Shown here: positions 1 to 64,000 of the stretch, one piece after another
Layout: every line of letters starts with the position of its first letter
Position numbering within the stretch: the first letter of the stretch is position 1
Source: Eledone cirrhosa
Taxonomy: Eukaryota
DNA length: 64,000 nucleotides
Direction: 5' to 3'
Assembly (NCBI GenBank): GCA_964016885.1
Contig: OZ024741.1
Span: 378,696,001 to 378,760,000 of the forward strand
Program-made: the position numbers and the translations under genes
Notes under the pieces: generated by a model
Told to the model about the DNA's origin: nothing
Database searches by the model: none
The model's input: only the letters and a program-made list of their open reading frames with translations

Positions 1-2291
1 TACTGTGTGGTTTTGTTGTGGTGTTTATCGATTATATGTTGCATACATATATCAATTTTGTGTGTAAACATGATTTGGTGATTTCCAACTTGTGATAAAT
101 TTATAATATTTATGAATTTCTTTATAATGTGAGCTTTATTGAATTATACTAGTGAGCTGTTTTCGTCGGTGCAACTTTCTATCATTAATAATGTTAGCGA
201 CAATATAAAATGATGCCAATATATTTGTATTTTAACTGATTTTAAGCATTGTTTTATGTGTGGTGGAACATATGTCATAATCGTAATTTAGATAAAAATA
301 TTAACGACATATTGTAAGGTAGACACAATATAATAATTGCAATTTATAAGAATATTTATTAGATTTCCCGTGATTTTGTTTCATTATGAATTATTTTAAT
401 GATATGAGAATTAATATGTGATATTTGAATCTTCAATGAAACCTTTACCTCCGATGTGATAAATTATCTTAATAAATACGAAGTCATCAGTCAATATATG
501 TATTGGAAATTAATGTCTGTAAATGTCTATACAATTGAATACTAATTTTTAGTGACTCAAAGAGTCACATCGTAAATTATAACACACCAAAATTCTCTCA
601 GCAGCTTAACATATATACTTGTCGACAACCGAACAAGAAAACATCTATCTATATGTGATAGCGAGGATACATTCCCAAAACCACAATCTGCCATCTTTGA
701 AAATTATTGGAGATCTTGTTATATATAGTCCTAAATATCACTAAAAAATCAGAGGAAGCTAACAGGGAAATGCATATTCAATTTTCAACATATTTAGAGG
801 TTACACAGTGATTAACTAATACTATTTTGGAAGCGGTCCCCGATGTTTGTGTGGCTGGTATAAAATGAAGCACCAATCGTTATTCAAGTTTTACTCTATT
901 GTAATACACAACGTATGAATTTTGGGTGTATACATAAATTGAAAATATTTGAACGTTTGTTTGCTGATTCATATCTGAACAAGTGTAATTGATTTCCTAG
1001 GCGTTTGGACATTTAATCAATGTTTTTCAACTTAGTAACGAAGTTATGAAATTCAACGTAAACGTTTCAAATATATATCAATAACATTGGCAATAAGAAC
1101 GTGTGTAGATACGCACGAGTAAATATTTTTCCCATCAAGTTTCTTAATTAAAATTCTATGAATTAATATTCTGTAAATTAAAATTCAAAACTAGAAAATT
1201 ATATAATTTGAATAAAATTCCATAACTTCTATAGCATTCTATGAATTAAAATCTATATAACTGACTTTCGGTCACAATCAGCGAGAAATTATCCTGTAAT
1301 GTTATGTTCGACGCATGTAAATATATATTCTTATTGCAATCAGATTTTTTTCGCGGAATAAAGGTATAACGGAGCTATTGTTATGTACGATTACTGAATG
1401 GGTTTTTGTGTCAATCAATATCCAAGTAAATGTTGTGAATTTAGATTTGGCAGACGTCAATACTATTGTATGTTTTTTTTTTTTAATTCAATTTCAGATT
1501 AACTGTGATCGATCAAATTTACAACCAGACTCTTTTCTCTCACAATTTTTTATGATGGATTACATTTTGCTATCCATATTTACACTTCCAAAATTGGAAA
1601 TTGTAAATTCTTTGATATTTTCCTGGCCTTTCTAGTATTGACAAATTAACTGACTCTAGCTTTCTTTTTTGTTTGGATCCGCAACATCCATATGCGGGTC
1701 ATGATACGGGAAATATAGGCTGCATTGTTCCAGTGACGTAGTTGCTATTTATGCATGTGGAAGGTGTATATAGACATTATATCATTGTTCCGAGTTTACT
1801 GTTTTTATTGGAGTTATATTAGCAGTCTGTCATTAGATTATATAACATAATTTGAATATTTATCACAACAATATCATTGTGGTTGAGTGATGATATACAC
1901 ACATTCTGATGAAGATCCAATTAGATCTGAGAATCGATGAAAGGTATTTATCACTTTCTCAATTTAGAGGGAAATTCGTATTTTCTGGAGTGTTTACACA
2001 TCTCAGTTACTCTGATAACAGAATTCTCATAAATAATCTGCGCAGCAAGCCAATTCGGTGGAGTTCACGAAAGAGATCAGAACGATGTAGTCCCCGTACA
2101 TCACATAATGAATCATATTTAACTGGGTGATGTCTAGAAACATCTGACTAATAAAATGACAGGTCAGTCAATCATATATCACAAACATACCTTGATCTCT
2201 CAACCCAAATCATTGAATGCAGGTTCATTTTTCTGAATGATGAACGCTCCCTTGCCCGATTTGATATATATATGACTGTGAGTAAGCATCT

Positions 2292-2400
<109 letters not shown>

Positions 2401-3039
2401 TATACATATATATATACATATGCACGTATGGGTTATATCGAACATGAATTGAAGTATTGGATTAGTTTGTAAACAAACGGCCCGTGTAAACCTGTGCTAT
2501 GCCGATTAAGTATATAACGTCCCATTTGCCTCATTTGCGTACATACATTTATTTTATAGAAGAGAAATATTAATTTTTCCTGTATTTGGATCTCATATCT
2601 CTAATTATTTCAAATTTGTTTTATACATTGATTACGTAATTGTTGGATAGATAATTATGACAACGTATATCGACTGCCTGTGTATCTGTGTATCTGTGTA
2701 TAACCAGTTGGCACATATTCCAGTGAGCCGAACCTGATGAAGTTTTACACTCATCTTAGGCTAATATTCGGAAACAAGACTGGGTAATAGGATTTAAAGA
2801 AAAATCAACACTGGAAAACTGGGGACATCTTTTCAATGGAGGAGGAAAGACGTTTCAGTGAGAGAGGGGTAGAAGAGATAATACTACTGTATGTTAAACC
2901 ATCCCTCCCGCTACTCTATATCCTCTTCCCACAACTCAATCCTCAAAACGAGGCAACAAGTTATTAGAAGTATACATAAAGACATTTCCCACAAGGCAGG
3001 CGACAATTTAAGTTTGGTTCACGACTGAATAGATGACTT

Positions 3040-3090
<51 letters not shown>

Positions 3091-3731
3091 GTAAGTGCAA
3101 AGAATAATTAGATAAAATATATACAGTATATCCTCTCCCAATCAGTATAAATTAACCAGACAAAAATAATTTAAACGAGGCTATAAGTTTAAAATGTACT
3201 TATGAAGAAATAATAGATAAATGATATAGATACTTATCCGCGATTTACAACTACGTGACATCTACCTAGTATTTCTCCTAGCCTGTAGAAATTGACTAGA
3301 AAAATAGTTCACTACACAGAAGTGGGTACAACACTGAAGTTAGAAGAAGAAATGCAGGGGGTTTCGTTCCACATTTTGGACATATCCCGTCTTGGATAAA
3401 TCAACGAGGCTCGGAACTCTTCAGGAGATACCTCAGACTGGACCAAGATTCTTCTACCATGATCCCCGCCAGAAATGAGTTCAAAATGGCTAAGACACAT
3501 CACGTGACCAGTTGTCAAGGCAGAAAGTTTGTGAATGTTGCCTGACAACGAGTAGGCGAGTAGGCTAGTTGCTAGAAAGCGCAGACGAATACTGCATAAA
3601 GTTTTAATCAAACTTTTCTTTGGACATACACTTTTATAAATTGCTCTGATAAAAAATTATTTAAATAATTTTTCATAGAGCCCCACCGTGAATGGTTGCC
3701 AAACGCATATATATCTTTATGACATTGTCTA

Positions 3732-3912
<181 letters not shown>

Positions 3913-3914
3913 TC

Positions 3915-6228
3915 GTAATAATAATAAATTTGAAGACTAAAATTCAAAGAGGGCTCCATAAGGATAAGTATATATCAAATATATAAGAACACTAGAGTAA
4001 ATATTTACTAAAATAACAGATTAAAGTTTAAGCAAATAATCCCTGCTTTCACAATTAACGGGATCTTCTGAAACTACAAAAATCAATCTGTGAAAGCAGA
4101 AGTAAATATTCCGAAAAATGTTGCAACCGAAGGAAAACAGGAAGACTATATTTTGCTTCGTCAAGACGTTCCCTGGCATTGAACGGAAAAAAAGGCGAAG
4201 ATAAAACGTCGGTATGTGGAGCATGAGATCAAATACACGCAAATACAAAACCACGTTTAAGGTATAAATGAAATCGTAGAATAATATTCTATATAGGTAA
4301 CCGAATGATTATTGGCTTCAGAGTTAAGGGTAATGTTAATAAATTACTAGAACGACCATGACAGAGGTTATTAAAATCAAATAATTAAATATATACATAC
4401 CCGCATCAATATACGTACATGCACAGGAATACGCAAAACACACGCCATGCATGCACGTACAATTAAACACGCGCACACATATATAAATCCTCGCGACAGC
4501 TGTACCCGCACATATACGAATGTATACACCAAATACACATAAAACAATTGATATATATGTGTTCGTGTGTGTATACATATAATTATACAAACGTATATAA
4601 ATATACACACATAAATACGAATCTAACGCACGCGCACATATAACTGGGGGTAAAAACACATTTGTTCACCAAACGTACATCAACCAATACACAATGTACA
4701 CATATACACCCCTTGCGTACGTTCAAACACGCGTACACGCATACGCACACAAACACAAAATACACATATACACATATATCACTATATATACTATAATATA
4801 TACACCTATAAAAATACAAGCATATTTACGTACGAGAAAGTATACGTACCTTCACAAAACATAGGTATACTTACCTATACAAATAAGTAATGGTATAAAC
4901 AAACAATATAGTTAGTTATCACATCAAGACATAAATTAACCGCCATTGTTCGTACTATCCGTTAGGATATAAAGTGGGGCTGTAATACTTGAAGGTTTTA
5001 TGCAATTTGTGTTTACAAGCCGAAATTGCCTTAGATTTTTTGTTTAAGATGTGGTCTTTCGCGTAGATTAATTCCAGGGCTTCAGCGGCGCAAAGATCAC
5101 AAGGTCTTTTCTTTCCGTTATACGATCTAGCCTTTAGCTAGGCTGTCCCAGTGTAACCCATATTGGGTGTGGTAGTTTTTTAGACTCCAGATATAAGCTG
5201 AAAGTAACGTCATGTTCCTTCTTAAAGGGTTAATAAAAGAATGGGTGTGCATGTAAGGACGCTGCTTGAATCTATTGGCGGTTAACCCTATGTAGACCCT
5301 ACGAGACGTGGGTGTTTCGACCTTACATTTGTAGACAATGTTACTGAAGAGGCATTTCCCGGATAGAGGGTAGTCAGCTCGATTCCTACAATTACAGTTA
5401 GTGCTAGCTACAGGGTTGCATGTGTTCCTACGGCAAGGTAATTTACATAACTTTGAAGCAGTGATGTTATGAGCAAGTTTAGAAGGCGTGGAGTAAGTTA
5501 TGTTAATGGTATTTCTATTTTTTTTTAAATATTATATATATGTGCTGAGGGGAAATGTTTCTTAATAAGGGAGGGAAAGATCTTAGCTAATGGTGTGGCC
5601 ACCTCCATATTATATAGTGGGTTATACCATATAATGCGTTAGGATCTAATTTCCCTGGTCTATGCTCATACTTAGTATATGCTACCTTATCGACAAATTC
5701 CGCTCCCGGCAAGAGCTTCATTGTAATATGTGGAATGGTCGGTGAAAATATACTCGTTTGTAGATAGACGAGAAAGCCAAAAAGAGATGTTCCTTACCAG
5801 GTTCTTGGTTATGCTAGCATGATGGTTAGAATACTTATGTAATTAAGCGTATCATTCGGGTTTTATACCGGTAATGCAAGCCATTCGACAAATTGAGGGT
5901 AATGTCGTGGTAATTATTGACCGAGAGGTTGGCCTCAAATTGTATGGAGAGGTTGAAGGCTTTAAAGAAGGGTGCGAGTTCTTTTCTGAACCTGTCGCAA
6001 GCGCGTGGAACGCACTTTGTCATGGTCAAAAGACCCTCATCGCGTTACAAACCACCGCCCACTTTGGGGAATTCTTCCTTGAGAGAGACAAGAAGAAAAA
6101 TGCCGATAAGATCTGTAACCTCTGGTGAATTGCTGTCGTCCATACTCACGTCGAATGGGTTACTATTAGATCTTTTTTTCCAAATAGAGTCGTCGAAATT
6201 AATCACCAACTTAAGGGCATTGAGGATG
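3915..6228 (-). mobile_element. Decayed 5'-truncated Penelope-like element, Naiad-type (element C)
   Basis: Coding remnant 4955-6228 plus 3' region. The terminal segment starting gtaataataataaatttgaagactaaaat recurs at 22086 and 29946, always next to (TA)n. Both ends sit in (TA)n. Confidence 0.85.
4955..6228 (-). pseudogene. Disrupted PLE RT + GIY-YIG ORF
   Basis: Minus-strand translation: [31 protein letters not shown]...GGL*RDE, CNCRNRADYPLSGKC..IVYKCKV..VYIGLTANRFKQR, CDLCAAE, CKHKLHKTFKYY; stops and frameshifts. Confidence 0.9.
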
Positions 6229-6298
6229 ATATATATATATATGTGTGTGTGTGGGTGTGTGGGTGTGTGTGTGGGGGTGGAGGTGTATGTATATATAT

Positions 6299-7062
<764 letters not shown>

Positions 7063-7238
7063 TATAGAGAAAAATACTGCAGGTAGCACATGGATAACAT
7101 GTAATAAAATAAGTCCCTCATCAGTGATTTGCCGAAGATCATAGATATTTCATTGCATTAAAAATCATATAACTCACTTCGGTGCAATAATAACCAAAAT
7201 AAGTTATTAGGACAATTAAAACGCGTAAAGCGAGTGAG

Positions 7239-11578
<4,340 letters not shown>

Positions 11579-12169
11579 AATGTAGATATAAATGGCGGAG
11601 TATAGGCCATTTATTAAGCAACCACATATTCATTAAATATATTATAGTTATGAACATTCCGAATTTAATAAAAGAACATATACACAAAATTATGTGTATA
11701 ATTAATAATATTATCCTGTGGCTCTGTGGCCTGATCCACTTAGATCCCCCGTTTGAAGATACAGTCTTACTTCTTAACTGCCCCGAAATTATTTAAAATC
11801 AATCATTTGATATCGTCATAGTAATCGGTTGGTTATATTCTACATGAGAGTAGAAGGGGAATTTAATAATGTTATTATATATTTTTTTTTTTTTTACAGC
11901 AACATCATCTGATTCACGAGAAATTCTAGTTTATGGTGTTATTGGTACACGTTACAGAGAGGGACGTAAGATTTCAGACAAAATATGTTACGATCAGTAT
12001 AAATATATAAAATGCTTGAAAAGTAACATTACTCTAAATACCATTCCGCCGCTTGTATCGTATTATTTCAGTCGTTACACAAGATTCATGACCATAAGTA
12101 AGAGTGGCCACGAATACCGAATTGAAGATTGCAAGTTAAGCTTTTACGCCTACCTCGCTTCTTATTATT

Positions 12170-12560
12170 TCTGAAGCTGGCACATCACTGCATCAGCTCC
12201 TGCAGTTCTTGCACTGGATTCAGCCTCCATCGTTCGTGGTCACGACCCTGAGATACTTGAACTTCTTTACTTGATTAAGCATATCTCCATTCACATGTAA
12301 AGTGCACTGCGCAGGCTTCCTTAAGAAGACGTATGTCCACTTTGGTGGCACATTCATTCCAGCCATGCAGCGCTCAGTTATTAAACCTATCTAGTGCAAG
12401 TCGGCGTCAATCTTTTGTAGAGTTATGTAACGCCATTATGTCTGGAAATTCCAGTCGACTGATTTTACTTCCACCAGTCATGATACCACTTACAACCCGG
12501 CCTCATATATCAATCCTGTCCATGTTAATTCTGTTGGGAATGAATGCAGAAGATCACAAA
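12170..12560 (-). pseudogene. Highly decayed RTE-clade LINE reverse transcriptase fragment
   Basis: Minus translation INMDRID..GGSKISRLEFPDIMAL..LALDRF..AGMNV..RKPAQCTLHVNGDMLNQVKKFKYLRV matches the RTE pattern LLFADD..LQ.ALDRF..QVEEFKYLG. Confidence 0.75.
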
Positions 12561-13568
12561 TTCGTCTGGATACCGAATGAAAACATTCCACGTTTATACC
12601 TGTTCAAGTAACTTTGTGGCCGGCTAGTACTTATGCGTTTATTATTGTTGGGTAGTGACTGGCCACATCTGGCAAAGTGTCTTACGGATCTGACAATCAG
12701 GTACTTCAATCATTCATGATGTATTTACGACCTCCTTATCCAAAATGATATTTCTTCTTTGATGCCTTTAGTATTTAATTATTTTGTCTTCTCTAAGATA
12801 TTTAGGGACGGATTAATTCTAGTAGATTCAGTGAATAGGTAAACATGTCCTAATCGATAAATCTCAGCATACAATAAATTGTGTCGATTTTATGAACAAA
12901 GAATGTTATTCAATATGAAACGTTCTTGCATCAGAAGTCATAGCTGGTTTTAGCTATCTTTGCCTATAATGTGTCAGTTATTGACATTTCCTTTGGAAAA
13001 TAGTAGTGTAATGAATATCATCGAAGTATTAATGGAATACATAATGTTCTCATAATGCAAATTTTTATTTTATTTAAGGTCATCTAGTATATGCATTCAG
13101 ATTTCTGACAATAAAAGAATGACAGCAAAATATTAACAAACGATGCTGTATATAAAGCGTCAGACTAAATTTACAATGTTTGATGTTGTTACAATTCATA
13201 AATTTCCCGAGAATTTCTATTTATGTTGCTATGATGAAGAGTATTGTCTGTTCTATATGATTTATTTTTAATTCCTGTACGACTGTGTTTCATGTTATGT
13301 TATTTTCCCCTCTGTCCTTGTTTCGACATAGTTCACGAATACATGTGTGAAAATAGGGAAATAGGAAAGCAACATAAAGCAAATAGGCGAAGAAATTATC
13401 ACGAATACAAATCTGAAAATGCATAGATACTAATTATAATATGATGATGGAGACCCATAACATGTCAAAATATAGAAGTAGATAACACAGAGAAAAGAAG
13501 GACCGAATTTAAAGGGAAAATAATAGAAGACATGGATATACGCTTGCGTAAACACAGACACACACCCT

Positions 13569-13662
<94 letters not shown>

Positions 13663-14348
13663 CATATGTGTGTGTATACAATTAGTAATTAAAGTATGTG
13701 CTAGTCAATCCCCGAGACTTCAGTATGCAGAGTAGATGAAGAATATTAATAAACATGAAGTACTAGACAAAAACTCAAAATTAACTGACTTTATTCATAA
13801 TCATTGTTATATATATATTAGTGATAACAGTTATGCAATACCTCTGGCTAATCATACAGCTAGAATTTGAACAGAAAAGCATAAGGATGAAATAAACATT
13901 AATTTGAAAGCCGGAATCAAGTCCAAGCTATGGGGACAATTTCTTCTAACAAGTGGTGGTTTTTATAACCATCTGGAATCACACGAGCCGGGGAGAGGTT
14001 GAGCCAACTGTGAAATGGTTCGTCCACCAAACACTTCACGATACATTTACATTAAATGTAGCTTAATTTGCAAGTCAATGGATGTTAAAGTGAAAGAAGG
14101 CACACCCCAACCAGTTTACCAGAACACAGTTCAAGTGTGACATCAGTGAATGCCCTTGCAAACAAGTGGAGGCCTGGAAGGCACATGCGTACACATGATC
14201 GTGCAATTTTCAATAGAAAGATGGTACTATTCTGAGAAGAATTACCAATCGTCATTTATGTATAAATCTATATCAGAATTTGTTTATTCTATTCTAAATA
14301 TTAATGTTTTACTTGTTCCTATATCCTGCCCTCAAACTTGTACATAAG

Positions 14349-14429
<81 letters not shown>

Positions 14430-14480
14430 CTCTCTCTCTCTCTCTTTGTCTCTCTCTCTACCTTTCTCTCCCTCTCTCTG

Positions 14481-14522
<42 letters not shown>

Positions 14523-14524
<2 letters not shown>

Positions 14525-14636
14525 GAAGGAAGTGTAGTAAGGAACCAGGTGGCCCATAATGCAACAGAGTACTCGATACTTTGGGAAGTAGAGAGGGTAA
14601 CAGGAAAAGGTGCAGGACCCCGTCGGGGTCCGGGCC

Positions 14637-14640
<4 letters not shown>
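14523..14640 (-). mobile_element. Short terminal fragment of the same repeat family as 60769-60960, between (TA)n and (CT)n
   Basis: Shared cgaagga..gtaaggaacca..ccataa..tactc.atactt.ggg.agtagag..ggtaa. Confidence 0.65.
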
Positions 14641-14726
<86 letters not shown>

Positions 14727-14820
14727 CCTATATATATATATATAATATATGTACAGCCGTTATGAATAATATTTGCACTTGGTGAAATTTGTGATAATTT
14801 TATAATAATGTAATATAAAG

Positions 14821-15006
14821 GGCGGGGAATTGGCAGTAACGGTAGAGGGTTGGACGCCATGCTTTCTAGCATAGTTACTTCCTTTTACGGTCTGAGTTCA
14901 AATCCCGTCGAGGTTAACTTTGTCTTTCATCCTTACGGGGTCGATAAAATAAAGTACTACTTATGTACTTGGAAATTGCTGACCTTGTTCGAAAAGTAGA
15001 AACAAT
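14821..15006 (+). mobile_element. tRNA-derived SINE, family 1
   Basis: A box tggcagtaacggtag, B box gagttcaaatccc, body cctttcatcc..gtcgataaaataaagtac, tail gtagaaacaat; about 11 copies or fragments in the window. Confidence 0.85.
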
Positions 15007-15100
15007 CTAACTATATTTAAAACAAGTAACGAGTGCGGGACCTCGTACGTTTTATAATTTGTTATCCCATTAGTAAAATAAGTTGGATTACTTTGAATAA

Positions 15101-15279
15101 ATAATTGTTTCTACTTTTGGCACAAGGCCAGCAGTTACCCAGTACATTACTGGTACTTTATTTTATCGACCAGTGTCTGGATGAAAGGCAAAGTTAACCT
15201 CGGCGGGATTTGAACTCAGATAGTAAAGGAACGTACCTATGCTGGAAAGAATATCCGACCCTCTACCGATACTGCCAAT
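15101..15279 (-). mobile_element. SINE family 1
   Basis: Reverse complement of the family consensus. Confidence 0.88.
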
Positions 15280-15671
15280 GAATGAATATTACATAATTCA
15301 TCTACTAAATTTCGTAGCTGTTGATTAAATATATTGTATTGTTTATTTAAAGATTCACTTCTTTAAAATGTTCATATGTCATCACTTCCGGTTACCGGTC
15401 GCTTAAATAAACATTCATATATTTTCGTCACTAATTATAATGCAGTTTATATATAATATCGTCTATTACATTATCATATATTCCATTACTTATTACATAA
15501 GAGAGTGTTACGTAGTCTTCGTTCAATGTCTGTGTATATTCTCAATTACCATGTTATTTGATCATAGTGTATCATATCTACATTCATATATACTTGCGTA
15601 TAATATCAATATGCACACTACACATGCTACCAGAAAACCACACTACGAGTTGTTTTTCAGCTGGTTATTGT

Positions 15672-15858
15672 AATAATTGTTTCTACTTTTTAGCACAAGG
15701 CCAGCAATCACACAGTGCATTACTGGTACTTTATTTTATCGACCCCGTAAGGATGAAAGGGAAAGTTAATCTCGGCGGGATTCGAACTCAGAATGGCAAG
15801 GGCCGTAAATCTATGCGTCAAAGTATAGCGTCCGACACTCTACCGATACTGCCAATCC
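15672..15858 (-). mobile_element. SINE family 1
   Basis: Reverse complement of the family consensus. Confidence 0.88.
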
Positions 15859-16845
15859 AGTAATAATGTATTGCCATATTTACATGGGAAATTTCACTCC
15901 GGCTTAATATTCTATACCTAATGCCATTTAGGATACATATTACAAAGTATAATTTCATATTCATCAATGCTGCCTAAGTATATATCACAAAACTACACTC
16001 ATTAAGAGTGTTGAACATTTTAGTTTAATATGAAATTAACTCACTGCTCGTCAATTGTATCTACTCCATGTACTCTATGAGCTGTTTCTGAAGATATTCA
16101 TATTCGGAGATACGGAGATATACGGTTTTGAATCACATAATGTGAACCTTTATTTACCTTGATATGTTAGAATTTTGGTGCTAGTTTTATCTATTCATTT
16201 TACTGCCTCGGCTTAGTCAACCTAGGTTACAGTTGTGCGTTATTAATACTTCAATAAAATCATTTCCGTCTCTGAAGAAGTCACATGATTAACTCCAATC
16301 ATAGGACTTTATAAAATTGAATTTCTGAAGGATAAGACATCCATCGGAATACTGCTTACTCATTGCGTCTATTAAATACTACTATATCCTTTGAGGTGAA
16401 TAATTTAAATCATATAGTTAAGCCAACATTCATCGTATTTAATTGAACTGTTGTCCTAACCCAGGCTTTTTACCTTCAATTAATAGGAATCAGTGGTATT
16501 AATAATTCTTCACCAAAACCAAACTCTGAAATATTACAATGCTTATAAAATACTGAATGACAAATCTAAATACACAGTTACACATCTGTTTACTTCTGAG
16601 CTTAATTAGTACATATCAAGGTCACCACGCTACAATATAGATATGAAAACATATTGGATTGTAGATGCAGTATGCAATATGGGCACACACCCGTGAATTT
16701 AGGCACCTAGGTTTATGAGCTTCGAAAATGTTCTTCTCCGATATATATATCGTCAAAATGATATTATGGTAGAACTATTGTATCGCATAATATATCCTTT
16801 CTACATTTTACAATGTTACTGCTCCTTACTATATTACTTTTACAT

Positions 16846-16909
16846 ATAATTGTTTCTACTTTTGGCACAAGGCCAGCAATTACCCAGTGCATTACTGGTA
16901 CTTTATTTT
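16846..16909 (-). mobile_element. SINE family 1, 3' fragment
   Basis: ataattgtttctacttttggcacaaggccagc...tactggtacttta. Confidence 0.8.
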
Positions 16910-19091
16910 ACATATAATGTCGTGAGTATTGAGAGTTTGATCGACTAGGGCATTCCACATTACATTAGTTGCAATTGTAGGATATTTATCCTGATATATA
17001 GACATTAGCATGCTCACGTTTCGTAACAAAAGACTATCGAAACATAATATTAATCATACGTATATAATTAAATTAACGCTAGTGTTTCTAATGCAGTGTT
17101 AATGGGAACCCCAACCAGAAATAATCATGGGGTGCGAAAAAAAGATAGCAACTGTCTAAACTAATTTCTTTTACATTTTTGCGACGACAATTTAGAGACA
17201 ATAGCTGAGATATTTCGATATTTATCTTAAGTTATTTTATTTTATTATAAATGCAAAACATAGACTTTATGTAACACATATATATTTTATTCAAGGGCTA
17301 TTAAGTACAATTACTATAACTTGGGATTTGAAAATAAATGAGGTGTAACGTTAAATAATCTTGAAAGCGAAAACGAATGGTATCCTCATTTCATAACTTT
17401 TGTCATAATGCGCTATGAATACCGAATTTGTAAACATCATGCCAACTATCGTATACTAAATTCTAACAATTTCAGCTAGTTCTATATAAATCCATTCTTT
17501 ATTCACACACTGGTAGATCATTTTTACAAGAACTTTTGAGAGAAAAGTCGAATGGAAGATTACAGTCCATAAAAACGTTTGGAACTTAAGAGAATGACAT
17601 CCTCCTCTTCACCGAGAGTTACAGTGTTCTTGCTGCATAGGCTTGGCAACATTATATCTCTATACACTGATTTTGTCTTTCCTTGCAATAATAAAATCAA
17701 TAGTTGAAATGAAGCTGCCAATTCCGTGAGACAATTCCCTTTTAAGAAACCCCTATAAAAGGGAGCCTTCTCTACTTCGAAACAATGAGTAGTCCTGCCA
17801 GAATTAGCAGTTTAGCAGTTTAATATCGACGATATTATACTATGTATATTTAATTGAAGAATTGCTATCGTTTTGGGAGGGACACATTTAAAAAAGAACC
17901 ACCATGCTTTCTACTGAAAACTATTTCTGATTAGATCTCCATTTTTGGATAAAAGTTATAAATTAAAGCCAGCAATATCAAATTCATAAGCGATACTATG
18001 TACTTTTACCATATAAAGCAAGTTGGTAACGCTCTAGGCATAGTGTATTAAATCTGCATTTCAAATTTATGTTTCAGAGTAAATTACACTTGCTAGAACG
18101 TAAATTGAATGCAATAATTTATGATTTCAATTTTCAATTTTCCTGTTCGAGTATATAACATAACATTGGACACAGTCAATGCTAGCAGTTTAATACGTTT
18201 ACTCTGGTTTCGTATTCGATCGTACATTGTGGTATTTTGTAATAATATATTTCACTATAACCACGGGTTGAGACTATAATTTGAGGAGAAAGTTGGTGAA
18301 ATCTGTTGAAATATTTATATATATAATTCAAAAGCCAAACCTTGTCGCATCATGTCAAGTTGATATTTGTTGCTAAGTACCTTATTGATACAGGCGTATA
18401 GGGAATACTAAGCCTATTTAACAATTATTACATAAGGAAACATTCAGCTGCTCAACGCCTGAGGATCCATTGGCAAAATATAACTTTATAACAGGAATAA
18501 TAAATATTCATGTGATTAATATCCGTAATAGTATGATGTTATGTGAAATCCTTTGAGTAATGAGGTGAGATAGCATGTAAGGTTACCTTGGCCTCCATCA
18601 TTCAAGAAGGTAAAATAGATAATTATAGTGCTAATCTTCTATATGACACATAGTAATAAACTGGTGGATTAGTCATTAAGGTAGTGATATATTAATGTCA
18701 TGGAGATATATGTGCAGAAACCATAGAGGAAGCGCAATATCCACATATTCGTATATTTCATTAGAGTTCAAATGCAGCTGAGTGCGTGTGTTGCATTCCT
18801 TATTCTGGGATAAATTATGTAACGAAACATAAATTTCTACCACATGATCTAATGAAATATAAGTCATATACTAATAAATCGACTACATAAATGCATCATC
18901 TGAATAAATGCATAAACTAATTAGTGCCAGGTATTCCTTTCCTAGATTAAAACCTTCGCCTTTAATCAAAGATTAATATATTGTGTGATTTAAAACTATA
19001 TTCGCTATACTGAAATTCAACACATGAAAGTATAAGTGCATGTTCGGAGTTCTTATTTCCAGTGGTTGAGAGTAACTTAATATTTACCTTT

Positions 19092-19620
19092 GGCATAGCT
19101 GTATACATATATGTATGTGAATTTCGTATATCTAAAGATATACGGTGTGTTTAATAAATAAATATTGTCAAAGCCCTGCTATGAATAGGAGGCTGGCGCC
19201 CAGCACCATCTAGCAGATTGCAGCAGAAGCAGCTGAGGATAGTTGTCTATGAATTTAAAGCTATGGTCCTCATCAGGAAAATGCGTCTCCTTACTTACTG
19301 ATGGAATTTTGGAACGGGCGAAAATATATCGTTTTTTTTTTCGCCTTTGTAGATGGGCTGATTGGCTTCATTTGCATAAGAAGCTCTATAAGTTGGCTTA
19401 ACTTGAATGTAAAATTAAAATTTAGCTTCGACATAGCTGTATACATAAAGGTATGTGAATTTTGAAGATCGAAATATATAGGGTATGCTTAATTCCATCA
19501 GTAAGGAAGAGGAAATATTGTCCTGGGAGAGGCAGAGATCGAAATGCGTAGACGGTTATCCTTAATTGCCTCTGCTGAAATTCGATAGACTGTGCTAGCT
19601 GTTAGCCCTCTATTCATAAC
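19092..19620. repeat. Old diverged local duplication/inversion, probably a decayed PLE terminus with HHR remnants
   Basis: Direct repeat ~19092-19152 / ~19432-19492; inverted repeat ~19178-19308 / 19491-19620. Confidence 0.6.
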
Positions 19621-19993
19621 TGAGTTTTCAATATGTTTACCGAGAAAGATGGTTAGACAGAGAGATGGGAGTGGGAGAGACACAAATAGATATAGGCGAT
19701 TTTCTTCCAATTACCACAAATGACAGATTATTATACTTTAATCATAACCTGTGTTATGAATAAATTTTTCGACTCTTCATTTTAAGTATTTATAGTTGAC
19801 TGTATTTCAAATCATGGCACTATTGATTTAATGTTAATACGCATAATTAGTTACTTTGAAAATAACAAAATACTGTAAAATTTTAAGAATATCCAAAAAA
19901 TATTTACAGTTTTTAAGCTGTGGTTATTCATATTCATATGATTACAATTTTTCATCTGATTTGTTTTTCTTCTCCATGCTCTCCACACGTTCT

Positions 19994-20041
<48 letters not shown>

Positions 20042-20070
20042 ATACACACACATACATATGTCAATATACG

Positions 20071-20119
<49 letters not shown>

Positions 20120-20160
20120 TTATATATATACGCATATATATATATAAATATACGCATATA

Positions 20161-20205
<45 letters not shown>

Positions 20206-20452
20206 CTCTGTGTGTGTGTGTTTGTTTGTGTGTGCGTGTGTGTATGCGTGTGGTGTTTGTGTGCATATATCAATAAAGGGAATCATAAAATGTATAATGG
20301 GAAGCATAGGGAACGTTTATTACGAGCTATTTCATACAGATCATTAATATAATGAAACTGATTTTTCAATTTACATGTTATTTTTTAAAACTTAATATAA
20401 ATCTTGTGTTGTCAAATGTTCTAACAAGTGATGTATGTATCGATGTATATGC

Positions 20453-20494
<42 letters not shown>

Positions 20495-20523
20495 TTATGC
20501 GTGTGTGTGTGCGTGTGTGTATA

Positions 20524-20609
<86 letters not shown>

Positions 20610-20736
20610 AACATATATATATATATATATACGGCCAGTGTGATGGCGCTATCTTATGGCTAAAACAGCACTACGTACTGTGACCAGCGGCGCCGATTGG
20701 CGCCCGACAGACTGGTCGGTCAAGGTGATCAAGGTG

Positions 20737-20774
<38 letters not shown>

Positions 20775-21201
20775 TATGAGTATATGTTGGTTGTATACCA
20801 ACACCATAGTATGCAGATTTGAGCACTCGACGAGTGCGCAGGTTGGTTTGGTCCCTCCAGAGTATTGTAATATAAACTAAAATAAATAGGTCAAATGTTT
20901 AAAATTTGGCTTCGTTTATTACTGCTCTCTATATTTAGGTGACAGCCATCTTTGGCTCTGACCTCTTCAGGCACTCCGAATTAGTGTGGTAGAGACGACT
21001 ACACATGTTGTTGAGGTGTTTAACTTTGTCAATACTCTGATATGCCCAGTTCCTGGTTGGGCTTTTATTTCACTGAGGAACTGGAATCATATCATATCAT
21101 TCCTGAAGAGGTCACAGCCAAATATGTCTTTTGCCGAAATAAATATAGCAGTAATAAACGAGACCAAATTTTAAACATTTGACTTATTTATTTTAGTTTA
21201 T
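20775..21201. mobile_element. Fold-back PLE terminal remnant (arms 20872-20971 / 21102-21201, extension 20775-20871); related copy at ~48220-48390
   Basis: Inverted arms with cctgaagaggtca HHR-like core; flanked by (TA)n. Confidence 0.7.
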
Positions 21202-21289
21202 TTCATATATATATATATATACATAGATATAATTCATATATTTATATATAATCTTTGCGTCGGTATATAATTGTTTCCGAGTGTGCTTC

Positions 21290-21362
<73 letters not shown>

Positions 21363-22085
21363 ATTTATTGACGATTGTGTAGGTAGTATGCCTACAATAA
21401 GCGTAATTTTGTCCTAGTGTACATATACACCTATTCACCTACGTGTTTGAGTATGAGCATGTTCCATTCAAATATCAATCATTAATATACCTTTTTCCAC
21501 TTGCATGCTCTTGTATAGAGATTCCCATTCAGTAAGAAGGAATAATTACCAATATCCATTATTTATAGGCCTTATGCAATAGCTGTCAAATTTAATGTTT
21601 GGAACATATTACTTATGCTTTAACGAATCAAAAATCTGCAATTTTATCTCATAAAGTTACACATAGAAACCTGCTAAAATATAACCCAAAAATAAAGTAT
21701 CTTTAAGCCGTACGTTATTACATTACCTAGATATACACACAAAAACTTATATGCTTAATAACAACATGTTTCAAAAGTTATTACACAGACACACACATAC
21801 ATAGGTATGTATATGAATATATGTTTATAAATACATATATGTTATTGTGTGCGCCTGCGTGTGTATGCAGCTGTATGTGTGTGCCTTTAAGACGGGTGAT
21901 GCACAGCACAAACACAATGGAAAACAAATGGAATGAGGGATAGTCCCATCTACCTAATCGCACAATGGTAATTGATAGGGTTTCGTTGAACATCGGGACA
22001 TAACAACACAGTTAAAGGCAATTCATGCCTATACGCAAATTATTGATGTTAATTCCTTTGTACGTATTTATGTATATATATATAG

Positions 22086-22480
22086 TAATAATAATAAATT
22101 TGAAGACTAAAATCCAAAGAGGGCTCGATAAGGATAAATATATATCGAATATATAAGAACCGTAGAGCAAATATTTGTTAAAATTTCAGATTAAATTTTA
22201 AGCAAAGAATCGCTGCTTTCACCCTTAACGGGATCTTCTGAAACTAACAAAGTCAATCTGTGAAGGCAGAAGTGAATATTTAAAAAAACGTTGCAATCGG
22301 AGGAAGACAGGAAGACGATACTTTGGTTCGTGGAAACGTTCCCTGGCAAAGAACGGGAAAAAACGAACCATATACGTCATTAATTGGAGCGGTGAAAAAC
22401 AATTACACGCAAAGTCAAAACCACGTTTATGGTATAAAAGAAGTCGTGGACTAATATTCTATTAGGTGGTTCATAGAGAC
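22086..22480 (-). mobile_element. 3' terminal fragment of the element C family
   Basis: Homologous to ~3915-4300; abuts (TA)n. Confidence 0.8.
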
Positions 22481-22529
22481 GCTATCTGGCATTGAACGGA
22501 AAAACGAAGATAATACGTCATATTAATAA

Positions 22530-22582
<53 letters not shown>

Positions 22583-22585
<3 letters not shown>

Positions 22586-22656
22586 AAGTATGTATACGTA
22601 CATACATATATGTATACATACGTACAGTATTATATATATATATATATACATACATG

Positions 22657-22704
<48 letters not shown>

Positions 22705-23212
22705 TATGGGTTTACCGAACATTTATAATAATGTTCGGTTTGTTTGTAAACAAACAGCCCGATTTACGCCGTACAGTGTTCGGCAACCATCGTCAACCTT
22801 TTGTTCAACACTGACACAGGAACGATGTACTAGTTTCAAGCTTATTAGCTATCGTCAGCATCGTATACCTTCCTGTCAGATAATTGAACGTTTGAAAGTA
22901 TATACTTTCCTTATGCATATTAATGGCTGAGCACCCTAATTTGCATATCGAGTGAGTTAGTCGGCCAGGCGTACCCAAAATGTTACATGGAAAAGAATGA
23001 AACAAAATTTCGGGCTGTTTGTTTACAAACAAACCGAACATTATAATAAATGTTCGGTAAACCCATACGTACATATATATATGTGTGTGCATGTATGTAT
23101 ATATATACATACTAATGTACGTATGTATACATATATGTATGTACGTATACATACTTACATTTAAGTATCAGCAGTACTAAGAGTGAGAAATGAACTCTCG
23201 TTTAATTATTTT

Positions 23213-23214
<2 letters not shown>
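22583..23214. mobile_element. Fold-back PLE terminal remnant (arms 22583-22762 / 23010-23159, extension 23160-23214)
   Basis: Inverted arms; homologous to 6437-7020. Confidence 0.75.
22822..22864 (-). ncRNA. Minimal type I hammerhead ribozyme motif
   Basis: Minus strand: acgatg CTGACGA t agct aata agct t GAAAC ta GTA catcgt. Confidence 0.85.
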
Positions 23215-23246
<32 letters not shown>

Positions 23247-23289
23247 AGATGAAATCGAAAATGCAACTGGAGTCTTATTTTTTTTTAAA

Positions 23290-23861
23290 ATATATATATA
23301 TTTATTTGGTTCCTTTAACGGTTTCGCAGTTCTTCTGCTTTTCAAAAGGTGAGTTGAGATGCAGGGTCTGTGGTTTTTCTCACATCTGGTTGGTCTCTGA
23401 ATGTTACTTGTTTTATATGGAAAAAGTGGCTCGAAATGCCAGGTTTTTCGAGAAGTAATTTGATTGGTTTGTCAATAATTATAATAAATTTCGTGCCAGT
23501 TCGCGTTACAATAGTTCTTCAAATAAGAGAGGAGGGTTGTCACAGGTTGTTTTTTTCATATAGGAGTGTTTGAATTTATTTTTACTTGAAGAAAGGGGGC
23601 TCACGAAGGTTTTTTTTTGGTTGGTTATAAATAAAATTTGGCTGTCACGTGAACAAGTTTTCATAACATTTTTGCGCCCTTATTTGGAAAACTATTCTGT
23701 AGTCTTTATAGTGAATGTTATGACAATGGAGAGATAGTGGTCAAGAGAAAAGGGATTGGGAGAATTCTGATTCAGTGAATATGGCCAGCTCGCCGGGGTG
23801 TCAGAGTTCAGATTTTCTATTGAGACTGAAGATATGTATGTTTATTTGTGTGCTTGTGTGT

Positions 23862-23902
<41 letters not shown>

Positions 23903-25685
23903 TATTGGAAGATGATTCTATTAGTAGAGATAGGGGAGGGAGTTGTGTGTGTGTGTATATGGGTGTTATGTGTGTGTGTGCGAGTATGTTAAGATGGAGA
24001 GAATTTATATTTTGTGTGTGTATATATATATGTGTGTAGGAAAGTGGTTCTATTAGTAGAAATGGGGAGGGAGTTGTAGGTGTGGGGGTTGTTATGTGTG
24101 TGTATGGGTGTTATGTGTGTGGGAGTATGGTTAGCATGTTAAGACGAAGAGAATATATATATTGTGTGTGTGTGTATGTGTGTGTAGGAAAGTGATTCCT
24201 TTAGTAGGAATATTTTTGAATGAACATATTTTCCTTACTTTTTTGTGTTTGCTGTTGTATTGCCAGTGCATACGTATGTTAAGGTTTATTTAGTTCGGGT
24301 TTTTATTTTCTAAAGTAGAAGGTGTTATGTGTGTCTGTGTGTATGTCATATTGTTGTGTTGACATAATGTATATTAAACCTTATTTAATGTTGGTCTATA
24401 TTTTTGAATAAACATATTTTCCTTATTTATTCGCATTTGTTCTGTTGTATTGTTAGCGCAAAGGTAAAATGGGAAGACTTGGAATTTGGGTGTCTTATTA
24501 CTTGCGCAAATGTCTAGATATTCACTTAGTGGTATCTGTCTCGTGGTTGAATCTCGTAATTGTTGGCGATGAACTGTCATTCTGTTTCTGAGTGTGAGTT
24601 TAGTTTGTCCTATATAATCTTCATTGCATCCTTTACATTTAATGGCATAAAGTAGATTTTTTTATGAGCAAGTGAAGTGATTTTTTACAGTAAAATTTTG
24701 TCCTGATTTAAATGTATACGTGTTGCCTTCAATGAGGTGAGTGCAGGTTCCACAATTAGAGCGACCACATTTTTTTATACTTGGTTGTGGGTTTGTGGTA
24801 GGTAATTTGGCATTGGTGAGTAATGTTTTCAGTGATTTTGGTTGTCTTTTGCTTTTGATTATTTTGTGTGTTTCAAGGGCTTTTTTCATTCTTGGGTTTT
24901 GTTTTAGTAGTGGGATGTTATTGTGAATAGTGTTGTAACCTTCCGCATTTCTTGGGTTGTGTGTTGAGATATATGATAGAATATTGGACGTACCTTGAAT
25001 TTGTTTCTGTTTCCGTAATTCATCAATGCCTATTGCTTTAGCCCTTTCTATTCCATTATTTATTAGTAATAGTGTGTACTCTCTCTCTCGAGTAGAATTT
25101 CCTTTAATTCTTGAAGTCTTTTATTTCGCGTTTCATAATTGGAGACAATTGTGCAAATTCTTCTTGCTAGGTTAAAAGGAATGTTCGTCTTCGTGTGCTT
25201 TGGATGGTTGGAGGTGAATAGCAGATATTGTTTGGAATCTGTTGGTTTGTAGTGTATGTCAGTTTCGATATTTGTGTCTTTTTTTATGATTAAGATGTCC
25301 AGAAATGGGAGTTGATCTTGGCTGTATTCCATTGTGAATTGGATGTGGTTATTGATGCCGTTTATTAAGTTTTTGAAATCCTTCAGTTGGTCGAGTGTGT
25401 GGGACCAAAGAATGAGGCAATCATCCAAGTAGCGTTTCCAATTCTCTGATAAATATTTGTGGAAGTTCAATCCGTATTTTGATTTGGACTGTTCATATAT
25501 CTGGACTTCTAAGTATGCCATGACTAAGTTGGCATAAGTTGGAGCGGCTTTTGTACCCATCGCAGTCCCCGATATTTGCTTGTAAGTATTGCCATCGAAA
25601 TCAAAAAAGTTGTTCTGTAGGATGAATTTTAATCCCTCGGTGATGAAGCTTTTTTCTATTCTGTCAGGTATCTCATTGGGATATT

Positions 25686-25686
<1 letters not shown>
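23290..25686 (-). mobile_element. 5'-truncated Penelope-like element, Neptune-like
   Basis: RT/GIY-YIG remnant plus 3' region ending in an HHR-like motif at 23311-23350; 5' end truncated at (CT)n(AT)n. Confidence 0.8.
24374..25686 (-). pseudogene. Disrupted PLE RT + Zn-linker + GIY-YIG
   Basis: NNFFDFDGNTYKQISGTAMGTKAAPTYANL..WKRYLDD..PFLDI..YKPTD..SNHP; KCGRSNCGTC; LYAIKCKGC..YIGQT..LRNRMTVH. Confidence 0.92.
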
Positions 25687-25738
<52 letters not shown>

Positions 25739-25854
25739 CTCTCTCTCTCTCTCTCTGAGTGGGGTTATTAAATTTATTTAGTCTATTATGCAAATTCGTG
25801 TCGGATATGTTTAAATCACAGTAGATGTTAAATAAGCCGTTGGGGTATGGAAAC

Positions 25855-25988
25855 AGGGAAAGAAAAGAAAGAGAAAAAAGAGAAAAAAGAGCAAACTCTA
25901 AGAGGAAAATAAAATAACAAGAAAAAGAGAAAGAGAAAGAGAAGAAAAAAGAAAAGAGAAAAAGAGAAAGAGAAAGAGAAAGAGAAAG
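25855..25988 (+). repeat. Polypurine (A/G) low-complexity tract
   Basis: agaaaaaagag-type repeats. Confidence 0.85.
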
Positions 25989-26369
25989 CCCTAAGTGATA
26001 GGTTGTTGTATTAGCGTAACTTTTAAGATGAAATGAAAAAATAAATATTTATTGTATGATTTAGGAAGAGTAAATAAGCGTGAATAGAAAATAAATAAAT
26101 AATAATAACTGGAGAATTTTAACCAGTGTTTAAATATGATTAAATGTTTAGTTTATCAATTAAATTATCAATTAAATTATTGAGATCTATACATTAAAAT
26201 TGAGATGTTTCTGGTGTTCTTTTGTTCTGGTGTTCATTTGTTCTTAAAACACACCACCCGATGATAGTGTAAGAAATGTAATTCTTTACACTTCTCGATT
26301 CTGACACACAGGCTCTCTTCAGTTAATATTTTTCAAATATTTCATATGTTGATATTGGTTGTAACACAC

Positions 26370-27259
26370 ACACCGAAATTGCAACTGCCGCAACACGGTA
26401 CGCTGCCCCCTTAGAGGATACTGCTTGACTGATAGGGTTACATATAGGTGCGCTGTAACTAGCCACAATAGCGTTAAACATTATATGGTGGATACCTCTG
26501 GCCCGTTCAAAATTAGATTTCGAACACACTCCACTCTTTCACAAATAAGAAATTAAGACCCACCACTTCGCTCGGGGACTATATCACATCAATAAAAGAC
26601 TTAAACATGAGCGTCTCCACGCGCTGGGAAATTTTCGGCAGGGCTGCACCGTACAACTTCAAGAGGGAGTGCTATATTTGCCTCAGGGAGCTCTACCACA
26701 TCATAACGGCACCCCGCGAGCTCACCAACAGCAGAGATAAAACGACGATAAGCTGTACACTTCGCTTAAACATATCCTTCTTCGGATGGGATAAGGTCGA
26801 GGAGCGAAGCCGTATACTGGGTCTCCCTGCGACAAGCTTTAACAAGCCGGCGAGCAGACGCTGCAAAACACATCCGGAAACTAACCATGCATCCCAGGCC
26901 TGGCTTCAAACGACCCAGGCGGACGGGTGCAGAAACAAACGTTCCATACCTGACCTTGTGCGTATCGACAATGGTAAGGTTGTAAGCACATCTTGTAACG
27001 GATAGTACATGTGTCCGGGAAAGGCTGCTCTAATACCGGCCAGATTTACCTTCCTTGACCTACTGCAAATTCAAAACACGCTTTTTTGCGAAGAATGAAC
27101 TCTGACGTGAACTTATCTCCAAAAACACTTTCCGAGTCATGTAAGGAACACTTTTTGGTTAGTTATGCCTTTCAGAAGACCATACGGGCGAAACGTACAT
27201 AGGTGGTGTTTAAATAAACATGTTGTAACGGTCTGTTCTCAAATTTCTTATTTTTCCAC

Positions 27260-27260
<1 letters not shown>
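26370..27260 (+). mobile_element. Decayed 3' part of a Naiad-type PLE (element D): GIY-YIG remnant plus 3' region with degenerate HHR at ~27168-27206
   Basis: NCNCRNTVRCPL..TYRCAV..FKIRF..WEIFGRAAPYNFKRECYICLRELYHI; ends in (TA)n. Confidence 0.85.
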
Positions 27261-27337
<77 letters not shown>

Positions 27338-27343
27338 AGGTAT

Positions 27344-27404
<61 letters not shown>

Positions 27405-27483
27405 AGGTATTATGTATATATATATATATATAGGTATATATGTTATTATTCATTCTTTATATATATATATATATAAATATATA

Positions 27484-27832
<349 letters not shown>

Positions 27833-27865
27833 ACACGGGTGTGTATGATTGTGTATAGAAGATTA

Positions 27866-28142
27866 TATTAATAAAAGGAATTCCAACTTTGTCTGATTTA
27901 CTCGTTATATTTACAATCCTTTAAAATTTATAATGGTATTAGAATGAAAGTTGAAAATTGCAAACTTGACTTTCACCACAGAATATGAACCTGAAGATTA
28001 CGAAAGCATGAAAGTACTTGTTCAATTAACACTTAACATTTAATATTCTACCATACTATTTCATTCTAATACCATGATGAATGTTAAAGGATTGTAAATC
28101 AAATGAGTAAATCAGACAAAGTTGGAATTCCTTTTATTAATA
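27866..28142. repeat. Inverted repeat (arms ~27866-27949 / ~28058-28142)
   Basis: tattaataaaaggaattccaactttgtctgatttactc / gagtaaatcagacaaagttggaattccttttattaata. Confidence 0.85.
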
Positions 28143-28154
28143 TATATATATAAA

Positions 28155-28368
28155 AGGAAAGATCGAATTTCGTAAAATCGGACCGAGGGAACAATGTTTC
28201 CGTTGGTCTTTCCAATTGCTAATACTATCTATCGGTCGCAACTCCAAGTAGAAGGAGCAACGTGAAATAAAGTGTCTTGCTCAAGGACATAACGCATCGC
28301 CTGGTCCAGGAATTGAACTCACAACCTTACGATTGCGAATCCAATTATCTAACCACTCAGCCACACGC
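28155..28368 (-). mobile_element. tRNA-derived SINE, family 2 (CORE/V-like central domain)
   Basis: Head tggctgagtggttag..gagttcaattcc, then ccttgagcaagacactttatttcacg; second copy at 62660. Confidence 0.8.
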
Positions 28369-28371
28369 CTT

Positions 28372-28544
28372 CGGAGGGTAAAGTATAGTATTAAAGGCAG
28401 TATTCAATCTGGTACATAGTCTTAATTCCCACGTGGGGTTCAGCAAGGGAGGCAACACCTAAATTAGGCGAATGAATTCATCTGTGTATAATATTGAGAA
28501 AATGCAAAATATCACAAATCGAATGAAGCTCTCGACAGAGTGGT

Positions 28545-28617
<73 letters not shown>

Positions 28618-29004
28618 TCTTATTTTCATGCTGTATTTTAACCTGTATTTTTGATTTTTGATTGTACCTTTTAATATGAATGTAATCTCTAAGTGTGTAC
28701 TGCCACTCTAAATGCTGTAATGGATCTTGACCCACAATATTTGCATATGTATCTGTATGTCTCTTGGCTGAAAAGGAGGTCATATAACTGTCCATTCATT
28801 AATAAATTGCTCCGAAGAATCCAAACCTCGGTTTGGAGGAAACAGTTGTAAGCACAAAAATGTTTTGAACAGTTCTTTGATTCTTATATTTCATATTTCA
28901 TATATATACATATATGTGCTTTTGGGGGGTTTTGTTCCATGTGATGGAAATTATGACTATGTACCAGATTGACTACTGCCTTTAATACAATAATTTACCC
29001 TCCG
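28372..29004. repeat. ~60-bp imperfect inverted repeats (28372-28431 / 28945-29004) around ~510 bp
   Basis: cggagggtaaa..aatctggtacatagtc / gactatgtaccagatt..tttaccctccg. Confidence 0.75.
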
Positions 29005-29779
29005 TTCCAATGTACGGCACTATCGTTCAATACGTGGATAGTGTAACTGAGACATTACAACCCCATTTCAAAATTTCGTACTTAAACATCTCTCTGCATA
29101 TTATTTACTCACTTCAATCTATGTTTTTTACTCACCTCAATCCAGATTGTCACTTGACAATTTTTTTAATTTTAAATTGTTAATTTTTCGATTTAGTTTT
29201 ATTTTTTTATTTATAATTTCTGATATTTGATTTAGGATTTTCGATTTCACATTTTAATTTTTATTTCCAACTCTCACTCATAACTTCTAATGTAAGTCAA
29301 TGATACCTAGATTTAAGTATATTTTCTCTTAGGGGTTGATGGTCAGTTGTACTGTCCATTCTTGGTGAAGGGTAGTATTGTGACCTGTAAAAATCAACAC
29401 CCTCCCATCGCCTCTGGCTTTTGGCTGACTTCCACAGACGGGATGGGTAGCAGTAAACTATGGTACAGGCCTGAATAGGTCATTGTTTGTCTGAGAGGGG
29501 GAAATGAGTAAGCGAATTTCGTTGAAATCTGCGGTAGCTAATTGTCAACATCCTTCAGACATGTGCCTGCGCAGACCGGTGGGGGTGAATCAGTACTCAC
29601 AGGGGAACGGCTGAATAACCCAAAAGCACACACTTCGTCCGTTCCCATTTCGATTCAATTTGAATTGCCTCGGAAACATAACCTTATTATGTAACAAGCT
29701 GTCTGAAGATGTCGTGACACTCGCACACAGAACAGGGTGGTCAGTATCGTCATCGAAATATATATCACATCATTATTAT

Positions 29780-29835
29780 AAGTACCAGTAATACACTGGG
29801 TAAGTGCTGGCCTTGTGTTAAAAGTAGAAACAATA
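29780..29835 (+). mobile_element. SINE family 1, 3' fragment
   Basis: aagtaccagtaat..gctggccttgtg..gtagaaacaat. Confidence 0.75.
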
Positions 29836-29878
29836 ATAATAAAATGACTTGAACAGCTGAAACTACTTCGCTTTTCCT

Positions 29879-29945
<67 letters not shown>

Positions 29946-29948
<3 letters not shown>

Positions 29949-30053
29949 ATAATAATAAATTTGAAGACTAAAATCCAAAGAAGGCTCGATAAGGATGAAT
30001 ATATATCAAATATATAAGAACCGAAGAGCAAATATTTATTAAACTTTAATCTG
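29946..30053 (-). mobile_element. Short 3' terminal fragment of the element C family between (TA)n tracts
   Basis: Homologous to 3915 and 22086. Confidence 0.8.
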
Positions 30054-30073
30054 TTATTTTAATAAATAAATAA

Positions 30074-30186
<113 letters not shown>

Positions 30187-30689
30187 CGTACACCATGTCG
30201 CTCTTCATCAGTATGGTAACATGTAACCAAGTACAACGTGTGCATGGTCGGTCATCGGTGACTAAACCGGCAACCCCAACAAGATTGTGTTAGTGACTAC
30301 ACGGTAGAATTCAGTAATGGGACTTTTATTTAAGAAAATATACATAAGTCAAAATGACAATAAAAATAGAACAAAATACAGTCAGTTCGTGGGGAGAGGG
30401 AGTACGGTAAATAGCTTAACATTATCAATATGTGTGTTATGATCCAGAACAATTATTCTTTGACCATTGTTAAGTGTTAAGCTTTTGATGTTTGCTATAT
30501 ATGGTCGAGAGGGTAGAGAATGTATAAAGAGAAGCACAGAAAATGAGTGTTGGTAATTAAGACTGGGATAGAGTGGGTATGGAGGAAATGGAATTAAGAA
30601 ATTTTTTGTGTGGGTGTGATTAATTCAGATGCCACAAGAAATGTATTAAATAGGATGTAGGAAAATCTAGGCATTAGGAATCGAATCAT

Positions 30690-32385
30690 GTTCCAGTCCA
30701 GTTTGTATTTAGCGAACACTCTTTAGCAATTAAATCACATATCATGCCAGGAATTTATAAGTTACATTCTGGTCGCCACTCAAGTAGAGACTTGTAAGAG
30801 GTTTATCCTTGAAGGAGTTTGTCCAAATACCTCTTTAATTTTATGGGGTCCGTTTCCGTTTTAATGTCTTTTCGTGTAATGTTAAAGAGAGCGGGGCCAA
30901 TTCTGGTGAAATATTTGAGCAGTATTGTCGTTATGCGATGCGAGTGCTATCGTGGAAACATAGCACTGGGCCCAAGCCTTGAGTGTACCTCAAAGGTGAT
31001 GCCAACATCATTTGGACAATATTCATGGAATATTTTCCTCATCATGAAGGTAATGTAGCGCCCTCGGCGACGTTGGAGAGAATAAAATCTGAGATTTTCT
31101 AATCGACTCCAATAGCCAAGGCTTGTCAGGCCATCTATCTGTTTTCTAATTGACCTTTGAGGTGCTTCAACTTTCATGATACTTTGTTTCGTGTGGGGCG
31201 ATTACAGTGGATAACAGTGTTCAAGGTGGCGTCGGGCGAAAGTGGTGAAGAGAACAATAACAGTGTTAATATCTCTCGACTGGAAGGTTCTGAGAATCCA
31301 GGAGTAGATTGCGCGGCCCATGTCAATTTTGTTGTTTATATCAGTGGCCCATCTTATGTTGTTGTCCACAATTGCTCCCAAGTCTGATGTTGTTGGATGC
31401 GATGAGAGTCTCACCTGAAAGAATGTAGTTTGGGAGTTTCAGGGCATCCTCTTTTCTCTGTGGATTAACTCAGATGTATCCTAGTTCAGCAGCATACTGT
31501 TCTTTTCTGCCCATTGGATAACAGCCAGTAGGTCTGACTGAAGACATGTCCGTCACTCACTTCATTGATGACCTTCCCGAGCGTGGAATCATCTGCAAAG
31601 ATCCTTATGTTGCTGTCCTTGGTGATGTCAGCATAGTCATCAATATAGAGGATGGAAAGAAGTGGGCCCACAAAGTGCCTTGCGGGACGCCACTGCTGAC
31701 TTTGGCTGGGCTTCATTTTCCTCTTTCGACTAGAACATTTTGTGCTCTGTCTGTCATTAAACACTTGATCCACTGCAGTGATATTCCGGATAAACCAATG
31801 TTGGATAGTTTTTTCAATAGAATCTTATGATCAACACTGTCAAAGGCCTTACTCAAATAAGGTAGATGACGTCAGTGTTGGAGTCCTTTCCCAAATCTCT
31901 CAATATATCATCAACTTGATGCAGGAGCTGCGTTAGGCAGTCCCTTCCATTACGGAACCCATGTTGGCTGGAGTTCAGGCGATTGTTGCTTTCAAGATGT
32001 TGGGTTATTCGTGATCTCACCACCCTCTCGAATACCTTGATGATATTAGAGGTGAGTAAAATCGGATGGTAGTTCACTGCCAGGCGGACATGTTTCCCTT
32101 TTTGAAAACTGGGGGAACAGACTAGGAGAAAAAGTTTTCAGGAATGTAGCCAGTATCCAGTGAGTTTCTCCACAGTTTAGCAAAAGGCGGTTCAACTTGG
32201 TATCGACACACCTTCAGTACAGAAGCAGGGAACCTACTGGGACCTACTGCTGAATTGTAAATAAATTTTGTTAATTGCCACTAAGATATCTGGGACGCCA
32301 AAGATTCTATCTGATATAGTGTGCCGAAGATTAACATCATTGATACAGCCCATGTTGGCCATATCAGGATTTGTTTAAAACATAT
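30690..32385 (-). pseudogene. Decayed CR1/L2-group LINE ORF2 (RT and C-terminus)
   Basis: NYHPILLTSNIIKVFERVV, QHGFRNGRDCLTQLL, GPLLSILYIDD..IFADDS, SDLGAIVD, YWSRLENLRFYSLQRRR across frameshifted ORFs. Confidence 0.9.
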
Positions 32386-32429
32386 CAGTATGATTTCTGC
32401 AGTATCTCAATCATAGTTTTGGCATTGGT

Positions 32430-32570
32430 GGATTGGCAGTATCGGTGGATTGTCGGACACCTTGCTTTGCATCATAGAGTTACGCCTTTTTATAGTCTGA
32501 GATCAAATCCCGCCTCGGCTAACTTTGCTTTTCATCATTACGAGGTCGATAAAATAAAGTAGCAGTAATG
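32430..32570 (+). mobile_element. SINE family 1, 3'-truncated
   Basis: gattggcagtatcggtgg..gatcaaatcccgcc..gtcgataaaataaag. Confidence 0.8.
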
Positions 32571-32768
32571 ACCCATTTCTTCCCAGTTGTTATTTGGTTA
32601 TTGATGATGGTTTTATATATATATAGGAAAAGTGTCAGGACCCCAACGGCTACACTAAGTATCGTGTACTCGGGTGCGTTATGGTCCACCTGGTTTCGTA
32701 CCACACTTACTTGGTTATATATATATATAACCAAGTATATAAATAATGTATAATAAACAATACAGTAT

Positions 32769-32846
32769 AATTACCTCATTAACAGAGGTTTCCCGAATAA
32801 GACGAATAAAAGAAACGTCCGCATTCGTTCATCAGACAAGGCAATT
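32769..32846 (-). ncRNA. Type I hammerhead motif of element B
   Basis: Minus: aattgccttgt CTGATGA acgaat...attcgg GAAAC ctct GTT aatgaggtaatt. Confidence 0.65.
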
Positions 32847-33351
32847 TAAAACATAGTGAAGTATTTGAAAAATCTCCTCAAGACAGGCAAAAGTTTAACG
32901 AGCAAAAAAATAAATAAAAGTAATAATACAAGAGATGTATAAACAATAAAAATAAAGAAATATAGTAAGGGATGTGTATAATTGCTTGTATATGCCCTTA
33001 CAAATGTACATGTGTGTGTATGTACGAATGCATATGTATAGTGAAAAAATGTGTGCGTAAGTACATACATGAGGGCAAACGTATTAGTGTATGTGTGACC
33101 ACAAATACGTATATATATATATATATATGTTGAAAAAGGAATTGTAAGATAATGGAGTTAGCGTACATACAGACTCAGGGACTAAGAGATGACGTATATG
33201 CACATACAAGGATGAAATGTTGCAGGCGTATAAACAGACACACACGTGCAACCACATACATGTATGTGATATATACAGGGAAGGGAGTTTATCAGTCAAA
33301 GCAGTGTCAGATTGAAGGTCAATACTTACATAACATATGATAAATTAATGA

Positions 33352-33449
33352 AATAATTGTTTATACTTTAGGCACAAGGCCAGCAAATACACCAGTACAT
33401 TACTGGTACTTTATGTTATCGAACCCGTACGGATGAAAGGCAAGGTTAA
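33352..33449 (-). mobile_element. SINE family 1 fragment inside the element B 3' region
   Basis: ggcacaaggccagc..tactggtacttt..ggatgaaaggcaaggttaa. Confidence 0.8.
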
Positions 33450-33800
33450 ATGAAATAATATAACAAATTAAGGCAAAGAGAAAGTAAGTGGGAGGAGTTA
33501 CAATATAAAGAGCAACACTAGAAAAAATAAATCAATAAAAAGTAGAAAACATGCATATATGTGAGCAAGCTCATACACACACCTACACACACACATATAT
33601 ATATATATATATGTAGATAAATCTACCAAGAGTTTACGGTAGTGTCCAATCCGTATGAAGAACTCAATGTATTCCGGATATCATGGAAAGAAGAGATGTA
33701 ATGAAAATCCACTTTCGGTGAAAGATAAACGGTATACAGAGTCAAGATAAAATATTAAACAAATAATGAACAAACAATTCCTTATATTAAACAAAAAAAG

Positions 33801-33955
33801 TTCACTATTTAACGATCGTTTCTAGGGTATATATGTGTTATAATTGGTATGCATATTTAACAGATCTATGTACAAAATTATACAAAATTATACAAATTAT
33901 CAAGATTAAATATACATACCTAACTCATATATACGCCGTCTTCAGAAATAATGAA
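33801..33955 (-). ncRNA. Type I hammerhead ribozyme motif with extended stem II (left arm copy)
   Basis: Mirror image of 44007-44161. Confidence 0.8.
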
Positions 33956-34723
33956 GTATATTTATTGATAATAACAACAATTCAAAATATCAGTTCAAAA
34001 TTGACCAATGAAAACACAAAGGGTTAAAAGCAGTTTGGTGTGTGTATATACATGTAAAAACCTTACACATATTTTACAATAATGTGTGTATAATTTGTAT
34101 GTGCATACTAAAAAGATGGATGCAAACACAAAATTTCAAGGTTAATATCTCTGTAAGCTTAATGCGCTGATAAGATACGCAATGATACTTATGGAGTCAA
34201 GCATATAAATATATTTTTTTCATACTCACACATATCAGTATAATCACACATACATGTGCGTATATGCATAAATATACACATAACCACGAACATACAAACA
34301 CACACACTCCCCCACTCACATTTATATATGTGGATATAAAATCATAAGCAAATAGAAATTAAGTCACTCACATAAAAACACTGGCACACACATTTCAAGA
34401 TCAAGATACAGAAATTAGGTGGGAGGGGGGGGGAGGGGTCAGTATTAGATTGTCAGACCAGACTGCCTAATATAAATGTATCTATAAATTAAGAAAAATA
34501 AAAAAATAAAAACAATAAAATATAATAAATATAATATAATGTACATACACATACAGATATACATACACATACATACATGTACGCGCACATAGAGATATTT
34601 ACACATACATACATACACACATACCTATACAGTCATACACACACATACATTTACACGAACATATACATACACATATAAAAAGATATAAATACACACACAC
34701 TAACGCGCAACACATACACACAT

Positions 34724-34762
<39 letters not shown>

Positions 34763-34871
34763 TACACACACACATAGACTCATATATATATATATATACA
34801 TATACATACATATATATAAACATATATATCCACACACTCATACCACCATAAATACACATACAAACACCCAC

Positions 34872-34905
<34 letters not shown>

Positions 34906-35112
34906 ACATACACACACGTACACATATATATATATATATACATATATACACATACATATATATATATACACACACATAAAAAACAGACATGCACATATAT
35001 ATATATATATATATATTTCATTACTCTTATATATACACATAGTATATATACATACACAACCTCACTTATACACATATACACATAAGTTATATTACAATAA
35101 TAATAAAGAATA

Positions 35113-35145
<33 letters not shown>

Positions 35146-35312
35146 TATATACACATATATATATATATACATACATACATACACATACATACATACACAT
35201 AAATATATACATACATAAATACACACATACGAATAAAGACATATATTCACACATAGACACCTATATACACATATATATATATATATATATATATATCTAT
35301 ATATATATATAT

Positions 35313-35349
<37 letters not shown>

Positions 35350-37085
35350 CACACACACACACACACACAGACACACATACACACTCACATATATATATAT
35401 ATATATGTGTAAGTGAGTGTGCGCAAATACACATATATATACACACACACATACAAACACACACAAACACATACATATGCATACGTGCACACACACACAC
35501 ATATATCACATAGATACGAAGATAAACATATAAATAGAGAGACATACAAATATATACAGAACCCATATACACATACATACAAACACGCATATACATATAC
35601 ATACATATATACACATATATATATTCCTATATACAAGCATACACATACATACACATATATACATATACATACACATATACATACCACACATTCACATACA
35701 CATACATATATAATACATATATATACATATATACACATACATATGTATGTACAATCATATATACACACTCAATCTTACATTCATATTTACATGCTCATAT
35801 ATGTATTTTTATATTTAGAAATAAATACCAAAACCTATATAGACACCCACCTACACATATATTCATACATATACGCTTACAAAAACAGATGATAATAGTA
35901 TGGGGGAAAGGGGGGGTTTGGAGAAGGGGATCAAAGTAAATATATGTTTCAAGAAACATATAATATTTTCCGTATCTTAATTCAATGTATGTTCTTACAT
36001 ATTTTCAGTGCTAGGAAATACGAAATCTATGCATCTCAAAACAAAAAAGTAAACCATTAATCATATGTTAACTAAACCAAAGATAGTCAACATATTGATT
36101 TCCAAGGTGTAAATTAGTTAGGTTTATAATATTTGAAGCAGAATTATGAAGTCAAACAGTAGTAGATTATTAATTACATTATAACTAAATTAAAGTTAAT
36201 AACGTTATGGTATCAATATTAGGAGATGAATTTAGTAATAGGGAAAAGAAACCCAAATAAAAATAAAATAAAGTATTACATCGGTAGTAGCATATAAATT
36301 ATATGTTAACTAAATTAAAAATTATATATTTATTTCAATAGTATACGTTAATTAGTATATGTTAATTAGGTATACAATACATAAAGCAGATATTGTATTT
36401 CATCAATAGCATAATATAATTATATGCAAATAAAAATCAAAATTAATACGCATACATATACATATACATACACATACACATATATATACATATACACACA
36501 TATATATATATATATACATATATATACACATATATACATATATACTCACATAAATATACATACAGATACACTTATAACACACACATATATACATATACAT
36601 ATAGATATACATATCTTTTTCAAAAAATTGCACAGAATATATTAACTAGGTATATATCCAAAACACATCCCATTCTATGATTACATGACATTCTGCAATT
36701 CGTCTGTACAAGGATACTAATTTTAAGCAAATTAAAATTAAAGTTTTAGGTTGATTAAAACTAAAACCAAATAATAAATATATTTCCAAAATGTATATTA
36801 ATTAGGTCTATAATACTAAAAATTCTTTCTCCGTCATTGGATACATGATATTATTTTGTTATATTTTATCTGTAAAAGAATTATAATAAAAAAAATTATA
36901 ATAAAAGGTTAAAATAAATTAAAATTAATCTATAAATTAAATTACTGAGTATATATTAGTAATATTTAAAGGTTTTTCAAAATTTATGATTACATAATAT
37001 GTTCTCATCTGTAATAAAATATTAATTAAATTAAATTTATAGGTTAACTAACATTTAAATTAAATTAAATTCTAGAATAATGTTA

Positions 37086-38665
37086 TTAATTAGGTTTATA
37101 ATATTTAAATGTTTTTTTTAGTTTATGATTACACGATATAATTAATTCCTGTCTTTTATTTAATAAGATATCCCTAGACTTCATTATTTCAAATAGTTCT
37201 TGGGAACATAATCTACATTCCTTTCTATTATTTTGATAAGGGGTGGCTCTTTTGAGCACACCCCAGGTCAAATCATATTTTATATTTTTATTTTTATAAC
37301 TATTGATTTTTTCTGCTAGAGATGTTGTATTAGCCAGTGCGGCATTTTTAAAGCTATGTTTGTGGGTATTATACCTTGTCTTAAAATTGTTAGAGGTAGC
37401 TCCTATATATGAGCAAATAGAATCTTTAGTTTTAACATTACATTTATAGACTATGTTGTTAACAAGACAATTCCCTTTTAATGGGCAGTTTGTTTTGTTT
37501 CTACAGTTACATCCTTTCGTTAATTCTGTATTTGAGGAGATATTATTGTTAATTTGATGTACTGGTGGTATACTTATGGTTTTCTTACATTTATATGCAT
37601 TATATGCACTTATATTTTGTTTTATGTTATTTGTTGTAGAGTATGAGAATTTAACTGTAGACCTATTTAAGATTTGATGGTATTTGTGGTTTGGCGGGAA
37701 GTTTTTCTCAAGGATATAAAAAAATTTTTTAGCAATATTATCCTTAACTTGTAAATTAAAAGGAGCATTATACCAAGTAACTCGTCTATTACGGTTTCTA
37801 TGTTGTTTATTATTTTTATTATTTTTATATGTTGTATCATGATTTTTACTAGGAGGATTAATGTTAATGATCTCACCACAACTATTTTTAGTTATATTTG
37901 TAGATTTAGGTGTTTTATCTTTTTTATTAGGAGTTTTATTATTAATATTTATTATAGTTGTATGATGAGTAGTTTTTTGAGGGTTACTATACTTTATATT
38001 AGAAGATTTAGTATTTTGGGGTATACTGTGGGTGGCATTTAGGTGTGTACTTTTCATTTGGTGTTTGTTGGTAATATTATGCTGTATGCTTTCAGTATTT
38101 TTAGTAGAAGGTATATACTCTAATCTATTTGTGTGGCCACTTCTATCTAGAGCTTCATTATAAAAGGTCGCATTTTTATCAAATACATCTTGGTTAGAAG
38201 AAAGGTTAGAAATTCTAAGTGATATATTATATGCAAGGTTTTTAAGGATAGATTTAGGGTGATTAGATTGTGAGTGTATGTAATGTAAGTTTTGGTTAGG
38301 TTTATGGTAAGGTTGGTATATACCCGTAGCTAAATCTAAAGTTATATCTAGGAAATTTACTACTTTACTTGTTTTTTCAAAAGTAATATTAAGATTATAA
38401 TAGTCTTTAAGGAAAGTTCTAATATGCTTTTTGTTTTTTTCGATTTCTGAAAGGCTAAGGTTGTTAGAAAGAAGAAGACAGTCATCACGATATAAACCAC
38501 CTTTGAGGTGGGGAAAAGAGGCATTTATGTTGAAAAGGAGAAAGAGGCCCACAAGATCAGTAATTTGGGCGGAATCGCTTGAACCCATAGTAATATCAAA
38601 AAGATTACTGTATGTGTTTCTGGTCCAGTATTCATTCTGAAATTCAATAAGTGTTTGTCTAGCAT
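37086..38665 (-). CDS. 5'-truncated PLE protein (RT C-terminal half, thumb, Cys linker, GIY-YIG), left copy; first ATG 38588
   Basis: MGSSDSAQITDLVGLFLL, GLYRDD, NFLDITL, PYHKPN..SNHP, WYNAPF, CNCRNKTNCPLKGNC, IVYKC..YIGAT..FKTR, CRLCSQE; no stops. Confidence 0.9.
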
Positions 38666-40873
38666 CTCCTTTTCAACATAAATGCCTCTTTTCCCCACCT
38701 CAAAGGTGGTTTATATCGTGATGACTGTCTTCTTCTTTCTAACAACCTTAGCCTTTCAGAAATCGAAAAAAACAAAAAGCATATTAGAACTTTCCTTAAA
38801 GACTATTATAATCTTAATATTACTTTTGAAAAAACAAGTAAAGTAGTAAATTTCCTAGATATAACTTTAGATTTAGCTACGGGTATATACCAACCTTACC
38901 ATAAACCTAACCAAAACTTACATTACATACACTCACAATCTAATCACCCTAAATCTATCCTTAAAAACCTTGCATATAATATATCACTTAGAATTTCTAA
39001 CCCTTCTATTAGACTTATATGTCCCTCCAAATCAGATATTGGAATAATTAGCAAAAAAATTTTAGATAGAGTCATCCCACAAATAAGAAAATACGTTATT
39101 TTACCACTCTGGGAAAACACCTCCCAGGTAATTAATTGGTTTAAAAATATTAGGTGTAAATCTTCTGCTTCTTTCCTACAATTTGATATAGATAATTACT
39201 ATTCTTCTATATCACCCATACTCCTGAACAAAGCATTAATATTTGCTAAAAATAGATCTAATTTAACTTCGGATGACATTAACATTATTACACATGCTAG
39301 ACAAACACTTATTGAATTTCAGAATGAATACTGGACCAGAAACACATACAGTAATCTTTTTGATATTACTATGGGTTCAAGCGATTCCGCCCAAATTACT
39401 GATCTTGTGGGCCTCTTTCTCCTTTTCAACATAAATGCCTCTTTTCCCCACCTCAAAGGTGGTTTATATCGTGATGACTGTCTTCTTCTTTCTAACAACC
39501 TTAGCCTTTCAGAAATCGAAAAAAACAAAAAGCATATTAGAACTTTCCTTAAAGACTATTATAATCTTAATATTACTTTTGAAAAAACAAGTAAAGTAGT
39601 AAATTTCCTAGATATAACTTTAGATTTAGCTACGGGTATATACCAACCTTACCATAAACCTAACCAAAACTTACATTACATACACTCACAATCTAATCAC
39701 CCTAAATCTATCCTTAAAAACCTTGCATATAATATATCACTTAGAATTTCTAACCTTTCTTCTAACCAAGATGTATTTGATAAAAATGCGACCTTTTATA
39801 ATGAAGCTCTAGATAGAAGTGGCCACAAAAATAGATTAGAGTATATACCTTCTACTAAAAATACTGAAAGCATACAGCATAATATTACCAACAAACACCA
39901 AATGAAAAGTACACACCTAAATGCCACCCACAGTATACCCCAAAATACTAAATCTTCTAATATAAAGTATAGTAACCCTCAAAAAACTACTCATCATACA
40001 ACTATAATAAATATTAATAATAAAACTCCTAATAAAAAAGATAAAACACCTAAATCTACAAATATAACTAAAAATAGTTGTGGTGAGATCATTAACATTA
40101 ATCCTCCTAGTAAAAATCATGATACAACATATAAAAATAATAAAAATAATAAACAACATAGAAACCGTAATAGACGAGTTACTTGGTATAATGCTCCTTT
40201 TAATTTACAAGTTAAGGATAATATTGCTAAAAAATTTTTTTATATCCTTGAGAAAAACTTCCCGCCAAACCACAAATACCATCAAATCTTAAATAGGTCT
40301 ACAGTTAAATTCTCATACTCTACAACAAATAACATAAAACAAAATATAAGTGCATATAATGCATATAAATGTAAGAAAACCATAAGTATACCACCAGTAC
40401 ATCAAATTAACAATAATATCTCCTCAAATACAGAATTAACGAAAGGATGTAACTGTAGAAACAAAACAAACTGCCCATTAAAAGGGAATTGTCTTGTTAA
40501 CAACATAGTCTATAAATGTAATGTTAAAACTAAAGATTCTATTTGCTCATATATAGGAGCTACCTCTAACAATTTTAAGACAAGGTATAATACCCACAAA
40601 CATAGCTTTAAAAATGCCGCACTGGCTAATACAACATCTCTAGCAGAAAAAATCAATAGTTATAAAAATAAAAATATAAAATATGATTTGACCTGGGGTG
40701 TGCTCAAAAGAGCCACCCCTTATCAAAATAATAGAAAGGAATGTAGATTATGTTCCCAAGAACTATTTGAAATAATGAAGTCTAGGGATATCTTATTAAA
40801 TAAAAGACAGGAATTAATTATATCGTGTAATCATAAACTAAAAAAAACATTTAAATATTATAAACCTAATTAA
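38663..40873 (+). CDS. Stop-free frame: duplicated RT fragment (38666-39002) fused in frame to the 5'-truncated PLE RT-GIY-YIG (39003-40873); first ATG 39371
   Basis: Manual translation LLFNINASFPHLKGGLYRDD...LRISN|PSIRLICPSKSDIG...FLQFDIDNYYSSI...FDITMGSSD...GLYRDD; 39371-38666=705, in frame. Confidence 0.88.
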   Translation, partial: HLLFNINASFPHLKGGLYRDDCLLLSNNLSLSEIEKNKKHIRTFLKDYYNLNITFEKTSKVVNFLDITLDLATGIYQPYHKPNQNLHYIHSQSNHPKSILKNLAYNISLRISNPSIRLICPSKSDIGIISKKILDRVIPQIRKYVILPLWENTSQVINWFKNIRCKSSASFLQFDIDNYYSSISPILLNKALIFAKNRSNLTSDDINIITHARQTLIEFQNEYWTRNTYSNLFDITMGSSDSAQITDLVGLFLLFNINASFPHLKGGLYRDDCLLLSNNLSLSEIEKNKKHIRTFLKDYYNLNITFEKTSKVVNFLDITLDLATGIYQPYHKPNQNLHYIHSQSNHPKSILKNLAYNISLRISNLSSNQDVFDKNATFYNEALDRSGHKNRLEYIPSTKNTESIQHNITNKHQMKSTHLNATHSIPQNTKSSNIKYSNPQKTTHHTTIININNKTPNKKDKTPKSTNITKNSCGEIININPPSKNHDTTYKNNKNNKQHRNRNRRVTWYNAPFNLQVKDNIAKKFFYILEKNFPPNHKYHQILNRSTVKFSYSTTNNIKQNISAYNAYKCKKTISIPPVHQINNNISSNTELTKGCNCRNKTNCPLKGNCLVNNIVYKCNVKTKDSICSYIGATSNNFKTRYNTHKHSFKNAALANTTSLAEKINSYKNKNIKYDLTWGVLKRATPYQNNRKECRLCSQELFEIMKSRDILLNKRQELIISCNHKLKKTFKYYKPN
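38666..39002 (+). repeat. 337-bp direct repeat of 39419-39755 (also inverted to left arm 38204-38540)
   Basis: Direct reading. Confidence 0.95.
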
Positions 40874-42609
40874 TAACATTATTCTAGAATTTAATTTAAT
40901 TTAAATGTTAGTTAACCTATAAATTTAATTTAATTAATATTTTATTACAGATGAGAAAATATTATGTAATCATAAATTTTGAAAAACCTTTAAATATTAC
41001 TAATATATACTCAGTAATTTAATTTATAGATTAATTTTAATTTATTTTAACCTTTTATTATAATTTTTTTTATTATAATTCTTTTACAGATAAAATATAA
41101 CAAAATAATATCATGTATCCAATGACGGAGAAAGAATTTTTAGTATTATAGACCTAATTAATATACATTTTGGAAATATATTTATTATTTGGTTTTAGTT
41201 TTAATCAACCTAAAACTTTAATTTTAATTTGCTTAAAATTAGTATCCTTGTACAGACGAATTGCAGAATGTCATGTAATCATAGAATGGGATGTGTTTTG
41301 GATATATACCTAGTTAATATATTCTGTGCAATTTTTTGAAAAAGATATGTATATCTATATGTATATGTATATATGTGTGTGTTATAAGTGTATCTGTATG
41401 TATATTTATGTGAGTATATATGTATATATGTGTATATATATGTATATATATATATATATGTGTGTATATGTATATATATGTGTATGTGTATGTATATGTA
41501 TATGTATGCGTATTAATTTTGATTTTTATTTGCATATAATTATATTATGCTATTGATGAAATACAATATCTGCTTTATGTATTGTATACCTAATTAACAT
41601 ATACTAATTAACGTATACTATTGAAATAAATATATAATTTTTAATTTAGTTAACATATAATTTATATGCTACTACCGATGTAATACTTTATTTTATTTTT
41701 ATTTGGGTTTCTTTTCCCTATTACTAAATTCATCTCCTAATATTGATACCATAACGTTATTAACTTTAATTTAGTTATAATGTAATTAATAATCTACTAC
41801 TGTTTGACTTCATAATTCTGCTTCAAATATTATAAACCTAACTAATTTACACCTTGGAAATCAATATGTTGACTATCTTTGGTTTAGTTAACATATGATT
41901 AATGGTTTACTTTTTTGTTTTGAGATGCATAGATTTCGTATTTCCTAGCACTGAAAATATGTAAGAACATACATTGAATTAAGATACGGAAAATATTATA
42001 TGTTTCTTGAAACATATATTTACTTTGATCCCCTTCTCCAAACCCCCCCTTTCCCCCATACTATTATCATCTGTTTTTGTAAGCGTATATGTATGAATAT
42101 ATGTGTAGGTGGGTGTCTATATAGGTTTTGGTATTTATTTCTAAATATAAAAATACATATATGAGCATGTAAATATGAATGTAAGATTGAGTGTGTATAT
42201 ATGATTGTACATACATATGTATGTGTATATATGTATATATATGTATTATATATGTATGTGTATGTGAATGTGTGGTATGTATATGTGTATGTATATGTAT
42301 ATATGTGTATGTATGTGTATGCTTGTATATAGGAATATATATATGTGTATATATGTATGTATATGTATATGCGTGTTTGTATGTATGTGTATATGGGTTC
42401 TGTATATATTTGTATGTCTCTCTATTTATATGTTTATCTTCGTATCTATGTGATATATGTGTGTGTGTGTGCACGTATGCATATGTATGTGTTTGTGTGT
42501 GTTTGTATGTGTGTGTGTATATATATGTGTATTTGCGCACACTCACTTACACATATATATATATATATGTGTGAGTGTGTATGTGTGTCTGTGTGTGTGT
42601 GTGTGTGTG

Positions 42610-42646
<37 letters not shown>

Positions 42647-42813
42647 ATATATATATATATAGATATATATATATATATATATATATATGTGTATATAGGT
42701 GTCTATGTGTGAATATATGTCTTTATTCGTATGTGTGTATTTATGTATGTATATATTTATGTGTATGTATGTATGTGTATGTATGTATGTATATATATAT
42801 ATATGTGTATATA

Positions 42814-42846
<33 letters not shown>

Positions 42847-43053
42847 TATTCTTTATTATTATTGTAATATAACTTATGTGTATATGTGTATAAGTGAGGT
42901 TGTGTATGTATATATACTATGTGTATATATAAGAGTAATGAAATATATATATATATATATATATGTGCATGTCTGTTTTTTATGTGTGTGTATATATATA
43001 TATGTATGTGTATATATGTATATATATATATATATGTGTACGTGTGTGTATGT

Positions 43054-43087
<34 letters not shown>

Positions 43088-43196
43088 GTGGGTGTTTGTA
43101 TGTGTATTTATGGTGGTATGAGTGTGTGGATATATATGTTTATATATATGTATGTATATGTATATATATATATATATGAGTCTATGTGTGTGTGTA

Positions 43197-43237
<41 letters not shown>

Positions 43238-44006
43238 ATGTGTGTATGTGTTGCGCGTTAGTGTGTGTGTATTTATATCTTTTTATATGTGTATGTATAT
43301 GTTCGTGTAAATGTATGTGTGTGTATGACTGTATAGGTATGTGTGTATGTATGTATGTGTAAATATCTCTATGTGCGCGTACATGTATGTATGTGTATGT
43401 ATATCTGTATGTGTATGTACATTATATTATATTTATTATATTTTATTGTTTTTATTTTTTTATTTTTCTTAATTTATAGATACATTTATATTAGGCAGTC
43501 TGGTCTGACAATCTAATACTGACCCCTCCCCCCCCCCTCCCACCTAATTTCTGTATCTTGATCTTGAAATGTGTGTGCCAGTGTTTTTATGTGAGTGACT
43601 TAATTTCTATTTGCTTATGATTTTATATCCACATATATAAATGTGAGTGGGGGAGTGTGTGTGTTTGTATGTTCGTGGTTATGTGTATATTTATGCATAT
43701 ACGCACATGTATGTGTGATTATACTGATATGTGTGAGTATGAAAAAAATATATTTATATGCTTGACTCCATAAGTATCATTGCGTATCTTATCAGCGCAT
43801 TAAGCTTACAGAGATATTAACCTTGAAATTTTGTGTTTGCATCCATCTTTTTAGTATGCACATACAAATTATACACACATTATTGTAAAATATGTGTAAG
43901 GTTTTTACATGTATATACACACACCAAACTGCTTTTAACCCTTTGTGTTTTCATTGGTCAATTTTGAACTGATATTTTGAATTGTTGTTATTATCAATAA
44001 ATATAC

Positions 44007-44161
44007 TTCATTATTTCTGAAGACGGCGTATATATGAGTTAGGTATGTATATTTAATCTTGATAATTTGTATAATTTTGTATAATTTTGTACATAGATCT
44101 GTTAAATATGCATACCAATTATAACACATATATACCCTAGAAACGATCGTTAAATAGTGAA
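44007..44161 (+). ncRNA. Type I hammerhead ribozyme motif with extended stem II (right arm copy)
   Basis: ttcattattt CTGAAGA [116-nt stem II region] GAAAC gatc GTT aaatagtgaa; 10-bp stem I, palindromic loop 3. Confidence 0.8.
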
Positions 44162-44206
44162 CTTTTTTTGTTTAATATAAGGAATTGTTTGTTCATTATT
44201 TGTTTA

Positions 44207-44261
<55 letters not shown>

Positions 44262-44339
44262 GTATATATACATATATGCACAAAGGCATACATACACACG
44301 ATACGCATATATATAAATACATGCACATCTAATCACACG

Positions 44340-44403
<64 letters not shown>

Positions 44404-44976
44404 CCACACGTAAAAAAACACGTATACGTAAAACGCACACATACACACAGCCATTTACACATACACCAACGTATAGAAATGCGTTCGTATACATATACAA
44501 ACACATATACACCTATATGCACGTATACGCATACATACATATATAACAACCAGCCGTATGAATAAATGAGTACAAAATATACGCAGGTAAATTACATAAA
44601 AGCGGCTGAGGGACAAGGGAAGATATCTGTAGTTAAAAACACAAGTGAGATGTGGTATCAAGTAGTGAAAAAGAAGGGGGAAGTAAAATATGTAAAATTA
44701 AAAATGTTTAAAATATAAAGTAAGTGAATCCAATAGCAGGGGTGATTGGGGATTCACTAGTGGATGTGAGGTAAAAAAAAATAATAAAAAAAAAAAAAAA
44801 AAAAAAAATAATGAAAAATAAAAAAAATAACAAAAAAAATAAAGAACAAAAAAGATAACAAAAAAAAAAAAAAAAGTGGAATGGAATTGAAAGAGAAATC
44901 TGGAAAGAAGGTAAGTTAAGGAAAATGAAGAACAAGAGTTTATGGAGGACAAGTGTGTCTGAAAGTGGGTTAAGTT

Positions 44977-47069
44977 TATATGAGTTGGAAAGCAAGTGCG
45001 ATTTCATGTGTGGGCAACTGGTGAACATTTCTGTTTTTCATTTAAGCAGGTTTTTGGTGATTTAAGGTTCTGTAAAATCCAATATTTTTCACTTATGTAG
45101 AGTGCGCACCTTCTTCTTCATCTTGCATATTCTTTAGATTGGTTCAAAATTGACCAATCTAATTTATATTGGATACCTTGGTCTTTCAAATCCCATATTC
45201 TGCTAGCCAGAGCTGTTGTAAATCTTTTATTCAGGATGTCGGAAAGATGCAACATGTGTGTAATAACGCGTTTTGAATTTGTCTTGTGTCATACCCACAT
45301 ATCGTTCGCTGGTGGCTGTTAGGTTGTTGCTGGTGGTTGTCAATTTGGCCTCATATACAATGGCTTTGGCTTTGCATTTGCCTTGTAATGGAAATTCGCT
45401 TTTGATTCTACAGGAGCAATTTTGATGTTTTCTTATTAAGGATTTAATATTTAATAGAGGGTGCGCAGGAGTAGCTGATTTTGATACAGTTTCTATTGAA
45501 GATCTTATAGCGTCTATGTATTCTAGGGAAATGTTTATCTAAGAGTTCCAGGAATGTTTTGCCTATATTAATTTTAACTGCTAAAGAGTAGGGGCGTGTG
45601 AACCAGATTATTTTTCTGTTCCTATTATTATGTTTACAGGAGTTAGTATTGTTGGGTATGTACTTAATCGGTGCACTGAATCCGCTATTTTGAAGGGCTT
45701 TATTATAGGAGAGGGATGCTTTATTGAAGATATCTTCTGATGAAGAGGGTGTGGAGATCCTCAGGCTAATGTTAGGGATGATATTTTTATAAACTATAGG
45801 AGTAATGGCAAGAGTCTTTATTTATATATTTTACATTTTCATTTGGTTTATGGTACGGTTTATGGAAGCAGTAGGCAGATCTAGGTTTATATCTAGAAAA
45901 TTAACATTGGAAAGGTTAGTTACAATAGTAATTTTAAGATTAAAACTAGCGAAGATTTGTATTAAGTATTTCCTGAATCTATCTAAGTTATGGCCTATAG
46001 TGGTATGTGAAAGTATTAGACCATCGTCACGATGAAGCCCAATAGTATGGTTAGGGAATTTCTCTTTAAGTGTGTAGACGAGGAATAGGCCGACTAAATC
46101 ACACACGTCAGCACTGTCAAAAGAACCCATTGAGACATCGAAGGGGTTCTCTGAGTTAGATCTTTTTACCCATGTATCATTAATAGTAAACAGTAATGTA
46201 TTTATGGCATGCAAAATGACATTCTCTTCAATATCTGAAATATTGATAAACCTTTTAGCAAAATGTAATGCTTTCGTTAAAAGAGGGTGCGTAATAGACG
46301 GGTAGAAGTCTACAATGTCAAATTGGGTGAATCTAGAACTATTTTTATCTTTAATATTTTTAAACCAATGTACTTCACAAGAGCTATTTTTCCATTGCAT
46401 TAATTCCGACTTACTTCTAATATGTTTGTTTATGTTATTTAATATTTTTTTTGCTAGCAAGGCCGATTTCAGTCTTAGCAGTGTTGATTAATCTACAACT
46501 GGGACGATTATTAAAATCGGATTTGTGATCTTTAAGAGTGATATAGGCATTAAGCTTTGCAAGTTTTTCTGTTCTATTATCTATTTTTTTAAAACTAGCT
46601 AATTCTTTGGCGTCCTTATTAATAGTATTATAGGTGTTTATATTAGCTATTTGGTATTTAGAGGTGATGCTATCTGTTAAGAGTTGGTCATGTAAATTAT
46701 TATAAACTTCTTATAAGTTTTTAGTTTTATCGGAGAAAATGAACATATTTTTAGAAGAATTGAATTTTGAAATATCGTTAAAGAGTTTAGATTGAAAAGA
46801 GTTAGAGTACTTACGGAATTTGATTTGGTTAATTAAATTAACTAAGTCTAGTTCAAAAGCGGTCATATATTTTACTCTTTGTGGGTATTTATGAGACTTG
46901 ATATCAAAGTATTCTGTGGAGTTCGTGATAAAGTGTCCATCGAAAATCAAAGCTTTCCATCTCATTCTTTTAAAACATTTTATACTTTGTCGATCAACAT
47001 ATTAGTGTTGGAAGTTTTAGAAGGTGTAGGGATATTCTTGATGGAGGAATCCAAATAATGTCTATCCAT
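44977..47069 (-). pseudogene. Disrupted full-length PLE ORF (N-term, RT, GIY-YIG)
   Basis: MDRHYLDSSIKNIPTPS..KRMRWKA..SDKTKNL; FTQFDIVDFYPSI; FDVSMGSFDSADVCDLVGLFL; GLHRDDGL; CSCR..PLQGKC..IVYEA..YVGMT..FKTR; frameshifts and stops. Confidence 0.92.
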
Positions 47070-47400
47070 TTTAGGTATTGGTTACACATACATTTGACTG
47101 AAGAGTGCTCGACTTAAAAAGGGCTGGAAGGTGCTAATGTCATATAAATGTAGAATATGCTACAATCACTGTCTTGGGAGCTGTATAAGTATTGAGGTTT
47201 CCGTTGAAAATTGAAAAGAATACATACACACACATGTATATTTGTAAGTGCATATACACACATTTATACACATCCGCTTACTATATTTCTTTACTTTTAT
47301 TTTTTATACACCTCTAGTATGATTATTTTTATTTATTTTTTTTGCCCGTTAAACTTTTGCCTTCCTTGAGGAGATTTTTCAAATATTTCACTATGTTTTA

Positions 47401-47478
47401 AATTGCCTTGTCTGGTGAACGAATGCGGACGTTTCTTGTATTCGTATTATGAGAGAAAACACTGGTTATGAGGTAATT
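47401..47478 (+). ncRNA. Degenerate hammerhead motif in the inverted pLTR of element B
   Basis: aattgccttgt CTGGTGA..GAAAAC actg GTT atgaggtaatt; core mutated. Confidence 0.55.
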
Positions 47479-47577
47479 ATACTCTATTTTTCATTATACA
47501 TTAACTATTTAACTCTGTTACTTACATAGAGCACTCTTCATTCCTCTGACGTTTTCAATTTTCAATGGAAACTTCAA

Positions 47578-47643
<66 letters not shown>

Positions 47644-47646
<3 letters not shown>

Positions 47647-48009
47647 GGAGGTTATAGTTCACTTGAAGCATTGTGTAATGAGGTATAAACGTTTGAATAT
47701 GTATAATAAAGCCAAAACAATACAGGTATGGTCATAGAAAAAATAATGCAATTGCAAAAGATATTGTTAACAAATCGTCTTTTACCTTAGATTTATTTAA
47801 ATGTCCTTAATTTTCGAGATAATATCTCTTCTTCAGAGGGAGTTTGAGACCTTTATTTCCCTCTGAAGAAGAGATATTATCTCGAACATTAAGGACATTT
47901 AAATAAATCTAAGGTAAAAGACGATTTGTCAACAATATCTTTTGCAATTGGATTCTTTTTTCTATGTCCATTCCTGCATTGTTTTGGATTTATTATACAT
48001 ATCCAAACG
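47644..48009. mobile_element. Fold-back repeat (arms 47690-47841 / 47858-48009) with HHR-like ctgaaga agagat atta tctc gaa
   Basis: Direct reading; 16-bp spacer. Confidence 0.75.
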
Positions 48010-48062
48010 ATCGTTGGAAACACTTATGTATGTCTGGTAATATTTAAAAGACTCTAGATCTT

Positions 48063-48160
48063 AAGAGTTTACACTGTACACATTACTCGGTTACCATATC
48101 TATATTTTATATATATATATATATATGGTAACCGAGTTATGTGTAGTGTGTAAACTTTTA
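48063..48160. repeat. Short palindrome with (AT)n at its centre
   Basis: gtttacac..actcggttaccatat / atatggtaaccgagt..gtgtaaac. Confidence 0.8.
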
Positions 48161-48170
48161 AGGTCTTGTG

Positions 48171-48216
<46 letters not shown>

Positions 48217-49059
48217 ATAAGTAAGTCAAATACGTAAAATTTGGCATCGTTTATTATACATTTTAAATTTACTGATATATATATTGGCTGTGACCTCTTC
48301 AGGCAGTCCGAATTGGCGTGAGAAAGAAAGGTGCACATGTTGTTGAAGTGTGTTTCACCCCGTCAATACATCGATATGTCCAGCTCCTGGGTCTGTTGTT
48401 ATTCCTTTGAAGTCAAAAGTCTATAGAAATTCTTCTGAGGCAAGTCATCCTGTTATAGTTATTTTTGACAGAATGTTGAAGTGGTAGGGGTGTTACGGTG
48501 TTAGCTGGCAGGTCAGCTTTAGTATGCTGCTACTATGGTCTGAAGAATGTATATGTGTATGCTGGCATCTATCCTTCCACCATTGAACGTGGTCAGTATG
48601 TGGTTTCTTATGTGCCAAACAAATAAATAATGCGTGTCTGTTACAACCAATATCAATGATTTGAAAAGTATAAACTGAAATAGAAAACATGTGTGTCAGA
48701 ATGGAGAAGTGTAAATAATTACAATTCTTATTTTATCATAGAGTAGGTACGTGTGATTGTCCGTCAGCTCACGCGTGCACACGTATAAACACATGCTATG
48801 TGCATTGATCTCTTTACGTCCACACAGTCTAAGAAAGGATGAGTGCGTTTTAAAAAGAAATGAGGTAAAAGTGAAGTGTAAAATACAAAAGAACCTGTGT
48901 CTCAAAATCCAGAAGTGAAAAGGACTAGAATTCTTATTTCAGCATAAAGTACATATGCGTGTATGTCAACGCACACCGTTGCAAGCACACACGAACAAAT
49001 AGGGGCTAAGGTGCATTCGCACATAAAGTCTACACTGTCACACACACGCATATATATAT

Positions 49060-49112
<53 letters not shown>

Positions 49113-49114
49113 CA

Positions 49115-49474
49115 GATGATGGATGGGTGCTATACGAAAATGGTGAGGATGGCCCTGAAAATTAATCAGTATACACTGAGGATGAAAAACTCAGGGCTGT
49201 ATGGGAGCCTCTCAAAAGACAACTCAAAAGTGACACAGGGTAGACTGAGGTTAGCTGGACATGCTCACCGACATCCAGGGTTGACGTTGCACTCAGTGCT
49301 CCTGTGGGAGCCCCTACATGGACACACTGGAAGAGGAAGACCAAGGTTAACGTATGTTGATGCCCTAAGGACAGAAACAGGTCTGTTGGAGACGCAGGAC
49401 ATGGCAGCGATAATGAGGTACAGAGACCGCTGGAGAGAACTCGTCCATGGATCTCGGGAATTTTACCCGCCCTA
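49115..49474 (+). mobile_element. 5'-truncated RTE-clade LINE 3' end (C-terminal coding remnant)
   Basis: DGCYTKMVRMAL..RLRLAGHAHRH..LLWEPLHG..RGRPRLTYVDAL..RDRWRELV; embedded in microsatellites. Confidence 0.85.
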
Positions 49475-49478
49475 GAAC

Positions 49479-49511
<33 letters not shown>

Positions 49512-49514
49512 ATA

Positions 49515-50690
49515 CTACCAGCAGTACCCAGCGTTGCCTGGGTAGCTAAAATACTATCTGCTTTGATGAAAAGGTGTTGATCTTAGCGACTGCTTCTCGA
49601 TGACTCATCTATGGCTACACACAGGCCATGCGGTGGACGGTGGTGATGAAATATATCACTGAGAAACGCGGATGAGTGACGAAGGGGCATGCGGCGGGAG
49701 GGTGGTAATGATATCTAACACTAAGACAAATTTCCTCACGCTACTTCATTGGAAACCGATGAATTCACAAATACACAACTGAAAGCTCAGGCGAGGTCAG
49801 CGGCCATTTTGTTGCCTTTGACCATATATAACATGTGCAATGATAGGATATATCGTAGTATAAAAGTTGAACCAAATAAATTCATTTATGTGTGAGGTGG
49901 AGCCGAAGGTTCCTATCTGAACGAAATCGGTTGAAATATGTGGGAGCTAATGATAGGTCGCCGTCCCTGAACAAAAAATGCAAAGTTTAAATCTACTATA
50001 AGATGTGCAATGATCGGTACTAACGTAGTATAAACGTTGAACTAAATAAATTGATTTATGTGTGAGGTGGGTCCGAAGTTTCGAATTTCAACGAAATCGG
50101 TTGAAAAATTTGGAAGCTGGGTATGAAAAGGCGGAAATTTCAGCGAAAAGGTGGTATTTTCGAATAGATAAGTGACTGCCACGCCGTTCTTGAAGAAAAA
50201 ATCCAAAATGTAAGCCATTTTAAGACGTGCAATAATCAGATATAGCGTAGTGTAAAATTTGAACAAAGTAGGTTGATTAATGTCGGAGATAGAGCCGAAA
50301 ACGTGGAAATTTGAGTCTAAAACTGGTATTTTTGAATATTTAAGCGGCTACCACGCCGTCCCTAAACAACAAATGCAAAATATATAGGCATTACAGGATG
50401 TGTAATGATAAATTCTATTTTGCTTTAAAATTTGAACGAAATCGGTGGCAAAATGTGGGACCTAGAGACAACAATTTTATTTTTCGATACCTAAAGAAAT
50501 GTGACACCCCTATCGATTTCTATCTGGAGAATGATCCCGGAATTAAAAATCGATAGGCTGATACATGGTAAACACTCCCCGTTGACTAATCTATGTGCCT
50601 GTAAAGTTTCATGAAAATCGGTCGTAAGATGTAATACACAGACACAGAGACACACAGACACACACATAATTAATTTTGTTTATATACAGA
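49515..50690 (-). mobile_element. Non-autonomous Helitron with internal tandem subrepeats
   Basis: Minus strand: A|TC(tgtatataaac) start with tgtc-type microsatellite, 3' hairpin tacccag-gcaacg-ctgggta 6 nt before GTAG|T (CTRR variant); no TSD. Confidence 0.8.
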
Positions 50691-51794
50691 TATATAACAG
50701 TCGAGCACCCCTTACCTGAAGTTTGAATATATACTTTAGGCGTTGTACAAACTTCGAAACCAAAATCGCTATTTCCTTCAATTAAACAAGAAGTGTATAA
50801 TTTTAAACCAGTAATCGCTTACAACTGAGATGAATTTAATCTGTTGTCTCATAGTGTTATGATTAAAGCGATGGCCTTCATGTGTGTGCCTTGTTGTCAA
50901 TCTTCATATCGGCTGCTGTAACACCATGTATTAGAATATATAACTGAACCCTTTTTCTTACGAAAATGCGAAAATATGTATTCTTTCACATTATTACTGT
51001 AAACATTTTTTTCTAGTATCCCTAAAAGACCGTATCTGATATATTGCATATATGTGACAATTATATATCCTTCCTATTTGGAATGCTTTTGATCTATAAC
51101 AAATATTGAATTTAGACACATGTTGAGCGGAAACAAGTCGAGTATTTTAACAATTGCGCTTCATCGATACGATAATTTCTTGACCTTAGAAGGAAGAAAG
51201 GAAATGTTGACCTCAAATTAATTTGAATTCATATAGTATAGACCTGGAAGGAATAATGCTAACTATTTCTCTGGCACTCTTCCCAATCTCTCCATGCATC
51301 ATTCTGCTGTATATCTCAGGAGCAATAGTATCAAAGAATTGTTTCCCCTCACATTTCCTCATAATTATCTTTCTCAATATTTTTAAACATTCATATCTGT
51401 TGTTTCACGATTTTCCGTAATTGATTCATTGATGTTTGCTTTACATAAATAGGTCTTTACACCTATTAAAATTACACTATGTTTTCTATGTATGTATATA
51501 TATGTTCTTATTACCAGAGGTTTTTACATTATCTGGTGAAATAAATGCAAACCCGAACATATAATGTCATGTAAAATGAACGTATAATTAATATTTGTAA
51601 ACTATGTATATTTGTTCTACATTTTCATCTTTAAACACATGAAATGGCGCGATTATCTGGAATGTGTGAAACACTATAATCAGCTATATCTACCTAGAGG
51701 TACGACACTATGTGCCAGATAAGTATATGGGATGCACTATCACTTGAATCTCATATATTATAGAAGGCATCAGGTACAATTTAGCTAATAATTT

Positions 51795-51925
51795 AATAAC
51801 GGTTTCGTATTTTGGCACGACGCTAAGGATTTGCAAGAAGGAGAAACCTGTTTAACTTGACACTAGTGATACTTTATTTTAAGAATGAAAGGGAAAGTTT
51901 ACCTCGTTGAAAGTTGACTCAGACC
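51795..51925 (-). mobile_element. Strongly decayed SINE family 1
   Basis: ttttggcacga..atactttatttt..atgaaagggaaagtttacctcg..tgactcaga. Confidence 0.55.
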
Positions 51926-53138
51926 GTGAAAGTACAACAACATATGATGTACCCAGCACTAATAAATTATAAATGATATATTTCCCTGGTAATGTAGTTA
52001 GCCAAAACCGCTGATGATATGCTTGACGTCCATCATTATTTTCTTAGCATCTATATTTGCCTCAATTTAATTAGAAGGATAGATAAAAAATGTTGAAAAA
52101 TGGAAATAATTAAAAGCCATCATTATAAATAAGGATATATGAGATAATTTTAAAATGTATTAATGTACGTTAACATGAAAGCAAAACATAATTTTACAGA
52201 AAAAAATTGAACGTCTAAGTTGACGTCCAATCACCGCCTTAGTGGCTTAATTTCAAATCTCAACCAGTTGAAATATATTCGTGCCTGTTGTTTCTGTACA
52301 CAATTGCAGAATGCCAGTAAAAGTATTTCTGAAATGGATGTGTATTGTATTGACAATCTTGAGTACAAAAGTTTATCAGCTTTGATGAGTCATTAGGTAA
52401 ACATTGTATCTTTCAACCTACATGTTAACATGAAATTTCTCAAACTTTATTAAAAATATATTGTAATGCCTCTGACAATTTTACATATTTAAATATAAAA
52501 TTTGATGCAGATAACGTGTTTGAACTACTGTGATTTAATGGTTGAATTGATTAAAACGTTATCAAATTTGATCTGTATACATTATCCAAATCCACTGATA
52601 TAACCTGATGTATTTATACAGTTGCGGATCTTTTTCACTAGAAACAGCAATAGATTAATCCCGGACTATATCCTTCGCCTTCAAAAGGATAGAATTATAC
52701 AATTCTTGGAAGAAGAATGAATCAACATATGTAAAATCACAGACATATTAATAGTTAAGTTCCAAATATATTTGTTATTACAATGCTGAAAATTTCAGAA
52801 TATTCTCTACCTTTCCATCATATGAAACAAAATGTATGTTTTCAAATGTTAGTAAAACATCTGCAGATAGATATATTTTAATGTAGAACAGTTAAACGGG
52901 AAAAATAGAAGTGTGCCTCGTATTAGCTTAAATTTCGAAGCATTGAGAAAGGATAATATGTGGGTTATTAGCTGCCATGTTTCCTTCAGTGTCATGCATT
53001 GAGGCGGTTACTTCACATATAGATGGTGCGTCGGTCGATTCCTGACTGGTTTCTCTGAATACTTCTTTCGCTCTGCCGACTCATGCAGGATATAGATATC
53101 TGCATTTTGGCCACTATAAATATATATATATACATACA

Positions 53139-53249
<111 letters not shown>

Positions 53250-54284
53250 GGGACCTGCCCTTTGTATAGGAGCAAATTTTGGAACAGAATAGAAAGAACT
53301 ACGAATAAGACTAATAGAATAAACTCATGGTATGATAGCAATAAATTCCAGAGTGTAATGTTCATCGATACAACCCCTAGAGCTGAATTAGCTTACAAAT
53401 TTAGAAGGACCCTAGATAAACATAAACTCAATATTAAGATAGTAGAAAGACCAGGTACCTCTATAAAAAACACTTATTAGCAAGACATACCCTTTTCAAA
53501 GACCACCCTGTATAGATAAGAAATGTATAACCTGTAAATTAAGCCCCCATATTAACTGTAAAACTAGAAATGTAGTATATAGCATAAGATGTACTGAAGG
53601 ACAATGTAGAGATAAAAATATAGTGTACATAGGTGAGACAGCTCGTAGTGTAAGGGAACGGATAAATGAACACTAGCGAGACCTTCAAGATAGTAAATAA
53701 TCATCTGTACTCTACCAACATGCTAAAATAGAACTTAAGGGTAAATTAGAGAACATAGAAGTAAAAATAGAATCTACACACAGAAAAGACGCAATGTTTA
53801 GAAAAATCACAGAGGCAATAAATATAAAATAATTACAACCAAAATTAAATAAAAAAATGTGTGTGGAACAGCAACATCACAACTTACAATTAAGGACAAC
53901 ATAAAAACACACACGCACATAGAACAAACAACCAACCGGTAACATGTAAATAAACAAATAAATAATCGAATATAAACACACACAGACACCTGGATGTGGC
54001 GCATGCCCAGACTGAGCACACAAAACACACAGAAACAAGATGGCGTAGGATAGAACAAAGGAGTAGCACAAAAACAAAAAAGAAAAGAATCCCCAGTCAC
54101 TCAAGAGGTCACAGAATGTGTTACGAAAGAACTTTGACAATATATAAACAACCATCTGGTTGTGGAACCAACCAACCAACCGGAAATTTATAAATTCCTA
54201 AATTTATAAATTTATTATAATAAATTGAAGTGAAAAAATCTGGTGCGTGTGTTTCTTATTGGCAACATGACCCTCCCAAAGTAT

Positions 54285-54290
<6 letters not shown>
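53250..54290 (+). mobile_element. Decayed 3' part of a PLE (element E): thumb/linker/GIY-YIG remnant plus pLTR with degenerate HHR at ~54096-54138
   Basis: [24 protein letters not shown]; NCKTRNVVYSIRC..VYIGETARSVRERINEH; terminus shared with 27484 and 58620; (AT)n on both sides. Confidence 0.85.
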
Positions 54291-54331
<41 letters not shown>

Positions 54332-54564
54332 AAAGAAAAACTGATATAGAGTACACAAAAGAAAAGAATTAATAATGAATAATTGCAAAATCACAGAGTA
54401 CATATATCCAAAATGATCCATATGATTGTCAATTTGTCAATGTATAGATTGAATTGAGGGGGATTCTGTTCAAAAGCGATTTGGTGCAGGGAAATATGGG
54501 TTTATCTTAGTTTCTGTTTCCGCGATCGGAGCTCACCCATCGGTGTCCTGATTCTTTTCTACAG

Positions 54565-54614
<50 letters not shown>

Positions 54615-54619
<5 letters not shown>

Positions 54620-54854
54620 TATTGAAGTTTGCTTGAAGCATTGTGGAACAATAAGTAAATATCTTTAAGTCGTTTGGAAGCCTCGACAATGCAAATGGGT
54701 AAATCTCCGGGTAACAAGGTCCGGTGGTGGAGAGAGTGATGTAAGTGGGTGTACGTACACCCACTTATATCTCTCTCTTCACCACCGGACCTTGTTACCC
54801 GGAGATTTACCCATTTGCATTGTCGAGGCTTCCAAACGACTTAAAGATATTTAC
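54615..54854. mobile_element. Spacerless fold-back (arms 54655-54754 / 54755-54854, extension 54615-54654) in (AT)n
   Basis: 100-bp arms, 3 mismatches seen, centre gtac|gtac. Confidence 0.85.
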
Positions 54855-54888
<34 letters not shown>

Positions 54889-55439
54889 GGTGGGAGGTGT
54901 ATTTGCGTGTATCCGTGTGTGTGTGTTCACCTGTGTACGTGTGGATGAGAGAACGATACACAGTTCAACTGAAAAGCAGAGTAAATTTTATTGTAATCAC
55001 TGCCGTACATATTCATTCAATACATATGATGCTAATTTCTTTTACTATATAATTCCCTTTTTTTACCTGTTATTTTCTGTACAAAATCTCTGTATAGCCG
55101 TTCCACATGTGAAGTTAAATTTATAACCCAAAATTACTTTTGACATGTATATCTATTCATGCGTGCAATGAAGGAATTAGAATAAATTTAAAGTTATTCT
55201 GATAAATTCACTTAATTTTTGCTTAGATTCATTTGGTAACTTCTAAATGTTTTGAATGTTCAGTGATTAGTGATATTATTACAAGTTTGATACATTTGAT
55301 TATTTTACACATCAGCATTGATTTATGAATAAATAACTGTTGCAATTTACAATGTCTTCTCAGATAAGATTTTTTCTTTCAATATAGAATTATTGGCTAT
55401 TCAGCATTTAGTGATGTATATACCCTTCTAACAGCTACG

Positions 55440-55770
55440 AGGGTTGGATAACTGTTCGTGATGGGGAACACATGATAGGCAGATGGGGCGAAAAAGGAGC
55501 GTACGGACGGTGATCAACCAGTTCAAAGCGACAGTCATGCGCAGTATGCATTGAAACCATGTATGTGTCTGCTGAGACATTGTCCTGATATAACTAGGCC
55601 CCTTTCCTCGATTTTCCAGGGTACTTAGTCATGATAGCCTTTTGTAACTGAATCAAAGTTAGCGTAGTACTCTCCATTCATGATCTGACATTTTGAAGCT
55701 AGTCAATAAACACAATGCATTCTGCATCCCACCAAACTGTGGCCATCAACTTCCATGTCAATGAAACGAC
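55440..55770 (-). pseudogene. Mariner (Tc1/mariner) transposase remnant
   Basis: Minus translation KLMATVWWDAECIVFID*L..QLQKAIMTKYPGKSRKGA*LYQDNVSA..DCRFELVDHRPYAP matches KVMATVFWD..HQDNAP..HPPYSPDLAP. Confidence 0.88.
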
Positions 55771-56362
55771 TATGATCTTCTTTTAAAGATAATAGGATTT
55801 TCTATGAAGATATATAATATATATAATATATGTTTATATACAATAAACATGTGGGTAGCCACGATGTCAAAGCGATTTACATTTTCGACCGTCCTGACGA
55901 CCATAATGATGGGCAAAATGGAGGAAAATAGTTTTTCATTAAGAGAAATATATTTTCTTTTTATTACATATAAACGTTTGCATATGTTTATATATGTTTT
56001 CATTTGCTACCCATTATGCGTAAAAGCTGCCTAGGGCTATTTCGATTCATTTTTAATCAGCCAAATTCCCACTAAAAGCAAATCAGCATTATCCAGGTGA
56101 GGTGTCCTTTTTGCTATATACAAATGGACACCCAAAGTAAATGTTCATCACACAAAATTGCACATAGATACTAATCTATCACCATATTAGTAACAGCTGA
56201 GTGAGTAGTACTGATGAAAGATTAACAGTTTTTTAAACTAATATTCTCGATCCTACTGACAGTCTCTGTATTTTATTCAGACAAAGTATAGTAGTTTTGT
56301 GTTGACAAAAAATAATTTTCTTTTTTAGCGATGTTACCGTATGTTTATTTGATTAACACTTC

Positions 56363-56495
56363 TATATGTTTATATTTATTTGATATAAACAACTAATATA
56401 TGTTTATATACATTTGGTATAAACATCTAATATATTTTTATATATATTTGATATAAACACCTAATCGAATATTTATATATATTTGATATAAATAT
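56363..56495. repeat. Degenerate ~34-bp AT-rich minisatellite (~4 units)
   Basis: atatgtttatat.tatttgatataaaca.ctaat repeated. Confidence 0.75.
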
Positions 56496-58619
56496 GCAAT
56501 ATATATGAATATATATTTTCATATACACCACCCTATGGTGTTTAAATGCAGTCGCTGTGCTATTTCCAGATTAACTATAATCAGCCAGGAAACAGATATG
56601 CTGATAGAGCTGTCATTTGTTGCTCTGCACAACACTAGTATAAACATACATCTGATAACCAATTACAATCCTTCAATTACGGATTTAAACTATACACAAG
56701 AGACATGGTATTACGCAACCTTCAGATTATGACATACAAAATCAATTAAAATTGCATATTCCGTTGCAACCATAATTTACGCAACCATAATGTATCGTAT
56801 TACAGTCTTTTTTCATAGTTGTGTCTATACTTAGGTTTGACTTATCCCTGGCATTTAATATATATTCCATTTTACATGCATATCATATATTAATATTTTA
56901 ATTCCTTCATCCATTCGTTTAGGTTTCATTTAATAAAGAATACTTTTAATTTCTATGTATGATATTTTTTTTCCGTCTTAAAGCGTCTTCAGAAATCATT
57001 TACGTTTCATGATAAATGAATGCAATTACAGTGAAGACATGAACAGTATTGTAAATAACTGAAATAAAAATTCACTGGGAATGATTTCACCGATTTGCAC
57101 CATTGGTTTAATATGTTATGAGTGGTGTGTGCTTAGCCAAGAAGATTGTGACAGGGACAAAGGGGTAGAAACGGGGAAATGGCATGCAAATAATGATAAG
57201 ATTAGGAGAATATTTCATGCAAGATGTAGATCGAAAGTCCTCACAAACATCTGCGTCGAATTTTTAGACCTAGCTTAAATTCACATTATCAATAGAACTA
57301 TTTCATTTAACGTAGCATTCCCCCTCATGCTGCTAAATACTCTTCTGTTTTAAGTGAGATTTATTAGTTATCACTCGCATAGACAGTGTCCACAAGAAGC
57401 TGCGATTTTTATTAGTAAGTGTTTATTGTATAATAATAAATTGTGAAATTATTCCCTCTGTGGCAACACCTACCAAGCATTTCTTAAAATAGAATATTTC
57501 ATGACATTTTGCTTATGCTTAAAGAGAATCTTGCTACGATCAGAAACCGGTATAAAGGAGGTTACACATAATTTCGAAATATTATTGAAATCATTGTCTC
57601 TCCTTAGCGATACTTGTAAAAATGCAATATTTCCTATATTCTCTGGTATCTCGCCCTCGCATATAATCCTTATAAGCAGTTAAGCTGAATGGGTGAATCT
57701 ACCACTTAGATAGATAAATAGGTCTATGCACAGACTAGGTGGATTTATAGACAAAGGTACTTGGTCGTGTGATACTCATGTCTGATATACACCCCCCCAC
57801 ACACACACATACACACACACACACGCACACACACAAACACACACACATATATATTTATATATATATATATATATATATATAAGATAAATGAATTAGTTAC
57901 CTACTGAATCAAATAGAATATGTATGAAGTTTTAGACGTCAGGTGTTATGTTCTCTTACTCAATACATGTGCACGTGTAAAGGCAGTGATATATTAGCTA
58001 CCTTGATATAAAGAACAAACTCATTGAACCAAATTGATCAATTGGAGTCAGAAGCTGAAAGTTAAAGAGACACTATTATGATACGGAAATATACCGGAAC
58101 TAAGAAATAGAGCTACATGTGTGTGTGATATAGAAATATACATTATGTACGAAGAATTAAAGCCCACAGTTAAAAGAAAATATAATACTTCCTTACAAAT
58201 ATGTAACAGTTCATTAAATATTTAATTATTTTTGTGGAGAATCTGAATAATGCCTTTTGAAATACGAAGTTAAATTAAATTGACAAGTTTATCTGTTCAC
58301 TTTTGACAAGACATACTTAAAACCATTCAGAAACTTATAATAGAGTTTGCTCTGGTTTTACTTACTTTCGTAAAATAAATTTTAATATTTAAAAAATTTT
58401 TTTGTATTTTTTAATCCGTAGTTTTACATTTATATGTTCCTTTTTACTTCAGTTCGTTTTCTAAATGAATGCTTTTCTATAAACGAGAATGATATAATGT
58501 AGTGCCACGTGAGGGAACTGATACCAAATATAGAAATGGAGAATACACACACGTACATACACTTTCATATATTCATGTGTCTATGCATAAAGTTATGTGT
58601 GTATATATATATATATATA

Positions 58620-59232
<613 letters not shown>

Positions 59233-60120
59233 CATGTGTGTGTATGTGCGTATATGCTTGTGTATGTATGTATGTATGTTTAAGAGAACACTAAGCAAGA
59301 AGCCTTACACTGTGCCCAGGGAATGCTAGGAATATCGGTGGTGGATGAAATTAGATATAGACCTACGCAATCAGAAATGTCCGGGAAATGAACACGGACA
59401 ATGATAAATATGCCTAATATATTGATACAACAATGCATTTAGAGAATGACCTAACCTCAGATCAAATGCAATAATGCCAGATAGATCTGAAGCTAGACTC
59501 TAAATATATTTCTGTCAAGTGGAATATATTAATACTTTATAAAATTGAGCTAATACATATATATTAGAGATTCAAATGTTCACATATCTTTCTGTTCTGC
59601 ACATAGAAAATTCTATAACACTATATGTGTGAGTGTCACTAATTCAGCATAACTGCTTCAATATGGTCTGCATCTAAATGAAATGAAATTCAATAATATG
59701 AGACAAGGTTGAAACAAACGTTAACAATGCAAATATATGATAGAATTGAGCACGGTTTGAATTCAATAAAATTCATTAAATTTTCTAAATGGAATATTTT
59801 AGACGTCATATCAACTTACACACCACAACAAAAAGGGGGCATCGGTTATATTTTACAGTACATACAATACATTAAATACTAAACAATAAATGATTTCTTC
59901 ACAATATGAGTGATATAGGGACCGACGTTGAATTGGTGTGACGCCAGTTATTTAAGTAATATAAATACCCCACTCGGAGACATTGGTATTATTTATGAAT
60001 GCCACATTTAACATCATTCAGTTTCCACATATAGCGAATCACACCTGTTACAGTATATTATGACGTATGAATTGTCTGGAGTAAATTTTATGCAAAACAA
60101 TATACACATCGCATACATTT

Positions 60121-60703
60121 CGGTTGGCCGTATCGGTAGAGCGTCTGATGCTAAGTTTTGCAGCAACGAATTACGGTCCTTTATGGTCTGATATCAAATC
60201 CCGCCGAGGTTAACGTTGCCTTTCATCATTACGGGGTCCATAAAATGAAGTACCAGTAATGTATTCGGTAATTACCGGCCTTGTGCCAACAGTAGAAACA
60301 ATTATTTCTCTCGGATTGGCAGTATCATTACAGGGTTGGACCCCATAATTTGCAGCAGCGAGCTACCCCCCTTCCCGATCTGAGTTCAAATCCCTCCGCG
60401 GTTAAGTTTGCCTTTCATCCTTAAGGGGTCGATAAAATAAAGTAGATGTAATCCACTGGGATAATTGCTTGCCTTGTGCCCAAAGTAGAAACAATTATTG
60501 CTCTTTTTACCAGCATTGGATTGGAAGAATCGATAGACGGTTATACGCGATGAATTTCAGCATAGATTTGCGGCCCTTTACGTTTGTGCTCAAATCCCAC
60601 CGAAGTTAACTTTGGCTTTCATCCTTACGGGGTCGATAAAATAAAGCACCAGTAATGTACGGGGATAATTGCTGGCCTTGTGCCAAAAGTAGAAACAATT
60701 ATT
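60121..60703 (+). mobile_element. Three head-to-tail SINE family 1 copies (~60121-60305, 60313-60498, 60517-60703)
   Basis: Each has an A/B-box head and gtagaaacaattatt tail; mutually diverged. Confidence 0.9.
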
Positions 60704-60768
60704 ACTCTTTTTACAGAAATTACAAGTAGCCATTGCAATATATATATGTATATATATATATATATATA

Positions 60769-60960
60769 ACGAAGGAAATGTGGTAAGGAACCAAATGGAC
60801 CATAACGCACCAAACTACTCAATACTTAGGGTAGTAGAGTTGGTAATCGGAACAAGTACGATCCCGACGGCTGAGCTCAAGCCGTTTCGACGTCTAATTG
60901 TGGACTCAGAATTAGCTGTCGAAACGGCTTGAGCTCAGCCGCCACGGTCCTACTTGTTCC
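60769..60960. mobile_element. Fold-back remnant (arms 60849-60899 / 60910-60960, extension 60769-60848) with HHR 3' half
   Basis: gtc GAAAC ggct tgagctc agcc GTC; (TA)n on both sides. Confidence 0.75.
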
Positions 60961-60987
60961 TATATATATATATATACACACACAAAC

Positions 60988-61019
<32 letters not shown>

Positions 61020-62367
61020 TTCAGGCAGTTGCCCAATATAGGTCTGTTCTTCTTTTTCTTGATTTATTATTTTTAAATAAAGTCTGGCAAACCATATTGT
61101 TATATATTTTTTTCGCGCTTGTGTACTTGGTCCTTTACAATTCGAACACATGTATGTTTATATTTGTGTTTATCTCTCTTGTATATTCCTTGGCGCTATT
61201 TAATTGTAAGATACTATTTTCAGTCTCTAACTCAATATCTGATATAATCACCAACTGAAGGAATCACCAACTCTCTGCTCTTCAGCAGGTGTAAGAATTA
61301 GTATTCCTTCCACTTCTAAGTATATCAGGTGACTGAATAGGGTGCGAATATGAAATAACGCATATGCCTTCAGAGCCTAGTGCGTCTCATAAACATATGC
61401 TGCTAAAAATAGCAGCCGGTTTTACACGGATTTCATTGGCTGTCAAAATCTTGAACTAGACTAACTGCTACGCATAACAATGGATGACGAACTTGGAGGA
61501 AAGAACACTATTGAATATCCGTTTATCCGTCAACTTATAAATAACTAGGAACTACCTAAAGTAAAGTTTCACAAAACACCTAACTTGAGTAATGCAAGTT
61601 GGAGCTATACAGCAATACTAGCTCATTTGGCTTTTATTCTTCTACCAGAGAAAAGAGACTTGATACTCAACATTTATAGGTTCATCCTTTAAAGTTAGGC
61701 GGAACATTGGTTTACTCACGTACTCAGATATTATGTACAAGGTTAAAGGCAAACAATAAACCATTAATAACTGTGAAAAATGTTGGGATCCAGAAACATT
61801 CAGACTAAAGATTTCCTGAACATATCAGTGTGCTGAACGGGCAATCAAGTGCCTGCAATATCTTTATGACGCCTACACAAAGAAAGAGAAGGTTTAGTTT
61901 AGATATATTTTGTTTTTTAAATACAATACCTGCATTTTATACTATAATTATACAAAATATTCCGCATTATTTTTCTTTATACAATTATACATACATGTAA
62001 ATGTAAATTTCTAAAATCAATATTGCAATTTACAATTTTCACATATTTCCAAGTTTATATGTCATGCTAATGAACTATGAAATCTGATGAAAGTAAATTT
62101 GTACTATACAATTACGGTAGTAGCAAATTGAAAAAATTAAGCTTCCAAAATATGCCAATTGTTTATCCTCATGTTATAGATGGTTAAATCGAATTTTCTG
62201 TTCGTGTGACCTTTTTCAAGATCTGAAACAAATTAATGCCTGCATGATGAGGCATTAATGTTAAATAAGTGTTCATGAATTTACGAGACTGGAACATAGG
62301 GTTACAAAGAGTCATAACGCTAACATACATGCATATAAATAAATAGATACATAATAAATATAGATAA

Positions 62368-62659
<292 letters not shown>

Positions 62660-62870
62660 GTAGTCGCATGGCTGAGTGGTTAGAGAATTGTATTCGCAAT
62701 CCTGAAGATGTGAATTCGATTCTCGTACCAGGTGATGCGTTATGTCCTGAGCAAGACACTTTATTTCACGTTGCCGCTTCTATCTGGAGTTGCGACTGAT
62801 AGGTAGTATCTGCTATTGGAAAGACCAACGGAAACATTGTTTCCTTGGACCGATTTGACGAAAGTCGATC
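62660..62870 (+). mobile_element. tRNA-derived SINE, family 2
   Basis: Homologous to 28155-28368. Confidence 0.8.
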
Positions 62871-62954
62871 GACTGTCACTATTTAAATATAGATGTATGT
62901 ATATATATGTATGTATATACATACATATGCATATATATATATATATATATATAT

Positions 62955-63149
62955 AGTTTTAATATAGATGAGATTCTACAGGAGTAGAACTGTTTCATTC
63001 ATTAGAAATCATCAGGAATCTCCTGATGATTTCTAATGAATGAAACAGTTCTAGTCCTGTAGAATCTCATCTATATTAAAACTGTTATACTCTGCTATGT
63101 ATTGAGTACCTTACTTACTGTGGTTACCTCCGATTCAACCCGGAATAAC

Positions 63150-63150
<1 letters not shown>
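62955..63150. mobile_element. Fold-back PLE terminal remnant (arms 62955-63017 / 63021-63083, extension 63084-63150)
   Basis: Near-perfect 63-bp arms; (TA)n on both sides. Confidence 0.85.
62970..63022 (-). ncRNA. Complete type I hammerhead ribozyme motif
   Basis: Minus: gagattc CTGATGA t ttc taat gaa t GAAACAG ttctactc CTGTA gaatctc; 7-bp stem I, 3-bp stem II, stem III, GUA triplet. Confidence 0.85.
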
Positions 63151-63192
<42 letters not shown>

Positions 63193-64000
63193 TATGGCTG
63201 CCCCCACGTTATCGAGTATGGCACGAGAATAAAAAAAAATAATAATAATAATAACAATAATAATAAATAAATTTAAAAAAAAAAAAATGAATATATATAT
63301 ATATATATATATATAATTAATACAATAACAGAGATAGTTTAAAGCTAAACACTGATTGGTAACCATCTCACTCAACAAACATTAGGTTATATTAAAATAT
63401 AAACCCAATTTAAGTGTTTGGGGTGCTAACAATATGTATAATGTGGAAAAGCTAGTTGTATTATTTTACGAGATATAATTGAAGTTAAAGTATATCTCTC
63501 TTTCCAAACAATTGTTTCATCATAAGTTTTCTACAAGTTTGGGAGAATGTTTCCAGTTTATGTAGAAGCCTAATATATATTCATGTAAGAATATATTTAG
63601 GTGGGCACTTATAAATCATCAGTGGAAGCCCATTAGACATTGATATAAGAAAACAATTTCTTACCGCCGTCAAAAATCATGTCGAATGACCGCCACATTT
63701 GAAATTCCAGCAGTTTTTGATGAGGAAGTATCATAGCGACACGAAGCGGGAAGGGGAGACAACCCACGATCCACGAAATGAGGAAAAAAAAATAATATAC
63801 ACGCGGGTTAATTAGTTTTTTTGAAAACATTATCAATCCAACGTGTTTAAGAACTCAATTGAAAATAAAAAAATAAATATATGCTTGTATAAATTACACA
63901 CGCATATAGATATTTTCTTAGGCTAAATCAGAAGTTGTACCCGAATAAGAACCGCTTCTCATAACCGCAGTAAATGCAGAAAGTTATGCTATAAAGGGCA

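What the first reader, a model, noticed from the sequence alone, without database searches (positions are those of the whole stretch)
38663..40873. Palindrome spacer creates an in-frame chimeric RT with two YRDD motifs
Seen: the 628-bp spacer is not foreign DNA. 38666-39002 is an exact copy of 39419-39755 (YRDD, NFLD, KPN, SNHP). It joins at aacc(c/t)ttct micro-similarity to upstream RT motifs (PSIRLICP, FLQFDIDNYYSSI) without breaking the frame, giving 736 stop-free codons. The ORF track misses this because there is no start codon before 39371. Inference: two consecutive template jumps in one insertion event (inversion at 38665/38666, backward jump at 39002/39003). The preserved frame may be chance (1 in 3).
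Basis: partly seen in the sequence, partly recalled or inferred. Interest (0 to 1): 0.75.

Follow-up and report, generated by a model that had tools for sequence, protein, structure and literature searches.

The report
Stuttered junction in jumping-gene palindrome
This is a young head-to-head insertion of a common Penelope-type jumping gene in which 337 bases of its own enzyme gene were copied twice, likely by a slip during insertion; the doubled reading frame has no start codon and is likely inert, although a separate slip from the same spot exists at a second locus.

Summary
33610-44215 is one insertion of a young Penelope-like family (Hydra-type motifs; 970 exact copies of a marker site): two 5'-truncated arms head to head in a (TA)n tract. 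The spacer is a re-copied 337-bp piece plus normal upstream ORF. Head-to-head joins are routine (40 of 100 unselected copies), often with locally re-copied filler, and 2 of 100 copies carry long back-jumps, all out of frame. The 736-codon frame has no ATG before 39371; its first YRDD lacks motifs 1, 2, A and B'. In-frame is the expected outcome: 55-68% of comparable microhomologies in this ORF are in frame, not a third. The window's junction is unique in the assembly. New: one independent locus (G000:C14) jumps from the same donor to an acceptor 12 nt away (765 bp, in frame), giving a 927-codon frame with two near-complete RT cores. This suggests a slip-prone site, not a propagated dual-RT element. 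Read and RNA support could not be tested. The scan's earlier notes describe head-to-head Penelope insertions elsewhere in this genome; none of those I was shown describes this duplication.

The parts
33610..38665 (-). Left arm: 5'-truncated element copy, U6060 to U1015 (3' region plus ORF from inside the RT, between motifs A and B')
33610..33746 (-). 137-nt 'tail' (U5924-6060) present on the left arm only
33595..33612 (.). (TA)n target tract, left side
33801..33955 (-). Hammerhead-like motif, left-arm copy
   Evidence: motif by eye plus fold; no Rfam hit
38665..38666 (.). Head-to-head (inversion) junction, U1015 antisense to U1140 sense, 1 nt shared
38666..39002 (+). Re-copied piece U1140-1476: YRDD (38714-38725), NFLD, KPN and start of the thumb; exact copy of 39419-39755
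38996..39007 (+). Back-jump junction U1476 to U724 (753 nt, in frame) inside a 10-of-12 imperfect repeat coding Ser-Asn in both places
39003..44215 (+). Right arm: 5'-truncated element copy, U724 to U5923
38663..40873 (+). 736-codon open frame without a start codon; first in-frame ATG at 39371 would give 500 aa with one YRDD
39002..39755 (+). RT motifs 2 to 7 of the right arm (PSIRLI 39002, FDIDNYY 39182, TMGS 39368, YRDD 39467, NFLD 39602); RWR, DKT and motif 1 are absent from the window
   Evidence: motif names recalled
40448..40873 (+). CxCx5C linker (40448) and C-terminal GIY-YIG-type endonuclease (IVYKC 40505, YIG 40550, CRLC 40742, CNH 40826)
   Evidence: features as in PMC8557442 section 11
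44007..44161 (+). Hammerhead-like motif: CUGAAGA and GAAA core, 10-bp stem I, palindromic stem III, about 110-nt stem II
44213..44260 (.). (TA)n target tract, right side

Best explanation
The locus is one head-to-head insertion of a Penelope-like retrotransposon whose right arm carries a re-copied 337-base piece of its own RT gene, likely made when the growing DNA strand slipped back 753 bases between two short Ser-Asn-coding repeats during insertion; the resulting double-YRDD frame is likely never translated. Shown: the anatomy, the family-wide frequency of head-to-head joins with re-copied filler, the microhomology, the lack of an ATG, and an independent second jump from the same donor. Inferred: both strands of a cut (TA)n target primed cDNA, one at each of the family's two start sites (U6060, U5923); the left cDNA stopped at U1015; the right one stopped at U724, re-annealed at U1476 (six contiguous pairs with one G-U wobble if the template was RNA), ran on to U1140, and the two ends were joined. 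Not resolved: whether the slip happened in first-strand (RT on RNA) or second-strand synthesis, and whether the element's RT or a host end-joining polymerase did it.
For: Arms 4.9 kb with 3 substitutions and 2 indels, ending at U6060 and U5923 in (TA)n like other copies. Each arm has sequence the other lacks, so two primings are needed; a purified Penelope protein cuts and extends both target strands and starts at two adjacent sites (PMC11167929). In 100 of 100 listed marker hits on contig C1: 40 have an inverted neighbour (32 distinct junctions: 20 with 1-9 nt overlap, 3 blunt, 9 with filler), 27 reach the 5' end, 30 are simply truncated, 3 have a same-strand jump. Of the 7 fillers of 7 nt or more, 4 have an exact local source of 10-33 nt found by script, 2 more by eye, 1 none. 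L096 has the window's architecture (inversion, about 146-nt downstream piece, back-jump) and L132 two jumps; all 3 jumps are out of frame. 243 of 425 ORF-internal 10-of-12 repeats are in frame (57%; 55-68% over six settings). Only 2 junctions of this kind in the assembly against 970 normal sites. The C14 copies share 4 substitutions absent from the window's copies, so the two events are independent. None of the best 150 protein relatives has a doubled RT core.
Against: Both jumps from this donor are in frame (2 of 2), which a selection model would also predict. The repeat used is only rank 211 (753 nt) and 426 (765 nt) of 2975 scored internal repeats, so microhomology alone does not explain why the site was used twice; no strong hairpin was seen there. 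The inversion junction in the window has only 1 nt of overlap. The C14 frame does have ATGs (codons 12 and 14, from the antisense arm), though 562 of 2142 antisense positions (26%) would supply one by chance.
Confidence: 0.77

Rival explanations
1. The duplication arose after insertion, by DNA repair or replication slippage inside the 10.6-kb palindrome.
For: Imperfect homology on both sides of the crossover (10 of 12; 14 of 19 at C14) also fits microhomology-mediated DNA repair; long palindromes are unstable (general knowledge).
Against: A later tandem duplication of U724-1476 would leave two whole copies, but the first copy begins at U1140, exactly at the inversion junction. All four loci with a back-jump have it next to the 5' end of an arm, and none of 27 copies that reach the 5' end shows one. 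The reciprocal deletion was not found.
Confidence: 0.12
2. The duplication was already in a parent element: a full-length copy with a doubled RT core in frame (about 1064 aa) was transcribed and transposed, and the window and C14 loci are truncated daughters of two such parents.
For: Both jumps are in frame; in both loci the opposite arm stops before it would cross the junction, so it cannot exclude a duplicated RNA. PMC3846280 (passages) reports frame-preserving inserts in Penelope ORFs and proposes template jumps as their source.
Against: No parent in the assembly: each junction occurs once. Two parents in two sub-lineages would both have to be missing. Duplicated copies are identical within each locus. 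No doubled core in 150 relatives.
Confidence: 0.05
3. The extra piece or the palindrome is an assembly or read-chimera artefact.
For: PMC8557442 (passages) notes that such structures trouble assemblies.
Against: The asymmetric ends match the family's two fixed 3' ends; the arms are not identical; the junction sits in a microhomology; an independent locus with other substitutions uses the same donor; short re-copied fillers are common in the family.
Confidence: 0.05

Closest known systems
Hydra clade of C-terminal EN+ Penelope-like elements (Craig et al. 2021, PMC8557442; section 11 read, other passages seen, supplements not seen)
   Same: RT then C-terminal GIY-YIG, RW[R/K], DKT, CxCx5C linker, CxxC and CxH in the endonuclease, hammerhead motif, (TA)n targets.
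   Different: Unit is about 6.06 kb, not under 3 kb; hammerhead has a very long stem II; tail is 137 nt, not 30-40 nt; no tree was built.
Inverted 5'-truncated copy and one-sided tail of EN+ PLE insertions (PMC8557442 Fig. 2 legend; PMC3846280 passages; PMC11167929 parts 1-2 of 4)
   Same: Head-to-head truncated arms, tail on one arm, two start sites.
   Different: A long re-copied piece at the junction and a reused jump site are not described in what I read.
L1 twin priming and R2 snap-back/template-jump junctions (PMC2912911 and PMC11371274, passages)
   Same: Two primers on one target, cDNA ends joined at microhomology, extra templated synthesis before the join.
   Different: In L1 twin priming the second primer starts internally and the arms barely overlap; here both arms start at the 3' end and overlap for kilobases. 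A pure snap-back cannot give both arms here.
Frame-preserving asparagine-rich inserts in Adineta vaga Penelopes (PMC3846280, passages)
   Same: Chimeric ORF kept open, proposed template jumps aligned by short Asn-coding repeats.
   Different: Those inserts are non-RT sequence shared by several copies; here the insert is the RT itself and each junction is single-copy.

Membership tests
EN+ Penelope-like elements | Single ORF with RT and GIY-YIG endonuclease | tested here: met
   813-aa ORF in full-length copies with RT motifs and IVYKC...YIG. Read by motif: Pfam gave no RT or GIY-YIG hit and PDB nothing significant; 5282 relatives at E<=0.001, unnamed.
EN+ Penelope-like elements | Tandem/partial-tandem and inverted 5'-truncated copies, one-sided tail | tested here: met
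   Tandem 6.05-kb units; 40 of 100 copies with inverted neighbour; ends at U5923 or U6060.
Hydra clade | RWK motif and DKT in place of DKG | tested here: met
   RWR at aa 37 (conservative variant) and DKT at aa 115 of the full-length protein.
Hydra clade | CxCX5C linker; CxxC and CxH around the conserved E and N | tested here: met
   CNCRNKTNC aa 673, CRLC aa 771, CNH aa 799.
Hydra clade | CCHH motif absent from the endonuclease | tested here: inconclusive
   Two cysteines lie between IVY and YIG but nine residues apart, not as CxxC (by eye); the paper's supplementary alignment was not seen.
Hydra clade | Hammerhead ribozyme motif | tested here: met
   Core, stem I and palindromic stem III at U5715-5869; no Rfam hammerhead hit among 51 matches, probably because of the long stem II; cleavage untested.
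Hydra clade | Insertion into (TA)n | tested here: met
   Both window ends and the non-read-through ends in fetched loci run into TA repeats.
Hydra clade | Generally short, under 3 kb (a tendency in the paper, not a strict criterion) | tested here: not met
   Unit about 6.06 kb with a long microsatellite-rich 3' region.
Hydra clade | Placement in the Hydra branch of an RT tree | not tested
   No named reference proteins were fetched; Hydra membership is likely, by motifs only.
Naiad/Chlamys | N-terminal GIY-YIG endonuclease | tested here: not met
   Endonuclease is C-terminal; rejected.
Functional dual-RT retroelement (hypothetical) | Start codon and native 5' end upstream of both cores; junction propagated to more than one locus | tested here: not met
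   No ATG before 39371; each junction single-copy.

The most novel reading that the evidence does not exclude
Penelope elements with an in-frame doubled RT core are transposition-competent: the reused jump site repeatedly makes such 1064-1068-aa elements, and the window and C14 loci are truncated daughters of parents that this assembly does not hold.
Probability: 0.05. Interest if true: 0.7.

Novelty: new member of a known kind. Interest (0 to 1): 0.28.

Why it matters
As a protein-coding chimera it matters little. As a mechanistic trace it has some value: how Penelope elements form their inverted structures is still open (PMC8557442 discussion, PMC11167929), and this family gives about 1000 young copies whose junctions argue for two separately primed cDNAs with slip-back and re-copying before the join. 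A jump site used twice independently gives a defined RNA substrate for an in vitro test. It also shows a route by which an RT core can be duplicated in frame, since repeats inside coding sequence are mostly codon-phased.

Tried and rejected
Read support: no RNA holder listed. Contigs of runs X1, X2, X4, X5 (32 of 980 pieces shown) and X1, X2, X3, X6 (22 of 56 pieces shown) showed no piece bridging either junction. These are contigs of unnamed samples that may not be the assembled individual, and they drop rare variants, so this is no evidence either way. Naiad membership: my first guess from memory, rejected. Common origin of the window and C14 junctions through a 12-nt deletion: rejected by substitutions private to C14. 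Further jumps at this site: other hits (4 of 5, 2 of 3, 4 of 4, 3 of 3) are point variants or a 12-nt deletion. Reciprocal deletion: 0 hits. Back-splicing: no GT/AG at the junction on either strand (by eye). Strong RNA hairpin at the donor: only a weak fold (no shuffle control run). One search was too loose to test the inversion junction, so its uniqueness rests only on the DNA search, which scored 40 of 2230 candidates. Pfam, Rfam and PDB searches gave nothing useful. No structure prediction was run, as it would not change the verdict. Six paper searches listed no paper on re-copied junction pieces in Penelope elements; the library is partial.

Full report
Observation. The sequence facts hold. 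The inverted arms meet at 38665 and 39294 around a 628-nt spacer. 38665-39002 equals 39418-39755 exactly, 338 nt. 38663-40873 is open for 736 codons and has two YRDD. In-frame ATGs occur only at 39371, 39902 and 40775.

The element. A DNA search of the own genome scored 40 of 2230 candidates and returned near-identical copies, many in 6.05-kb tandem units. I used one natural unit, L034:2693-8752, as coordinate system U. [quoted passage not shown] These match the description of the Hydra clade of Penelope-like elements (PMC8557442 section 11); the Hydra lead came from earlier scan notes, and I checked the motifs myself but built no tree. A hammerhead-like motif with a long stem II lies at U5715-5869; Rfam did not detect it. 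A 27-nt marker at the donor site has 970 exact matches in the assembly.

Anatomy of the locus. Left arm 33610-38665 is U6060 to U1015 in antisense; 38666-39002 is U1140-1476; 39003-44215 is U724-5923. Both outer ends run into one (TA)n tract, and U5923 and U6060 are the two ends at which fetched copies stop. The arms differ by 3 substitutions and 2 small indels over 4.9 kb. The left arm holds U5924-6060, which the right lacks; the right holds U724-1014, which the left lacks. Neither can therefore be a fold-back copy of the other, and I infer two cDNAs primed from the two target strands. A purified Penelope protein cuts and extends both strands and starts at two adjacent sites that define the tail (PMC11167929, parts 1-2 of 4).

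How common this is. I examined all 100 marker hits listed (the first 100 on contig C1; loci). 40 have an inverted neighbour at the 5' end, 27 reach the 5' end, 30 are truncated against other DNA and 3 have a same-strand jump. The 40 make 32 distinct junctions: 20 overlap by 1-9 nt (alignment overlap), 3 are blunt, 9 have filler. Of the 7 fillers of 7 nt or more, 4 have an exact local source of 10-33 nt found by script (L041, L090, L106, L146), 2 look local by eye (L060, L117) and 1 has none (L131). L096 repeats the window's design (inversion, about 146 nt from U2442-2587, jump back to U1060) and L132 has two jumps; L143 is a skip inside a tandem. The three ORF-internal jumps of L096 and L132 are out of frame. 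The window's spacer is thus the long end of a family-wide habit of re-copying before the join.

The junction and the frame. The natural sequence before U724 ends TCTAATC, the donor ends TCTAACC; over 12 nt the two agree at 10, with one exactly shared base at the crossover. Both code Ser-Asn in the same phase. Among all ORF-internal repeats of this quality, 243 of 425 are in frame; six settings give 55-68%. An open frame is the expected result, not a 1-in-3 event. The first YRDD piece lacks motifs 1, 2, A and B' (no first catalytic aspartate); the second RT lacks the first 190 residues including RWR, DKT and motif 1 (motif roles from general RT knowledge). Translation from 39371 would give 500 aa with one YRDD. 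The element's 5' UTR is absent from both arms.

Recurrence. The window's junction occurs once in the assembly. A gapped pattern covering all crossovers in this neighbourhood finds exactly two: the window and G000:C14:15,645,4xx. At C14 the same donor (U1476-78) joins U712, 12 nt upstream: a 765-nt duplication, in frame, again on one arm of a head-to-head pair. All three C14 copies of the shared stretch carry four substitutions that the window's copies lack, so the events are independent. The C14 frame is 927 codons, has two near-complete RT cores and ATGs at codons 12 and 14 from the antisense arm; 562 of 2142 antisense positions would supply such an ATG. My arithmetic, after the fact: 2 long back-jumps per 100 copies gives roughly 19 in 970; a second hit in the searched neighbourhood has a chance near 0.003 if jumps are uniform over about 3 million pairs and near 0.06 if limited to the roughly 1000 best repeats. 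This suggests a slip-prone site but does not prove one. No reciprocal deletion was found.

Polarity. If RT slipped on RNA, the window's cDNA end makes six contiguous pairs with one G-U wobble; if the sense strand slipped on cDNA, C14 fits better (8 of 9 pairs). At C14 the re-copied piece reaches U661, further than either main arm, so its template was the RNA or a longer cDNA. The data do not decide the polarity or the enzyme.

Wider search. The duplicated 251-aa unit has 5282 relatives at E<=0.001 among 1.84 billion representatives; of the best 150, 3 have more than one matched stretch and none a doubled core with two YxDD; P0123 repeats a fragment of about 69 aa in tandem. A doubled core would score high, so its absence from the top is informative for this library only.

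Literature seen. PMC8557442: passages and section 11, supplements not seen; they may bear on the CCHH and hammerhead features. PMC11167929: parts 1-2 of 4. PMC3846280, PMC11371274, PMC2912911: passages. Inverted truncated copies are standard for PLEs; PMC3846280 proposes frame-preserving template jumps for other inserts. Six searches listed nothing on re-copied junction pieces in PLEs.

Verdict. Real, correctly described, and most likely an inert by-product of Penelope insertion (0.77). Reads and expression are untested. Interest 0.28, carried by the independent second jump and the junction census rather than by the chimeric frame.

Noticed in passing
L002 (G000:C14:15643397-15647244), frame at locus 2911-131 on the minus strand: 927-codon frame with two near-complete RT cores and ATGs from the antisense arm; a better 'double RT' than the window's, single copy.
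   Followed up: yes
window 44007-44161 (+) and 33801-33955 (-): Hammerhead-like motif with a stem II of about 110 nt that Rfam misses; predicted cleavage triplet looks like GUU; activity untested.
   Followed up: partly
U1000-1100 (window 39279-39379), loci: 5' truncation points cluster here: 12 of 73 in one 100-nt bin, against 1-9 in the other bins; L096 and L132 both resume at U1060. Mirror pairs are counted twice and no test was run.
   Followed up: no
L042 and L046: 12-nt in-frame deletion between the two TTCTAACC repeats at the donor site in two older copies.
   Followed up: partly
window 41360-43420 and its mirror: The element carries about 2 kb of mixed (TA)/(TG) microsatellite in its own 3' region, making the unit about twice the size reported for Hydra elements.
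   Followed up: no
window 7239-11578: Three near-identical direct copies of about 1.0-1.4 kb (over 99% identity), a separate tandem repeat.
   Followed up: no
window 25063-25698 (-): Fragment with a weak RVT_1 match (E 7e-4, below the curated cut-off): another, decayed retroelement.
   Followed up: no
window 58677-59029, 54651-54858, 27864-28144: Smaller self-complementary (palindromic) elements, possibly head-to-head insertions of other families.
   Followed up: no
P0123: Unnamed relative made of tandem in-frame repeats of a roughly 69-aa RT fragment; may be a similar slip or an assembly artefact.
   Followed up: no
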